From the NCBI GenBank assembly GCA_026391255.1, contig JAPLDU010000085.1:11376-75375 (forward strand): a DNA stretch of 64,000 nucleotides, in the 5' to 3' direction. Positions 1 through 64,000 of this stretch are shown here, in pieces. Source of the stretch: Bacteroidia bacterium (GTDB lineage Bacteria; Bacteroidota; Bacteroidia; Bacteroidales; JAPLDU01). Within the stretch, counting starts at the first letter, position 1; each line of letters opens with the position of its first letter. Position numbers and translations under genes: made by a program. Under the pieces are notes generated by a model. The model searched no databases. It was not told the DNA's origin and was given only the letters and a program-made list of their open reading frames with translations.

Positions 1-768
1 ATTATCAAGCCCAAGATTCATTTTTAACACATTGTATGCCACTTCGGTAGCGCTGGTCAGAGTATTCAGGGAATTTTCCACATTGGTTTTCGTCAGTTGC
101 AGCTGGTCGGCATCTGTTTCCTCAATAAATCCCTGCTTCGCAGTTTCCTTTGATTCGTAAGCCAGACGTGTTATATTTTCAAGAATTGAGGAAAGTATCC
201 TTTTATTTTCTTCGATGATAAGAACCATATAATATGAATTACTCACGGATTCCCTGAGTTCTGATTCAGATTTTTCAAGGGATTGCTGTGATATCTCGAA
301 AAAAGTCCTGGATGCCTTCAGTCCAACGATATAAGCACCGCTGAAGATCAGCTGGGATAAGGTAAAATCAAATGTGGTATTTTCCTTTACACTAAGCGGA
401 TACTCTTCTCCTGCGCCATATCCCACGTGCACATAATCATTGAAATTTGATGTGGTCAGTGGTACATCGGTACCGGTAACATTCAGGGTTGTGGAAGGGA
501 AAGCAACGGTGGGCACTTTAAAGATATTGGAATAGGAACCCTTGACATTAAGCTGCGGCAAGCCAATAGCAGTTGTTTCCCAGATAGTCTTCTTTGCAAT
601 GGAACGGTCAAGCCTGGCATTATTAATATTCGGATTGTTCTGAAGCGCATAATCCTGCGCCTGTTTAAGTGTGAACTTTTTGACGGCTGATTCCTGTGAA
701 AATAAATTTTGACTGAAAATCAGTAAAATGAATAATGACAAGAAATGCAGGGATATTGATCTATTCAT
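1..768 (-). CDS. TolC-family outer membrane efflux protein (5' part; runs off window start)
   Basis: Hand translation from ATG 768: MNRSISLHFLSLFILLIFSQNLFSQESAVKKFTLKQAQDYALQNNPNINNARLD...IGLPQLNV; signal peptide plus TolC-type N-terminus; start overlaps the TetR stop. Confidence 0.85.
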   Translation of the reverse strand, partial: MNRSISLHFLSLFILLIFSQNLFSQESAVKKFTLKQAQDYALQNNPNINNARLDRSIAKKTIWETTAIGLPQLNVKGSYSNIFKVPTVAFPSTTLNVTGTDVPLTTSNFNDYVHVGYGAGEEYPLSVKENTTFDFTLSQLIFSGAYIVGLKASRTFFEISQQSLEKSESELRESVSNSYYMVLIIEENKRILSSILENITRLAYESKETAKQGFIEETDADQLQLTKTNVENSLNTLTSATEVAYNVLKMNLGLDN

Positions 769-1387
769 TTTTGTTATGGTTTAATTCCTGTAATTTTTGT
801 TCTAATATTTTGATCCCGTTTTTATTGGCTATTCCCCTGATGTGGTAAATAAATACCTCGAGTGAAAACTTATTTGATGTTGATTCATTGATGGAGAAAA
901 GCTCGTCGCCAAAAAGGTTGTCAGTACGTGAAACATAAAGCCTGGCAATGATTTCCTCGTTCAGATCGGCACGAAAAATGCCTTCGGCCTTGCCTTTTTT
1001 CATATTGGCCAAAACCTTCTCATACATGCGTTGGCGACGTATTTCCCTGATCCTGGCAAAAGCATCCGGGTAATACTTCTTTAAATCATATTCCATCGAA
1101 GGATTGTATTCCCTAAGCATGATGTTGATGTTTTTATTGTACTCAATCAATTCCTCAATGGCGTTCAGATTCATGTGCTCTATCGCATCCATACCTTCAG
1201 CACGGATACTGATTTCATAATCAATGATCTTATTGACCAGCTCATTTTTATCGCTAACATACTGGTATAAAGTCTTCTTTGAAATACCAAGCTCCCTGGA
1301 AACATCTTCCATAGTTATGCTCTTGATACCGTACTTCTGGTAAAGATCTTTTACCTTTTTCAATATATTTGTCAATTCTAAATCCAT
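761..1387 (-). CDS. TetR/AcrR-family transcriptional regulator
   Basis: HTH GIKSITMEDVSRELGISKKTLYQY; likely start MDLEL at 1387, just downstream of a TACTTTTG box. Confidence 0.93.
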   Translation of the reverse strand: MDLELTNILKKVKDLYQKYGIKSITMEDVSRELGISKKTLYQYVSDKNELVNKIIDYEISIRAEGMDAIEHMNLNAIEELIEYNKNINIMLREYNPSMEYDLKKYYPDAFARIREIRRQRMYEKVLANMKKGKAEGIFRADLNEEIIARLYVSRTDNLFGDELFSINESTSNKFSLEVFIYHIRGIANKNGIKILEQKLQELNHNKNE

Positions 1388-1510
1388 GCCGCAAAAGTAG
1401 AAAACTATTTTTATATTGGAAACATTTTGCGGGAAAATAGTTTTCAAAGTATAATGTGTTTTTTATCAGGAAACTAAATTGAAGATTTTAGTCTGATTAA
1501 TTCATAAATT

Positions 1511-1592
1511 TTGTGATTTCTTTGTGTCTTAGTGTCTTGGTGGCAAGACTAATTTCTGCCACAAAGACTCAAAGACACTAAGTTTCACGAAG
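1511..1592. repeat. Hairpin built of 8-9-mer units (TTWGTGTC.. / ..GACACWAA)
   Basis: CTTTGTGTCTTAGTGTCTTGGTGGCA ... TGCCACAAAGACTCAAAGACACTAAG imperfect inverted repeat. Confidence 0.7.
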
Positions 1593-1647
1593 TTATTATT
1601 TTTTTATGAATTATTCAAGTTAGGATTTGAAAATTTGAAAATATTCA

Positions 1648-2514
1648 ATGGTGAAATACTTTACAGAAAAAATATGGAGATGGTTTATTTTCATATTAAT
1701 GATCATAATATCATGCCAGTGTGTTTTTGCCCAGTCGCAAATCTGGAATGTAGGTACGGCAAAAACTTTGCCACCGCTTGATTTCCGGATTGCTGCCCTA
1801 CAGCCGTCCACGATCGGCCTGCCCGGAAGTATGGAATTATCATCGCAACCGGTTGCCTGTATCTTTGCGCCCAATATCAGCCTGAAGAAAAGATGGTACG
1901 CAAAACGGATCATCATTGCTACCAACCATGGCTTCATCTATCCGACTCCTGCACTGAAACAACTGGCAAATAACGGATTCGATGACCTGCTGAATAAGCA
2001 AACATTTATACCTCAGATTTTTGCATTCCATAATGAGATTCTGATCTCAAAAGAACAGGGAGGTAAGCAATGCTCTGCCTATTTTGAACCGGATGATAAC
2101 CTGAAGAAAAACATTATTTATACACTGAAGATCGGTTTCCAGTTTGCCGTTAAATCCGGAAAATCAAGCTTCGAAGCAATCAAAAGACCAGTCTTATACC
2201 CGCGCACTTCCATTTACCAGGATACCTTGCTGCTTTACGCCGGTTTCGATGTGGACGGACCGTTTTATAAAAACATAAACTTCTCGGCAGATATTGATGT
2301 GTTTTCCATCGGTTTTAAAGACTTTGCCATAGAAAATAAGGGACTGCTTGTTTTCACCCACTCCGACCGCTTTTCATGGCTGTTTGGTTACAAACTTTCG
2401 GCCGGCTCTTTTCCTGATAAGTTCAGGATCGGCATTTACCCTCTGTTCGACCTGATGTGGTACTTCCATCGGCTGAAAGTGAAGGACGGTCTTGGGAATC
2501 ATGGACTGAAGTGA
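1648..2514 (+). CDS. Hypothetical exported protein (possible outer-membrane beta protein)
   Basis: 288-aa ORF, signal peptide, alternating aromatic C-terminal strands; stop codon lies in the first unit of the downstream repeat. Confidence 0.65.
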   Translation: MVKYFTEKIWRWFIFILMIIISCQCVFAQSQIWNVGTAKTLPPLDFRIAALQPSTIGLPGSMELSSQPVACIFAPNISLKKRWYAKRIIIATNHGFIYPTPALKQLANNGFDDLLNKQTFIPQIFAFHNEILISKEQGGKQCSAYFEPDDNLKKNIIYTLKIGFQFAVKSGKSSFEAIKRPVLYPRTSIYQDTLLLYAGFDVDGPFYKNINFSADIDVFSIGFKDFAIENKGLLVFTHSDRFSWLFGYKLSAGSFPDKFRIGIYPLFDLMWYFHRLKVKDGLGNHGLK

Positions 2515-2767
2515 CGAAGTGACTGAGAGATTTGGCGAACGAAGCGACGGGGCGAACGAAGCGACTGAGTGACTTGGCGAACGAAGCGACGGGGCGAACG
2601 AAGCGAAAGGGCGACTGTGAGACGAAGTGACTGAGAGACGAGGCGAACGAAGCGACGGGGCGAACGAAGCGAATAGGCGAAAAGGCGACTGAAGGACGAA
2701 GTGAATGAGTGACATAGCGAACGAAGCAACTTGACGAATTAAGCGACGAAGTGACTGAGAAACTTTA
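2511..2767 (+). repeat. Degenerate 8/9-mer tandem array (~30 units, GYGAC/GCGAACGAA)
   Basis: GCGAACGAAGCGACGGGGCGAACGAAGCGA occurs three times among GTGACTGA/GAGACGAA units. Confidence 0.9.
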
Positions 2768-2785
2768 TTAAATGGCAAACAAATT

Positions 2786-2866
2786 GCCCTGAAAGGGCTT
2801 GAGCATCAGCACGGGGCAATGCCCTGTAGCATTGGAGTACAATGGTTTGCAAGCCCTGAAAGGGCG
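2786..2866. repeat. REP-like palindrome cluster (GCCCTGAAAGGGC x2)
   Basis: Two GCCCTGAAAGGGC hairpins flanking GGGCAATGCCC. Confidence 0.75.
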
Positions 2867-2959
2867 CCAGCATGATCCTATCAAGGCGAAGGGGGCCGGG
2901 GGGATTGAGAAAGACGAACAAATTAACCAGATGATAATAAATACAATAATCCGGGCCTT

Positions 2960-3096
2960 TTCCTGATACTTGATTCCTGATACCTGATACCTGATACCTG
3001 CTACCTGCTACCTGGTAAATTAACCAGTCACGTAGTGACGGAATCTTTGTAGAAACACGACAGTAAAGTAAAACTAAGCCACGTAGTGGCGAAATA
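2960..3096. repeat. CCTGATA/CCTGCTA heptamer run followed by REP-like doublet
   Basis: GTCACGTAGTGAC..GAATCTTTGTAG..GCCACGTAGTGGC; same REP family as 33956-34252. Confidence 0.75.
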
Positions 3097-3195
3097 TCAA
3101 AAATCCAATATCAATGGCAAATAGTCACATGTAATACTTTTTACTATGATCCTGAAAGACCAAGGGGTTAATTCACGAATATCTTTGTTGTGTTT

Positions 3196-4866
3196 TTACT
3201 TCGTCTCCATTGGCTTACGCTCCAGAAACACAAAACCGTTTTTCTCATATAATTTATGAAGCTGAGGATATTTTGATGCTATTTCATCACAGCTGCTGAT
3301 CTTGCATACAAAATATGCCGGTTTATCAATGTTACCGGTCAAAAGCCACTCATCACCCCTGCCAATATCCTGTGAACCGGGCTGTTTTTGAGAATAAAAC
3401 AAGTGGGCATATGATTTGAAATCGAGGGTTGTCAGATATACATTTTTATTTTGAAGGCTTTTATAGAACTCTATGGCGGCATTCTGACTGTACTCCTCAG
3501 CTTTCGGGACAATCAGGATCATGCTGACCCAGGTAAATGCCAGTGAACAGCAGAGAATGATCACAGTTTTTAGCAGAGCGCTCATTTTATTAACAATAGA
3601 AAAAATAACACCCGCAAGCAGAAATAATCCGGGAACAAACTCAAACCCCGACCAATGCACATCTGCCTGGAGATTACCCAGGACGAAACTGTCATGAATA
3701 AACCCGCTGTTTAAAATATCATTTTTAAAGGCCATGAATAACTGCAGGCAGATCAGTCCAAGGGCTATCACCGACGCAATAATGATCAGGCTGATCCTGC
3801 TTAAAATGTTGAAATTCGTGCCCATTTCAATCGTTTTATGAAGATACATGGCTGCAATAAAAGTCAGCGGTAAATAACAAAGCGAAGAATAATGTATGAT
3901 TTTTGTCCTGACAATGGTAAATAAAACCAGTACCACCCAGAACAGGATCAGGTTCCAGTTGAAGAACTGCTTTTGATTTTCACTCATTAACCGCCTGTAT
4001 TTACCTGGCCGGAGGATAGCCGGCAGCGCCCAGGCAGAGGCAGGAAACACTCCGAACATCAATACCACAAAATGATAGAACAGAAATCCGCCATGCCCCG
4101 AATCCCGTGTGGCAAACAGCCTGGCCTGGTACTCAATAAATTGTACAACCGTGTCATGGTGGCCAAGAGCAATCTGGACGATAAACCATGAACCACCTGT
4201 AATTAAGAGAATCAGCAGGCCGGTTATCATAGGTTTCAGGCTGACAGAGAATCTGAACTTATTATAAATGAAATAAACTATGATTGTCAGAATAAAGACC
4301 AACAGGGCTGCCGGACCTTTGGTAAGAATGGCAAGACCAAGTAAGACGGCGCTTGCAGATATACTGGCATATTTTTTTTTAACAGTCAGGGAATTCATAT
4401 ATCTGTAAAGAAAATATAATGAACTGAAGATAAACAGATTAAAAAACGGATCAATGATGCCGGATTTGAAATATATAAATGGCAGTACCGATGCTGCTAA
4501 TAACAAGCTCCAGATCAGTCCGAATGTTCTGCTGACAAGTGATTTGCCAATATAATAGAGAAACGAAAGGGAAAGAATTCCGCAAAGAACATTGGGAAAG
4601 CGGGCAGCAAATTCATTTACCCCGAAAATATTCATTGAGACAGCCTGCAGCCAGATGAAAAGGGGCGGTTTTTCCCAGAAAGGCAGGTAATTGATCTGAA
4701 CGGTAAGGTAATTACCTGTGGTGGTCATTTCCCTTGCAGCTTCTGCAAAATTGATCTCATCCCAATCGAAAAGATGAACATTGCCCAGGAATGACATGAA
4801 TAACAAAAGGGATGCAATAATTAAGAAGAAATAAATATTGCTGTCTTTTCTCAATATATTATTCAT
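3196..4866 (-). CDS. ArnT/PMT-family (GT39/GT83) membrane glycosyltransferase
   Basis: FDWDEINFAEAAREM, EKPPLFIW, LAILTKGP motifs; many TM helices. Confidence 0.9.
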   Translation of the reverse strand: MNNILRKDSNIYFFLIIASLLLFMSFLGNVHLFDWDEINFAEAAREMTTTGNYLTVQINYLPFWEKPPLFIWLQAVSMNIFGVNEFAARFPNVLCGILSLSFLYYIGKSLVSRTFGLIWSLLLAASVLPFIYFKSGIIDPFFNLFIFSSLYFLYRYMNSLTVKKKYASISASAVLLGLAILTKGPAALLVFILTIIVYFIYNKFRFSVSLKPMITGLLILLITGGSWFIVQIALGHHDTVVQFIEYQARLFATRDSGHGGFLFYHFVVLMFGVFPASAWALPAILRPGKYRRLMSENQKQFFNWNLILFWVVLVLFTIVRTKIIHYSSLCYLPLTFIAAMYLHKTIEMGTNFNILSRISLIIIASVIALGLICLQLFMAFKNDILNSGFIHDSFVLGNLQADVHWSGFEFVPGLFLLAGVIFSIVNKMSALLKTVIILCCSLAFTWVSMILIVPKAEEYSQNAAIEFYKSLQNKNVYLTTLDFKSYAHLFYSQKQPGSQDIGRGDEWLLTGNIDKPAYFVCKISSCDEIASKYPQLHKLYEKNGFVFLERKPMETK

Positions 4867-4885
4867 CCGGTTGCTTAACATGTTT

Positions 4886-4977
4886 TGTATCTATTCAGGT
4901 TGTTCAGACCAAAGGCAATAGTCAATAGTCAATAGTCGTTAGTCGTTAGTCATAAGTAAACTCATAATTCATAATTT
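4886..4977 (+). repeat. Heptamer-ladder repeat arm with ATTCAGGTTG terminus
   Basis: Inverted copy at 7296-7402. Confidence 0.8.
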
Positions 4978-4996
4978 ACAAAGCCTGCTGGCCCGG

Positions 4997-5656
4997 TTAG
5001 TCAACATTGCAATTTATTTTAAACCACAATGCTTTATCCCAAAACGGGGAAGTAAACCGGCTGAAGAACCAGTAAGAAACAGCGGAAATAACAGAACCGA
5101 AAACAGATCCAAAATATACATCCACCAGGAAATGCTGGGACAGGTAAATGCGGGAATAGCCAATCAGTAAAGCAAGCAGGAACATGGCCAGCTTAATAAA
5201 ATTATTTTTAACCGAAAAAGCAATGATAATAAAAGTTGCAAAAGCACAGGCGGCATGTCCTGACGGGAAACTGTAATAATAATATTGCTCCACGCCGGGT
5301 ATGAAACGTAAATGATACAATCCTTCAAAGTACTTTGCCGGGCGTTGCATGCTGTTGAATACAAAATGCTTGAGAACCTGGATAATGATAGAGGTCAGTT
5401 CTGCCCCGGCAGCCAGTGCTGCTGAAAGCCTGAATTTAATGAACAAAGCAAGGATTATGACCAGAATTACGGTAAATAAGCCATCTCCAAGAAAAGTAAG
5501 GTAATAGAAAAGACCATCGAGTAAGCGGCTATATACATGATTACATGCGATATGAATATCTGATTTTGAAAAAGATAACAGGATTATTCCACACAATATC
5601 CAGAAAATAAATAATGGAACTACGAAATATCTGTTACTTTTCAATAGTTGTCTCAT
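4997..5656 (-). CDS. PAP2-family phosphatase
   Basis: K..F...RP, SFPSGH, SRIYLSQHFLVDV motifs. Confidence 0.93.
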   Translation of the reverse strand: MRQLLKSNRYFVVPLFIFWILCGIILLSFSKSDIHIACNHVYSRLLDGLFYYLTFLGDGLFTVILVIILALFIKFRLSAALAAGAELTSIIIQVLKHFVFNSMQRPAKYFEGLYHLRFIPGVEQYYYYSFPSGHAACAFATFIIIAFSVKNNFIKLAMFLLALLIGYSRIYLSQHFLVDVYFGSVFGSVISAVSYWFFSRFTSPFWDKALWFKINCNVD

Positions 5657-5756
5657 TCTTGCCAAACCTGCATTTCAGGCTGCTAAATTAGAAAATATTA
5701 GACCGGGTACAAGGAATTATCTATTTTTACGCCGTTAATCCAATTATTTACCTTCT

Positions 5757-6809
5757 ATGTATGAAGCTTTGTTTCAACCCATAACGATCAGGGAAACGGT
5801 TGTTGCCAACCGGATTGTTATGCCACCAATGGTTTGTTTCGGATGGCGGGATAAAGATGGTATGGTTACCGGCAGGAGCGTCAATCATTATGAAGCGAGA
5901 GCCAGAGGCGGAACCGGTCTGATCATTGTGGAAGCTACGGCTGTAATGCCTGAAGGAAGGCTCGCTTCCGAACAGCTCGGATTATGGAACGACAGGCAGG
6001 CGGCTGCGCTGGCTGAAATTCCGGCAAGATGCCATACTTATGGGGCAAAAGTACTAATCCAGATACACCATGCCGGACACAAGATAGCTCCGGGAATGGC
6101 TCCATCTGCCAAAGGACCATCTGCACTTCCTGATAATCCTGAAACAGCCGCACTTACCATCAGTGAAATTTACCAGATCAGGGATGCATTCGTTCTTGCT
6201 GCCATCCGTGCTGAACAGGCAGGGTTTGACGGGGTTGAACTTCACGGGGCACATGGATACCTGTTAAACCAGTTTGCGTCACCGGCCATCAACCTGAGAA
6301 CAGATGATTTTGGCGGATCTCTTGAAAACAGGATGCGTCTTACAGTCAATATTATCAATATTATCAGGAAAAAATGCAGCAGTAGTTTTATCATAGCTTG
6401 CCGGCTCGGGGCAAACAGCCCCTTTTTGGCCGATGGTATTGAGATAGCATCTTACCTTGAAAAGCAAGGAATCGATTATCTTCATGTATCCCATGGAGGA
6501 AATATGGATAATCCGCCTCCCATCCCTGAAGGTTTTGATTATAACTGGATTGTCTGGTCAGCATCCGAAATAAGGAAACATATTAGCATTCCTGTGATTG
6601 CGGTGAACAGCATCAAAACCCCTGCCCGTGCTGAATTTCTTATAAAGAACAAACATGCCGATCTGGTCGCCATTGGCAGGGATATACTTACTGATCCCGA
6701 CTGGGCCTTGCATGCCAGGTCGGGCTTAGAGGTAATACAATGCCTGCAATGCAAACCCCGTTGTCACTGGTACACCAATAGTGATGATTGCCCGGGGAAA
6801 AGGCAATAG
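5757..6809 (+). CDS. NADH:flavin oxidoreductase (Old Yellow Enzyme family)
   Basis: NRIVMPPM, GFDGVELHGAHGYLLNQF, RTDDFGGSLENR, C-terminal CLQC..C. Confidence 0.95.
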   Translation: MYEALFQPITIRETVVANRIVMPPMVCFGWRDKDGMVTGRSVNHYEARARGGTGLIIVEATAVMPEGRLASEQLGLWNDRQAAALAEIPARCHTYGAKVLIQIHHAGHKIAPGMAPSAKGPSALPDNPETAALTISEIYQIRDAFVLAAIRAEQAGFDGVELHGAHGYLLNQFASPAINLRTDDFGGSLENRMRLTVNIINIIRKKCSSSFIIACRLGANSPFLADGIEIASYLEKQGIDYLHVSHGGNMDNPPPIPEGFDYNWIVWSASEIRKHISIPVIAVNSIKTPARAEFLIKNKHADLVAIGRDILTDPDWALHARSGLEVIQCLQCKPRCHWYTNSDDCPGKRQ

Positions 6810-6856
6810 GCAATAGGCATTAGGCATTAGTCAACATAATTCATAATTCATAACTC

Positions 6857-7276
6857 ATGAATTTTAAATTAATATTTCTTCTTTCGCTGTTTGGGCTGTT
6901 TATGGGAATAGCCACTGTGTATTTTATTCCTGCAGGTATTGAACCAGTCATCTGGCTTGTTATTTTTGCATTTTGTGCATATATTATTGCAAAAAAATGC
7001 GATGGTAAATTGTTTTTGCATGGTTTTGTTACCAGTCTTTTCAACTGTGTCTGGATCACCGCTTTCCATCTCATGTTCTTTGACAGTTATCTGGTTAATC
7101 ACCAGGCCGAAGCCAGAATGATGGTAAGTATGCCAAAGGGTATTGATCCGAAGTATTTTATGCTGGTTACCGGAATTTTTATCGGTATAGTTTCCGGGCT
7201 GGTACTTGGTTTATTTTCATATCTGATGGGAAAGATTGTTACAAAATCTGATAGCAAGACAAATATTATAGAGTAA
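6857..7276 (+). CDS. Hypothetical 4-TM membrane protein
   Basis: 139-aa ORF with hydrophobic segments. Confidence 0.7.
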   Translation: MNFKLIFLLSLFGLFMGIATVYFIPAGIEPVIWLVIFAFCAYIIAKKCDGKLFLHGFVTSLFNCVWITAFHLMFFDSYLVNHQAEARMMVSMPKGIDPKYFMLVTGIFIGIVSGLVLGLFSYLMGKIVTKSDSKTNIIE

Positions 7277-7295
7277 ATTTTAAGGCAGATTGGAT

Positions 7296-7402
7296 TTATG
7301 AGTGATGAATTATGAGTTTTGACTTACGACTTACGACTTACGACTTACGACTATTGACTATTGACTATTGACTATTGCCTTTGGTCTGATCAACCTGAAT
7401 AA
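7296..7402 (-). repeat. Heptamer-ladder repeat arm (inverted copy of 4886-4977)
   Basis: (GACTTAC)4(GACTATT)4GCCTTTGGTCTGATCAACCTGAATA. Confidence 0.8.
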
Positions 7403-7411
7403 AATAATACT

Positions 7412-8128
7412 ATGACCCGATTAAGTGTCAATATTAACAAGATTGCGACTCTGCGTAATGCCCGCGGAGGCAATATACCAAACGTACTGAAAGCTGCAAT
7501 GGATTGTGAACGTTATGGAGCGCAGGGTATTACAGTGCATCCCCGTCCGGACGAGAGACATATCAGGTATAATGATGTCAGGGAAATCAGGCCGGTCATC
7601 TCAACTGAATTCAATATTGAAGGTTATCCTTCTGACGATTTTATTCGCCTGGTTCTTGAGGTCAGACCAGACCAGGTTACATTGGTGCCTGATCCGCCGG
7701 GAGTTTTGACATCCTGTGCAGGTTGGGACACAACAACTCATATGGAATTACTGAAAAATGTGATCAACCTGTTCCGGAAAGAAAGTATCAGGACCTCTCT
7801 ATTTGTCAATACTGATCTAAAAAATATTGAAGGTGCAGCACTAACCGGTACTGACAGGGTTGAACTGTATACCGAACCATATGCAGCAAATTTTAATACC
7901 AACCCGGAACAAGCCATTGAACCTTTTGCAAAGGCCGCTGAACTGGCCGCTTCAGTAAGTCTGGGATTGAACGCCGGGCATGATCTGAATCTTGAAAACC
8001 TGAGGTATTTTAATGAAAATATTCCCGGATTGCTGGAAGTTTCAATAGGTCATGCTCTGATATCAGATGCATTATACTATGGGCTGGAAAATACCATTCA
8101 GTTATACCTGCGCTGCCTCAGACCTTAG
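7412..8128 (+). CDS. pdxJ: Pyridoxine 5'-phosphate synthase
   Basis: [40 protein letters not shown]. Confidence 0.97.
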
Positions 8129-8832
8129 TGTTCTTCTGCTGCTGCTTCCAGTTTAAAACCGGTTCCATGTACATTGATGATCTCCACTGTGGGATCAGTC
8201 TTAAGGTACTTGCGAATTCTCGTGATATATACATCCATACTTCTGCCCATAAAATAATCGTTACGACCCCAAATCTTTTCCAGCACCGTTTCCCGCTTGA
8301 CTAATTTGTTCATATTCTGGCAAAGAAGCAATAAAAGTTCTGATTCTTTACGGGTAAGCCTGGTGACAGTCTCATCCTGCTTCAGCAGGTAATTGTCAGT
8401 ATCAAATATGATCTTTCCAATATGATAGTGTAGTCCAATAGAATCCATATTCTTAGTACGTCTTAAAATCGCCTCCACACGTAAACTTAGCTCCTCAGTA
8501 CTGAATGGTTTGGTAATGTAATCATCAGCGCCGATTTTAAAACCCTTGATCTTATCCTCGTTCATTGACAGCGCTGTCAGAAATATTATCGGAATCGACT
8601 GGTTGATAGACCTGATTTCAGTAGCTACTGTAAATCCATCCTTGAGTGGCATCATCACATCAAGAATACACAAATCAAAAATATCATTTTTGAATGTTAC
8701 TACTCCTTCATGTCCATCTTTCTTCAATACAACTTGATAGCCAATCATTTCAAGATAATCCTTTAATACAAATCCAAGATTATTATCATCTTCGACTAAA
8801 AGTATTTTGTACTTGTTTTCTTTATTTGCCAT
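8125..8832 (-). CDS. OmpR-family response regulator (RprY-like)
   Basis: Receiver LLVEDD..DVMMP..KPF plus winged helix [12 protein letters not shown]. Confidence 0.95.
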
Positions 8833-8868
8833 GAGCGATTCCGGTATTATTGAAATAAATTCAGAAAA

Positions 8869-10143
8869 TCATTCCACAGGAAGATAGACAAAAAAACGGC
8901 TACCTTTGTTCAATTCACTTTTAACACGGATATTCCCCTTATGTGCTTCGACCATGGTCTTAACGTAATGTAGCCCAAGCCCGTAGCCTTTTGCATTATG
9001 AATATTTCCGGTAGGAATCCTGTAAAACTTTTCGAAAATATGTTTTTGGGCTTCAGAACTAATACCATAACCATTGTCTTCGATAGTAATCAATATCCCG
9101 TTTTCTTCATCCCGGGAGCTGACATTAAGTTCCAGGGCACTGCCTGAATATTTATAGGCATTGCTCACCAGGTTATTTATGATATTGGTAAAATGCAGCC
9201 TGTCAACATTGATAAAATAATTTGTGGCATTTAGCCGGTAATTAACACTGACTGGTTTACGGCATTGATCAAGACACAAATGTTCGATAGTTTCGACTAT
9301 TAATTGATGAGCATTCGTACGTTCTTTCGTAATAGTAAATTCATCACCGTCCAAATCGGCCATTTGTAAAACCCTCTCTACCAAAGCCTTCAGTCTCTGG
9401 TTTTCTTCATATATTACTTTTGAGTACTGCCCTACGCGATCATTGGAATTATCAGTCCGGTTTTTCAAAAGCACTTCACTGGCCATCGAAATAGTGGCAA
9501 TCGGAGTCTTCAGTTCATGTGTCATGTTATTGATAAAATCATTTTTTAATTCTGATAATTTTTTCTGTTTTATAACCACATAAATGATATAGGCAAAACT
9601 GCCAATCACTATCAATACAAAAACAGAAGATAACACGAACCATAGTGAAAGATCCAGCAAGCTGAACTTTTGCTTTTCCGGGAAATATACCTCCAGATTA
9701 TAGCTTAATGTATTCCATGGGCATGTCAGTGACGACCTGAACAGTTTTCCCGAAGGTACATTATGCATATTTCCTTTTGAAATAATCGGGTTCTTATGGT
9801 CATTTGCTTTAAATACTGAAAAATAAAATATTGAGTCAACATCATGATTTTTAAACTGGCTTTTAAGTAGTGAATCCATGAAGCCAATATTTTTAAGTAA
9901 AGTCAGATCAAAGTTCTTGTGCTGGCATAATCCTTCAGATTCATTAAGTGACAGGCTGTTAGTTTCTTCTTTGCTTATCATTACTTCCAGTACTGAGTTC
10001 AATGCTTCAGTAACTCTGTGGTTGTATTGCTGTTCCAGAAGATTGATGGAGTTTCTCACCCAGAATAACTGAGTGACAAGCAGCCCGAAAAGCGAGACTG
10101 AACTGAACAGGATAACCAGCCGTATCACATATTTTCTTCCCAT
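8869..10143 (-). CDS. Sensor histidine kinase (RprX-like)
   Basis: Two TM segments, NMTHELKTPI H-box, N/G boxes NAYKYS, DNGYGI, GYGLGL. Confidence 0.95.
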   Translation of the reverse strand: MGRKYVIRLVILFSSVSLFGLLVTQLFWVRNSINLLEQQYNHRVTEALNSVLEVMISKEETNSLSLNESEGLCQHKNFDLTLLKNIGFMDSLLKSQFKNHDVDSIFYFSVFKANDHKNPIISKGNMHNVPSGKLFRSSLTCPWNTLSYNLEVYFPEKQKFSLLDLSLWFVLSSVFVLIVIGSFAYIIYVVIKQKKLSELKNDFINNMTHELKTPIATISMASEVLLKNRTDNSNDRVGQYSKVIYEENQRLKALVERVLQMADLDGDEFTITKERTNAHQLIVETIEHLCLDQCRKPVSVNYRLNATNYFINVDRLHFTNIINNLVSNAYKYSGSALELNVSSRDEENGILITIEDNGYGISSEAQKHIFEKFYRIPTGNIHNAKGYGLGLHYVKTMVEAHKGNIRVKSELNKGSRFFVYLPVE

Positions 10144-10512
10144 TTCATTAAATATAAATAATCCATTCAAAAATAATACTTTATTTGTGAGTCTGATTTT
10201 TCAATTCGTATGATTCAGGAATATGAATCAGGTATCAGTCCGCCGAGGCGGATCAGGTATCAGGACAAAGGATTGTTAATATTCAATGTGATGAAGTGGC
10301 TCCTGACTCATGGCTCTTGACTCGTTACTCATTACTTACGACTTACGACTTACGACTTACATCATTTGTCTATTCTGTTTCAATTCGATTTACAACATAT
10401 AACAATTGATATTCAGCTAATTATAATTATGATAAAATTTAATTTCTGAAATATTTGCAAATGATTTTATATTTGTAAATTGTTGGCAATTCACATGCAA
10501 TAAATTTTGATT

Positions 10513-12927
10513 ATGAATATAAAGGTCAAAAGCTACATATTGCTTTTATTTTCAGTGTTTTTACTCACACATTCTTTTGTTTATTCACAAGTGGATGTTA
10601 CTAAAAAAGACAGTTCATCCTTCAATCCGGATCAGAAAATTGACATGGATCTGTTTAATCCGGGACTTATGAGTGCTGCTGTTTTGTCAGAGATGAACAA
10701 AGCAAGGCTTGATATGGGGCTTGATGAGTTGAAATCTGATGAAATGCTTACTGTTGCTTCAAAAGAGATTTGTACAATCATTTCAAAAAAAGACGAAGCT
10801 AAACTGATTGACCCGGATGAAACAGGAAGAGCAGTGATGAAAGCCGGAGGCACTAAAAATGCAGTGGAATTGCTGGCCCGGATGCCACTGAAAAAAAGCG
10901 CAGATATGCCAACATATCGTTCATTTGCCAATGGGATTATTACCAAATGGCAGGCCAGTGCAAAATCTGCCTCCGTATTAACAAGCGTCTCCTGCCTGAT
11001 AGCAGGAGTATCTACTATTATTGACGATAAGGGTAATAAGGTTTTTGTTGCAGCCATTCTCGGCAACTATAAGACCTATAACAAAGGAGTCGGTAAAATC
11101 AAAGAACTTCCGGAACCATTGAAACTTAAAATATACGGTGTTGGAAATTATGATGAAAAAGTATGTAAGAAGCTGGAATCCTGGAATAATCAGGATTTAC
11201 AGAAAAACCTGTTTGTAAAGGACAATATCATTTATTTTAAACATGATAACCTGAAAGAGCTGAAAAGACTCATCAGGCGTGATTCCAAAGATGGTTTTGC
11301 CGTTGACGTGATCCAGAAAGCCCAGTACCCATGTGACAGTGCCAACATCGTTGATAATAATCTTTTTATTAAAGGAATCATGACAAAACCGGTCTTTGCT
11401 AACCAGTTGTACGATAACAACCAGCTGGAAGGTAAAGAAGCAAAAACAAAACTAAAGGTTGAATTAGGCGAACTGCCTGACGGAATTGAGAAAAACTATG
11501 AGCTTAACCTGATACTTATCAAAGATAATATTTTCTGCCGCAATATGCCACAGCCATTTTTATTTAATGCGGGTATTAAAGCAACACATGAAATTGAAAA
11601 ACTTAATGACACTGTCACTGTAAAAACAACCTCTGAATATATTCCAAAAGCTAAATCGGAAGAGTTTTTATTTCGTATCAACTTCAAGCAAAACAAACTG
11701 GTATATACAGGAGATGATTTCCAGCCCCACCTCGATTCTCTTAAAGTGCCTGATTACGTAATAAATGAACTGGATATTGTTGCATATTCATCCATTGAGG
11801 CATCCGAGACAAAAAATATGATAACACAACACAAAAGGGCCGAAAGCATCATGGATATTTTCAAAAAATTACAGACAGAACCTTTTGAAAATGACATTCT
11901 CACTACGAACAGTTGGAACCTGTTTAAAATAGACGTGATCGGAACGGAATATGCCTATCTGGCCACCATATCACTGAAAGATGCACAGAAGAATATAAAG
12001 GATAACAAGTTAGAATCAAAACTGGAACCAATTTTCGAAAAGGAAAGGTTTGCCCAGGTGGAAATGAAAGTTACTTTTGATCTGCGTGGCGATAAAGAAC
12101 AGGGATATGTATTATGGGAATTCAATAATGCGGTCAAGAAACAGGATCTGCCCCTCGCCTTCTCAATCCAGAAATATATAATGAAAAAAGTGCTGGCAAA
12201 AAAATACGACGAAAAAGCAGTCACCACTGAAAAAATACCAATTGATGCAAAATATGTGAGTTTACTTATGAATAAACTCTGGATGCAGGCTCATCTAAAC
12301 CTGATTAAGGAAGATGAATACGGGAAACAGATCAATAAATTATACCAGCTCGATCCTTTAAATATTTACATATCATTCAATCAGTTACTTTATGATGTAA
12401 AATCCGGCCCTCTGGGTGATGATGTCAAAATATACAAGAATCAGACACGACTTGATAAATTATATGTTACTCCGATCAGCAAAGAAAGCCTTGATAACCT
12501 GAATCTTGATTATCAGTTCAGGATTGTGACCGCGCTGGATACTCTGACTGCTCCTTCACAGACTCTCACCGAAAGTCTCAACCGCATTAAAGCAATAGTG
12601 AAGCTGAATGCCAGCGATTGGAAAAATTCTCTGCAGCTGGCTTATACCTTTATGAATCATCACGATTATGAATTCGCTCTTAAATTACTGGAAGTTTTTG
12701 TTGACGATAAAAATGTGAATGAAGAATTGCTGTTTACCTATATATCGCTTTGCAGCTACTCATCTGAAATTCAAATGACCAACAAGTTTGTAAGGGCGAT
12801 GAAGAAGGCAGATGAACTAGATCACAAGCGGTACTGCAGCTTGTTCGACGGCAAGCATTTCACGGTACAGGTATTTGAAAATCCGCTGGTAAAAGAAACA
12901 TACTGTAAATCCTGCGGCAAGAAATAA
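10513..12927 (+). CDS. Large exported protein with N-terminal CAP/SCP-like domain
   Basis: Signal peptide; VLSEMNKARLDMGLDELKSDEML resembles a CAP first helix; remainder unassigned, TPR-like C-terminus. Confidence 0.7.
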   Translation: MNIKVKSYILLLFSVFLLTHSFVYSQVDVTKKDSSSFNPDQKIDMDLFNPGLMSAAVLSEMNKARLDMGLDELKSDEMLTVASKEICTIISKKDEAKLIDPDETGRAVMKAGGTKNAVELLARMPLKKSADMPTYRSFANGIITKWQASAKSASVLTSVSCLIAGVSTIIDDKGNKVFVAAILGNYKTYNKGVGKIKELPEPLKLKIYGVGNYDEKVCKKLESWNNQDLQKNLFVKDNIIYFKHDNLKELKRLIRRDSKDGFAVDVIQKAQYPCDSANIVDNNLFIKGIMTKPVFANQLYDNNQLEGKEAKTKLKVELGELPDGIEKNYELNLILIKDNIFCRNMPQPFLFNAGIKATHEIEKLNDTVTVKTTSEYIPKAKSEEFLFRINFKQNKLVYTGDDFQPHLDSLKVPDYVINELDIVAYSSIEASETKNMITQHKRAESIMDIFKKLQTEPFENDILTTNSWNLFKIDVIGTEYAYLATISLKDAQKNIKDNKLESKLEPIFEKERFAQVEMKVTFDLRGDKEQGYVLWEFNNAVKKQDLPLAFSIQKYIMKKVLAKKYDEKAVTTEKIPIDAKYVSLLMNKLWMQAHLNLIKEDEYGKQINKLYQLDPLNIYISFNQLLYDVKSGPLGDDVKIYKNQTRLDKLYVTPISKESLDNLNLDYQFRIVTALDTLTAPSQTLTESLNRIKAIVKLNASDWKNSLQLAYTFMNHHDYEFALKLLEVFVDDKNVNEELLFTYISLCSYSSEIQMTNKFVRAMKKADELDHKRYCSLFDGKHFTVQVFENPLVKETYCKSCGKK

Positions 12928-12944
12928 GCAGGCATTAACGAATC

Positions 12945-13508
12945 CTACTTGTTATTATAAAAATTCATGGTTCTTTCGGTGCCAATGGTGACGAAGCTTT
13001 TTACGGCTTCAATGACCATATTTAATCTTTCAGGCAAAAGTTTTTTTTCTTCGGTGGTCCATTTACCCAGAACATAATCAATCTGTTGCCCTGTTGAAAA
13101 TTCATTTCCAATTCCGAATCTCAGCCTTGTATAATTTTGGTGACCAAGTGTATCATTAATATGTTTCAATCCATTATGACCACCGTCGCTGCCTTTGATC
13201 CTGATCCTGATGGTTCCTGTGGGAAGCGCGATATCATCCACAATCACGAGCATTTGTTCTATAGGAATATTTTCCTTTTGCAGCCAGTAGTTAATTGCCT
13301 TACCACTCAGATTCATATACGTAGTGGGTTTAATAAGTACCAACTGTCTGCCTTTGAACTTCATCTCTGTTCGATATGCATAGCGTTCATGGGTAAAAAC
13401 AGAATTGGACGCCCCGGCGAGAGCGTCCAACACGATAAATCCTATGTTATGCCTGGTATCACGGTATTCTTCACCAATATTACCCAGGCCGGCTATCAGA
13501 TACTTCAA
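12945..13508 (-). CDS. pth: Peptidyl-tRNA hydrolase
   Basis: GLGNIG..Y..TRHNIGF, KPTTYMNLSG, GGHNGLK. Confidence 0.98.
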   Translation of the reverse strand: MKYLIAGLGNIGEEYRDTRHNIGFIVLDALAGASNSVFTHERYAYRTEMKFKGRQLVLIKPTTYMNLSGKAINYWLQKENIPIEQMLVIVDDIALPTGTIRIRIKGSDGGHNGLKHINDTLGHQNYTRLRFGIGNEFSTGQQIDYVLGKWTTEEKKLLPERLNMVIEAVKSFVTIGTERTMNFYNNK

Positions 13509-13526
13509 TTCAAAACAAGCTAATCA

Positions 13527-14147
13527 TTATTTTTTTACAGGTTCTTCACTTACGACAGGTGCAACAACCACCGGTGCTTCAGCAACTTCCACCTCCTTGG
13601 CAGCTCGTGTTATCTTCACAGAAACAACTACCACGTTCTTTTGCTCAGTGAGTTCAACATTTGGAATATGAATATCACCTATTCTGATGTTTTGCCCCAC
13701 TCCCAATTCTGTAACATCAAGATCAATATGGTCGGGCAGATGTTTAAGCAATGCTTTTACTTTGAGCTTGCGGTGTTCGAGGTGTAATTTTCCTCCAGCC
13801 CTGACACCTTCAGCAAATCCATTAACATGAACGGGTACACCAATATTTACTTTCTTTTCATCATGTATAAGAAAAAAATCGCTATGCAGGATTTTATCAG
13901 TTACCGGATGAAACTGAATATCCTTTAAAAGAGCATTGTACGATTTACCACCTACATTAATTCTCACAGTACATACTTCATGACTGTAAACCAGCGGAAG
14001 AAACTGGTTTTCATGTGCCGAAAAATGCAGATTTTCTGATCCTTCTCCATACAATACACATGGAACTGATAATTCTTTTCTTTCCTTTTTTGATCCTTTT
14101 TTTCCCAGTGCCGGTCGAACAACACCATTGATCTCAATTGATTTCAT
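13527..14147 (-). CDS. rplY: 50S ribosomal protein L25/Ctc
   Basis: VPCVLYG, DIQFHPVTDKILHSDF; prs-rplY-pth synteny. Confidence 0.97.
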   Translation of the reverse strand: MKSIEINGVVRPALGKKGSKKERKELSVPCVLYGEGSENLHFSAHENQFLPLVYSHEVCTVRINVGGKSYNALLKDIQFHPVTDKILHSDFFLIHDEKKVNIGVPVHVNGFAEGVRAGGKLHLEHRKLKVKALLKHLPDHIDLDVTELGVGQNIRIGDIHIPNVELTEQKNVVVVSVKITRAAKEVEVAEAPVVVAPVVSEEPVKK

Positions 14148-14289
14148 TGTTTTACATTTTTGTGCTACTCAAAGAAAATGACATGATCCTGATAATTAAC
14201 ATATTCATTATCTTCCCATTACACGTTAATACTTATTTTTAAAACGAGGTGCAAATATAAGGAAAAAGGAATACCAAAAAACATTAATT

Positions 14290-14504
14290 TGTGTTTGTCT
14301 TTAAAGTCATTCTTTTTGATTTTAGAACAAGGATCAACGATTTATGATTTATGAAGTAAATGTAATCATCTGATTTAATGATAACATCAAAAATCAAAAA
14401 TCGTTAACTTAGCGAAGCGATTTCACGAACACCTTAAAAAATAAAAAAAAGTTGTGAGTAATCGATATTCGTTAATCAAAATATTGAATATTATGGACAG
14501 ACTG
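14290..14504. mobile_element. MITE-like family B copy (GTCTGT-type ends, AAATCGTTAATC core) carrying a micro-insertion
   Basis: Similar to 20346-20486, 53440-53601 and 55148-55661. Confidence 0.65.
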
Positions 14505-14505
14505 A

Positions 14506-15447
14506 TTAAATAATAAAATTGGAGCTGATAGATTCACAATTAGTAATTTTAATAATGACATCGGCAAATACCGGTGCAATGGAAAGTACAGTGATTTTAT
14601 CACTATGGCCTTTCAATGGAACTGAATCGGTAATGATCACCTCGTCGAGAGGAGAATTGTCAATATTTTTGTATGCATCTCCGGAAAGAACTGCATGAGT
14701 TGCTATTGCCCTGATGCTTTTTGCTCCTTTTGCCTTAATAATTTCGGCTGCAAGTTTCAGAGTGCCTGCTGTATCAATCATGTCATCGAGTATGATCACA
14801 TTTTTTCCTGAAACTTCACCGATCAGCGCCATTTCTTCTACTTTATTCACTTCCTTTCTTACTTTATGGCCAATAACAAGCCCCGATTTTAGGGCTTTTG
14901 CATAAGCATTGGCCCGCTTGGTACCTCCCATGTCAGGAGCAGCAATTACCAGGTTGTCAAGATTTAAACTCACAATGAAAGGAATGAAAAGAGAAGAGGC
15001 ATACAAATGATCAACAGGTACATCAAAAAACCCCTGGATTTGATCGGCATGCAGGTCAAGTGTAATAACACGTGAAACACCTGCAGTTACAAGCAGGTTG
15101 GCAACCAGTTTTGAACCAATCGAGCAACGGGGTTTATCCTTGCGGTCCTGACGGGCAAAGCCGAAATATGGAATAACGGCTATGATTTTATAGGCAGATG
15201 CACGCCTTGCAGCATCAATCATCAGCAAAAGCTCCATCAGGTTATCCGCAGGTGGAATGGTTGACTGAATGATGAAAACATGGGCTCCCCTTACGGTTTC
15301 CTCGTAGGAAGGTTCAAATTCACCATCACTGAATTGTCTGAGATCAACCTTGCCAAGCGATGTGCCGGAATGTCTGGCAACTTCATTTGCAAAATCCATT
15401 GAGGCACTGCCCGAAAAGATCTTTATCGAATCAGAATGTGTTATCAT
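14506..15447 (-). CDS. prs: Ribose-phosphate pyrophosphokinase
   Basis: FSDGE, PYFGFARQDRK, LDDMIDTAGT. Confidence 0.98.
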   Translation of the reverse strand: MITHSDSIKIFSGSASMDFANEVARHSGTSLGKVDLRQFSDGEFEPSYEETVRGAHVFIIQSTIPPADNLMELLLMIDAARRASAYKIIAVIPYFGFARQDRKDKPRCSIGSKLVANLLVTAGVSRVITLDLHADQIQGFFDVPVDHLYASSLFIPFIVSLNLDNLVIAAPDMGGTKRANAYAKALKSGLVIGHKVRKEVNKVEEMALIGEVSGKNVIILDDMIDTAGTLKLAAEIIKAKGAKSIRAIATHAVLSGDAYKNIDNSPLDEVIITDSVPLKGHSDKITVLSIAPVFADVIIKITNCESISSNFII

Positions 15448-15632
15448 GATCAGCCTGTTTTGGTCATGCAAAAATAATCCAAAAATCATCTTCCCTTAAC
15501 ATAAACCGGAATAAGTTATTGAAAGTTATCAAATAATTAATGAAGGATAAATTATTTTTGAACAAATACCCGGTATTTTTTGTAGTAATATTGAAATTTA
15601 TACGATTGTTTAACCATTAATAATTAAAAAAT

Positions 15633-16208
15633 ATGGCATTCGAATTACCCAAATTACCGTATTCGCTCGAGGCTCTGCAGCCTCATATCAGCAAAAGCAC
15701 GCTTGAATTCCATTACGGAAAACATCATCAGGCGTATGTGAATAACCTGAACAACCTTGTTCCGGGAACAAAATTTGAAAATGCATCCCTGGAAACCATC
15801 GTGATGGATGCCGATGGAGGTATTTTTAACAATGGTGCGCAGATATGGAACCATACTTTTTATTTTACCAGTTTCTCCCCGAATGGTGGCGGTGATCCAA
15901 AGGGTGTATTACTTGAAGCCATCCTGAAGGATTTTGGTTCAGTGGCTGAATTCAGGGAAAAATTTTCCAAAGCAGCCACTACCCTGTTTGGTTCAGGTTG
16001 GGCCTGGCTGGTAAAAAATAAGGAAGGAAAACTGGAAATCATCCAGGAAAGCAATGCCGGTAACCCCCTGCGGGCAGGCAAATCACCCATCCTTACCTGC
16101 GATGTGTGGGAACATGCTTATTACCTCGATTACCAGAACCGCAGGCCCGATTATATCCAGTCATTCTGGAACGTTGTCGACTGGAATATCGTTGGCAAAA
16201 GGATTTAA
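15633..16208 (+). CDS. sodB: Superoxide dismutase (Fe-type signature)
   Basis: HYGKHH, GAQIWNH, SNAG, DVWEHAYY; metal specificity inferred from motif only. Confidence 0.9.
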   Translation: MAFELPKLPYSLEALQPHISKSTLEFHYGKHHQAYVNNLNNLVPGTKFENASLETIVMDADGGIFNNGAQIWNHTFYFTSFSPNGGGDPKGVLLEAILKDFGSVAEFREKFSKAATTLFGSGWAWLVKNKEGKLEIIQESNAGNPLRAGKSPILTCDVWEHAYYLDYQNRRPDYIQSFWNVVDWNIVGKRI

Positions 16209-16348
16209 TGTCCTGTTGCGGATCAGGATTGAAAGTGTATTACGGAACTGAATTAATTTGAAAATTTGATCCGCCTGAGGCGGATTAAATCTGTTTCACG
16301 GGAATAAAATTAGCGACAACATATTGGTAAGTTTGCTTTCTTAAGTAC

Positions 16349-19336
16349 CTAATAAGTCTTTATTACCTCAGTGAAAAATGAACCTGTTGTTCCGGTAACT
16401 TTTACAAAATAAACTCCGTTTTCAAAGCCGGTAAGATTGATAAGAATTTCTTTCAGTCCTGCCGGCTTTGTTTCATATATCATCTGCCCGAAAATGTCTG
16501 TGACAATAATGCTTTCCACATTGTCCGGATTGTTTTCAATTTCAAAATGAATAATACCATTTGTCGGGTTTGGAAATACCTTGTATTTCAATCCTGTAAA
16601 TTCCGCTATGGAATTGGTATCAATCATTGTTGAAAACGACCAGCCTGTGCTCCATCCGCTGGCAAGGACAGTATCGGATGTCGCTTTTACTCTCCAGTAA
16701 TAAGTATGGAAATAATTCAATGAACTGATCAGGTATTGTGATACAGGAGTAGTCTGAACGACTAAATTGCTGGTAAAATCAAAATCGGTGGCATACTCCA
16801 CCTGGTAGCCCGTAGCCAGTGCTACATCATTCCAATCAAGCAAAATATTGGTAACCGGGATATTTATCGAAAAATCAGCAGGGCTGAGTAATACCGGCAC
16901 GTTCAGGTCATTCTCTGTTGTGAACGACCACACCAGGCTCCAGTCACTGTTGATCATGCCAGTGTTCACAGCTTTCACCCTCCAGTAATAGATACTGTTG
17001 ATACTAAGATTGGAAATAGTTACCTGCGAAGTTACAGGTGTCAGTGTGGTCAGGTTGAACATGAAATTATCAAAAGTTGAATATTCAACAACGTAATATG
17101 TGGCAAAACTTACATCTTCCCAGTCAAGAGTAGTGGCATTAATTGACATATCAACACTCAGGTCAGCCGGACTTGTCAGGATGGGAGTTGCAAGTTGCTG
17201 TAATTCGGTGGTGAAATAGTAAGTATCTGACCATAGGGACGCAAGCAAGCCATCAAACGACCTGACCTTCCAGTAATAGGTTTTATGATAATCCAATCCT
17301 GTTAAAGTTGCAAAGGTATCGGTGGTATATGTTTCAGAAGGATAATCGAAATCGGGATTGTCAGCAATCTGGTAAAAATAACCTGATACACCCGGGACTG
17401 CAGTCCACACCAAAGTAGCATTTACTGACACACTGATCTCGGCAAGCAAGGGATGAACCAGTGATGGTGCCACCGGTAAGTTCGGGGGAACGGAACCAGT
17501 ACTGAACCATCTTTCATCCCACAAGCTTGTGTCAACCTGGTTGATGATCTTCACACGCCAGAAGTAAATTGTATTTGATTGGAGCAATCCTGTGTGATAC
17601 TCAGTATCAGGGTTGCCCGGGCTGGCGTTGATATACTGGACAGATTGCTCCACCAGCGCCGGGGAATTGAATGCATTTGAAACATCCATTTGCATGGTAT
17701 ACATCATGGCGCCAGGATGCGATAACCAGTCGAGGATCACACCTGTATCCGGTTGATTCAATGCACCATCGGCAGGACTGAGCAATCCGATCTGGTCCCA
17801 GGTATAAAACAATGAAGGAGCGCTCCAGACGGATGTATCCGTACTGTTCATTGCCCTTACACGCCAGTAGTAAGCTTTTCCGAAAAAAAGATTATTTATA
17901 TAATATTTATTAGTATCAATAGAATTAACCTGGATAAATGCTGATGTGGTAAAACTGGCATTGGTATCAAGCTGGAGAGAATAAAAGCTGATTCCGGGCT
18001 GTGACTGCCAGATGAGGGTAGTCCCAGTATATGTCGTAGCCTGGTAAGTCGGGGATAAAAGAATTACATAGCCGTATGTCTGGAAATATCTTGTTTCCGA
18101 CCACAGGGAAGTATCTGCCTGATTCCTTGCCCTCACATGCCAGTAATAGGTTTTACCAAAGTAAAGATTATTAAAAGTCATTTTTGTATCATCGTTATCG
18201 TCCATCGCATTGATATAGATGGTATATCCGCTGATCAATGCAGGTGAGTTGAAACTGTTGACAGTATCAAGCTGGTAATCGTAGAAATCAACTCCGGCAT
18301 GAGCCAGCCAGTCAGTTACTGTTGATGTATATTCAAGAGAATTGTTTTGTGGCAGATTAAGACTGACAGTTGAAAATGTATTGAATATTCTGGTGATTCC
18401 CCACGAAGAAGTATCCACCTGGTTAATTGCCCTTACTCTCCAGAAATACTGGCTTCCGAAATACAGATTGTCAACAAATGCTTCGGTATCAGTAAGACTG
18501 TCGGCAAACATAATAAAAGCTTTCAAACCTGTTTTAAAGGCCGGGGAATTAAAATTTGATGTTGTATCCAGTTGGTATTGATAATATTGTATCCCGTCAA
18601 AAGCAAGCCAGTCAATAGTAACTCCTGTAAACACGGTGGCATTTTGAGCCGGTGATGACAGTTCCAGCTGGTTAAGAGTTGAGAAACTCCAGGTGGTCCA
18701 TTGGCTCGCATCAACATTATTCCTTGCCCTGACCCTCCAGTAATAGGTTTTCCCAAAAAACAGGCCGGAGATTTCCTGTTCGGTATCATAAAACATGTCA
18801 TATTCAGAAAAAGCTGTAGTAAACCCGCTGATCAGAACCGGCGAATTAAAGCTGCTGACAGTATCAATCTGATAGTCGTAATAGAAAACACCGGGGTGAG
18901 CATTCCAGTCAAGCTTTACTTTGGTATAATTCTGACTGTTCTGCGCAGGTGAAACCAGTGCAACATAATCGCGGGTAATAAAATCCCTGATGGCTGTCCA
19001 TGGGGAATATGCTCCGCTGCCATAGGCACGCAAACGCCAGTAATAGGTTTTCCCGAAATACAGATCGCTTATATATGCCCATGCATCACCATTTCCTGTA
19101 GCATCAATATAATTGATAATGGTATCAAACAAAACGACTGAAGAAAATCCGGGTACGGTATCTAACTGAAGTTCATAAAAAGTGGATGCCACTACCGGGT
19201 CCCAGGCAAAATGAACTACATTCCATGTGGTAATACCGGAATCCGGTTCAAGGATCACCGGGGTATTCCAGGCAAATGTGGTAATACCGAACAAGGAAAA
19301 CAAAAAGAGCAGTTCCATCCGTTTTTTGAAGTTCAT
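16349..19336 (-). CDS. T9SS-secreted protein with about 9 fibronectin type III-like repeats
   Basis: Repeated L.SP....W..Y.YQ.D....F.S...YYWRVRA; C-terminal VFPNPT...GVYFVKV type A CTD. Confidence 0.88.
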   Translation of the reverse strand: MNFKKRMELLFLFSLFGITTFAWNTPVILEPDSGITTWNVVHFAWDPVVASTFYELQLDTVPGFSSVVLFDTIINYIDATGNGDAWAYISDLYFGKTYYWRLRAYGSGAYSPWTAIRDFITRDYVALVSPAQNSQNYTKVKLDWNAHPGVFYYDYQIDTVSSFNSPVLISGFTTAFSEYDMFYDTEQEISGLFFGKTYYWRVRARNNVDASQWTTWSFSTLNQLELSSPAQNATVFTGVTIDWLAFDGIQYYQYQLDTTSNFNSPAFKTGLKAFIMFADSLTDTEAFVDNLYFGSQYFWRVRAINQVDTSSWGITRIFNTFSTVSLNLPQNNSLEYTSTVTDWLAHAGVDFYDYQLDTVNSFNSPALISGYTIYINAMDDNDDTKMTFNNLYFGKTYYWHVRARNQADTSLWSETRYFQTYGYVILLSPTYQATTYTGTTLIWQSQPGISFYSLQLDTNASFTTSAFIQVNSIDTNKYYINNLFFGKAYYWRVRAMNSTDTSVWSAPSLFYTWDQIGLLSPADGALNQPDTGVILDWLSHPGAMMYTMQMDVSNAFNSPALVEQSVQYINASPGNPDTEYHTGLLQSNTIYFWRVKIINQVDTSLWDERWFSTGSVPPNLPVAPSLVHPLLAEISVSVNATLVWTAVPGVSGYFYQIADNPDFDYPSETYTTDTFATLTGLDYHKTYYWKVRSFDGLLASLWSDTYYFTTELQQLATPILTSPADLSVDMSINATTLDWEDVSFATYYVVEYSTFDNFMFNLTTLTPVTSQVTISNLSINSIYYWRVKAVNTGMINSDWSLVWSFTTENDLNVPVLLSPADFSINIPVTNILLDWNDVALATGYQVEYATDFDFTSNLVVQTTPVSQYLISSLNYFHTYYWRVKATSDTVLASGWSTGWSFSTMIDTNSIAEFTGLKYKVFPNPTNGIIHFEIENNPDNVESIIVTDIFGQMIYETKPAGLKEILINLTGFENGVYFVKVTGTTGSFFTEVIKTY

Positions 19337-19394
19337 TATCATAGCAGATGATATTTATTGCAAAAATACGAATTCTTTCTTAACTTCTAAATCC

Positions 19395-19580
19395 TAACCC
19401 GGCCGAGCCAGTACCAAACAAGAAATCACAAATCTCAAAATACAAATAACAAATAAATATTAATCAACAAAATGACAAATTAAAAGAAGTTTATTTCGTA
19501 TTTGATATTTTGATATTGTTAATTATTTGTTTTTTGTGATTTGTTTTTTGGATTTTTTTGCCAAAACGCATTAAGATTCA
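19395..19580. repeat. Family C dispersed AT-rich hairpin repeat
   Basis: Near-identical to 44512-44697; partial inverted copy at 36730-36832. Confidence 0.8.
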
Positions 19581-19660
19581 AGAAAAAAGGCACTAATTGA
19601 TGATCAGGTAAACAATAGATTGTGAGAAAAGTTACTACTTTTGCCGGATAAATAACTCAG

Positions 19661-20326
19661 ATGCTGGCAAAAGACCTGATATCAGAAAATATTCCTGTTT
19701 TAAAACCATCCGACACCGGAGTCCATGCGCTTAGCCTGATGGATGTATTCAGGGTTTCGCATCTTCCAATTGTTAATGACAAAGAGTTCCTGGGTTTAAT
19801 ATCTGATACTGATATTGCAGAATTCAACAATGCCGGCGAAACCATCGGCAATCATAAATTATCTCTGTTAAGACCTTATGTGATGCACGACCAGCATATC
19901 TACGAGGTGATTGAAATATGTTCCCGCCTGAGATTGACGGTTGTACCTGTTCTTAACGGAAAAAATGAATTCATGGGTGTCATTACCCAGAACGGTCTGA
20001 TGTACCAGGTTGCCAACCTGATGGCAGTCAGTCATAAAGGTGGGATCATTGTCCTTGAACTCAATATGAATGATTACTCACTGACAGAAATAGCCAACAT
20101 TGTCGAGAGCAATGATGCCAAAATACTGAGCCTGTATATCAAATCACCTGCCGATTCAACAAAAATTGAGATTACGATCAAAACCAACAGAATTGATATG
20201 TCAGCACTGGTTCAGACGTTTGAAAGATATAACTACAATATTAAATACATGTTTCTTCATAACAGTGAGATCGATGTAATGTACAACGACCGGCTGGAGG
20301 AGTTTCTCAGGTACCTGGAGGTTTAA
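19661..20326 (+). CDS. CBS-domain protein (AcuB-like)
   Basis: Two CBS motifs plus ACT-like C-terminus; TACTTTTG promoter box upstream. Confidence 0.9.
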   Translation: MLAKDLISENIPVLKPSDTGVHALSLMDVFRVSHLPIVNDKEFLGLISDTDIAEFNNAGETIGNHKLSLLRPYVMHDQHIYEVIEICSRLRLTVVPVLNGKNEFMGVITQNGLMYQVANLMAVSHKGGIIVLELNMNDYSLTEIANIVESNDAKILSLYIKSPADSTKIEITIKTNRIDMSALVQTFERYNYNIKYMFLHNSEIDVMYNDRLEEFLRYLEV

Positions 20327-20345
20327 ATGAACAATTGAATTAGTT

Positions 20346-20486
20346 AAAGTCTGCCTTTAATGTTCAGAATTATGAATTCAGAATATCAATTAACGATTTT
20401 AGATTTTTGATGTGACTGATAATCTTAAATCTAAAATCGTTAATCCTTGTTCTTAAATCAATCCGATGACTTTAAAGAAAGACATT
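20346..20486. mobile_element. MITE-like family B copy (no micro-insertion)
   Basis: AAAGTCTGCCTTTAA ... TTTAAAGAAAGACAT; core AAATCGTTAATCCTTGTTC. Confidence 0.65.
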
Positions 20487-20558
20487 GATTAACGTAACGC
20501 CAGGATTATTTTGAAAGTTCTGTTTGTTTCAAAATTATCAACCGTTATTTCTATTTTT

Positions 20559-20711
20559 GTAAGTACTCAGGATTAGATTGTAGGCTATTAGGCTGTAAGC
20601 TATAAGAATACGTATCATGAAACAGAACAAATGGTGAAAACAGGAATATTAATTGAATTCATTTTTTCTAAAAGCCTGACAGTCTATAATCTAAACAACC
20701 TGAATAGTTAC
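20559..20711. mobile_element. MITE-like element with GTAA(C/G)TA(T/C)TCAGG terminal inverted repeats
   Basis: GTAAGTACTCAGG ... CCTGAATAGTTAC (11/13) plus inner inverted arms. Confidence 0.65.
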
Positions 20712-20784
20712 AATTAATTTTGTGTCAAAGTTATGAGTTTTTCAAATCACTTTTAAAATATCGGTTACTAATTTTCAAAATGGG

Positions 20785-21305
20785 TACTAAGGCCCCGGGA
20801 CTTTAGTAGTAGCGAATTGACACTACTATTCATGGTTCTTCCGGATAATGCTTAGGTATTGATAAAAAAGACTCTTTCAGAAAATGCGTTTTTTAGTCCC
20901 GTCAGGGACGACATATCGGTAGAAATGTATCTATTTAAATGTCAAGTGCCGTAGGTACGATATATTTTTCAATCATTTCCTTGAAATAACATGAATCTGA
21001 ATTGATTGGATGTACATTACATTTTCAATATTTCGTTCCTGACGGAACTTTAATTTTGATGATGGTCATTGATTTCTACCGATATTATGTCCCTCCGGGA
21101 CAATACTTGTTTGTAAAGTTGTTCAATATTTCGAATACGTCAACTAATAATGAATATTCTTTGGATCACCCCTCTTATTAACTTACTTATTCACCCACGC
21201 ATTTACCGGAAGAACTCTATTTATTTTAGCCAATGGAATCTTTATCAAATTTACGAATGATTTTGTCATAATGTTCACTGCTATTGCTTTTAACACATGT
21301 TAGAA
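20785..21305 (-). repeat. attC-like site 4 (distal), interrupted by a MITE
   Basis: Right arm CTGCTATTGCTTTTAACACATGTTAGAA; degenerate left arm TACTAAG..AGTAGTAGCG; about 130 bp after removing the MITE. Confidence 0.55.
20834..21216. mobile_element. 383-bp MITE with 18-bp TIR, 8-bp TSD and REPIN-like cargo
   Basis: GGTTCTTCCGGATAATGC ... GCATTTACCGGAAGAACT (15/18); flanks CTATTCAT/CTATTTAT; internal GTCCCGTCAGGGAC-type REP doublets. Confidence 0.8.
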
Positions 21306-21337
21306 CCAGTGCCCGAAATATACTTTGACCAACAATT

Positions 21338-21793
21338 TTATAACCATGGCAGTAATACTTTCTTGCAGTATTCTTCCCATTTTTGACCAAATAGTTGTGA
21401 TAATATTTTTTCTTCTTCCGGTGAATATATCCTGGACCCAATATATACTATAATTCCTATAACTGCACCTAACCATGTATTGAAAATAAATCCAACCCAG
21501 GGAAGTACGAGAAGAGCTACTCCAGTATATAATGGATGCTTTATAATTGAATAAGGTCCGTTTGTTATAAGCTCCTTCCTTGGAATCTTTGTCAATATTA
21601 AAACAACAGACCATATCCAGTTTATTATTCCCGGAACAAGAATAATAATTGAAACTACCAGCAGAGACAGATGCGGACCACCAACATTGAAGAAAGAAGG
21701 GAAAAAAACATTTAAGGTTAACCCGATTACTAAAAAAGGCAATGTTAATAATCCGATCTTCTTTCCACTACCTACAAGAATAGACAATTTCAT
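21338..21793 (-). CDS. Isoprenylcysteine carboxyl methyltransferase/PEMT-family membrane protein (cassette 4)
   Basis: LITNGPYSIIKHPLY, EEEKIL...FG..W..Y motif. Confidence 0.88.
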   Translation of the reverse strand: MKLSILVGSGKKIGLLTLPFLVIGLTLNVFFPSFFNVGGPHLSLLVVSIIILVPGIINWIWSVVLILTKIPRKELITNGPYSIIKHPLYTGVALLVLPWVGFIFNTWLGAVIGIIVYIGSRIYSPEEEKILSQLFGQKWEEYCKKVLLPWL

Positions 21794-21832
21794 ATCTTGA
21801 TCTCCTTTATTAAATTCTTAAATGTTCGGTAT

Positions 21833-22016
21833 TCATAACTGCCCGCCGCTTGGCCTCAGTGACGGTTTTTTTATTTATTAGGTAAACATTTACCAGCAGC
21901 TATAAGCAGTATCGGATTGCGTAGAATTTGTTTTTCTCATTTGTTTGACATTTCTGCGTGCTGGAATGCTGAATTGCCTGAAACCACCGCCATTGCTAAT
22001 GAGCGGCTTGTTGGGC
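21833..22016 (-). repeat. attC-like site 3
   Basis: TCATAAC..GCCGCTTGGCCTCAGTGACGGT ... ACCGCCATTGCTAATGAGCGGC..GTTGGGC. Confidence 0.75.
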
Positions 22017-22025
22017 GCCGGAATT

Positions 22026-22187
22026 CTATTGTCCCACAGGTTTCAATCCACTATTTTTAATTCTTAATTCGATATACTTTTGCAATTCTTCAAATGACAT
22101 ATTAATCGTCTCTACACTAATTTTATCTCGTATATCACGCATCATTTTTACTGCGTCAAATGTTTTGTTATTTTTATTCGTCTTCAT
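22026..22187 (-). CDS. 53-aa putative antitoxin partner of the PIN gene (not in ORF track)
   Basis: MKTNKNNKTFDAVKMMRDIRDKISVETINMSFEELQKYIELRIKNSGLKPVGQ; start overlaps the PIN 3' end; stop about 10 nt before site 3. Confidence 0.75.
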   Translation of the reverse strand: MKTNKNNKTFDAVKMMRDIRDKISVETINMSFEELQKYIELRIKNSGLKPVGQ

Positions 22188-22638
22188 AATTTATTAAATC
22201 TTTGGGGCTCCTTATTTCAATCATTGAATATCCAAGCCGTAAATTAATAGAATTATAACTCTTTATTCTGTCAAGATTTACAATATGTTTAAAATTCCAA
22301 CTTACAAGTACATCAACTTTATTAATCGTAGCTAAAGCTATGTGCCTACAATCTTCTAAACATGTTAATCCAACTACTTTCTCTGAAATATATGTATCTG
22401 CAAGTTTCATAGACTCTTCTGTCAATGAAACCCGTTCAAAATTGTTTCTGGAATAATTATATAAAAGATTTCTTACATTAGCTGGTGCATCAATTAATTC
22501 AAGATCAAGAAGATCAGAAACAACAAAAATTATTTCCTTTCTTTCTAAACGTTTAAAAAGTTCTTGGGTAGCTTCTTTGAATTCTTCATCAAAGTACCCG
22601 CCTACTATTGAAGTATCTATGTAAATTCTCTGTTTCAT
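22174..22638 (-). CDS. PIN-domain (VapC-like) toxin (cassette 3)
   Basis: IYIDTS, EL, DCRHIA, LVSWNFKHIVN; own TATTTTTG box at 22643-22650. Confidence 0.9.
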   Translation of the reverse strand: MKQRIYIDTSIVGGYFDEEFKEATQELFKRLERKEIIFVVSDLLDLELIDAPANVRNLLYNYSRNNFERVSLTEESMKLADTYISEKVVGLTCLEDCRHIALATINKVDVLVSWNFKHIVNLDRIKSYNSINLRLGYSMIEIRSPKDLINYEDE

Positions 22639-22698
22639 TTAGCAAAAATACGAAAATATTTATTATTTCAACTGGTCTGCTGTGTTTTTATTGTTTGC

Positions 22699-22829
22699 CC
22701 GCAACGCACACCGCTTGGCCTCAGTAGCGGTTTTGATTTAATGCCAGGAAAATCGAATCCGATTGTGGTTTATTTAATACCATACCCTCTGAATTGCTGA
22801 TAACTATTGGGCTAAATGGTTTGTAATGG
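22699..22829 (-). repeat. attC-like site 2
   Basis: CCGCAAC..ACCGCTTGGCCTCAGTAG ... CTATTGGGCTAAATGGT..GTAATGG; left arm shares CCGCTTGGCCTCAGT with site 3. Confidence 0.7.
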
Positions 22830-22845
22830 CTTGTTTAGGTTTCTA

Positions 22846-23040
22846 TTATTTTAGGATATCGTCAATATCGATATCGGCTTGTTTCAGTATTGCTCTTAAT
22901 GTTCCTTCGGGCATGTCGCCGGAATGATTTGGAACTGTAGTAAATCGATTTGTTTTTGGATTATACCAGATTTCGTGGCTTCCGGCAGCTTGTCTATAAA
23001 ACTCAAATCCGTTGTGCTTCGATAAGTTTTTTCGCAACAT
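22846..23040 (-). CDS. hicA: HicA-family toxin (N-terminus possibly truncated; cassette 2)
   Basis: GFEFYRQAAGSHEIW..TTVPNH.GDMPEGTLRAILKQA. Confidence 0.85.
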   Translation of the reverse strand: MLRKNLSKHNGFEFYRQAAGSHEIWYNPKTNRFTTVPNHSGDMPEGTLRAILKQADIDIDDILK

Positions 23041-23167
23041 CTTTGGCAATTTCAATAGTTTCAGCGATAGTTCTGCCTTGAGCAACGAGACCTTGAACAT
23101 AATCAGAAGTGGCAAGATAAAACCCTTCCGGTAATTTTTCTATATGCAGATTGACAATGTGTTCCAT
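23003..23167 (-). CDS. hicB: Short HicB-family antitoxin (cassette 2)
   Basis: EKLPEGFYLATS..VQGLVAQGRTIAETIEIAKD. Confidence 0.85.
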   Translation of the reverse strand: MEHIVNLHIEKLPEGFYLATSDYVQGLVAQGRTIAETIEIAKDVAKKLIEAQRI

Positions 23168-23224
23168 AATATTTCTTTTTTTGGCAAAATAGTGAAAATA
23201 ATTCAAAATGTTGTTTTTAATGAG

Positions 23225-23357
23225 CCATAACGGTCGAGGCTTGCTATTCGGCGGGGCGAATCGAAGCCGTTTCCTGTCCTAATACATCGAGGCTGGATAT
23301 AAGAACTGTACTGTCCTAAAACCCCACTGCCCCGCTGATAGTATGCCTTTGTTATTC
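23225..23357 (-). repeat. attC-like site 1
   Basis: CCATAAC..AGGCTTGCTATTCGGCGGGGC ... GCCCCGCTGATAGTATGCCT..GTTATTC; begins 12 nt after the upstream gene stop. Confidence 0.8.
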
Positions 23358-23368
23358 ACCGGGCGATT

Positions 23369-24997
23369 TTATTCTTTGATAAGTTTCTTTACTATTATTT
23401 CTTTTTCTGTTGTCCCTTTAATAAAATAAATTCCATTTGCAAGGGCTGAAATGTCTATAGTTGTTTGATTTTCGGCATTGTTTATTGTTTTTATTAATTG
23501 TCCTTGTAAGTTTAAAATTTCTATATCTAATTTTTGCGGATTAATGATCATAACGTTTTCTTTTGCGGGATTTGGATAAATTACTAATGAACCTTCATTG
23601 ACATGAATTTCATTAATCCCTACAAGAGTAGATAATTTTGCTAAGAAAGTATCATAGCTGCCATTATTAATAAGTGTGTTACTGCCGAAGTTGAGCGTGT
23701 AATTGCCAAAGTAACCTGTCAGGTAGATATTGTTGCCTCTATCAGCGCAAACGCCCATGCCATATTCACTGCCCTCGCCAATGCTTTGTGCAAAGAGCGC
23801 ATTACCATTTGCATCATACTCCGCTATGAAAATGTCATTATTGCCAACATTGTTGTTGATAACAGGAATACCTCCAAAGTTAAGATAGGGGCTTGTAAAA
23901 TAACCCGTGACAAAAATATTGCCGCTTAAATCAGTGCAAATGCTTTGGCCAAAATCAGAATTTGTTCCTCCAGGGCTTCTTCCCCATAGTGCATTACCGT
24001 TTGAATCATATTTGGCTACAAAAATGGTAGAACTTGAAAATGGTAAACCAGCCAAAGTATCGCTCCCGAATGCAACTGAAGTGCCAAAGTAGCCTGTCAA
24101 ATAAATATTGCCATTTGCATCGGCAGAAACACTACTACCAATGGATTCCCCGCTTGGGCCTTTTGCCCAAAGATAATTGCCATACGCGTCATATTTAGCT
24201 ATAAATATATTGACCCAACTACCTGACAAAGTATCATTTCCGAAAATGGCAAGGTTTTGAAAACCTCCAGTTATATAAATGTTTCCGCTTATGTCTGTGC
24301 AAATACTTTGTTCTCTACCATTAGCGACCAAACCACTAGCTATCTTTTTAACCAAAATAATATTGCCATTCTTATTATATTTTACTATAAAAGCACCTTG
24401 GCTTAAAGTATATTGATCGAAAATAATACTAGAACTACAAGAAACAAATATATAAACATTGCTCAAAGCATCAGAACAAATTCCCCAGCCGATGCTGCTT
24501 GCACCATTGTGATTGATGCCATTTTTAGCCCATTGTACATTGCCTACGGAGTCATATTTTACTAAAAAAACGTCCTGACTGCCAAAGTTATTTAAAGTGA
24601 TCATATCGAATAAAATGGAAGGACTTTCAAAATATCCCTCTATATATACATTATCATTTGCATCGGTGCAAATTCCGTAAGCATAATCGTAGTTATTACC
24701 GCCCCCACTTTTTGCCCAAAGCACATTTCCGTTCGCATCATATTTTACTACAAAGATGTCAAGTGTTCCTGCATTTTTATTGTTTAAAGTATAACTTCCG
24801 AAAGTAATTGCAGTGCCCTGAAAAGTACCCGTTATATAAACATTCCCTTTTAAATCGGTGCAGGTGGCATTACTGTATTCATTACTTATACTTCCTGTGC
24901 TTTTCGCCCAAAGCCAGTTAGAAGTTTGTGCATTTGTTATATTGCTTAAAAAGCATAAAGAACCAATCAATGTCAAAAGTAAAATTGTCTTTTTCAT
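23369..24997 (-). CDS. T9SS-secreted SBBP-type beta-propeller repeat protein (cassette 1)
   Basis: Repeats ICTD..GNIYITG.F...DIFV.KYD.NGN.LWAK; CTD IYPNPA...GIYFIK. Confidence 0.9.
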   Translation of the reverse strand: MKKTILLLTLIGSLCFLSNITNAQTSNWLWAKSTGSISNEYSNATCTDLKGNVYITGTFQGTAITFGSYTLNNKNAGTLDIFVVKYDANGNVLWAKSGGGNNYDYAYGICTDANDNVYIEGYFESPSILFDMITLNNFGSQDVFLVKYDSVGNVQWAKNGINHNGASSIGWGICSDALSNVYIFVSCSSSIIFDQYTLSQGAFIVKYNKNGNIILVKKIASGLVANGREQSICTDISGNIYITGGFQNLAIFGNDTLSGSWVNIFIAKYDAYGNYLWAKGPSGESIGSSVSADANGNIYLTGYFGTSVAFGSDTLAGLPFSSSTIFVAKYDSNGNALWGRSPGGTNSDFGQSICTDLSGNIFVTGYFTSPYLNFGGIPVINNNVGNNDIFIAEYDANGNALFAQSIGEGSEYGMGVCADRGNNIYLTGYFGNYTLNFGSNTLINNGSYDTFLAKLSTLVGINEIHVNEGSLVIYPNPAKENVMIINPQKLDIEILNLQGQLIKTINNAENQTTIDISALANGIYFIKGTTEKEIIVKKLIKE

Positions 24998-25049
24998 AAT
25001 GTCTTTTTTAATTTCTGTTTGTGTTTCGGCTATTTTTTTTTCGCCTTAT

Positions 25050-25075
25050 GCCTAACTATCTTATAGATTCACCTT
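25050..25075 (-). other. attI-like array entry core (GTTAGGC on minus strand, no partner arm)
   Basis: GCCTAAC at 25050-25056 is a perfect GTTRRRY on the coding strand, 53 nt upstream of cassette 1 ATG. Confidence 0.55.
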
Positions 25076-25241
25076 CCCCCCATTTCATTTCCAATATGGA
25101 TGAGTAAGATAATTTTTATTCCTTTATATTTTCAAAACCTTTAATATTCATTCTCCTCAATATTTGCTTTTTCTATGTCTTTGCTTTGTCAATTACCTAT
25201 TATATTTCTGATAAGTCCCGGTCATCCTGAATTTGGTAAAA

Positions 25242-25249
25242 CAAAAATA
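25242..25249 (-). promoter_or_regulatory. Candidate Bacteroidota -7 promoter box facing the cassette array (Pc-like)
   Basis: TATTTTTG matches TAnnTTTG; the -33 box is weak. Confidence 0.35.
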
Positions 25250-25352
25250 CAAAATATTTTTGAGGATAATTAAATCTTTTTCTTCTATTATTATTCTGAC
25301 TTATTATATCTAAAATCTGACTGTTCGAGTATTCGTCCGCCGGAGGTGGAGT

Positions 25353-28277
25353 TCAAAAGCGCAGTTCCTTCAGGGCAGCAACTCTTGCAACCGTTTCAAT
25401 GACTATGGCAGCGAGGGCTGCGCCATAATCGAGATCAATATTTTCCATGGTGTCTTTTGTATCGTGATAACCTGATCGGTTAATATCATAGTTTTCCATA
25501 AAAAGCACGACAGGCATTCCGGCATCGGAAAAAATCTGGCCATCGGTATTGTAAAGGCTACTGCTGTGATTATATTTTGTACGTACTTCGCCTGTCAACG
25601 GGAGATGCCTGGCGGGTTCAGGAATGGTGATCCCGTCGCTGCTTCGCACGCCGCGCTTGCAATGATTTCTTTCAGGAAGGGAATTCCATTCATCTGTCCC
25701 GGAATTCCAGGCCTGGTTTGCCATATGTGCCTGGTACGACAGGAAAACGGATTGTGCACTATTACCCGGAGATATCTGAAAAATATCTTTGTCTTTTTCA
25801 TTGTTGTGTGCAATCATATCAGAAACAAAAACCCCGGTGATAGTCATTCCTGACAGATCAATTATACCGTTATTCTCAATATGGAGTTTTAAATCTTTAT
25901 TTTTTACGGCTTCGCAAAAATGCCGTGCGCCAAGGCAATCGGAAGGAAATTCCTCACCGGTAAGATGTAACAGCCATACATCGCGTTCGAGAAGATTGTT
26001 TTTAGCCAGGTCAAGAAATACAGAACATGCAAGCAGCAGAGCGGAAGTGACAGAATGATTATCATCCGCGCCTGCGGCCGACAAGCGGGCGCCCGAACCG
26101 CCGCGTTCCTTCTCATAAATATCCTCCATGTATGCCGTATCATAGTGATCGGCCATCACAACTGCCTCTCCGCGGTTTTTCCCGGGGATAACCACCAGGA
26201 TATCTCTCTCCGTTTCATGTTCATTCTGATTATTTTTCCAGCCGGTAAACTGGTTAAAGCTGAAATCAGTCTGCCAGTTAAAAGGCAGTTCGCCGCAATA
26301 TGCCATGCCTTTCATTCCGGCTTTTTCAATTTCCGCGCGATGACATGAAATGAGAAAATCGCCGAGTTGCAAAAGGTCTCTTTTATGGTGCTTCAGTTGA
26401 TGCAGGGTAGGTTCGTCATCAACAAAATCGGCATTGTCTTTATTGATAAAATTTCCATGGGATAATGTGAAAATATCATTCCAGAATGACTCTTCAAAAG
26501 CACGTGTGGCGGTATATCGATAAGTAATGCCCTCCGGAGGTTTTTCATTATATTCCTGTTCAATAATTCTTTCCAGTTCAACTTTCATTTCCTGTCCGGC
26601 TGCCGGATCATCTGATAATCCGGGCAAGGAAGACAACCATTGTTCCAAAGTTTCATTCTTCCCAATGTGAAGAAGGCGCCGTGCAAAACTTCCGGGAATC
26701 CTGTTTTCTGCAAAAAGTTTCTTCTGGGATAACAGGTTAATAATATTCATGGTGGTCTGATGTGCGAAGCTGTCATGAGAACTCTTGAAATTTTTCAGGG
26801 CTGATAAATAAAGAGGTCTTTGCATTATCCGCGGCCATAATTCAATTACCTGTGATGCTGAGGCATTTTCACACTGGTATGCGGAAATATAACCATGTAA
26901 AGCATCAGGCAGAATCCTGATTTCATCAGTTGTTTTCTTAACATAAGCAACCAATGGCCTGTGCCAGTATATCTCATGATTGTCAATGCGCATCGGAGGG
27001 AAGAAAAACCGGTAACCGAATAAACCTCCCTGTTTAATTTCATTTTCAGCATTTAAAATTTTTGCGGGAGATGCATTCGGACCGTCAAGTAACAGGGAAT
27101 AATCTTTTCTCCAGAGCTGGCAATTTCTTGCCATGGGTTTACCATATAATCCCATAGTGTCAAGGTCCGTACTGAAAAGGGTTTCGGCAATTTTAACCAG
27201 ACGATGCGGATAGGTTAATTCATCCTCGTTTTTGTGAATCTTTTGCCACCGGTGAGTCCGATGATAGGTGTCAAGAATAAGTTCATGACGAACATCGGAT
27301 GCTTTCACAGAGGGATGAGGTTCATAAATCCAGCCTGATTGCGGCACCCGGATTCCTTCATGGCCGCTGTGCCTGGTTACCATTCTCTGCATCGGGATCT
27401 GAGTTGCAAAAGGCAAGCCGGCCTGAAGTTCCCGGTAATTGTTCATGCCCCGGAAAACAAGACTGCCGGGAAAAGGGAGCAGAACTATCTTTCCATCAAG
27501 ATATTTTTTCCTGATCAGATCAGGCAGCAGACTGAACGGACGAAAGCTCAGTATGAATTTTACATTTTCAAAAGAATCATTGTCATTAATCAGAAATGAT
27601 TTTGCCCGGGTCGGGATTAAATCTGTATTTTTTGTTTCCAGAATCCTGAAGCCAATTCCCGATAACTGTGATCTGTCAGAGACTTTCACATGATGCGTCT
27701 CTTCAAGGATTTGTGAGATGAATGTAATGAAATTCCTTTCCCTGATTTCTTCTGAAGCTTCGGCCATAAAGCATTTCCAGAAAACCTGTTCAGGATCGTC
27801 AATGCTGTTGCCAAAGAAGGTCCAACGTACACGACCCTTGTCATCCTGAGTGCGCGACAGCATCATCGGGAGAAAGACAATGTATTGTTCGTTTTTCAGC
27901 TTTCCTGCGTTTTTCGCAAGATCATCAGGCCAATAAGGATTATTGGTAAGATTTTGGTTGCCATGGCCGCCAATATGATATTCGGGCAATCCTTTCCCAA
28001 GTTTAATCAGATGTTGCATTACCTGGGTCCCGATATTTTCAATGCCTGGTTTCAATTCCAGCTCTTCTTCCATTTCCGTGATATTCCAGCCATTCAGATT
28101 ATCATCAGAAAAAATATCGTGATCGGTAAAAACATGATCATTGCAATCTATAACCGGAGAAGGCATAAATTCAGAATATGCGGGCAACCTGAATTTAATT
28201 CCCTTTGCATCATGAGTGATTTTATTTCGTAGTTCTTTCCAGCCTTGTATCTGGGTTTTATCAACCGGTGAATTCAT
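25353..28277 (-). CDS. Large protein with C-terminal M28-family peptidase domain and unassigned N-terminal ~600 aa
   Basis: VVMADHYDT, GADDNHS, LTGEEFP, SDMIAH, YHDTKDT zinc-peptidase motifs. Confidence 0.85.
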   Translation of the reverse strand: MNSPVDKTQIQGWKELRNKITHDAKGIKFRLPAYSEFMPSPVIDCNDHVFTDHDIFSDDNLNGWNITEMEEELELKPGIENIGTQVMQHLIKLGKGLPEYHIGGHGNQNLTNNPYWPDDLAKNAGKLKNEQYIVFLPMMLSRTQDDKGRVRWTFFGNSIDDPEQVFWKCFMAEASEEIRERNFITFISQILEETHHVKVSDRSQLSGIGFRILETKNTDLIPTRAKSFLINDNDSFENVKFILSFRPFSLLPDLIRKKYLDGKIVLLPFPGSLVFRGMNNYRELQAGLPFATQIPMQRMVTRHSGHEGIRVPQSGWIYEPHPSVKASDVRHELILDTYHRTHRWQKIHKNEDELTYPHRLVKIAETLFSTDLDTMGLYGKPMARNCQLWRKDYSLLLDGPNASPAKILNAENEIKQGGLFGYRFFFPPMRIDNHEIYWHRPLVAYVKKTTDEIRILPDALHGYISAYQCENASASQVIELWPRIMQRPLYLSALKNFKSSHDSFAHQTTMNIINLLSQKKLFAENRIPGSFARRLLHIGKNETLEQWLSSLPGLSDDPAAGQEMKVELERIIEQEYNEKPPEGITYRYTATRAFEESFWNDIFTLSHGNFINKDNADFVDDEPTLHQLKHHKRDLLQLGDFLISCHRAEIEKAGMKGMAYCGELPFNWQTDFSFNQFTGWKNNQNEHETERDILVVIPGKNRGEAVVMADHYDTAYMEDIYEKERGGSGARLSAAGADDNHSVTSALLLACSVFLDLAKNNLLERDVWLLHLTGEEFPSDCLGARHFCEAVKNKDLKLHIENNGIIDLSGMTITGVFVSDMIAHNNEKDKDIFQISPGNSAQSVFLSYQAHMANQAWNSGTDEWNSLPERNHCKRGVRSSDGITIPEPARHLPLTGEVRTKYNHSSSLYNTDGQIFSDAGMPVVLFMENYDINRSGYHDTKDTMENIDLDYGAALAAIVIETVARVAALKELRF

Positions 28278-28323
28278 TGCTATTATTGTTAAACGGACGA
28301 ATCATACCCCAATATGAATATTC

Positions 28324-28797
28324 AGAAACTGGTTTGAATTATAATTATTTCTGTTATATAATTCATATTCAACTTCTTTTGCATGCCCAAAAGAACTAAG
28401 CGAAGCGGTCTCACGAACCCCGACCTGTCGGGGTGAGTAACCAAAAGGGCACCACGAACGAGAATACAACATGCACTTTCGCACAGGCCAACGCTATCGG
28501 GTCTGTGCATGTTGTACTCCACACCGTTCGTGGACGGCTAACGCACGGGGCTTTCATGGTCAAATTTATGTAAAAAGAATATGGGCAAAGTAATTTTTTT
28601 CAAAATTTTCATAATAAATGAGTGCGAAGCATAAAATATAAAAATCCTTATCAACGCATTGCTGTTTGAGTGAAGTCGAGGAACGAGACGGAACGAGTTC
28701 AATTCGTTAAGTCTTTTTTGCATACTTTTTGTGACGACAAAAAGTATGAAGAATGAAATACTGAAAATCATCTGGTAAATATTCAAACATAGGGACT
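28324..28797. mobile_element. MITE-like family A copy 1
   Basis: Near-identical to 43202-43712, 50786-51226 and inverted 55177-55491; AAACTGNTTTGAATT ends. Confidence 0.85.
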
Positions 28798-28861
28798 AAA
28801 TATTGATTCAAATTTAAATACCATATTCCAATATAGGTCAGTCAAAAATGGAAAGTTTCAG

Positions 28862-30664
28862 TTATTTTGCCGGATATCCCTGTGCCGAAACGTCCCAGGT
28901 AAGCTCAACATCCCAGTTTGAGCGTACTTTCACATCTTCCTTATAAAGAAGCACCTTTTCGGGTTGAAGTTTTTTAATGTAGTTTCCGGTGTCCCACTTT
29001 TTGTTCCAGTTGTCATCAAAAATAAATTTCAGGTGATAGGTAGCCGGGTTAATATTATCAAATCTGACCGTGGTTCCTGAGTTTATAAATGCTTCCTTCA
29101 GAACAACATCTTTTTCATTCATTAACTGTACGATTCCGTTTGAACTCAGGTTATTGATTTTAAGAATGATATTTCCATAGAACTCTTTTTTCTGAAGGAT
29201 AAAGGTGGATTTGACGGTATCATTGGTATTACCGGCAATGTCGTGAAAAGTGCCGGGAGGAATTAATAAGCCATATCTCATTCCATCAGTCCATGTAGTT
29301 GAAAGTGTGTACCTGCGCAGCAAAAAGCTGTCCTTTTTAAACCTGAAGTGCAAAGGCAGTTGTATGGAATCAACAATATTATAAAGCTGGATTTTGGATG
29401 TATCAATGCTTTTTACGGGTGCTGAAAAGTCGAAAATTATATCCTTGTCATAATCAAGCTTTTTCGATTTTTGAACACTGCAACCGGTTTTCAATACCAC
29501 CGGTTTAGGGGTTTCATGCTTTTTAATGGGTTTGGGTTTAAAGCCCAGAACAACCGTGTCCGTACGCAATTGTGCTTCTCCTGTTTCATTGTTCTTCCGG
29601 TAAGTTACCAGCAACCTGATAGTATCGCGGCTTGCCACCAGGCTGTCAGTGATCCAGCAAATAATACTGTCGCGGGTTTTGTTGTATTCCGGACTGATCC
29701 AGTCAGCAGCAGGAGTAAAATTCATGGGATTAAAAACGGGGTTTTCCGTCAATGGCTGGTTAAAATACAAGTTACACTGGTTCCGGGCAGGCCTTTCGTG
29801 TTTGGTAAGTATCCGCTTCTTAGCAACCTCCTGAAACAAAGACAAACGCAGGTTTGCCGGGGCGAACATAGTGACGCTCACATTTCTGATACTGTCGTAC
29901 CAGGCGGAATCGCCCATCAGAACTTTGAGTGTATCTGCCTTTAAAGACAAAGCGGCTGTAGGTATGATAGGGTGATCAAAATATGCAATGGCTTCTGTTG
30001 GTTGATCAAAAATATAATTGTTGTTATCGTCTTTGAGGGCAAACACTTTATAAGTATCTTTCCTGATATTGCTAATAAGAAAATCTCCTTTATCACCCGT
30101 ACGGCTTACATAAACAGGCAGTTCTTTAAGAGGCGCCGAATCGCTGCCTTCGGGATACAGCATAACCAGCACCTCTTTTTCCGGTTTGGATGTGAATGCA
30201 TTGGTCAGAATCCCACCGACCTGCAGGGAATCAATCATATTACCGGTCGAAAAAACAAAACGAAAATTTTTAAGTACGTTGCCTTCGTTCAGGTCGGAGA
30301 TGGCATCCCCGAAATTCAGAGTATAGGTTGTACTGTCACGCAATGGATTATTCAGGTCAATTACCAGGGTTTTATTCTTCATGATTATTTCCGGTTTTTT
30401 CTTTACCGGAGGTGATACGATCAGTGCCTTGCTGATATTTTTCAACTGTACAAATTCATCAAAGGTGATTTTTATGACCTGTCCATGGAAATTTTTTGAC
30501 TTGTCCGGAGGCTGGCTCTGAACCACCCTCGGCGGATCAGTATCTTTGACACCACCAGAAGGCATGCCCACATTGGCACAACTGTTTACCAGAAAAGCAA
30601 TCAGGATGGTAACCGGAATGATCGCCGGTAAAAGGATATTGCCGTTTCTGAATTTGAACTTCAT
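28862..30664 (-). CDS. Ig-like (Big_5) domain lipoprotein
   Basis: Lipobox LVNSC, CA..G.PSGG.KD..PP, TTYTLNFGDAI.D.NEGN. Confidence 0.88.
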   Translation of the reverse strand: MKFKFRNGNILLPAIIPVTILIAFLVNSCANVGMPSGGVKDTDPPRVVQSQPPDKSKNFHGQVIKITFDEFVQLKNISKALIVSPPVKKKPEIIMKNKTLVIDLNNPLRDSTTYTLNFGDAISDLNEGNVLKNFRFVFSTGNMIDSLQVGGILTNAFTSKPEKEVLVMLYPEGSDSAPLKELPVYVSRTGDKGDFLISNIRKDTYKVFALKDDNNNYIFDQPTEAIAYFDHPIIPTAALSLKADTLKVLMGDSAWYDSIRNVSVTMFAPANLRLSLFQEVAKKRILTKHERPARNQCNLYFNQPLTENPVFNPMNFTPAADWISPEYNKTRDSIICWITDSLVASRDTIRLLVTYRKNNETGEAQLRTDTVVLGFKPKPIKKHETPKPVVLKTGCSVQKSKKLDYDKDIIFDFSAPVKSIDTSKIQLYNIVDSIQLPLHFRFKKDSFLLRRYTLSTTWTDGMRYGLLIPPGTFHDIAGNTNDTVKSTFILQKKEFYGNIILKINNLSSNGIVQLMNEKDVVLKEAFINSGTTVRFDNINPATYHLKFIFDDNWNKKWDTGNYIKKLQPEKVLLYKEDVKVRSNWDVELTWDVSAQGYPAK

Positions 30665-30749
30665 CTGAAAATTTCGGCAAACTTGCATGATTTTTTTCAA
30701 AATTGAAAGTATTTTCCTTAAATGAACAATCAATTGACCTAATCGGATT

Positions 30750-30875
30750 CACTGAGAATTCTAAAACCTTTATTTCTTTACCACATAGGCACATAGAAAA
30801 CATAGAAAAACTATGTGTAACTATGTGACTATGTGGTTTAAATAATAAATTTTTAATCCATAAATTTCTCTAATG
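30750..30875. repeat. Hairpin of CACATAG/CTATGTG units in a short weak inverted-repeat shell
   Basis: ACCACATAGGCACATAGAAAACATAG ... CTATGTGTAACTATGTGACTATGTGGT. Confidence 0.7.
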
Positions 30876-30970
30876 ACTACAAAAAATGCGTATAAAGTTC
30901 AACTCTGTCCTGACATTTTTCCGGAGAATGTTTGTAGTTTTGCCGGTAAATAGGCACTAATTGTAAGATA

Positions 30971-31783
30971 ATGATTTTAAACTATATCAATTGGAATGTT
31001 GACCCTGAGGTTTTTCATATCGGAGGATTGTCAATCAGGTGGTATGGGATATTATTCGCAGCTTCCTTCGTGTTCGGGTATTTTATCATGCTGAAGATAT
31101 TCAGAAGAGAAGGTATTTCACAGGAACTGCTTGATAAACTTAGCATATATATGGGAGTAGCCACGGTAGTAGGCGCCAGGCTTGGGCATTGCTTATTTTA
31201 CCAGCCTGATTATTACCTCCGTTATCCGTTTGAAATACTGATGGTCTGGAAAGGTGGCCTTGCCAGCCACGGCGCCGCGATTGGAATCCTGACCGCCTTA
31301 TGGATGTTTGCCAGAAAAGCCGGCAAATCCTGGTGGTGGATACTCGACAGAATAGTGATTGTAATTGCTTTGTCAGGTTTTTTTATACGAACCGGAAACC
31401 TGATGAACTCTGAAATCTTCGGAAAAGCCAGCCATGTTCCATGGGCTTTTGTATTTATGCGTGATAACCCGGTACCCCGTCATCCTACCCAGATCTATGA
31501 AGCATTATCTTACCTGGTACTTTTCCTGTTCTTATATTTTGCCTATTTCAGGAAGAACCTGGGACAGCGCGCAGGCTTGCTTTTCGGAATATTTATGGCA
31601 GTGCTGTGGTCAATACGTTTCCTGGTTGAATTCCTGAAAGAAAACCAGGTTGATTTCGAAAACAAACTTCCTCTGAACATGGGACAGCTGCTCAGTATCC
31701 CATTTATTATTGCCGGTCTGGTGATTATCTGGCTGTCGCTTAAGAACAAACTCTCAAAAAAAGGAGAAATACAGAGTTCATAA
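30971..31783 (+). CDS. lgt: Prolipoprotein diacylglyceryl transferase
   Basis: IRWYG, GARLGH, GGLASHG, RTGNLMNSE, RHPTQIYE. Confidence 0.97.
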   Translation: MILNYINWNVDPEVFHIGGLSIRWYGILFAASFVFGYFIMLKIFRREGISQELLDKLSIYMGVATVVGARLGHCLFYQPDYYLRYPFEILMVWKGGLASHGAAIGILTALWMFARKAGKSWWWILDRIVIVIALSGFFIRTGNLMNSEIFGKASHVPWAFVFMRDNPVPRHPTQIYEALSYLVLFLFLYFAYFRKNLGQRAGLLFGIFMAVLWSIRFLVEFLKENQVDFENKLPLNMGQLLSIPFIIAGLVIIWLSLKNKLSKKGEIQSS

Positions 31784-31928
31784 AGTTTATAAAGTTCATA
31801 AAGTAGAAAGTCAATGTAATAAGCTAATAATCAATTATAAATATAAAATAATGTTTTAAATATTTTAAAACGTAATTATTTGTATTTTACAACTTTATAA
31901 ACTTAATAACTTTTAACTTTATGAACTC
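31776..31928. repeat. 9-mer-unit hairpin (AGTTYATAA / TTATRAACT) between convergent genes
   Basis: AGTTCATAAAGTTTATAAAGTTCATAAAGT ... ACTTTATAAACT..ACTTTATGAACT; both stop codons lie within the arms. Confidence 0.7.
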
Positions 31929-32251
31929 TGAAGCCTGGGATTTTCAATATGCCGCTGGTTGTCCCTGGCTGTTTTCTTTTCAAGGTTCAATGCCAGAGCC
32001 TCTTCCAGGTCAATACCCGTCTGGTTGGCAATACAAATTAATACAAAAAGAACGTCGGCCAGTTCATCGGAAAGGTTTGTTGTCTCATCCGATTTCTTAT
32101 ACGATTGTTCTCCGTATTTTCTTGCAATAATACGGGAGACTTCTCCCACTTCTTCAACCAGTAATGCCAAGTTTGTCAGTTCATTGAAATAACGAACACC
32201 ATAGGATTTTATCCATTGATCTACCTTCAATTGTGCTTCTTTTATCGTCAT
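31919..32251 (-). CDS. MazG-like nucleotide pyrophosphohydrolase
   Basis: LVEEVGEV, DELADVLFVL. Confidence 0.92.
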   Translation of the reverse strand: MTIKEAQLKVDQWIKSYGVRYFNELTNLALLVEEVGEVSRIIARKYGEQSYKKSDETTNLSDELADVLFVLICIANQTGIDLEEALALNLEKKTARDNQRHIENPRLQSS

Positions 32252-32324
32252 AATTCAAATTTTTCCCGAATTAACAAACAATTTTCTTGTTGTTTGTGAA
32301 ATTTGGCTTTTCTTTGCAGTGGAT

Positions 32325-32370
32325 TGTGGAAAGATTTGATTGATTGCAACCACAGAAAAAAATGCTAAAG
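32325..32370 (+). promoter_or_regulatory. SAM-II riboswitch candidate
   Basis: TGTGG-AAA-GATTT-..-TTGCAA-CCACA-..-AAAT-GCTAAA matches the SAM-II pseudoknot pattern; directly upstream of metK. Confidence 0.8.
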
Positions 32371-32467
32371 CAATTTTCTTTTCTGCATAGATCAAAAATC
32401 CCAACCCATCACAGTTTGCGGACTATTTCCGTATATTTTTTAGTTATTAACTGATAAAATTTTTAAT

Positions 32468-33811
32468 ATGTCTTATTTATTTACTTCAGAATCAGTTTCT
32501 GAGGGTCATCCTGATAAGGTGGCCGACCAGATATCCGATGGTTTGCTTGATGAGTTTCTGCGTTGGGATCCGGATTCAAAAGTCGCATGTGAAACGCTGG
32601 TTACTACCGGGCTGGTGGTATGCAGCGGTGAAGTATCCACCAAGGGATATGTTGATATCCAGGAAGTAGCCAGAAGAATAATCAGGGATATCGGTTATAC
32701 AAGGGCCGAATACCGGTTCGACAGCGAATCATGCGGGGTCATTTCCACCATTCATGAGCAATCGCCTGATATTAACCAGGGAGTGGTGCGGACCAGCAAG
32801 GAAGAACAGGGAGCCGGCGACCAGGGCATGATGTTCGGTTATGCATGCAATGAGATGGACAATTACATGCCTATGCCTATTGAGTTGGCTCATATCTTAT
32901 TACAAGAGCTCTCCGTGATCCGTCGTGAAGGCAAAGTGATGACTTACCTCCGACCTGATGCAAAATCACAGGTCACCGTTGAATACAACGACAAGGGAAA
33001 ACCGGTAAGAATTGATACCATCGTTATTTCTGCCCAGCATGACGAATTCGTGTTGCCTAAAGGTAAAACTCCTGAAGCAGCAAAGAAAGCCGAAAAAGCC
33101 ATGCAGAAGCAGATCACCGAGGATGTTCGTAATATTCTTATTCCAAGGATAATAAAAAACAAAACATACCAATTCGACAAGAAGGTTTTTAAAGATGACT
33201 ATAAACTACTGGTGAATCCGACAGGCAAGTTTGTAATTGGCGGCCCTCATGGAGATACCGGTCTCACAGGCCGTAAGATCATTGTTGATACCTATGGCGG
33301 ACGGGGCGCTCATGGTGGTGGCGCTTTCTCAGGCAAAGACTCATCAAAGGTCGACCGTTCGGCTGCTTACGCCATGCGTCATATAGCTAAGAACATGGTG
33401 GCAGCCGGTGTTGCAGAAGAAGTACTGGTGCAGGTTGCTTATGCCATTGGAATTGCCAAACCGGTCGGATTATATGTTAACACCAACCACACAGCCAAAG
33501 TTAAAGATGCCAAAGGAAAAATAATGGCCGACGGTGAAATTGCCAAAGTGATACAGGGAATTTTCGACCTTCGTCCATATTCTATAATCCAGCGTTTGGG
33601 TCTTACCAACCCGGTATTTCTGCCAACTGCGCGTTATGGACATTTCGGTAGGGATCCTTACACGAAGGAGGTGGAAATATATTGCAAAAGCGGGGATGTT
33701 CGCAAGTGTAAAGATAATGGCAATGAAAAATACATGAAAAAGGTGGATTTCTTTGCCTGGGAAAAGCTGGATTACGTAAACCAGATCAAAAAGGCATTTA
33801 AAATAAAATAG
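32468..33811 (+). CDS. metK: S-adenosylmethionine synthetase
   Basis: [28 protein letters not shown]. Confidence 0.99.
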
Positions 33812-33955
33812 AATTTGAAAAATCCTTTTTGAAAAAAATCCCATCGTGAAAATCAATGTTCGCTTTGGTTTAATTATTTCAATGGAACTCTCCGCCATGG
33901 CGGAGACCAACACTAAGAAACAAAATGACGGTTGAGCAAAGATTTTAACATGTAC

Positions 33956-34252
33956 CCAGTCACGTAATGACGGAATCTTTGTAGCTGTATGGTATTCATG
34001 TTATATAAGCCACGGAGTGGCGAAATCTATGAAAGGATAAACTGTCTTGAAGATGCCACCACTACGTGGTTTAGATATCAGCAACAAACATTGATACTAC
34101 AAAGATTCCGTCACTACGTGACTGGATATCAGCAAACAAAATAATTACAAGGATAAATTATTTTGAAGATGCCACCACTACGTGGTTTAGATATCAGCAA
34201 CAAACATTGATACTACAAAGATTCCGTCACTACGTGACTGGATATCAGCAAA
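33956..34252. repeat. REPIN-like palindrome cluster with a 90-bp exact duplication
   Basis: GTCACGTAATGAC/GCCACGGAGTGGC facing inverted copies; 34047-34136 equals 34163-34252. Confidence 0.85.
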
Positions 34253-34314
34253 TATAAAATAATTACGCATGTGAAACCCCTGGTGTCCTTTGTAGTCAGA
34301 CTTATTATATGCAG

Positions 34315-35658
<1,344 letters not shown>

Positions 35659-35681
35659 AAGAATATTTTATTATTCAGTTG

Positions 35682-35927
35682 CATTATTGTCCGGTCAAAT
35701 TTTATGTCGTCACTACGTGACTTAAATGCCGCAATTTATTTCTTGCTACAAAGATACCATCCCTACGGGATTAAAGTCTTGATGTATCAGTTAAACCCCG
35801 TCAGGGGTGAAATCTTTGTAGAAAAATATTTCTAACAACAATAAGCCCTGTAGGGGCGAAATCTTTTGGAACCTCATACACCCGTGGGATTTAAGATGAT
35901 TATAAATGTTTTCTCCGGACAATAGTG
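35682..35927. mobile_element. MITE-like family D copy 1 (CAYTATTGTCCGG TIR) with REPIN cargo
   Basis: TIR 12/13; near-identical copy at 58309-58554. Confidence 0.8.
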
Positions 35928-35944
35928 ATTTAGATCATAAAATT

Positions 35945-36655
35945 TCAAAGCAAAACATCCTCACTAACCCGCCATGTAAAAGGTCTGATGAAGGTTCTCA
36001 ATGTTTGCAGTTTTTTCAGTTTATAATTTTCCCATTCTACCCTGGGTTTGTCTTCAGCATTAGAAGATTTTGTTGTAATCCTGACATTCTTATTGGTAAA
36101 ATAATAATTCCGGGTTTCGGTTTCAGCATTGACCCTGTTATATTTGACATAATCGGCCGCGGTCAGGTAAAACTGCCGGTTCTGATATCTGAATTTATAC
36201 AGGTAATTTGCCTTAAACCCTTTTCCCTGGTGATAATTACTGTGAAATCCGATCATCAGGAATCCCTGGCTGATTATTATAGTATCAAAAGGATCTCCCT
36301 CTTCAGGATTAAGGACGCTGATGATAAATGAATTGCTGTAACCGGCCAGCTTGTATTGCCTGCATTCCGGATCATATAAAATAATTGCCAGTATCCGGGC
36401 AGGAGCCAATACACTATCGTTATTGTTATCTGATTTTTCTTTAAACCAAATACTATCCCGGGATTGTAAAATAATGGCATAATCTTTTGCTTTGTCATTA
36501 TTCAGGTCGCCCCCGGCAGATTTAAAAATTTTCCATCCTTCAGGAACAAATTCCAGCATGTTTTGCCCCATACTGATTAATTCAGGATATGTGATATGCT
36601 GGCATAACGAGGTATAATAAATTAAACAAAGAAAAAATGAAGTAATAAATTTCAT
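35945..36655 (-). CDS. Hypothetical exported protein
   Basis: Signal peptide; FVPEGW....GDLN.D..KD motif. Confidence 0.7.
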   Translation of the reverse strand: MKFITSFFLCLIYYTSLCQHITYPELISMGQNMLEFVPEGWKIFKSAGGDLNNDKAKDYAIILQSRDSIWFKEKSDNNNDSVLAPARILAIILYDPECRQYKLAGYSNSFIISVLNPEEGDPFDTIIISQGFLMIGFHSNYHQGKGFKANYLYKFRYQNRQFYLTAADYVKYNRVNAETETRNYYFTNKNVRITTKSSNAEDKPRVEWENYKLKKLQTLRTFIRPFTWRVSEDVLL

Positions 36656-36664
36656 AAAGTCCGT

Positions 36665-36882
36665 AAGATGAGTTATGATCCGCCTGAGGCGGAATGAGTT
36701 ATGAATTATGAGTTATGAACTTATTTCTGAAATCCTGATAGGTTCTGGCAAAAAATTCCAAAAACCAAATTCCAAAAAACAAATAATAAACAATATCAAA
36801 ATTTCAAATAAAAAGAAACTATTTTGAATTTGATTCCTGATTCCTGATTCCTGATTCCTGACTCCTGATTCCTGATTCCTGA
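36665..36882. repeat. ATGAGTT run, partial family C repeat and CCTGATT heptamer run
   Basis: Inverted partial match to 19395/44512; about 7 TTCCTGA units. Confidence 0.7.
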
Positions 36883-36892
36883 AAAAAACAGG

Positions 36893-37669
36893 CTAATTTA
36901 CTGTAAATTTTTTGATGTCACACAAATAGCTGTTTTCAAGCATTCTGAGAATATAATATCCCGGAACAAGTTTGGCGGACATGAGATCAATGGTATGATA
37001 ACCTTTTGTAGCAGAAACAGTAATTTTGTTTTTCAGATTGCCAAGCATGTCGTAAAGTTCGAAACTGATTTTATTGTCATTTTTTGAATAGTACTTTACT
37101 GAAAGCTGATCAACCGGAGTAATTCTGATCAGTTGTGATTTTCCGGGTTGATCTGCTGACATTTCCGGAACGGCAGATAAAACAGAATTAACGGCTTCCT
37201 GCACGTGATCAACCGTAACGGTTTTCATTGACCGGTCGGGGCGAATTACAAAGTACCTGGGAGTATAACTGATCTGATAAAGTGCAAGTATTGCCTCATT
37301 GCCAATAGTTGAAAAACCAGGGAAACTTCCCCCGTTGTTGCTGATAAAACTGTCGATGGCTGAATTTGTTCCATAAAAAGATTCAATTCCCCATATCCAC
37401 AGATGTGATCCGTCGGCGCCTGCATTCTGCCAAACCGGTTCAATCATGTATATTCCATTGGCACACGGGCCGCAGCCAATCGTGAAAAAATCAAGGACAA
37501 CTATCTTCCCGGCATCCAGTTCCTGGTAAAGATGATATGTATTACCATGTGTATCAGTCAGTGAAAAATCAGGAGCGATGATCTGGGCATATCCGATGGA
37601 AAAAATAAACAGCACGAATACAATCAAACCCCAGATTTTTTTTGATGTTTTTTTGTACAGTTCATTCAT
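36893..37669 (-). CDS. Redoxin/TlpA-like protein with probable T9SS CTD
   Basis: APDFSLTD, VLDFF..GCGPC; C-terminal YDMLG...PGYYIL. Confidence 0.85.
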   Translation of the reverse strand: MNELYKKTSKKIWGLIVFVLFIFSIGYAQIIAPDFSLTDTHGNTYHLYQELDAGKIVVLDFFTIGCGPCANGIYMIEPVWQNAGADGSHLWIWGIESFYGTNSAIDSFISNNGGSFPGFSTIGNEAILALYQISYTPRYFVIRPDRSMKTVTVDHVQEAVNSVLSAVPEMSADQPGKSQLIRITPVDQLSVKYYSKNDNKISFELYDMLGNLKNKITVSATKGYHTIDLMSAKLVPGYYILRMLENSYLCDIKKFTVN

Positions 37670-37939
37670 AGTTGGTTGAAATTAAAGTAATCCTGTATTT
37701 TAACTTACTAAAATAGTGCCAACAATCTTATTATAACAAATATTTGCAAGTTTTAACATTTGGTAACACTAAACTGATCAAATTTGAACACGAATTTATA
37801 ATCGGTTATTTATGATTGTTAAAAAACCTATGAACTGAATGTGTTTTTTTTGAACATTTGCAAAATATTTTAATGGCAGATAATTTGCATGGCCGTTCCT
37901 GAAAAGCTGAAGATGAGCATACCCATACTGAAAAAAGGA

Positions 37940-38740
37940 ATGAAAACGAGAATAATGAATGAGAAGAATGCGGTCATTATTCTTATTATCATTGTACTTT
38001 CAATGTATTTGAACGGAACTATTCCATTCCAGACATATAGCAATGCTTATCAGGCAGGTGAGAATCTGAAATATAAACTGCACTACGGGTGGATTAATGG
38101 CGGATATGCCAGCCTGAAGGTGGAAAATTCAAAAGTCAATGATACCGATGTATTACGGATAGTCCTGAATGGTAAAACCACAGGCCTGACTGACAAATTA
38201 TACAGGGTAAATGACACTTACGAAAGTTATGTATTACCGAAAAACGGCCTTCCTTTAAAGGCAATACGAAATATTCATGAACAGAACTACCGTGATTATA
38301 ATGAAGTTATTTACAACCAGGAAAACGATTTTGTCATAAGCCAGAAAACTGGAAAGCATTTTGTTCCTGATAATACGCTCGATATCCTTTCGGCATTTTA
38401 TTACCTGCGGAATCTATTGATGGATAAAGGAAGCTCAGGTTTGACAATTAATGATATCATTACCCTGACAACTTTCTTTGGAGATGAGATTTATCCATTA
38501 ATCATCAAGTATAAAGGAACTGAAAAAATCAACACTGACCTGGGAACGATCAGGTGCCTCAGATTTCAGCCGGTCACAGAAGTGGGACGTGTTTTTAAAG
38601 ACAATGATGATATGACCATCTGGATATCCGATGATCTTAATTATGTCCCGATCAGGGTTCAGTTTGAATTGTTCATTGGTTCTGTCAAATGTGATCTGAT
38701 CGAATATTCCGGTTTGAAAAGCAATCTTATCATTTATTGA
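37940..38740 (+). CDS. DUF3108-family protein
   Basis: GENLKY.LHYGW, YRVND.YES, D.LS.FYY.R, IWISDD.N..P. Confidence 0.85.
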   Translation: MKTRIMNEKNAVIILIIIVLSMYLNGTIPFQTYSNAYQAGENLKYKLHYGWINGGYASLKVENSKVNDTDVLRIVLNGKTTGLTDKLYRVNDTYESYVLPKNGLPLKAIRNIHEQNYRDYNEVIYNQENDFVISQKTGKHFVPDNTLDILSAFYYLRNLLMDKGSSGLTINDIITLTTFFGDEIYPLIIKYKGTEKINTDLGTIRCLRFQPVTEVGRVFKDNDDMTIWISDDLNYVPIRVQFELFIGSVKCDLIEYSGLKSNLIIY

Positions 38741-38933
38741 TATAAATACGGGCATTCGTCCGTAATTAATCCTGACCGGACTATCATTGTTTTTATTGAC
38801 GTAAAGATACGCATCACTACGATTACCGCATGGTGCGAATGCTGCAGAAGTTAAAAAACATCATGCCTAATTTTTTATATTTCATTGTTTGATATACTTT
38901 TGTGCGATTACAAAAAATGATACATTAATAATA

Positions 38934-39500
38934 ATGGCAACCACAGCAGACATCAAAAACGGATTATGCATTGAATTCAACGATGGACTTTATACAATCG
39001 TTCAGTTTCAGCATGTTAAACCCGGAAAGGGACCGGCTTTCGTCAGGACCAAGTTGAAAAATCTTACCACCGGTAAGGTAATCGACAATACTTTCTCTTC
39101 AGGAGTTAAATTAAATGTCGCAAATGTTGAAAGACGTCCATACCAGTTTCTCTATAAAGATGATTATGGTTATCACTTCATGCACAAAGAAACTTTTGAA
39201 CAGATATCCATCGATGAAAAACTGATAGAGAAACCCGAATTTATTAAAGAAGGGATTGATGTTGAAGTGGTTTTCCATGTGGACACAGAAACTCCCCTGA
39301 CCTGTGATCTTCCTCCTTTCCTGGTTTATGATGTTGTTTATACCGAACCCGGATTAAGAGGAGATACCTCTTCATCAACAGCCATGAAACCTGCTACCCT
39401 TGACACCGGGGCAATTGTTAATGTTCCTTTGTTCATTAACCAGGGCGATAAAATAAAAGTTGATACCCGCACCGGTGACTATTCTGAAAGGGCAAAATAA
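38934..39500 (+). CDS. efp: Elongation factor P
   Basis: HVKPGKGPAFVRTKL, KPATLDTG, VPLFI. Confidence 0.98.
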   Translation: MATTADIKNGLCIEFNDGLYTIVQFQHVKPGKGPAFVRTKLKNLTTGKVIDNTFSSGVKLNVANVERRPYQFLYKDDYGYHFMHKETFEQISIDEKLIEKPEFIKEGIDVEVVFHVDTETPLTCDLPPFLVYDVVYTEPGLRGDTSSSTAMKPATLDTGAIVNVPLFINQGDKIKVDTRTGDYSERAK

Positions 39501-39716
39501 AAAAAATCATTTTCTGTCATTTTCCATGAAATCAAATTATTTCCTGTTCAGGCAACCAATCGGATCAATATCACATCTGTATTAATCATTATTTATAACG
39601 AAATTAATTTATTACATAAATTTTGTTTCACTCAGGAAATATCATCTGATTGTATTCTAAAATCGTAATCCGTAATTCGTAATTCTAAAATTAATATAAT
39701 ATCCCCAAAGATCAGG

Positions 39717-40649
39717 ATGAAGTTACCCAGAAATTACACACTGAAAGAAATTTCGCTGATTATCAATGCTGAGATCAACGGTAATGCTGATTTCATTATT
39801 TCAGGCCTCAATGAAATCCATAAGGTTGAACCTGGCGATCTGACCTTTGTTGACCATCCTAAATATTACGAAAAAGCACTGAATTCCGATGCCTCAGCAG
39901 TAATAATTAATAAAGAAATGGCTGAAACAAAAGGGAAGATGCTCATTTATTCTGATAATCCTTTTCGTGATTTCAACAAACTCACTGCCTGTTTTTCCAC
40001 CTTTCAGCCAGGCATAAACATGATAAGCCCGTCTGCCAGCATTGGCAGGAATACCACTATTCAGCCGGGCACCTTTATCGGCCAACATGTCAGTATCGGC
40101 GACAATTGCATTATACATTCCAATGTGAGCATTTATGATCATGTTTCCATCGGAAATAATGTGATCATACATGCCAATACTGTAATAGGTTCTGATGCAC
40201 TTTACTTCAAACGCAGCCCCGAAGGTTATGAAAAACTGCTCTCATGCGGCAAAGTGATCATTGAGGATGATGTTGAAGTAGGCGCCAATTGTGCGATTGA
40301 CCGTGGAGTTTCCGGTGATACTGTTGTAGGCAGGGGAACCAAAATGGATAACCTCATTCATATTGCTCATGATACAGTAATCGGTAAAAACTGCCTGTTC
40401 GCCGCCCAGGTGGGAATCGGTGGATGCGTAACAATCGAAGATAACGTGATCCTCTGGGGCCAGGTAGGCGTACAGAAAAATGTCACCATCGGGAGTGGCG
40501 CCATAGTCCTGGGACAATCAGGTGTTACCAAATCACTGGAAGGAAACAAGACCTATTTCGGCACTCCTGCTTATGAGGCACAAAAGAAACTTAAAGAGCT
40601 TGTTTATATGAAGCAGTTGCCGGAGTTGTTCAGCAATGGTCATGGATGA
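39717..40649 (+). CDS. lpxD: LpxD-like UDP-3-O-acyl-glucosamine N-acyltransferase (possibly a paralog)
   Basis: LpxD N-domain, hexapeptide repeats, IDRG, KMDNLIHIAHD. Confidence 0.85.
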   Translation: MKLPRNYTLKEISLIINAEINGNADFIISGLNEIHKVEPGDLTFVDHPKYYEKALNSDASAVIINKEMAETKGKMLIYSDNPFRDFNKLTACFSTFQPGINMISPSASIGRNTTIQPGTFIGQHVSIGDNCIIHSNVSIYDHVSIGNNVIIHANTVIGSDALYFKRSPEGYEKLLSCGKVIIEDDVEVGANCAIDRGVSGDTVVGRGTKMDNLIHIAHDTVIGKNCLFAAQVGIGGCVTIEDNVILWGQVGVQKNVTIGSGAIVLGQSGVTKSLEGNKTYFGTPAYEAQKKLKELVYMKQLPELFSNGHG

Positions 40650-40653
40650 TCCG

Positions 40654-43143
40654 TCACAATCCCAGCTTACGTTTTACATCGGCCGGAGTTTCGGCATTTT
40701 TTATATCGTTGTTCAGTACGGAATTATCCTTGCCGGCAATTGAAATCAACTTGAGTAACAAAAACTCAATATCCTCTCCCATCAACATTTTCTTTTCAAT
40801 ATTGATTTCATCATTGTATGCAGATAATAGCTCATTGCAGGCCATTTTCCCTTTCTTGTAAATATTTTTGACATCCTTGCGACTCTTATATAAGTCGTTA
40901 AATTCGTTGAATTTGGCGCTCAGTTTATCCCCCTGATCTTTCATCCTGGTGAAATTTTCATTGTAATATTTTAATTTCTCCAGAACCTTCTTTCCAAGAT
41001 TTACTTTGGTTGTTACTGATCCGTTTTCATCGTATTCTTTAAACTTCAGGAGGAATGGGACGATTTCTGCTTTATATAGAGGTGAGTAAAATTTCTTATA
41101 TTTTGTCTGAACATCTGGTAAAAGAACTGCAATATTGCTATTGATTTCCTTCAGTTCCGGAAGAATTTTCTCAACTATTTCAAGCCTGTCAAGGATGATC
41201 TTACCCATTGCAATCTTTTTTTCGACTGTCTCGAGCTTGCCATATTCTTTAAATTTTGTCTTTAATTCCTTGATTTCAGTTTTATTCACAACAGGAAAGG
41301 CATCTTTATAACCTGTCTCAGACTGCTGAAGCCTTTGTGAAATATCATTTTCCTGCTCTTTAAGAGTTCCGAAATTATCTGTCATTAAGTGAATATCGGC
41401 TAAAATTTTCTCTCCCTGTTTTATGCGGTCGGCAATCATGGTACATGCCTGGTATAAATCAATCCCGGTACCGATTTCCTTGATTTTGTCCTACTTCTGT
41501 GTTCGCAATATAATGTAATCTGAACCATATGATTTCAGTTTGTCAAGAAGGTCTTTCCCCGTGGCCAGCCTGGATACTGCTGTTCCAATGTTTTCATATT
41601 CGTTCTTTTTTGTTTCAAAGGAAAGAATCTCTTTGTTGTAAATGCCTGGAAAATGATCATGGTAATGTGATTTTACTGCCGGTAAACTTTCATCTAATTT
41701 TTTGTCAATCTGTTGAATTTCAATATATATACTGTCGAGAGCATTCATTTTTGCAATGATTTTTGCTCCTTCTTCCAATCTCCTCGCAATCAATGTGTCG
41801 GCTTTATTTCTTGAAATCTCAGCTTCAATTGGCTTTATATCATTTTTAAAAATTCCGGGGTAGTCCTTCAGGTAATTATCTCTTAGTGAAGGGTATTTCG
41901 TATTTATCAGCATTTCATTGGAAGTCATCTTCTCTAATGATGACCCGAGGAATTCAAGATTTTTCAGGACTGATGCTCCCTTTGCCAGTTTTAGTTCAGC
42001 AGAATCAATGGTTTTGTATGCCGTAATATCTTTCTCAAAAGGATCAAGATAGCATTTTATAAGGACAGGAAAATTCTGGTTTATCTTATTCCTCACACCT
42101 GGCAGGCTTCCCAGCAAATAACTGTCAATCATGTCGAACTGGCTGTACCATGAGTCAAGTGAATCAAGCCTGGTTACCAATTTATTACCAATACTGATCT
42201 TTAACTCCAGAGAATCGGTTGAATGATAAAGATCAGCCTGTTTGTTCAGGTTTGTTACCTGTCGCGAATAAATTGCCGGGTAATTGGTTTTATAGTTATT
42301 ACCGAAAACCGCAAGCTTGTTATTTAGCTCATTATCAATGGCCAGCAACCTGTCAATATTTTTTTCCGACCGGTTAAAAGAAATGATAGCCGCAACTCCT
42401 GCTTTATTTCTGAGCTGAAGTGAGTCGGACCTGTAGAATATTTTTAGGTCTGAGTCAACCTCTGAAAGTCTTTTCTGATAAGCACTGTAAAGTTTGCCCT
42501 TGTAATTATTTTGAATCTTACCTGAAATCCTGAGTATTTCTTTTTTATATGACAGGTAATCTTCAACATCAGAACTGAAATTAATCATATCGCCGATCAG
42601 TCTTAATCCTATGTAATATTTCAGGCTGTCATCTGCCAGTAACTTATAATTACCAACACGTTCATTGAAGTAAGCAGTCTTCTTGCTGAACAATGTATCG
42701 CTACTGCCTGAAAGTGATATGATTGCCGTCATTAATGAGTCGATGAGCTTTTTGTGCAAATCCTGTTTTGCCTTCTGCAGGTGTCCGTTATTAATAAATT
42801 CGAGTCTTGAAATATTCCCTGAACCGTTGTACCTGAGATTGTATCCTGTAATATTCTCATTTTGAATAATGCCGGCACTTATTACCCTGGCATCATCATT
42901 TCTGGTGATCCATTGTCCGGTCTTGTTGTTATTCTGATAGAAGCCTTTTGAAACCAGGCATCCGTTCAAGTTGTACTGTTCGTAGAATCCATTCCTGACG
43001 GTGGTATCATTATCAGCCACTCCGAATCTTTCTTTTATTAATTTATGGTTCTGGTCGTAAAATACGAGCCTGCTGTTGTTTTGCGCCGTCAGGCAGCTGA
43101 ATGTCAGCATGTGAAAAAATAAAATGAGAAATATACTTTTCAT
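40654..43143 (-). pseudogene. Exported MORN/YwqK-like + 70-aa helical repeat protein split by one in-frame TAG (41491-41493)
   Basis: ORFs 41491..43188 and 40654..41439 are in frame, joined by 17 sense codons after the TAG; same repeat on both sides. Confidence 0.75.
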
Positions 43144-43201
43144 TTTATCTGAAATTGTCATGTAAAATTTAAATTGATTTTGTACCAAGAATCAGGAAAT
43201 T

Positions 43202-43712
43202 AAAAACTGATTTGAATTTTATTTATTTCTATTATATTATTCATATTCAACTTCTTTTGTATGCCCAAAAGAACTAAGCGAAGCGGTCTCACGAACCCCG
43301 ACCTGTCGGGGTGAGTAACCAAAAAGGCACCACGAACGAGACGTTTCGACAAGCTCAACGCCCACTTCTTTTGGTAACGGCCATTGAGCCTGTCGAAATG
43401 GCATGTTGTATTCCACACCGTTCGTGGACGTCCAACGCACAGGGCTTTCATAGTCACATTTAAGTAAAATGAACATAGGAAAAATCATTTTTTTCAAATA
43501 TTTTCATAATAAATGAGTGCGAAGCATAAAATAAATAATTCCTTATCAACGAATTGCTGTTTGAGTGAAGTCGAGGATGGTGTCTGAGCTTGCCGAAGAC
43601 CGAGACGGAACGAGTTCAATTCGTTAATTCTCCTTTGCTTACTTTTTGTGACGACAAAAAGTAAGAAGAAAAAAATGCAAAAAATCAACTGGAAAAAATT
43701 CAAAACAGTTTA
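43202..43712. mobile_element. MITE-like family A copy 2
   Basis: TIR AAACTGATTTGAATTTT / AAAATTCAAAACAGTTT (16/17). Confidence 0.88.
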
Positions 43713-43826
43713 TTTATCAGTGAAAATTAATATGTCCGCAATAAGTTGTTCTTATTTGATGATTTAGCGTCTCCTGGTTAAATAATTGAACAAAAAATCA
43801 TAATACAGTAAATAATTAATCAGGTA

Positions 43827-44438
43827 TTATTTGATAAGAAAATCCATCATGAGTTCATTTCCCAGGTAAGCCTTCAGGTTATCTCCGATTTTTACCGGAC
43901 TTACTCCTGCCGGTGTACCCGTGTAAATCATATCACCAGTTTTAAATGTAATAAACCGGGAAACATAGCTGATTATTTCTTCAAAGCTGAAAACCATGTC
44001 CCGTGTATTGCCCTGTTGCACCGTTTTGTCATTGATATCCAGTCTGAAATTGATTTTTTTCATATCATTGAAATTTTCCTTCGGGATAAATTTACTGATG
44101 GCAGCCGAGTTATCGAATCCTTTGGCCATTTCCCAGGGTAATCCTTCAGCCATGCACTTTCTTTGAAGGTCGCGGGCAGTAAAATCAATTCCAATACCAA
44201 TCTTATCATAATAACGGCCGGCAAATGCGGGAGAAATGTTTTTACCAACTTTCCCAATCCTGAGAACTATCTCAACTTCGTAATGCAGATCAGTGGAAAA
44301 ATCAGGATAATAAAATGGCTGATCATTGATCAGTAAAGCTGAATCGGGTTTAAAAAAGAAAACAGGTTCAACCGGTAAAGGGTTATTCAGTTCTTTCGCA
44401 TGATCAGCGTAATTTCTTCCTATGCATATGATTTTCAT
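43827..44438 (-). CDS. Fumarylacetoacetate hydrolase family protein
   Basis: KIICIGRNYADHAKEL, HYEVE, DFTARDLQ, GDMIYTGTPAGV. Confidence 0.96.
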   Translation of the reverse strand: MKIICIGRNYADHAKELNNPLPVEPVFFFKPDSALLINDQPFYYPDFSTDLHYEVEIVLRIGKVGKNISPAFAGRYYDKIGIGIDFTARDLQRKCMAEGLPWEMAKGFDNSAAISKFIPKENFNDMKKINFRLDINDKTVQQGNTRDMVFSFEEIISYVSRFITFKTGDMIYTGTPAGVSPVKIGDNLKAYLGNELMMDFLIK

Positions 44439-44511
44439 CTGTTCATTTGTTTATTGGAGTTTCAAACTTACATAATTTATTATTATCAGCGGGACTAAAT
44501 TTTCATTATCC

Positions 44512-44697
44512 TAGCCTGCCGAGCCAGAACCAAACAAGAAATAACAAATCTCAAAAGACAAAAAACAAATAAATCTCAATCAACAAAATGACAAATTCAA
44601 AGTAGTTTGTTTTTTATTTGAAATTTTGATATTGTTAATTATTTGTTTTTTGTGATTTGTTATTTGGAATTTTTTGCCAACACGCGTCAGGAATCCA
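44512..44697. repeat. Family C dispersed AT-rich hairpin repeat, copy 2
   Basis: GCCGAGCCAG.ACCAAACAAGAAAT...TTTTGCCAA matches 19395-19580. Confidence 0.8.
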
Positions 44698-44830
44698 GAT
44701 ATAAGGTACTTATTAACCGGAACTTTGGAATACATGTTTAGGTTAAATAATTCTGATTCGTAAATGCAACTAATTTTTCAACCGGTGCATCGTTTATAAT
44801 TTGTATATTTATCTTTTTGAAAAAAATAAC

Positions 44831-46768
44831 ATGTTTAAAAGTCTGATATCCGGAATTTGCCTGATGATCCTTACAATTTCCCTGCATGCACAGGAGGAGG
44901 TGACCACTTCTTCGGGCAAAGCTGCACGCCATTATAAACTGGCAACTGAATACTATGATGTGCGAAAAGATATACAGGCGCTGGAAGAGCTTAATGTTGC
45001 CATCAGCGCTGATAATAAATTTATTGAAGCTTACTTACTCAGGTCGGATATATACCATGACATGCAAAATTATTCCAGGGAAGTCGCAGACCTAAAGAAA
45101 GCCATTTCCATCAATCCTGAGTTTTTCCCATCGGCTTATTATAATCTTGGAAGAGCTCTACTCTTGACAGGACAATATGAAGAAGCCAAAAATAATTATC
45201 AGTTTTTCCTGGAAACCGGTAACAAACCGGAATTAAGTAAAAAAGCAAAGGAAAAAATAAAGCAGTGTGATTTTGCCATCAATGTCATGAAACATCCTGT
45301 GCCCTTTGAACCAAAGAACCTTGGGGAGAACGTGAATACCGAATGGGATGATTATAGTCCGTCACTCACTGCTGACGAAAATACAATTATTACCACGGTG
45401 GATGTTCCTTTTCCTGACGTACCAAAGAATAAGATAAGCGAGGCTACCAGCCAGGAAGATTTTTATATCAGTCATAAAGTGAACGGTGAATGGACAAAAG
45501 CCAGGCCATTTGGGGCTCCATTGAATACCGACGGTAATGAAGGTGCCCAAAGTATTTCGGCCGACGGGCAGTTTATGATATTTACTGCTTGCAACCGCAA
45601 AGATTCATATGGCAGTTGCGATTTGTATTTTTCAGCCAAGCGTGGAAATAGCTGGACTTTACCCGTTAACATGGGATCTCCCGTCAATACACAATACTGG
45701 GAATCGCAGCCATCCATTTCTTCTGATGGCAAGACTTTGTATTTTGTGAGTAACAGGCCGGGAGGCAAAGGAAACATGGATATCTGGAAAACCATCCTGC
45801 AGGAAGACGGGAAATGGAGTATGCCGGTCAACCTCGGCGACAGCATCAATACTCCTGATGATGAGATGAGCCCGTTTATTCACCCTGACAACCAGACTTT
45901 CTATTTTGCATCTACCGGGTGGCCCGGAATGGGTAACTTCGACATTTTTGTATCGCGGAAAAATGCTGCCGGTGAATGGGGAACTCCTAAAAATCTCGGT
46001 TACCCGATCAATACTTTCCAGGATGAAAGCAGTCTGATCGTAAATGCAAAGGGTACCACTGCCTATTATTCGACCGAGCGTCCCGGCAGCCGTAAAAAAG
46101 ATATTTACACCTTTGATTTGTACGAACAGGCAAAACCCATTCAAACCAACTATGTCAAAGGAAAAATCATTGACGATGAAACAGGTGAACCCCTCGAAGC
46201 CAGGCTTCAGTTAATTGATATTGACAATAACGTCACCATAGCCGAAACATGGTCCAATAAAACCGATGGTGAGTACCTGGTCTGCCTTCCGGTAGATAAA
46301 AATTACTCGCTGAATATTTCAAAAGACGACCACCTGTTTCATTCAGAAAATTTTTCACTGAAAAATCTAAAAGATCCTTCCAAGCCCTATAATATTGATA
46401 TCAGAATGAAACCTATCAAAGTCGGGGAAAAGGTAGTACTGAACAATATTTTCTTTAAAACCAATATGTATGACCTTCAACCGGAATCACAATCCGAACT
46501 TGATAAGCTGGTCGATTTCATGACCAAAAATCCCGGGATAAAGGTAGAAATTGGAGGACATACCGATAACGTGGGATCAGATGAGTTGAACCAGACCTTG
46601 TCTGAAAACCGTGCAAAATCAGTGGTGGATTACTTAGTGGCTCATAAGATCAGTAGCGGCAGGATCAATTACAAAGGTTACGGTAAAACAATGCCGGTTG
46701 CTACCAATGATACCGAAGAAGGAAGGGCGCTGAACAGGCGAACCGAGTTTAAGATTATTGACAAATAA
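44831..46768 (+). CDS. PorE-like TPR-PD40-OmpA domain protein
   Basis: TPRs, PD40 repeats (PSISSDGKTLYFVSNR), OmpA C-terminus GHTD..G....N..LSENRA..NRRTE. Confidence 0.92.
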   Translation: MFKSLISGICLMILTISLHAQEEVTTSSGKAARHYKLATEYYDVRKDIQALEELNVAISADNKFIEAYLLRSDIYHDMQNYSREVADLKKAISINPEFFPSAYYNLGRALLLTGQYEEAKNNYQFFLETGNKPELSKKAKEKIKQCDFAINVMKHPVPFEPKNLGENVNTEWDDYSPSLTADENTIITTVDVPFPDVPKNKISEATSQEDFYISHKVNGEWTKARPFGAPLNTDGNEGAQSISADGQFMIFTACNRKDSYGSCDLYFSAKRGNSWTLPVNMGSPVNTQYWESQPSISSDGKTLYFVSNRPGGKGNMDIWKTILQEDGKWSMPVNLGDSINTPDDEMSPFIHPDNQTFYFASTGWPGMGNFDIFVSRKNAAGEWGTPKNLGYPINTFQDESSLIVNAKGTTAYYSTERPGSRKKDIYTFDLYEQAKPIQTNYVKGKIIDDETGEPLEARLQLIDIDNNVTIAETWSNKTDGEYLVCLPVDKNYSLNISKDDHLFHSENFSLKNLKDPSKPYNIDIRMKPIKVGEKVVLNNIFFKTNMYDLQPESQSELDKLVDFMTKNPGIKVEIGGHTDNVGSDELNQTLSENRAKSVVDYLVAHKISSGRINYKGYGKTMPVATNDTEEGRALNRRTEFKIIDK

Positions 46769-46807
46769 CAAGTAATTTTGGACTTGGTTTTCAAATCTTC
46801 AAATTTT

Positions 46808-46961
46808 GAATCCACTCCGAAAAGGGTCAAATCTTAAAAGTGTCAGGGCTAAAGCCCTATATTTCAGAGATATTAATAACCCCGGCCTTAAGACCGGGGT
46901 TATTGAAAACCAATTAGTTACTGGACTTTAGTCCAGAATGTTCACTTTCCGGAATGGACTC
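46808..46961. mobile_element. MITE-like element (GARTCCAYTCCGRAAAG ends) with REP cargo
   Basis: GAATCCACTCCGAAAAG ... CTTTCCGGAATGGACTC, flanked by AATTTT on both sides; contains GGGCTAAAGCCC, AACCCCGG..CCGGGGTT, GGACTTTAGTCC. Confidence 0.75.
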
Positions 46962-47093
46962 AATTTTCAAATCTTCAAATCTTCAAATTGTTATTTCACT
47001 ATGTTGTATAACTGCAAATATTATGCTTTCGAAACATAAACATTTAATTTAAATAATGATATATTTGCATATTCACATATAAATTTTCGGGAC

Positions 47094-47399
47094 ATGAAAA
47101 TTTCTGATTTAAAAGCAGAGCAGTTAGAACATGCATCTAACATGTTAAAAGCCATTGCACATCCGGTAAGGATTGCAATATTAAGTCACCTTGAAGACGG
47201 TAAAAAACTTACGGTCACCCAGATATATGAATTGCTGAACATTGAACAGTCGACCACTTCACACCATCTTGGAATTCTCAAGGATAAAGGAGTTCTTCTG
47301 TCACAAAGAGAGGGTAAGAATACCTATTATTACCTGAAGCATTCAAGTTTGTTTTCCATTATTAATTGTGTTAGTAAGGTAACCATGGAAGGCTTTTAG
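47094..47399 (+). CDS. ArsR/SmtB-family regulator
   Basis: LKAIAHPVRIAIL, QSTTSHHL.IL. Confidence 0.93.
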   Translation: MKISDLKAEQLEHASNMLKAIAHPVRIAILSHLEDGKKLTVTQIYELLNIEQSTTSHHLGILKDKGVLLSQREGKNTYYYLKHSSLFSIINCVSKVTMEGF

Positions 47400-47422
47400 A
47401 ACTGCTTCTTCAAAAAAAAAGG

Positions 47423-47464
47423 AAAAAGCCAATCCGGAAAAAAACCCGATATTGGCTTTTTTTT
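47423..47464 (+). terminator. Probable intrinsic terminator
   Basis: AAAAGCCAAT...ATTGGCTTTT followed by a T run. Confidence 0.55.
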
Positions 47465-47481
47465 ATGCAAATATATTCGAT

Positions 47482-47931
47482 ATGTCAGTAATCAGGGTAA
47501 CCAGGGAGTTCCATTTTGAAATGGCACATGCACTGTGGAATTATGATGGTGATTGCAGGTACATTCACGGCCATTCCTACAGGCTTTTTGTCACGGTATC
47601 GGGCCGGCCAAACACAGGTGACGATAATCCCAAAGCAGGGATGGTCATTGATTTTGGTGACCTGAAGAAGATAGTCCATGAAAATATCATTTCGCAATTT
47701 GATCATTCCTTGGCGATCAACTCATTGGCCATCAATGACAATACTTCACCTTATAAACAAATGCCCGATAAATTGGTTGTACTGAACTTCCAGCCAACCT
47801 GCGAAAACCTGGTAACTGACTTTGCCTTGCGGATTGCAGAAAAACTGCCCGGCCATCTTGTTCTTTTCAGTGTAAGGCTGCAGGAGACCGCAACATCCTG
47901 GGCCGAATGGTTTGCTTCCGATAATTCCTGA
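47482..47931 (+). CDS. queD: 6-carboxy-5,6,7,8-tetrahydropterin synthase
   Basis: FEMAH.L..Y.G.C..IHGHSY, DH, PTCEN, ET. Confidence 0.93.
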   Translation: MSVIRVTREFHFEMAHALWNYDGDCRYIHGHSYRLFVTVSGRPNTGDDNPKAGMVIDFGDLKKIVHENIISQFDHSLAINSLAINDNTSPYKQMPDKLVVLNFQPTCENLVTDFALRIAEKLPGHLVLFSVRLQETATSWAEWFASDNS

Positions 47932-47936
47932 TATTT

Positions 47937-50762
47937 ATGTTTCAGATTATGAATGAAAAAAGATTATTCCTTCTCGATGCTTATGCGCTGATATTCAGGG
48001 CATATTATGCCTTTATCAAAAACCCGAGGATCACCTCAAAAGGACTGAATACTTCTGCTGTTTTCGGGTTTACCCTGGCGCTCGAGGAATTGCTGAGGAA
48101 GGAAAAACCTACTCACATCGCAGTGGTTTTTGATCCGCCGGGCGGTACTTTCAGGCACCAGATGTACGAACAGTACAAGGCCCACAGGGATGAAACCCCC
48201 GAAGGTATTAAGGTGGCCGTTCCATTTATCAAAGAGATCATCAGCGCGTTTAAAATACCCATCATCGAAGTGCCCGGTTTTGAAGCTGATGATGTGATAG
48301 GCACCCTGGCAAAAAAAGCAGAAACCCTGAATTATACCACACTGATGATGACATCCGACAAAGACTACGGACAGCTTGTATCGGAACATATTTTTATGTT
48401 TAAACCGAAACGCCTGGGGAATGAAGTGGAAATCTGGGGAGTGGAAGAAGTCTGTAAAAACTTTGAGATCAATAATCCGCTCCAGGTGATTGATCTGCTT
48501 GCCTTGTGGGGCGATGCATCCGATAATATCCCCGGGGTGAAGGGAATTGGTGAAAAAACCGCCGGAAAGCTGATCCGTGAATTCGGCAGTGTGGAAAAAA
48601 TAATTGAGAATATTGATAAACTGAAGGAAAAGGAAAGGGAGAAAATCCTGGCTTCCCTTGATGACCTTAAAATGTCAAAGGTTTTATCGACCATCAGGCT
48701 GGACGTACCGGTCGAATTCGATGAGGATAAGCTGATCATGGAAGCGCCAGATGAGGAAAAACTGAGGAAAATATTTGCAGAACTTGAATTTAAGACTCTT
48801 GCCGATCGTTTCCTTGGTATCGGTAAGGTAATTCCTAATACAATTCCACCATCACCCGCTCAACCGGACCTTTTCAATACCGGGGTGCAGCCTGACCTTT
48901 TCAGCGTTCCGGCTGAAACTGAGTCTGTGATGGAAACCCCGGTCAACCTCAGCAATATCTCAACCATTGAACATACTTATCACCTGACAGATGATCATGA
49001 AAAACGCAGGTCGCTCATTGAATTGCTGATGAAGCAACCTGAATTTTGCTTTGATACCGAAACCACCGGACTTGATACCAGTACCGCCGAATTAGTGGGC
49101 ATGTCATTTTCCTTCAAAGACCACGAAGCTTATTATATTCCAATTCCTGCCGATCAGTCCGAAGCATTGCAGATCATTCAGGAATTCAGACCTGTCTTTG
49201 AAAACCCGGCCATTCGTAAGATCGGGCAGAACATTAAATTCGACATGCTCATGCTTGGCAATTACGGGGTGGAAGTGAAGGGTGTGCTTTTTGATACTAT
49301 GATTGCTCATTACCTGGTGCAGCCTGAGCTGAGGCATAATATGGATTTTCTTTCGGAGGTCTATCTTGGCTACAAACCGGTATCTATTGATGAACTCATT
49401 GGGAAAAAAGGGAAAGATCAGTTAAGCATGCGTTTTGTTGAAGTGGGTAAAATAAAGGAATATGCCGCCGAAGATGCTGATGTTACCTGGCAGCTTAAAC
49501 CATTGCTCGAAAAAGAGCTGCAGAAATATCAAATGACCTCACTGGCCGGTGATATCGAGATGCCGCTGGTCAGGGTGCTTGCAGCCATTGAAAAAACAGG
49601 TGTTTCACTGAATGTTGATGCATTGAATGCATATGCTGTCGAATTAAACAGGAAAACAGCATTACTTGAATCAGAAATTCAACTTATGGCAGGCATACAG
49701 TTTAATATATCATCACCCAAACAAATGGGTGAGGTGCTTTTCAACAAACTGAAGATCATTGATGATCCAAAGATGACCAGGACAAAGCAATTTGCCACCG
49801 GCGAGGAGGAATTACAGAAAATGGCCGATAAGCATCCTATCATCAATAAAATTCTTGAATACCGTGGTTTTAAGAAATTGTTGTCGACCTATGTGGAAAC
49901 ATTGCCTAAGCTGATCAGCCCGGTTACGGGGAAAATCCATACTTCCTACAACCAGGCTGTAACTTCCACCGGGAGGCTCAGTTCCAATAACCCCAATCTG
50001 CAGAACATTCCTGTGCGGGATGAGGAAGGAAGGGAGATTCGCAAAGCCTTTATTCCTTCGGGTTCTGACAATATTTTCATGGCAGCCGACTATTCACAGA
50101 TCGAACTCAGGCTGATGGCACACCTGAGCGAAGACAGCAGCATGATAGAAGCGTTCAGACAAAACACTGATATTCATGCGGCAACTGCTGCCAAAATATT
50201 TAAGATCAGCCTGGACCAGGTGACCCGCGAAATGAGGTCGAAAGCCAAAGTTGCCAACTTCGGAATCATTTATGGTATTTCTGCTTTCGGCTTGTCACAA
50301 CGCCTGAATATCACACGCACTGAAGGCAAACAACTTATTGACGGGTATTTTGCCACTTATCCCGGTGTAAAAAAATACATGGACCATTGCATCATGAAAG
50401 CCAGGGAAGCAGGATATGTTGAGACCCTGCTTGGCAGACGGAGATACCTTGCAGATATTAATTCCCGTAATGCCGTAGTCAGGGGCTTTGCCGAGAGAAA
50501 TGCCATCAATGCCCCTATCCAGGGCTCGGCTGCAGATATAATAAAAATTGCCATGGTCAGAATTTACAACCGGTTTGAATCATTGAAGCTACGGTCAAAG
50601 ATGATCCTGCAGGTACATGACGAACTTGATTTTGACGTGTACAAGCCTGAACTTGACCAGGTAAAAGAAATTGTAACCAGTGAAATGCAGAATGCCCTCG
50701 AAATGAAAGTCCCGCTGGTAGTTGAAATCGGCACAGGTAACAACTGGCTGGAAGCCCATTGA
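47937..50762 (+). CDS. polA: DNA polymerase I
   Basis: 5'-3' exonuclease, DTETT, TGRLSS.NPNLQNIP, DYSQIELR, QVHDEL. Confidence 0.99.
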   Translation: MFQIMNEKRLFLLDAYALIFRAYYAFIKNPRITSKGLNTSAVFGFTLALEELLRKEKPTHIAVVFDPPGGTFRHQMYEQYKAHRDETPEGIKVAVPFIKEIISAFKIPIIEVPGFEADDVIGTLAKKAETLNYTTLMMTSDKDYGQLVSEHIFMFKPKRLGNEVEIWGVEEVCKNFEINNPLQVIDLLALWGDASDNIPGVKGIGEKTAGKLIREFGSVEKIIENIDKLKEKEREKILASLDDLKMSKVLSTIRLDVPVEFDEDKLIMEAPDEEKLRKIFAELEFKTLADRFLGIGKVIPNTIPPSPAQPDLFNTGVQPDLFSVPAETESVMETPVNLSNISTIEHTYHLTDDHEKRRSLIELLMKQPEFCFDTETTGLDTSTAELVGMSFSFKDHEAYYIPIPADQSEALQIIQEFRPVFENPAIRKIGQNIKFDMLMLGNYGVEVKGVLFDTMIAHYLVQPELRHNMDFLSEVYLGYKPVSIDELIGKKGKDQLSMRFVEVGKIKEYAAEDADVTWQLKPLLEKELQKYQMTSLAGDIEMPLVRVLAAIEKTGVSLNVDALNAYAVELNRKTALLESEIQLMAGIQFNISSPKQMGEVLFNKLKIIDDPKMTRTKQFATGEEELQKMADKHPIINKILEYRGFKKLLSTYVETLPKLISPVTGKIHTSYNQAVTSTGRLSSNNPNLQNIPVRDEEGREIRKAFIPSGSDNIFMAADYSQIELRLMAHLSEDSSMIEAFRQNTDIHAATAAKIFKISLDQVTREMRSKAKVANFGIIYGISAFGLSQRLNITRTEGKQLIDGYFATYPGVKKYMDHCIMKAREAGYVETLLGRRRYLADINSRNAVVRGFAERNAINAPIQGSAADIIKIAMVRIYNRFESLKLRSKMILQVHDELDFDVYKPELDQVKEIVTSEMQNALEMKVPLVVEIGTGNNWLEAH

Positions 50763-50785
50763 TTCTGCAGAATAATCTCTAAATT

Positions 50786-51226
50786 AAAAAACTGTTTTGA
50801 ATTTTAAATATTTATGTTATATCATTCATATTCAACTTCTTTTGCTTGCCCAAAAGGGCACCACGAACGAGAATACAACATGCACTTTCGCAAGGCCTAC
50901 GCGATCGGGTCTGTGCATGTTGTATTCCACACCGTTCGTGGACAGCCAACGCACAGGGCTTTCATGGTTAAATTTATGTAAAATAATATAGGAAAAGTTA
51001 TTTTTTTCAAATATTTTCATAATAAATGAATGCGAAGCATAAAATAAAAAATTCCTTGTCAACGAATTGCTGTTTGAGTGAAGTCGAGGATGGTGTCTGA
51101 GCTTGCCGAAGACCGAGACGGAACGAGTTCAATTCGTTAAGTCTTTTTTGCTTACTTTTTGTGACGACAAAAAGTAAGAAGAAAAAAATACACAAAATCA
51201 TCTGGTAAAAATTCATAACAGATTCT
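50786..51226. mobile_element. MITE-like family A copy 3 (lacks the CTAAGCGAAGC module)
   Basis: AAACTGTTTTGAATTTT ... AAAATTCATAACAGATTCT. Confidence 0.88.
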
Positions 51227-51244
51227 AAATCATAGAAAAGTTAT

Positions 51245-53437
51245 ATGTCACATAAAAAGAAAGACAGAAAATCAAAAACACCGGAAAAGAAGGAGATCCG
51301 TAGCCGGATCATCGGATGTTTCAATGATAATCCGTCAAAAGCATTTAATTACAAAGAGTTATCCAAAAAATTACAGATAGAAGTCCTTTCAGCAAGGCAG
51401 CTCATACCGGGCATTTTGGAAAAACTTGTCACTCTCGGTATCCTGGAAGAAATTTATACCGGAAAGTACCGGCTTAAAAGCAAAGTGGGCTATATTACCG
51501 GGATAATCCAGCTGAACAATCGCGGAGAAGGGACTGTTGCATCCGAAGATATAAAAGAAGATGTTTACATCTCACCATCTAATCTGCACCATGCTCTTCA
51601 CGGCGATAAAGCAAAAATATTCCTTTTTGCAAGGCGAAACAAGAATAACGTGGAAGGTGAAGTAGTGGAAATTATTGAAAGGGCAAAGACGAATTTTGTA
51701 GGTATTGTGGAAATCTCGAAAAATTTTGCCTTCATGGTGGCTGATTCGAGGAATATGCCATATGATATTTTCATACCACTTTCAAAGCTGAACGGGGCTT
51801 CTGATGGTCAGAAAGTGATTGCACAAATTACCGAATGGACAGCCAATGCTAAAAACCCCTTCGGTGAAATTATTGAAGTGCTTGGTAATGCAGGTGAACA
51901 TGAGACCGAAACTCATGCAATTCTTGCTGAATTTGATTTGCCGTACAGGTATCCTGAAGATGCGGAACGTTTTGCAGAAACAATTCCCGAAAAGATCAGC
52001 GAAGAAGAGATCTGTAAACGTCGTGATTTCAGGGAAATCCCGACGTTTACCATCGATCCGCAGGATGCCAAAGACTTTGACGATGCATTATCACTGAAGA
52101 AATTACCCGGTGGAAACTGGGAAGTCGGTGTGCATATAGCCGATGTGACCCATTATGTCCATACTGATGATATTCTCGACAAAGAAGCGCTTAACCGTGC
52201 CACCTCGATCTACCTTGCTGACAGGGTAGTACCCATGTTACCGGAGAAATTATCCAATCATATCTGTTCTCTCAGGCCTCATGAAGAAAAACTTTGCTTT
52301 TCTGCCGTATTTGAAATAAATGACAATACAGAAGTTATCAAAGAATGGTTCGGAAAGACAATTATCAATTCTGACAGGAGGTTTACTTACGAAGAAGCCC
52401 AGGAGATCATCGAAACGGGCAATGGAGAATTATCGGATGAGATTCTTACACTTAACCGGCTTGCCAGGATAATGAGGGATCGCAGGTTTAAAAACGGAGC
52501 AATTTCATTTGAAAGGACGGAAGTTAAATTTCAGCTGAATGAAGATGGTAAACCAACCGGCATATATATCAAGGAAAACAAGGAATCAAACCAGCTTATT
52601 GAAGAATTTATGCTGCTTGCAAATAAACAGGTGGCTGAGAAGATTGGCAAAGTTGACAGGGGAAGGCAGGCAAGAACATTTGTTTACCGCGTACATGATG
52701 TTCCGGATCCTGAAAAAATGAAGGTATTCTCAAAGTTTATCAAACGTTTCGGATATACCATCAACCTCGGAAGTGGAATAGAAACTTCAAAGTCGATCAA
52801 TAGTCTGCTGGATAATGTCCAGGGGAAAAACGAACAGGACCTCATCGAAACCCTGGCTATCCGGTCAATGGCCAAAGCTGTTTATACCACAAAAAACATC
52901 GGCCATTACGGGCTTGGATTTCCTTATTACACTCATTTCACCTCGCCCATCAGGCGATACCCTGATATGATGGTGCACCGCCTGCTTGAAAAATACCTGG
53001 CAAATGGCAAATCAGTCAATGAAAGCAGGTACGAAGCAATGTGCAAGCACAGCTCCGAGATGGAACAACTTGCAGAGAAGGCAGAAAGAGCCTCAATAAA
53101 GTACAAGCAGGTCGAATTCATGCTCGACAAAACGGGTATTTCATTTGCTGGTATCATTTCAGGCGTCACGGAATGGGGACTGTATGTCGAGATCATAGAG
53201 AATAAGATAGAAGGAATGATCCCGATACGTGAACTGGAAGGTGATTTCTTCGTGCTTGATGAGCAGAACTACAGGCTGGTTGGCAAGTTTACCAGGAAAA
53301 AATATCAACTTGGAGATAAATTAGATATAGAAGTTGTAAAATGCAATCTGCCCCGTCGTCAGCTTGATTTCAGGATTTATTCGGACAAATCTGTCAATCC
53401 TTCCGGGAAAAAATGGAACAGGCCGATAAAATATTAA
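51245..53437 (+). CDS. rnr: Ribonuclease R
   Basis: TIDPQDAKDFDDA, HFTSPIRRYPD, S1 domain. Confidence 0.97.
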   Translation: MSHKKKDRKSKTPEKKEIRSRIIGCFNDNPSKAFNYKELSKKLQIEVLSARQLIPGILEKLVTLGILEEIYTGKYRLKSKVGYITGIIQLNNRGEGTVASEDIKEDVYISPSNLHHALHGDKAKIFLFARRNKNNVEGEVVEIIERAKTNFVGIVEISKNFAFMVADSRNMPYDIFIPLSKLNGASDGQKVIAQITEWTANAKNPFGEIIEVLGNAGEHETETHAILAEFDLPYRYPEDAERFAETIPEKISEEEICKRRDFREIPTFTIDPQDAKDFDDALSLKKLPGGNWEVGVHIADVTHYVHTDDILDKEALNRATSIYLADRVVPMLPEKLSNHICSLRPHEEKLCFSAVFEINDNTEVIKEWFGKTIINSDRRFTYEEAQEIIETGNGELSDEILTLNRLARIMRDRRFKNGAISFERTEVKFQLNEDGKPTGIYIKENKESNQLIEEFMLLANKQVAEKIGKVDRGRQARTFVYRVHDVPDPEKMKVFSKFIKRFGYTINLGSGIETSKSINSLLDNVQGKNEQDLIETLAIRSMAKAVYTTKNIGHYGLGFPYYTHFTSPIRRYPDMMVHRLLEKYLANGKSVNESRYEAMCKHSSEMEQLAEKAERASIKYKQVEFMLDKTGISFAGIISGVTEWGLYVEIIENKIEGMIPIRELEGDFFVLDEQNYRLVGKFTRKKYQLGDKLDIEVVKCNLPRRQLDFRIYSDKSVNPSGKKWNRPIKY

Positions 53438-53439
53438 TT

Positions 53440-53601
53440 TGTTCCTGTTCATTATGTTCAATATTTTGAATTCAGAATTTCGATTAACGAATTTCGATTT
53501 TTGATGTTATCTTTAAATCAGAGAATTACACATCCATCATAAATCAAAAATCGTTAATCCTTGTTCGTAAATCATTATCATTGAATTTAAAACAGACTTT
53601 A
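53440..53601. mobile_element. MITE-like family B copy
   Basis: AAATCGTTAATCCTTGTTC core; TTTAAAACAGACTTT end. Confidence 0.65.
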
Positions 53602-53674
53602 ATTACTATTTTTTGTTTCATTCTATCAATACGATTTTTCACTATCTTGGCCCAGGTATACAGGACAAATTAGG

Positions 53675-55144
53675 ATGAATATTTTTAACCTTCTGAATAT
53701 TGATGCTGTTTGGGTATTGATCATCGACATCATACTCCTGGCCATGGTTGCCTTTCCCATTACCATGATCATCCTCGAGAACAGGAACCCTATAAAAACA
53801 CTCGCATGGATGCTCGTACTCCTTCTGCTTCCTTTCATCGGGTTGTTTCTGTATTTCTATTTCGGAAAGAATTACCGTAAGGTAAAAATATTTACCCGAA
53901 AAGAAGTCACGGATGCCGAAAGTTCAAAGGCATCACTCATTGAAATTGAGGTGGATCCTGCCAGTGTGATGGAAATGGAAGATGAAAGGATCAGGAGCAA
54001 GATTCACCTGATGAAACTCCTGGTGAACAACAGTAAATCAATGCTCACAGGAAATAATTCCTTAAAGATCCTGAACTACGGGAAAAAGACTTTTGCTTCC
54101 ATCATCCGCGACATTGAAAATGCAAAACATCATATCCATCTTGAGTTTTATATCATTGAGGATGATCATATCGGTAACACCATCAAAAATCACCTGATCA
54201 AAAAAGCGCGGGAAGGCATCGAAGTCAGAATTATTTATGATGATGTGGGAAGCTGGAGCCTCACAAAGCGGTTTATTGACCAGCTTAATTATGCCGGTGC
54301 ACAGACTTATAGTTTCATGCCGGTGAAAACCTACCGTTTTGCCAACAAACTGAATTACCGCAACCACCGAAAAATTATTGTGATTGACGGAGCAATCGGT
54401 TATGTGGGAGGATTAAATATCGCCGACCGTTATGACCGTGACATGTCTGATCCTTCTTACTGGAGGGACACACACCTGAGAATTGAAGGAGATGCCGTAA
54501 AAAGCCTCCAGTTCATCTTTCTCACCGATTGGTTTTTTATGAGCCGCAAGTTATTGAACGAAAAGGTTTATTTTCCTGTTAATCCAATCAAAGAAAAAAG
54601 ACTGGTACAGATTTCTGCAAGCGGGCCTGACTCTGACTGGGCAAGCATTATGCAGACTTATTTTTCAGCCATTGCCACGGCGTATGAATACGTATATATC
54701 TCAACTCCTTATTTCCTGCCGAATGAAAGTATTCTCACTGCCCTGAAAACAGCCGCCCTGAGCGGCATTGATGTACGTATCATTCTTCCGAAACAGATTG
54801 ATACCGTTCTTGCCAAATGGAGTTCACGTTCATACATCGAGGAATTGCTTGAATCCGGCATCAGGGTGTACTTTTACAAGAAAGGCTTTACACACAGTAA
54901 ACTGCTGATAGTTGATGACGTTTTTACCTCCATTGGCACAGCCAATATGGATGTACGCAGCTTTGACCAGAACTTTGAGGTAAATGCACTGGTCTACGAC
55001 CGCAATATTGCCGAAGAAGTAAAATCATTGTTTTTTGAGGATTTAACAAACAGTGAATTGCTAAGCATCAACGAATATTCAAAACGACCGTTCAGTCAGA
55101 AACTGCGCGAATCGGTGGCAAGGTTGTTCAGCCCGCTTTTGTGA
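53675..55144 (+). CDS. cls: Cardiolipin synthase
   Basis: Two HKD motifs: RNHRKIIVIDG and HSKLLIVDD. Confidence 0.96.
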   Translation: MNIFNLLNIDAVWVLIIDIILLAMVAFPITMIILENRNPIKTLAWMLVLLLLPFIGLFLYFYFGKNYRKVKIFTRKEVTDAESSKASLIEIEVDPASVMEMEDERIRSKIHLMKLLVNNSKSMLTGNNSLKILNYGKKTFASIIRDIENAKHHIHLEFYIIEDDHIGNTIKNHLIKKAREGIEVRIIYDDVGSWSLTKRFIDQLNYAGAQTYSFMPVKTYRFANKLNYRNHRKIIVIDGAIGYVGGLNIADRYDRDMSDPSYWRDTHLRIEGDAVKSLQFIFLTDWFFMSRKLLNEKVYFPVNPIKEKRLVQISASGPDSDWASIMQTYFSAIATAYEYVYISTPYFLPNESILTALKTAALSGIDVRIILPKQIDTVLAKWSSRSYIEELLESGIRVYFYKKGFTHSKLLIVDDVFTSIGTANMDVRSFDQNFEVNALVYDRNIAEEVKSLFFEDLTNSELLSINEYSKRPFSQKLRESVARLFSPLL

Positions 55145-55147
55145 TAA

Positions 55148-55661
55148 TCAGAATTTGTCCATAAGGCCCGATATTAGGAATCTGTTTTAAATTTTTACCA
55201 GATAATTTTCAGCATTTTTTCTTCTTACTTTTTGTCGTCACAAATAGTAAGCAAAAAAGACTTAACGTCCGCCACGGCGTTCGCCAAAGGCGTAGAACTC
55301 GTTCCGTCTCGGTCTTCGGCAAGCTCAGACACCATCCTCGACTTCACTCACACAGCAATTCGTTGATCAGGAATTTTTTATTTTATGCTTCGCACGCATT
55401 TATTTTGAAAATATTTAAAAAAATGACTTTCCCCATATTCTTTTTACAAAAATTTAACCACGAAAGCCCTGTGCGTTAGCCGTCCATGAACTTTGCGATT
55501 TAGATATTAGAAGATATTATTATATCAAATGATCACGCGTACTTCTTAAATCTAAAATCGTTAACTTAGCGAAGCAGTCTCACGAACACCTAAAAATAAA
55601 AAAATGTTTGTGAGTTATCCTTGTTCTTAAATCAAAAAAGTATGATTTAAAGACAAACCTG
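55148..55661. mobile_element. Nested repeat: family B shell containing an inverted partial family A copy (55177-55491)
   Basis: TTTGTCCATAA left end, family A segment, then family B core and TTTAAAGACAAAC right end. Confidence 0.7.
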
Positions 55662-55696
55662 ATTATATTAAACTAAAATTATATTAAATCGAAATT

Positions 55697-55858
55697 AATC
55701 TATTACATAAATCTTGATTATTCCACTAAATATCACTCGATTGTATTCGTAATTCGTAATTCTAAAATTAATATAATCTATTACATAAATCTTGATTATT
55801 CCACTAAATATCACTCGATTGTATTCGTAATTCGTAATTCGTAATTCTAAAATTAATA
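55697..55858 (+). repeat. About 78-bp tandem duplication with TTCGTAA heptamers
   Basis: Two copies differing by one heptamer; related sequence at about 39610-39700. Confidence 0.85.
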
Positions 55859-55875
55859 AAATTACAGGGATACCC

Positions 55876-58218
55876 TTATCTATCCGGCTTTATCCACTGG
55901 TTATTAATGAACAGGCATGAATCGGGAACCGCCGTGAGCCTGTATACGTCATTATTCGCCTCACGGATCAGGAGATCGTCAATGATAAATGAGGTTTTAA
56001 GTGCGTCATCCCCTTTAATGACAACCGACACAAGGTCAGACGGATTCTCTACTTTGAAATTCATCTCAAGCAATGTCCAGTCACCGTTAATTACCTGGCT
56101 GTATGCAGGATTGCCAATATTGGTCCATTTCTCAGTCTTTCCGTTGGTCTCAATAATGATGGTCATCAGGTTGAACCTGTCCTGCCCGTAGTTATCGCCG
56201 TTATTGTAAATCCAGTAACTCAACGAATATGACTTTGTGGGGTCAAAAGTGCCGGAGACAAAAGAGGCAAGTTTTGTATAGTCACGGAGATATCCTTTTG
56301 CAGCGCCTGTCTCGCCGTACCAGGTCTCCGATGGCATGGAATGAAAGTCATCAAAATAAATGAAAGAGGTTGTGTCGCTGACCTGAAAGCCATTCTTTCC
56401 TTCAAGGGCCGTAAGTTTCTTTTTGAATTCCTGCAACTCACGGGTAGAAGTATTCTCAAACAGTTCGGAACGGCTGATGGAATAAGCTGAAAAATCAATG
56501 GTAGCAAGAAGCAGATGGCTACGTTTCAGAATATCATTTTCATATCCGGTAAGTTCTTCATTACTGCAAATGACAAGGAATGGCCTGTCATCTGTCATGT
56601 CAGCTTCAATTGTTTTTTTATAAAAACCCGGCGACATCAGTTGAACACATTTCCTAGCTTCAGGAATTGAAGTATGGGCCAGGTAACTGCCAACCAGCGG
56701 CTTGTGCAAACGGTACGAAGCCAGCACACTCCATTTTAGGATTTTATCCGTGCCTTTCTGTTCAAAGTTCTCTGATCCTTTGTGGTAATAAGGAAGGGGA
56801 ATGATCGCCTGGTACTTTTCAATGCCAGGTATGTCCGATAAACGGCTGATCTCTGAATTTTCAATTGGATTAAACAGGTTTTTGATTCTTAATGCTCGTT
56901 CTGCAATACTCTGGTGGTAAGGGATTCCTTCGCAGAGATATGTGAGTGGGAGTAAACAGATGATCAAAGCCGGTATCTTCCATTTTCCGGAAATGAAATA
57001 TTCCCGTGCCTGGTTCAGCTTGTAGACTGACCAAATGGTAATTGCATAAAACAGTATCCAGGTAAAACGGCCGGAAGCCCTGAACTGTTTAATAAAAGGA
57101 AACCAGTTAAGTAAAAAACCCATGTTCAGCCGGAAAGGAAACCCCATGGAAAATAAAAAGAAAATGATTCCCGTGATCATTAGCGAAGTCAGGATCAGTG
57201 GCCTGTTCTTCCATCCGTGGAAACTGTAAATACCTTTGCCGATTACACGGCAGATATAAATAAACCATGAAACCAGGATAACTGCCAGCGATAACACTCC
57301 GATATAGGCATATCCTTCATATTTAAAATTATCGTAAGGAATTACGGATGATATGATTTTCTGCTCCATGGCGCTGTTTGGAAGGAATACAGACTTCAGG
57401 TCGGCATTATAAACCAGGAAACCATAGGGATTGGTAGTTCTTCCGGTATGATGGTCGGTTAAGGTAACCAGTAGTTTGAAAGCAAGCAAAGGCAAGGCCA
57501 CGCTGATAAACAGTTTTGTATAATTGATCAGGCTCATTCTTAAATCCCTGAACTGCAGGATATAGGTGATCAGCCAATGGAACAACACCAATATTACCGA
57601 GATAATTCCCAGGTATGGATGAACACAAAACCAGCAAAAACAAATGATAAAGAAGACGAAAGAAAGTAGTAATTTCCTTCCTGACGATTCTGCAACGATG
57701 ATCAGATATATGGTCAGAGGGATAAAAAAGCTGAAAGCCAATGAAAAATGTCCGCCCATCCTTTGAACCTGTGGTGCCAGGAATGATATGCACAAAGAAG
57801 CAATAACAGCTAACAAATAATTAATTTTCAGCCTATTAAATATAAGAAATAAAAAGCAGGACGAAACAAGTACTGACAGCAACATCAGCATATTGGTGAT
57901 TCCCACCGGGTGATCCGCAACAGTGGGAAAAACTTTTCCTGTCAGCCGGGCAATTGAGGCAAACAGAGGCATATTTACCGAATAGAAAATACTCTCTCCA
58001 TAAGGATAATTCATACCGTCGAACTGGAAAAAATCCTTGTCGTACCTGGCATGCCAGCCAAAATTATAATAGCTGCTGATACCATCTCCGGTATCACTGA
58101 AAAGATATTTATCAGGATGAAAAACCAGGTCACCGTATAATATTGTCAGGATGATAAATGAAATCGCCACTGTCAATATCACTAACAGGCCGGTACTTTT
58201 GAATTTCCCTGTTTTCAT
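55876..58218 (-). CDS. Polytopic membrane protein (GT-C/YfhO-like)
   Basis: GDG..Y, YPYGE, EGYAYIG, QFRASGRF motifs; many TM helices. Confidence 0.7.
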   Translation of the reverse strand: MKTGKFKSTGLLVILTVAISFIILTILYGDLVFHPDKYLFSDTGDGISSYYNFGWHARYDKDFFQFDGMNYPYGESIFYSVNMPLFASIARLTGKVFPTVADHPVGITNMLMLLSVLVSSCFLFLIFNRLKINYLLAVIASLCISFLAPQVQRMGGHFSLAFSFFIPLTIYLIIVAESSGRKLLLSFVFFIICFCWFCVHPYLGIISVILVLFHWLITYILQFRDLRMSLINYTKLFISVALPLLAFKLLVTLTDHHTGRTTNPYGFLVYNADLKSVFLPNSAMEQKIISSVIPYDNFKYEGYAYIGVLSLAVILVSWFIYICRVIGKGIYSFHGWKNRPLILTSLMITGIIFFLFSMGFPFRLNMGFLLNWFPFIKQFRASGRFTWILFYAITIWSVYKLNQAREYFISGKWKIPALIICLLPLTYLCEGIPYHQSIAERALRIKNLFNPIENSEISRLSDIPGIEKYQAIIPLPYYHKGSENFEQKGTDKILKWSVLASYRLHKPLVGSYLAHTSIPEARKCVQLMSPGFYKKTIEADMTDDRPFLVICSNEELTGYENDILKRSHLLLATIDFSAYSISRSELFENTSTRELQEFKKKLTALEGKNGFQVSDTTSFIYFDDFHSMPSETWYGETGAAKGYLRDYTKLASFVSGTFDPTKSYSLSYWIYNNGDNYGQDRFNLMTIIIETNGKTEKWTNIGNPAYSQVINGDWTLLEMNFKVENPSDLVSVVIKGDDALKTSFIIDDLLIREANNDVYRLTAVPDSCLFINNQWIKPDR

Positions 58219-58308
58219 ATCATATTCCCACGGGAAGGTCTGGTTCCCTGTAAAATAATTATATGAGGTTTTTTGTGGCTAATATTTTTGAATATTAAAA
58301 TTCAGTAT

Positions 58309-58554
58309 CATTATTGTCCGTTAAATTTTTATGTCGTCACCAGGTGACTTAAATACCACAATTTATTTCTTTCTACAAAGATCTCATCCCTACGGGATTA
58401 AAGTTGTTATGTATCAGATAAACCCCGTCAGGGGTGAAATCTTTGTAGAAAAGTATTCCTGACAACAATAAGCCCTGTAGGGGCGAAATCTTTTGAAAAC
58501 TCATACATTCGAGGGATTTAAGATGCTTTATTATGTTTTCTCTGAACATCGGTG
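58309..58554. mobile_element. MITE-like family D copy 2
   Basis: Colinear with 35682-35927; right TIR decayed. Confidence 0.8.
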
Positions 58555-58594
58555 ATTCCGTACAGTACAAATAAACGAAATTATATGAACCTCA

Positions 58595-59467
58595 TCAATC
58601 AGTTATAATTGAGATATTCTTCATCTCTTTATTATTGTAATATATTCCACCAAGAGAAACCATGGCAGTGATTAGGTAAAAGAGCAAACCAGCCAGAACG
58701 CCGACGTTTACATCAAGATGCAATAAAATTGTCCCGCCTAAAAATGTGATCTCCCTGGCGCCTGCCCCTCCAATGGTAACCGGAATGGTCGCCGCTACAG
58801 ATGAAATCAGGAAAATAAAAAGATACTCCGGGTAATGGTCATTCAGTCCTGTTGAGTTTAGAATCAGAACGGCACAGGCCAGTTGAGAAGCCTGAATCAC
58901 CAGGGATAGCATATTGGTACGAAGAAGAATATTCTGGTAAGTCCTGAAATAATAACGAATAAACAGGTAAAACAACACATATGAGAGGGGAATGACAAAC
59001 CAGAAATAATTGAATCCGACATTGTTAGGATTAAATAAACAGAAAAAGAAAACAGCCAGGTTCAGTAAGGCGAGAAGCCCGCTAAGACGGTCAATGCGAG
59101 CAGCACGGGTAAACTCTTTCATACTGATACCAGCGTGTTTATTCAGAAAATATAATTTATAACTATCTCCGCCTTTTCCACCCGGAAGAAACAGGTCGTG
59201 GTACATTCCGAGAATATACAGTTTGGTGTTACTGGCATCGCTGATTTTAACCCCCGTTGTACTGAGAAAATGATTAAGCCGAATAGCCGATGTCCATTTG
59301 GAAAGAATGAACAGTCCGATGGCCGGAAGAAGCACGAGAGGGTGGGATTTAATCAGCACATTCCAAAAAACGGTAATATCAATCGTTTGATAAACAAATA
59401 CCAGGAGGGTAGCGGAAATACCCAGTTTCAGAAATAGTCTCAGCCGGTTTTTAGACTTTGGATTCAC
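58595..59467 (-). CDS. LPG-synthase TM / flippase-like (UPF0104) protein
   Basis: LFLPGG.GGD, DRLSGL, P.TIGGAGARE. Confidence 0.88.
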   Translation of the reverse strand: MNPKSKNRLRLFLKLGISATLLVFVYQTIDITVFWNVLIKSHPLVLLPAIGLFILSKWTSAIRLNHFLSTTGVKISDASNTKLYILGMYHDLFLPGGKGGDSYKLYFLNKHAGISMKEFTRAARIDRLSGLLALLNLAVFFFCLFNPNNVGFNYFWFVIPLSYVLFYLFIRYYFRTYQNILLRTNMLSLVIQASQLACAVLILNSTGLNDHYPEYLFIFLISSVAATIPVTIGGAGAREITFLGGTILLHLDVNVGVLAGLLFYLITAMVSLGGIYYNNKEMKNISIITD

Positions 59468-59496
59468 CTTAATTTAATAAAACAAAGTAAGAAATT

Positions 59497-59734
59497 ATAA
59501 CTGTTTTAAAACCGTATAAATTATCTTATGTGTTTGATTATTATTGTATTAATTTGTTTTTCATACCCTCCCTTTTTTCCCCTCCCTGCTGGCAGGGAGG
59601 GGATTGTTCGCTATGTTATATGCCAGAAATTCGCAGGGATCAGTTCCCCTCCTTGCTCGCAGGGAGGGGTTAGGGGCGGGTAAAAAAAGCACATATCAAA
59701 AAATTGAAATATTAATAAATTCAAAACAGTCTCT
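59497..59734. mobile_element. Element with family A-type termini but different palindromic cargo
   Basis: AACTGTTTTAAAA ... TTCAAAACAGTCTC; cargo CCCCTCCCTGCTGGCAGGGAGGGG plus a second similar hairpin. Confidence 0.65.
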
Positions 59735-59746
59735 TTAAACAGCTTA

Positions 59747-61159
59747 TCAGCCATTATTATCATCATCCTCCAGTAGACGGTATATTCCATGCGGAAGGCT
59801 GAAATAACGTTTACTTAATTCATCTGAATTGGACTTCAGGTCAAATATCACTTTCAGAAAAAGATTTTCCTGGTTCAGGTCAATTTCGTCAAGCTCGTTA
59901 TTATTCACAATATAAATTGTACGGGCGTCATCCGGTGAATCAAGGGAGCTGATGATAAGCGTTTCGATAGAGAATGCCCATGGTACCATCACATCCTCCA
60001 TTTTTACCTTGCTCTTGGGAATCAGGAACTTTCTTTCATCAAAACGCTTTGTACTTTCTACCAGGTTTTTTATATAGGAAATACGTTCATGGTAAACCTT
60101 ACCGATATTGTAAATATGTATAAAACTGACTGTTGCAATAATAATCAAAAATGATGTTTTCAGCCAGGCATTGAATTTTGCATTATAGATCAATTCATGA
60201 ATAAAGGGCAGCAGAATAAAATAATTGACTGTCATGAAGTCTTTTTCCATCATAATATTTGCATCACCCTGCCTGAATACAAAACAGGTTATGAGAAGAA
60301 ACAGCATGACAGATATGATGATCAGAGCTGCTTCAGCGATTTTCTTTTTAATGATCAGCCAAATTAATAATATTACGAGAATAATCTGTGGCATCAGGTA
60401 GATTGACCAGAGACGGCTGACAACCCATTGAGTACTGTAATACTGAAAGAACCCATGCAGGTTGTGGTACAGAGCGGAAATCTCCATAAGATGGCTTTTT
60501 TCATTGGAATCAGCTGCATACAGGATATTCTTAAGGAAATATAAAATCACAATAAGTAACAGCAGTGCATAATACCTGAATTGCCGAAAATATTTTTTAT
60601 TGCACATATGGTACATTACAATAAAAAATACAGCAAAAAGAGTGACCGGATGGCTGTAAACACTTAGGCAGATAATGAGAAAAGACGGGAGAAAAAACAG
60701 GACAGCCGGGTATTTTATATTCTTTAAATTATCGTAAAAATTCAGCCAGGCATAGAGTAATGTAGAAAAGACAAGACCCAGATGGGTTTCAGTTACCGGG
60801 TTATAAAAATTTTCCCACACCCCGATGATCAGGATCAGTGCGATAATCAACCCGGCGCCATCGCTTTTGAGCACATAAACGGCAATATTAAACAGCAGGT
60901 AGTATATCAGGATAATTGAGACGGAATAAAGCATTACCACGGTTTTCAGCGAAAAGTGAAGCTTGATGGCCAGAACAGGCAACAATTGCAGCAACACCAT
61001 GGTATCTCTTCCATGTTCGACAGACAGCCCGGCTGTATTCAGCATTCTAAAAATATAATAGGCAGTATCGGCATATACCATGCGTTCGAGGTAAAAGAAC
61101 GCAGAAAAAATCAACATTATCAGGAAAATAACATGTCCGGTAATCCGATAGATTTTCAA
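59747..61159 (-). CDS. Polytopic membrane protein (GT-C-like hypothetical)
   Basis: Many TM helices; likely TTG start at 61159 just after the atpG stop. Confidence 0.65.
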   Translation of the reverse strand: MKIYRITGHVIFLIMLIFSAFFYLERMVYADTAYYIFRMLNTAGLSVEHGRDTMVLLQLLPVLAIKLHFSLKTVVMLYSVSIILIYYLLFNIAVYVLKSDGAGLIIALILIIGVWENFYNPVTETHLGLVFSTLLYAWLNFYDNLKNIKYPAVLFFLPSFLIICLSVYSHPVTLFAVFFIVMYHMCNKKYFRQFRYYALLLLIVILYFLKNILYAADSNEKSHLMEISALYHNLHGFFQYYSTQWVVSRLWSIYLMPQIILVILLIWLIIKKKIAEAALIIISVMLFLLITCFVFRQGDANIMMEKDFMTVNYFILLPFIHELIYNAKFNAWLKTSFLIIIATVSFIHIYNIGKVYHERISYIKNLVESTKRFDERKFLIPKSKVKMEDVMVPWAFSIETLIISSLDSPDDARTIYIVNNNELDEIDLNQENLFLKVIFDLKSNSDELSKRYFSLPHGIYRLLEDDDNNG

Positions 61160-61166
61160 TGAAGTA

Positions 61167-62045
61167 TTATTTTTTCTGAGCTTCAGCTCCGCCCACGATC
61201 TCGAGAATTTCATTTGTAATTGAAGACTGGCGGGCTTTATTGTAATTCAGCCTCAGGTCATGTAATAACTCTGTTGCATTATCGGTAGCCTTGTGCATTG
61301 CAGTCATACGTGCGCCATGTTCGGCAGCATTTGAGTCAAGCAGAGCCTTGTAAAACTGGATTCTCAATGATTGAGGGATCAGTTCACGCACAATATTCTC
61401 TTTGGATGGTTCGAATATATAATCATGTTTGAGCCTGGTTATATTATCTTTTTTCAGTTCAACAGGCAGAAATGTTTCAGTTGTGAGTAGCTGTACAGCA
61501 GCATTTTTAAACTGGTTATATACCAGCTCGATCCTGTCGTACTCACCACTCAGGAACTTTGCAGTTAATAAGTCAGCCAGTGTCACTATTTCTTCATAAT
61601 CCAGTTTATCGAGGATAGTATGGTAATCATATGTCACATCGATTTTTTTGAATCTAAGTAAATCACTTGCTTTTTTCCCGATGGTCAGGAAATCAACCCT
61701 ATTATTTTTGAATAGTTCAGGGTATTTAACTGAGGCCAGACTGAGTGCTTTTCTGATGGCATTTGAATTGAAGGCTCCGCACAATCCACGGTTTGAAGTG
61801 ATCAGCACTATCAGAACCCGGTTGATCCCGCTCCTGCGTGAATAGTGATTATCATCAGGTGAATCGAGGCTTCCGGCAAGGTTGATGAGTATCTCGTGTA
61901 ATTTATTGGCATAAGGACGCATCTGAAGAATAATGTCCTGAGCTTTGCGCAGCTTGGAAGCAGAAACCAGTTTCATAGCGCTGGTGATCTGTCTGGTCGA
62001 ATTCACCGACGAAATCCTGGTACGTATTTCTTTCAGATTGGCCAT
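61167..62045 (-). CDS. atpG: ATP synthase F1 gamma subunit
   Basis: MANLKEIRTRI, GLCGAFN, ARMTAM..AT.NA, RQSSITNEILEIVGG. Confidence 0.99.
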   Translation of the reverse strand: MANLKEIRTRISSVNSTRQITSAMKLVSASKLRKAQDIILQMRPYANKLHEILINLAGSLDSPDDNHYSRRSGINRVLIVLITSNRGLCGAFNSNAIRKALSLASVKYPELFKNNRVDFLTIGKKASDLLRFKKIDVTYDYHTILDKLDYEEIVTLADLLTAKFLSGEYDRIELVYNQFKNAAVQLLTTETFLPVELKKDNITRLKHDYIFEPSKENIVRELIPQSLRIQFYKALLDSNAAEHGARMTAMHKATDNATELLHDLRLNYNKARQSSITNEILEIVGGAEAQKK

Positions 62046-62060
62046 TTGTCAAAAGAGCGT

Positions 62061-62110
62061 TGAATTATGAGTGATGAGTGATGACTTACGACTTACGACT
62101 TACGACTAAT
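62061..62110. repeat. Heptamer ladder between atpA and atpG
   Basis: TGAATTATGAGTGATGAGTGATGACTTACGACTTACGACTTACGACT; same ladder as 7296-7402. Confidence 0.75.
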
Positions 62111-62114
62111 TTCC

Positions 62115-63695
62115 TTACACTTTATAAGTTGACGCCAGTTCAACTGCCAGTTTCTGGAGAGTATCAATAACCTGGTCAGTCAGCTGGCCCTGCCGTAATA
62201 ATTCGAGAATGTCAGCATGCCGGATTTCGAGATATTCGAGGAATTTGCCTTCAAACTCCCTGATCCTGCCAACAGGCACATTCATAAGCAAACCCCTGGT
62301 ACCACAGAAAATAATAGCGATCTGCTTTTCTACAGAAAGCGGGGAATACTGATTTTGTTTAAGAATTTCCACATTTCTGGCTCCTTTACTCAATACTGCT
62401 TTTGTAGCAGCATCGAGATCAGAACCGAATTTTGCAAATGCTTCCAGTTCGCGGTATTGAGCCTGGTCAAGTTTCAGAGTGCCCGCTACTTTTTTCATTG
62501 CTTTCTGCTGGGCATTTCCACCCACACGCGAGACTGAGATACCTACGTTGATAGCAGGGCGCACACCGGAATTGAAGAGGTTTGACTCAAGAAAAATCTG
62601 TCCATCAGTGATAGAGATCACATTGGTCGGGATATATGCCGAAACGTCACCTGCCTGGGTTTCGATGATAGGAAGTGCGGTCAGCGAGCCTCCTCCTTTT
62701 ACCATTCCTTTGATTGAAGGAGGAATATCATTCATCTGGCGGGCAATCTCATCAGAGTTAATGATCTTGGCGGCTCTTTCAAGTAACCTTGAATGCAGGT
62801 AAAAGATATCGCCAGGGTAGGCTTCGCGTCCGGGCGGACGACGAAGGAGAAGTGATACTTCGCGGTAGGAGACAGCCTGTTTCGAAAGGTCGTCATAGAT
62901 GCAGAGCGCCGGGCGTCCTGTATCTCGGAAAAATTCTCCGATGGCAGCACCGGCATATGGGGCATAGAACTGCAATGCTGCAGGATCTGATGCGGTGGCG
63001 CACACAACAACTGTATAGTCCAAAGCGCCATATTTTTCAAGAGTCTTGGCTATTCCGGCCACTGTTGAGCCTTTCTGTCCGATAGCCACATATACGCAAT
63101 AAACCGGGTTACCTTTTTCAAAATTTCCCCGCTGATTTATGATTGTATCGAGGGCAATAGCCGTTTTACCGGTCTGGCGGTCACCAATGAGAAGCTCGCG
63201 CTGACCCCTGCCGATCGGTATCATGGCATCAATAGCCTTGATGCCGGTCTGTATGGGTTCGTTCACAGGCTGCCGGTAAATAACACCAGGTGCTTTCCGT
63301 TCAAAGGGCATCTCGTACAACTGTCCTGTTATTGGTCCTTTCCCGTCAATCGGATCACCGGTAGTATTGATAACACGTCCAAGAAGACCTTCACCAACAT
63401 TAATATGTGCAATATGGCTTGTGCGCCTGACGATATCGCCTTCCCTGATATCATCTGATGATCCCATCATCACAACTCCTACATTATCCTCTTCAAGGTT
63501 GAGAACAATTCCTTTCACCCCGTTTGAAAATTCAACCAGTTCATTCGACTGGACCTTTGATAAACCATAAACACGGGCAATTCCGTCACCTACCTGAAGT
63601 ACAGTGCCGATTTCTTCAAATTCGGTACTGGTAGTAAGTCCTTCAATCTGCTGTTTTAAAATCTGAGATACTTCTGCAGGTTTAATGTCGTTCAT
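62115..63695 (-). CDS. atpA: ATP synthase F1 alpha subunit
   Basis: [28 protein letters not shown]. Confidence 0.99.
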
Positions 63696-63697
63696 AT

Positions 63698-64000
63698 TCA
63701 ATATATTATTTCTTTAGGATCTAATGTTTTAGAATCAAGTTTTTTAAGGTTTTCATTCAAAGTAACAATGATAAGATCATATTTTCTGGCGCATTCAAGA
63801 AGGTAAGCATCCTCGTATTCAAGATTGTGGCCTTCCATTCCGGTGATTACCTGGTTAATTTCTTCAGGATTGAGAGAAACAACTGTGATTTTTCCATTAT
63901 TGAACAGATCATTCAGCAGGGTAATGAGCTCGTTTTTCTTATCAAAACGCAACATCAGAAAAACAAGGGAGTGCAGGGATATATCACTGATAAACAATTC
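63698..64000 (-). CDS. PIN-domain (VapC-like) protein, 5' truncated by window end
   Basis: [22 protein letters not shown] resemble the PIN C-terminal half; stop 2 nt before atpA ATG. Confidence 0.75.

What the first reader, a model, noticed from the sequence alone, without database searches (positions are those of the whole stretch)
20785..25075. Integrase-less integron-like cassette array with non-canonical attC-like sites in a Bacteroidota genome
Seen: four co-oriented, visibly AT-richer gene units, each followed within about 10-35 nt of its stop by an AAC...GTT imperfect hairpin (23225-23357, 22699-22829, 21833-22016, 20785-21305), with a lone GTTAGGC at the entry. The bases beside the cores match best between the two ends of the same cassette: hicBA GTTATGGCTC vs GTAATGGCTT; PIN GTTGCGGGC vs GTTGGGCGC; T9SS GTTAGGCA vs GTTATTCA; methyltransferase GTTATGAA vs GTTAGAA. 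Established: this is the footprint of integron cassettes recombining at G/TT via circular intermediates, and self-promoted TA cassettes are typical of such arrays. Inference: the sites are long (130-184 bp) with divergent arms, so this may be a Bacteroidota-specific cassette system served in trans by a tyrosine recombinase that standard attC models miss. I cannot confirm novelty without a search.
Basis: partly seen in the sequence, partly recalled or inferred. Interest (0 to 1): 0.9.

Follow-up and report, generated by a model that had tools for sequence, protein, structure and literature searches.

The report
Decaying integron cassette array, no integrase
This stretch is a small, probably inactive array of integron-type gene cassettes in a genome that has no integron integrase; it is a known kind of element, notable only because its recombination sites belong to an unusual lineage-specific family.

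Summary
Three of the four reported sites are real (A 23222-23360, B 22697-22830, C 21830-22018, minus strand). The fourth (20785-21305) is mostly a 383-nt MITE-like repeat with at least 10 genomic copies. Sites B and C belong to a ~130-nt repeat superfamily (types I-III) with about 17 copies in this genome. Seven of these form a second array on contig C15. All 17 lie just downstream of a co-oriented ORF. The left end of a cassette matches the 5' box of its own site better than other combinations do (permutation p=0.004), and two single cassettes show the same. That is the footprint of circular cassettes inserted at the GTT core. The genome (97.5% complete) has no IntI, but 8 of 401 same-order genomes do, with canonical attCs beside them, some 163-164 nt long. 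Two proxy "standard attC" covariance models recovered held-out attCs but none of the sites here, so "non-canonical" remains possible; IntegronFinder itself could not be run. Half the sites have decayed arms or cores. Verdict: an integrase-less cassette array (CALIN-like), a new member of a known kind. I found no evidence for a separate Bacteroidota recombinase system.

The parts
25050..25056 (-). Lone canonical R'-type heptamer at the entry of the array; left end of the first cassette. No attI or 5' partner identified upstream.
   Evidence: Read. Match to the 5' box of site A is only 4 letters, the background level.
23369..24997 (-). Cassette 1 gene: secreted beta-propeller protein with a T9SS C-terminal sorting domain (542 aa).
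   Evidence: Por_Secre_tail 6.2e-16 and SBBP 2.3e-13; TIGR04183 1e-14.
23222..23360 (-). Site A: attC-like imperfect hairpin with AAC and GTT cores. Its sequence has no other full copy in the genome.
   Evidence: Inverted-repeat score 12 against 6.5 +/- 1.3 in shuffles, 1 of 300 as good; sequence; one short partial match only.
23003..23206 (-). Small ORF upstream of hicA, presumed HicB-like antitoxin (not confirmed by a family model).
   Evidence: No Pfam or NCBIfam family at 0.01; weak DUF1902 match, E 0.073.
22846..23115 (-). hicA toxin gene. The ORF as listed probably starts too early.
   Evidence: PF07927 HicA_toxin 1.7e-17, residues 33-82.
22697..22830 (-). Site B: type-II attC-like element, decayed. 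It has TAC instead of AAC at the 5' core and two mismatches in the 8-bp inner stem. Its 5' box matches the left end of the hicBA cassette.
   Evidence: R1 133.9 bits; alignment A3; inverted-repeat z 2.0; cassette-end score 7.
22174..22638 (-). PIN-like protein (154 aa); weak family support.
   Evidence: PIN_3 E 0.013, 16.7 bits against a cut-off of 27, aligned over the full profile.
22026..22187 (-). 53-aa ORF overlapping the end of the PIN-like gene; function unknown, possibly its partner.
   Evidence: no family.
21830..22018 (-). Site C: composite. A whole type-I element (21885-22018) is followed by an extra type-II 3' arm and the GTT core (21830-21867). It probably holds the remains of two sites after loss of a cassette (inference).
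   Evidence: nhmmer hits at C42 33246-33391 and 33205-33242; direct repeat D10 with site B; inner inverted-repeat z 3.8, full-length z 1.1.
21338..21793 (-). Last cassette gene: membrane methyltransferase of the ICMT/PEMT type (151 aa).
   Evidence: PEMT 9.7e-07 and ICMT 1.7e-06; NF040696 6.2e-11, below its cut-off.
21288..21305 (-). 18-nt palindrome holding an AAC and a GTT core 4 nt apart, 32 nt after the methyltransferase stop. It may be a stump of a fourth site, or chance.
   Evidence: Weak R2 and R3 hits of 8.3 and 6.9 bits.
20833..21215 (.). MITE-like repeat with 23-nt terminal inverted repeats.
   Evidence: Inverted repeat I11, 20835-20857 / 21193-21215, 83%; matches of 85-90% over 160-383 nt on C96 (two), C72, C156, C82, C28, C137, C94, C50 and C60.
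25353..28277 (-). Upstream flank: 974-aa M28-family peptidase (core gene, higher GC).
   Evidence: In 80 of 80 related metagenome loci no array follows it.
19661..20326 (+). Downstream flank: CBS-domain protein, convergent with the array.

Best explanation
The region is a short array of integron-type gene cassettes with no integrase beside it or anywhere in the assembled genome (a CALIN-like element). Each unit is one gene or gene pair plus a ~130-190 nt attC-like site at its 3' end. The units were once inserted as circles by recombination at the GTT core, so each cassette's left end still pairs with the 5' box of its own site. The sites belong to a lineage-specific superfamily of three related sequence types, which also forms a longer array on contig C15 and several single cassettes. 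With no IntI present, the sites are decaying: cores are mutated, arms mismatched, one site is composite, and MITEs have inserted. The array is now probably a fixed accessory island. Shown: the anatomy, the repeat family, its position and orientation, the cassette-end footprint, the absence of IntI here and its presence in the same order. Inferred: that an IntI made the array, and that it is now inactive.
For: (1) Sites B and C are homologous to about 15 other elements in the genome. Seven are on C15, spaced by single small co-oriented genes, and several end in canonical R'-type heptamers. (2) 17 of 17 elements lie 0-175 nt downstream of an ORF on the same strand. (3) Cassette-end footprint. 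The 3' flank of site n was compared with the reverse complement of the 5' flank of site n+1. Scores were 4,7,5,4,4,7,7,8,4 for 9 adjacent pairs, against a mean of 4.32 for 102 other combinations, of which only 5 reach 7. Same-site pairs average 3.9. Permutation p=0.004; Fisher p=0.002. (4) Two of seven single cassettes carry, 23 nt before their start codon, a left end matching their own 5' box. On C136 this is 16 of 18 letters, with 0 of 200 random regions as good. On C108 it is 11 of 12, with 1 of 200 as good. (5) The inner stems differ in sequence between types I, II, III and site A but stay complementary. Terminal inverted repeats beat shuffles (at most 5 of 300 as good) in 8 of 18 rows tested. 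(6) Cassette content is typical. HicA and a weak PIN-type match suggest toxin-antitoxin pairs. On C15, 8 of 17 array ORFs scanned have no Pfam family at the thresholds used. The stretch has low GC. (7) IntI above the curated cut-off occurs in 8 of 401 sampled same-order genomes. Arrays beside them have attCs of 49-164 nt. (8) Published surveys report integrons in Bacteroidota and describe CALINs as common, also in MAGs (passages read).
Against: No IntI in a 97.5% complete genome: the best TIGR02249 match is 73 bits against a cut-off of 265. No attI was identified. Two proxy canonical attC models found none of sites A-C, nor any of the seven C15 sites, at E<=10. Single-strand folding energies are ordinary: z from -2.2 to +0.6 for 8 sites, and only 1 of 8 reached by 8 or fewer of 200 shuffles. 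AAC...GTT-anchored hairpins are not enriched genome-wide over control anchors. Of the 10 array sites, 2 lack AAC and 3 lack GTT at the expected place (my reading). 10 of 18 rows show no clear terminal inverted repeat. Loop sequences are conserved within a type (79% column identity in type II), which would also suit an RNA element. An exact arm pattern found no true relative in 185,579 species genomes. BLAST found only 3'-arm remnants in 2 of 400 same-order genomes. No close relative exists for a synteny test.
Confidence: 0.7

Rival explanations
1. The ~130-nt elements are a family of intergenic 3'-end elements (REP-like repeats, terminators or stabilisers, or a structured RNA). They spread or are kept downstream of genes, and the AT-rich genes are an ordinary island. 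On this view the resemblance to attC is superficial.
For: 17 of 17 lie downstream of co-oriented ORFs, and about 7 are singles scattered between ordinary genes. Loop sequences are conserved within types. There is no integrase. Canonical attC proxies fail. Fold energies are ordinary. The genome is full of other MITE-like repeats, some inside these very spacers.
Against: Such an element's own two ends should pair best. Here the 5' box pairs best with the end of the preceding site, one gene upstream. At two singles it pairs with a sequence 23 nt before the gene start. Several boundaries carry canonical R'-type heptamers. No Rfam family matches.
Confidence: 0.15
2. This is a separate cassette system of Bacteroidota. 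Its sites are used by a tyrosine or other recombinase that is not an IntI and is encoded elsewhere.
For: No IntI in the genome. The sites are missed by two canonical proxy models. The 3' spacer between inner stem and GTT core is 5-9 nt in the type-II sites, and the box sequences are unusual. 14 other tyrosine-recombinase matches exist in the genome.
Against: No recombinase adjoins the arrays on C42 or C15. The one on C136 is 5.3 kb from the cassette, sits beside a tRNA gene and has the usual arm-binding/SAM-like/catalytic layout of integrative elements. True IntI genes with attC arrays exist in the same order. The crossover position and the hairpin layout are those of integrons.
Confidence: 0.08
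3. Chance: unrelated hairpins that happen to carry AAC and GTT.
For: AAC...GTT hairpins of similar score are abundant and not enriched.
Against: Homologous copies with E-values down to 1e-29, their strict placement and the cassette-end statistics.
Confidence: 0.02

Closest known systems
CALIN (cluster of attC sites lacking an integron-integrase), as defined for IntegronFinder
   Same: At least 2 cassette-bounding sites less than 4 kb apart, co-oriented small genes, no intI, and toxin-antitoxin and unknown-function cassettes. CALINs are described as degraded integrons and as common in MAGs (passages read).
   Different: Membership is defined by hits of the IntegronFinder attC covariance model, which I could not run; my two proxies do not hit. 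Cores are partly mutated and one site is composite.
Sedentary chromosomal integron arrays with one conserved attC family (for example the Vibrio repeats; recalled, not examined here)
   Same: Sites of about 120-130 nt conserved over their whole length within an array, with many unknown-function and toxin-antitoxin cassettes.
   Different: There is no integrase. The arrays are small (3 and 7 sites), three sequence types are interleaved, and many singles are scattered through the genome.
Integrons of same-order genomes (G327, G318, G077, G024, G126, G246, G207)
   Same: Same bacterial order. The G327:C60 array has long attCs (71, 163 and 164 nt) after small co-oriented genes, with a 2-3 nt 5' spacer and a longer 3' spacer.
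   Different: Those sites keep canonical 7-nt boxes at both ends and lie within 2 kb of an IntI or IntI-like ORF. No sequence similarity to types I-III.
REP/BIME-like or MITE intergenic repeats
   Same: Multi-copy, intergenic, imperfect palindromes.
   Different: Strict co-orientation with the upstream gene, and pairing of ends across a gene rather than within the element.

Membership tests
Complete integron | Integron integrase (IntI) gene next to the array | tested here: not met
   TIGR02249 against the whole genome: best 73 bits against a cut-off of 265. None of the 14 matches is on C42 or C15.
Complete integron | attI site and Pc promoter at the array entry | tested here: inconclusive
   Only a lone R'-type heptamer at 25050-25056. 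The sigma-70 scan is not informative: 19 sites found against 21.5 expected.
CALIN | Two or more attC sites called by the IntegronFinder covariance model | not testable with these tools
   The model is not available. Proxies R2 and R3 gave no hit on sites A-C or on the C15 sites at E<=10. The proxies found held-out attCs at E from 8e-10 to 0.76, and R2 missed one of five.
CALIN | No intI nearby; sites clustered within a few kb | tested here: met
   the three sites lie less than 1 kb apart.
attC site | Inverse core boxes ending in AAC and beginning with GTT (consensus RYYYAAC / GTTRRRY, recalled) | tested here: inconclusive
   In the window, A and C have both cores and B has TAC at the 5' box. 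Over the 10 array sites, AAC is present in 8 and GTT in 7 (my reading).
attC site | Imperfect hairpin formed by the two arms, with bulges | tested here: met
   At most 5 of 300 shuffles as good in 8 of 18 rows, including A and inner C; B is marginal. The whole-site fold energy is not exceptional.
attC site | Sits at the 3' end of a co-oriented ORF | tested here: met
   17 of 17.
attC site | R' downstream of the crossover belongs to the next cassette (cassette ends pair) | tested here: met
   Adjacent pairs against others: permutation p=0.004. Two of seven singles show it.
attC site | Recombined by an IntI as folded single strand | not testable with these tools
   Needs an assay.
MITE (for 20833-21215) | Short, non-coding, terminal inverted repeats, many copies | tested here: met
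   23-nt terminal inverted repeats at 83%; at least 10 copies. Target-site duplication not examined.
HicAB toxin-antitoxin | HicA toxin domain plus adjacent HicB antitoxin | tested here: inconclusive
   HicA met, 1.7e-17. The partner ORF has no family above threshold.

The most novel reading that the evidence does not exclude
Types I-III would be the recombination sites of a Bacteroidota cassette system that standard attC models cannot see. They would be served either by a divergent IntI not yet linked to them or by a different recombinase. If so, cassette arrays and single-cassette insertions (some carrying T9SS cargo proteins made within the phylum) would be much commoner in Bacteroidota than integron surveys report.
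Probability: 0.12. Interest if true: 0.75.

Novelty: new member of a known kind. Interest (0 to 1): 0.3.

Why it matters
Integron surveys of complete genomes found almost nothing in Bacteroidetes (passage read). Here one MAG holds two arrays and several single cassettes, with its own site family and no integrase. Two canonical-type models miss all of them. If the real IntegronFinder model misses them too, cassette arrays in this phylum are under-counted. The cassettes encode T9SS-sorted proteins, which points to cassette formation inside Bacteroidota rather than import from Proteobacteria. Otherwise this is a degraded CALIN of the ordinary kind.

Tried and rejected
Rfam (evalue mode) on 19000-27000 and on four loci: no relevant family.

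RNAalifold on the mixed MAFFT alignment gave no structure because types I and II were out of register. I therefore did no formal pair count across types; the compensatory changes are read from the sequences.

Model R1 (type II only) proved too specific. It found its 4 seeds, one weak new hit (C120) and site C at E 2.45.

A generic scan for AAC...GTT-anchored arm pairing over the whole genome showed no enrichment over two control anchor pairs. At score 10 or more the counts were 5822 against 15815 and 7597. I dropped it as a detector.

Synteny. The M28 protein has no match at 1e-20 in 40 same-order genomes; this genome is alone in its family. The 80 metagenome loci kept (best 73-74% identity) share no neighbour with the window, and the two closest carry no array after the gene.

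An exact arm pattern over all species genomes gave 26 hits. The 14 I read are coding or chance matches, and the other 12 are of the same taxa and lengths.

Contigs of 4 runs from 2 studies cover the stretch without differences and break at the repeats. One joint (22012 to 22711, skipping 698 nt) was seen in 2 runs. Its sides are only 25-27 nt and the letters between are unknown. It could be a variant without the PIN cassette or another copy of the repeat family, so it is not used as evidence.

The protein atlas gave no taxonomic help.

I considered that a conserved ~25-nt motif at the entries of the C15 and C136 arrays, also seen on the cassette side of intI in three same-order genomes, marks an integron platform. 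I rejected this as a general rule, because in other genomes it lies upstream of unrelated genes.

Supplements were not consulted; the IntegronFinder 2.0 supplementary tables may list Bacteroidota CALINs that I could not see.

Full report
THE OBSERVATION. The region 20400-25200 has GC 0.30-0.41, against 0.39-0.50 on both sides. It holds four gene units, all on the minus strand:
- A 542-aa beta-propeller protein with a T9SS sorting tail.
- HicA (PF07927, 1.7e-17) with a 67-aa ORF upstream.
- A 154-aa protein with a weak full-length PIN_3 match (E 0.013) plus an overlapping 53-aa ORF.
- A 151-aa ICMT/PEMT-type methyltransferase.
The flanks are an M28 peptidase gene (upstream, same strand) and a convergent CBS-domain gene.

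They begin 9-16 nt after the stop codons. A canonical R'-type heptamer stands alone at 25050-25056, ahead of the first gene.

THE FOURTH SITE IS SOMETHING ELSE. Coordinates 20833-21215 are bounded by 23-nt terminal inverted repeats. They match 85-90% over 160-383 nt on at least ten other contigs. This is a MITE-like repeat. All that remains of a possible fourth site is an 18-nt palindrome at 21288-21305.

ARE THE THREE SITES MORE THAN CHANCE? Judged as hairpins alone, hardly.
- Single-strand DNA folds of eight sites give z-scores from -2.2 to +0.6.
- A genome-wide scan for arm pairing anchored on AAC...GTT finds no excess over two control anchor pairs.

The real signal is that B and C are members of a repeat family. 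nhmmer and blastn find about 17 related elements of ~130 nt in the genome, in three related types:
- Window sites B (type II) and C (type I plus an extra type-II 3' arm).
- Seven on contig C15.
- Singles on C108 (two), C67, C50, C120, C136 and C87.
Site A has the same layout but an unrelated sequence.

All 17 family members lie 0-175 nt downstream of an ORF on the same strand. On C15 the seven sites alternate with single small co-oriented genes between about 7.4 and 15.4 kb, and several end in canonical R'-type heptamers. At the thresholds used, 8 of the 17 C15 ORFs scanned have no Pfam family. The others include T9SS-tail, TPR, acyltransferase and DUF proteins.

Terminal inverted repeats beat shuffles (at most 5 of 300 as good) in 8 of 18 rows, including A and the inner part of C. 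B is marginal and eight are not distinguishable from shuffles. The inner stems have different sequences in types I, II, III and in A but remain complementary. I read this from the sequences. A formal count was not possible because MAFFT put the types out of register.

THE DISCRIMINATING TEST. In an integron array the part of a site downstream of the crossover belongs to the next cassette. The 5' box of a site should therefore pair best with the end of the preceding site, not with its own 3' end. I compared 18-nt flanks by coordinates.
- Nine adjacent pairs score 4,7,5,4,4,7,7,8,4.
- The 102 non-adjacent combinations average 4.32, and only 5 reach 7.
- The ten same-site pairs average 3.9.
- Permutation p=0.004; Fisher p=0.002 for scores of 7 or more.
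In the window the hicBA cassette scores 7 and the PIN cassette 5. The T9SS and methyltransferase cassettes are at background.

For the seven singles I searched 320 nt around the start of the upstream gene for the complement of the site's 5' box.
- C136: a match of 16 of 18 letters, 23 nt before the start codon (0 of 200 random regions as good).
- C108: 11 of 12 letters at the same distance (1 of 200).
- The other five show nothing.
This footprint is expected from circular cassettes inserted at the GTT core. It is not expected from a REP-like repeat or an RNA element.

THE INTEGRASE QUESTION. The genome is 97.5% complete in 161 contigs. It has no IntI: the best TIGR02249 score is 73 bits against a cut-off of 265, and none of the 14 tyrosine-recombinase matches is on C42 or C15. 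The one on C136 lies 5.3 kb from the cassette, next to a tRNA gene, and has the domain layout of integrative-element integrases.

In the same order, 8 of 401 sampled genomes have IntI above the cut-off. Next to them I found canonical attCs:
- Two of class-1 type in G318.
- One in G077.
- One of 49 nt in G327:C86.
- An array in G327:C60 with sites of 71, 163 and 164 nt after small co-oriented genes.
Integrons with long attCs therefore exist in this order. No new recombinase needs to be invoked.

DO STANDARD MODELS SEE THE SITES? IntegronFinder is not available here and Rfam returned no attC match, so I built proxies.
- R2 came from six attCs of a class 1 array and a Diaphorobacter integron. On held-out sites it scored aadA6 1e-13, dfrA17 (133 nt) 0.0023, dfrA14 0.71 and the G327 site 0.85, and it missed dfrA1.
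- R3 was rebuilt from 16 R2 matches, three of them reverse-strand hits, and included same-order sites. On sites not in its seed alignment it scored aadA6 8e-10, a 163-nt G327 site 0.29 and dfrA1 0.44.
Neither model reports sites A, B or C as such. R2's only touch is a 7.1-bit partial alignment of the 5' arm of C, and neither finds any of the seven C15 sites at E<=10. The proxies are weak, so this does not show that IntegronFinder would fail. It does show that the sites lie outside the class-1-like consensus. The boxes are unusual, and the 3' spacer between inner stem and GTT core is 5-9 nt in the type-II sites.

RELATIVES. This genome is the only one of its family in the collection. The nearest M28 homologues in metagenomes (73-74% identity) share no neighbours with the window, so the locus cannot be compared across strains. 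An exact pattern for the shared arms found only coding or chance matches in all species genomes. BLAST with the best-kept type-III site found 3'-arm remnants in 2 of 400 same-order genomes. One follows a T9SS-tail gene and one sits at a contig start. Contigs from four runs of two studies carry the stretch unchanged and break at the repeats. One short-sided joint that would remove the PIN cassette is inconclusive.

INTERPRETATION. The best reading (0.7) is a degraded integron cassette array lacking its integrase, with a lineage-specific attC superfamily. The decay shows in several ways: TAC for AAC in B, missing GTT in three C15 sites, a composite site C, MITE insertions, and half of the arms no longer clearly complementary. 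This fits the loss of the integrase.
- Main rival (0.15): an intergenic repeat or RNA family. It explains the placement and loop conservation but not the cassette-end footprint.

Published work reports integrons in Bacteroidota, describes CALINs as frequent and as degraded integrons, and notes that complete-genome surveys found almost none in Bacteroidetes (passages of PMC9024848, PMC8618304 and PMC9668308 read; I did not read the whole texts). The phylum assignment rests here only on T9SS sorting domains.

VERDICT. This is a new member of a known kind, interest 0.3. The open point that could raise it is whether the standard tool misses this site family.

Noticed in passing
G000 contig C15, about 7.4-15.4 kb (locus L009), minus strand: A second, longer cassette array: seven type I-III sites alternating with small co-oriented genes that mostly have no known family. 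Several sites end in canonical R'-type heptamers. MITE-like repeats sit in some spacers.
   Followed up: yes
G000 C136 29104-30051 (L147 3078-4052) and C108 70536-71250: Single cassettes whose left end, 23 nt before the start codon, is the complement of the 5' box of their own downstream site. These are the best-preserved members of the family.
   Followed up: yes
window 20833-21215: A 383-nt MITE-like repeat with 23-nt terminal inverted repeats and several internal short hairpins; at least 10 copies in the genome.
   Followed up: partly
window 25322-25352, directly after the M28 stop: A 21-31 nt motif repeated about 20 times in the genome at 90-95% identity. It may be a REP-like or terminator element.
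   Followed up: no
G000 C15 15706-15826 and C136 28799-28924; also L027 ~13900, L028 ~14590, G207:C64 117-142: A conserved ~25-nt motif, preceded by a promoter-like box and often followed by a T-run. In this genome it sits at the entry of the C15 array and of the C136 cassette. In three same-order genomes it lies on the cassette side of intI. 112 of 401 same-order genomes gave some match, and roughly two-thirds of the matched rows fall on the motif. Elsewhere it lies upstream of unrelated genes, often a 177-aa ORF. No Rfam family. It may be a small RNA or leader.
   Followed up: partly
window 19267-19800 and 20335-20868: Summed contig depth in four metagenome runs rises to 320-2560 here, against about 10 for the rest. 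These are very abundant repeats flanking the CBS gene. The second is related to the spacer at C15 17805-18210, which has 41 blast hits in the genome.
   Followed up: partly
window 20373-20460: A 39-nt-arm inverted repeat (79% complementary) just after the CBS gene. It gives the best, still weak, R3 scores in the region (9.5-11.4 bits nearby). It is probably a terminator.
   Followed up: no
G000 C15 16535-16972: A spacer holding a G/C-rich palindromic repeat with 182 blast hits in the genome. The genome is rich in such repeats.
   Followed up: no
L013 (G318:C68): The IntI of this same-order genome is 57.8% identical to class 1 IntI1, with two class-1-type attCs beside it on a 3.9-kb contig. This could be horizontal transfer or a mis-binned contig.
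   Followed up: no
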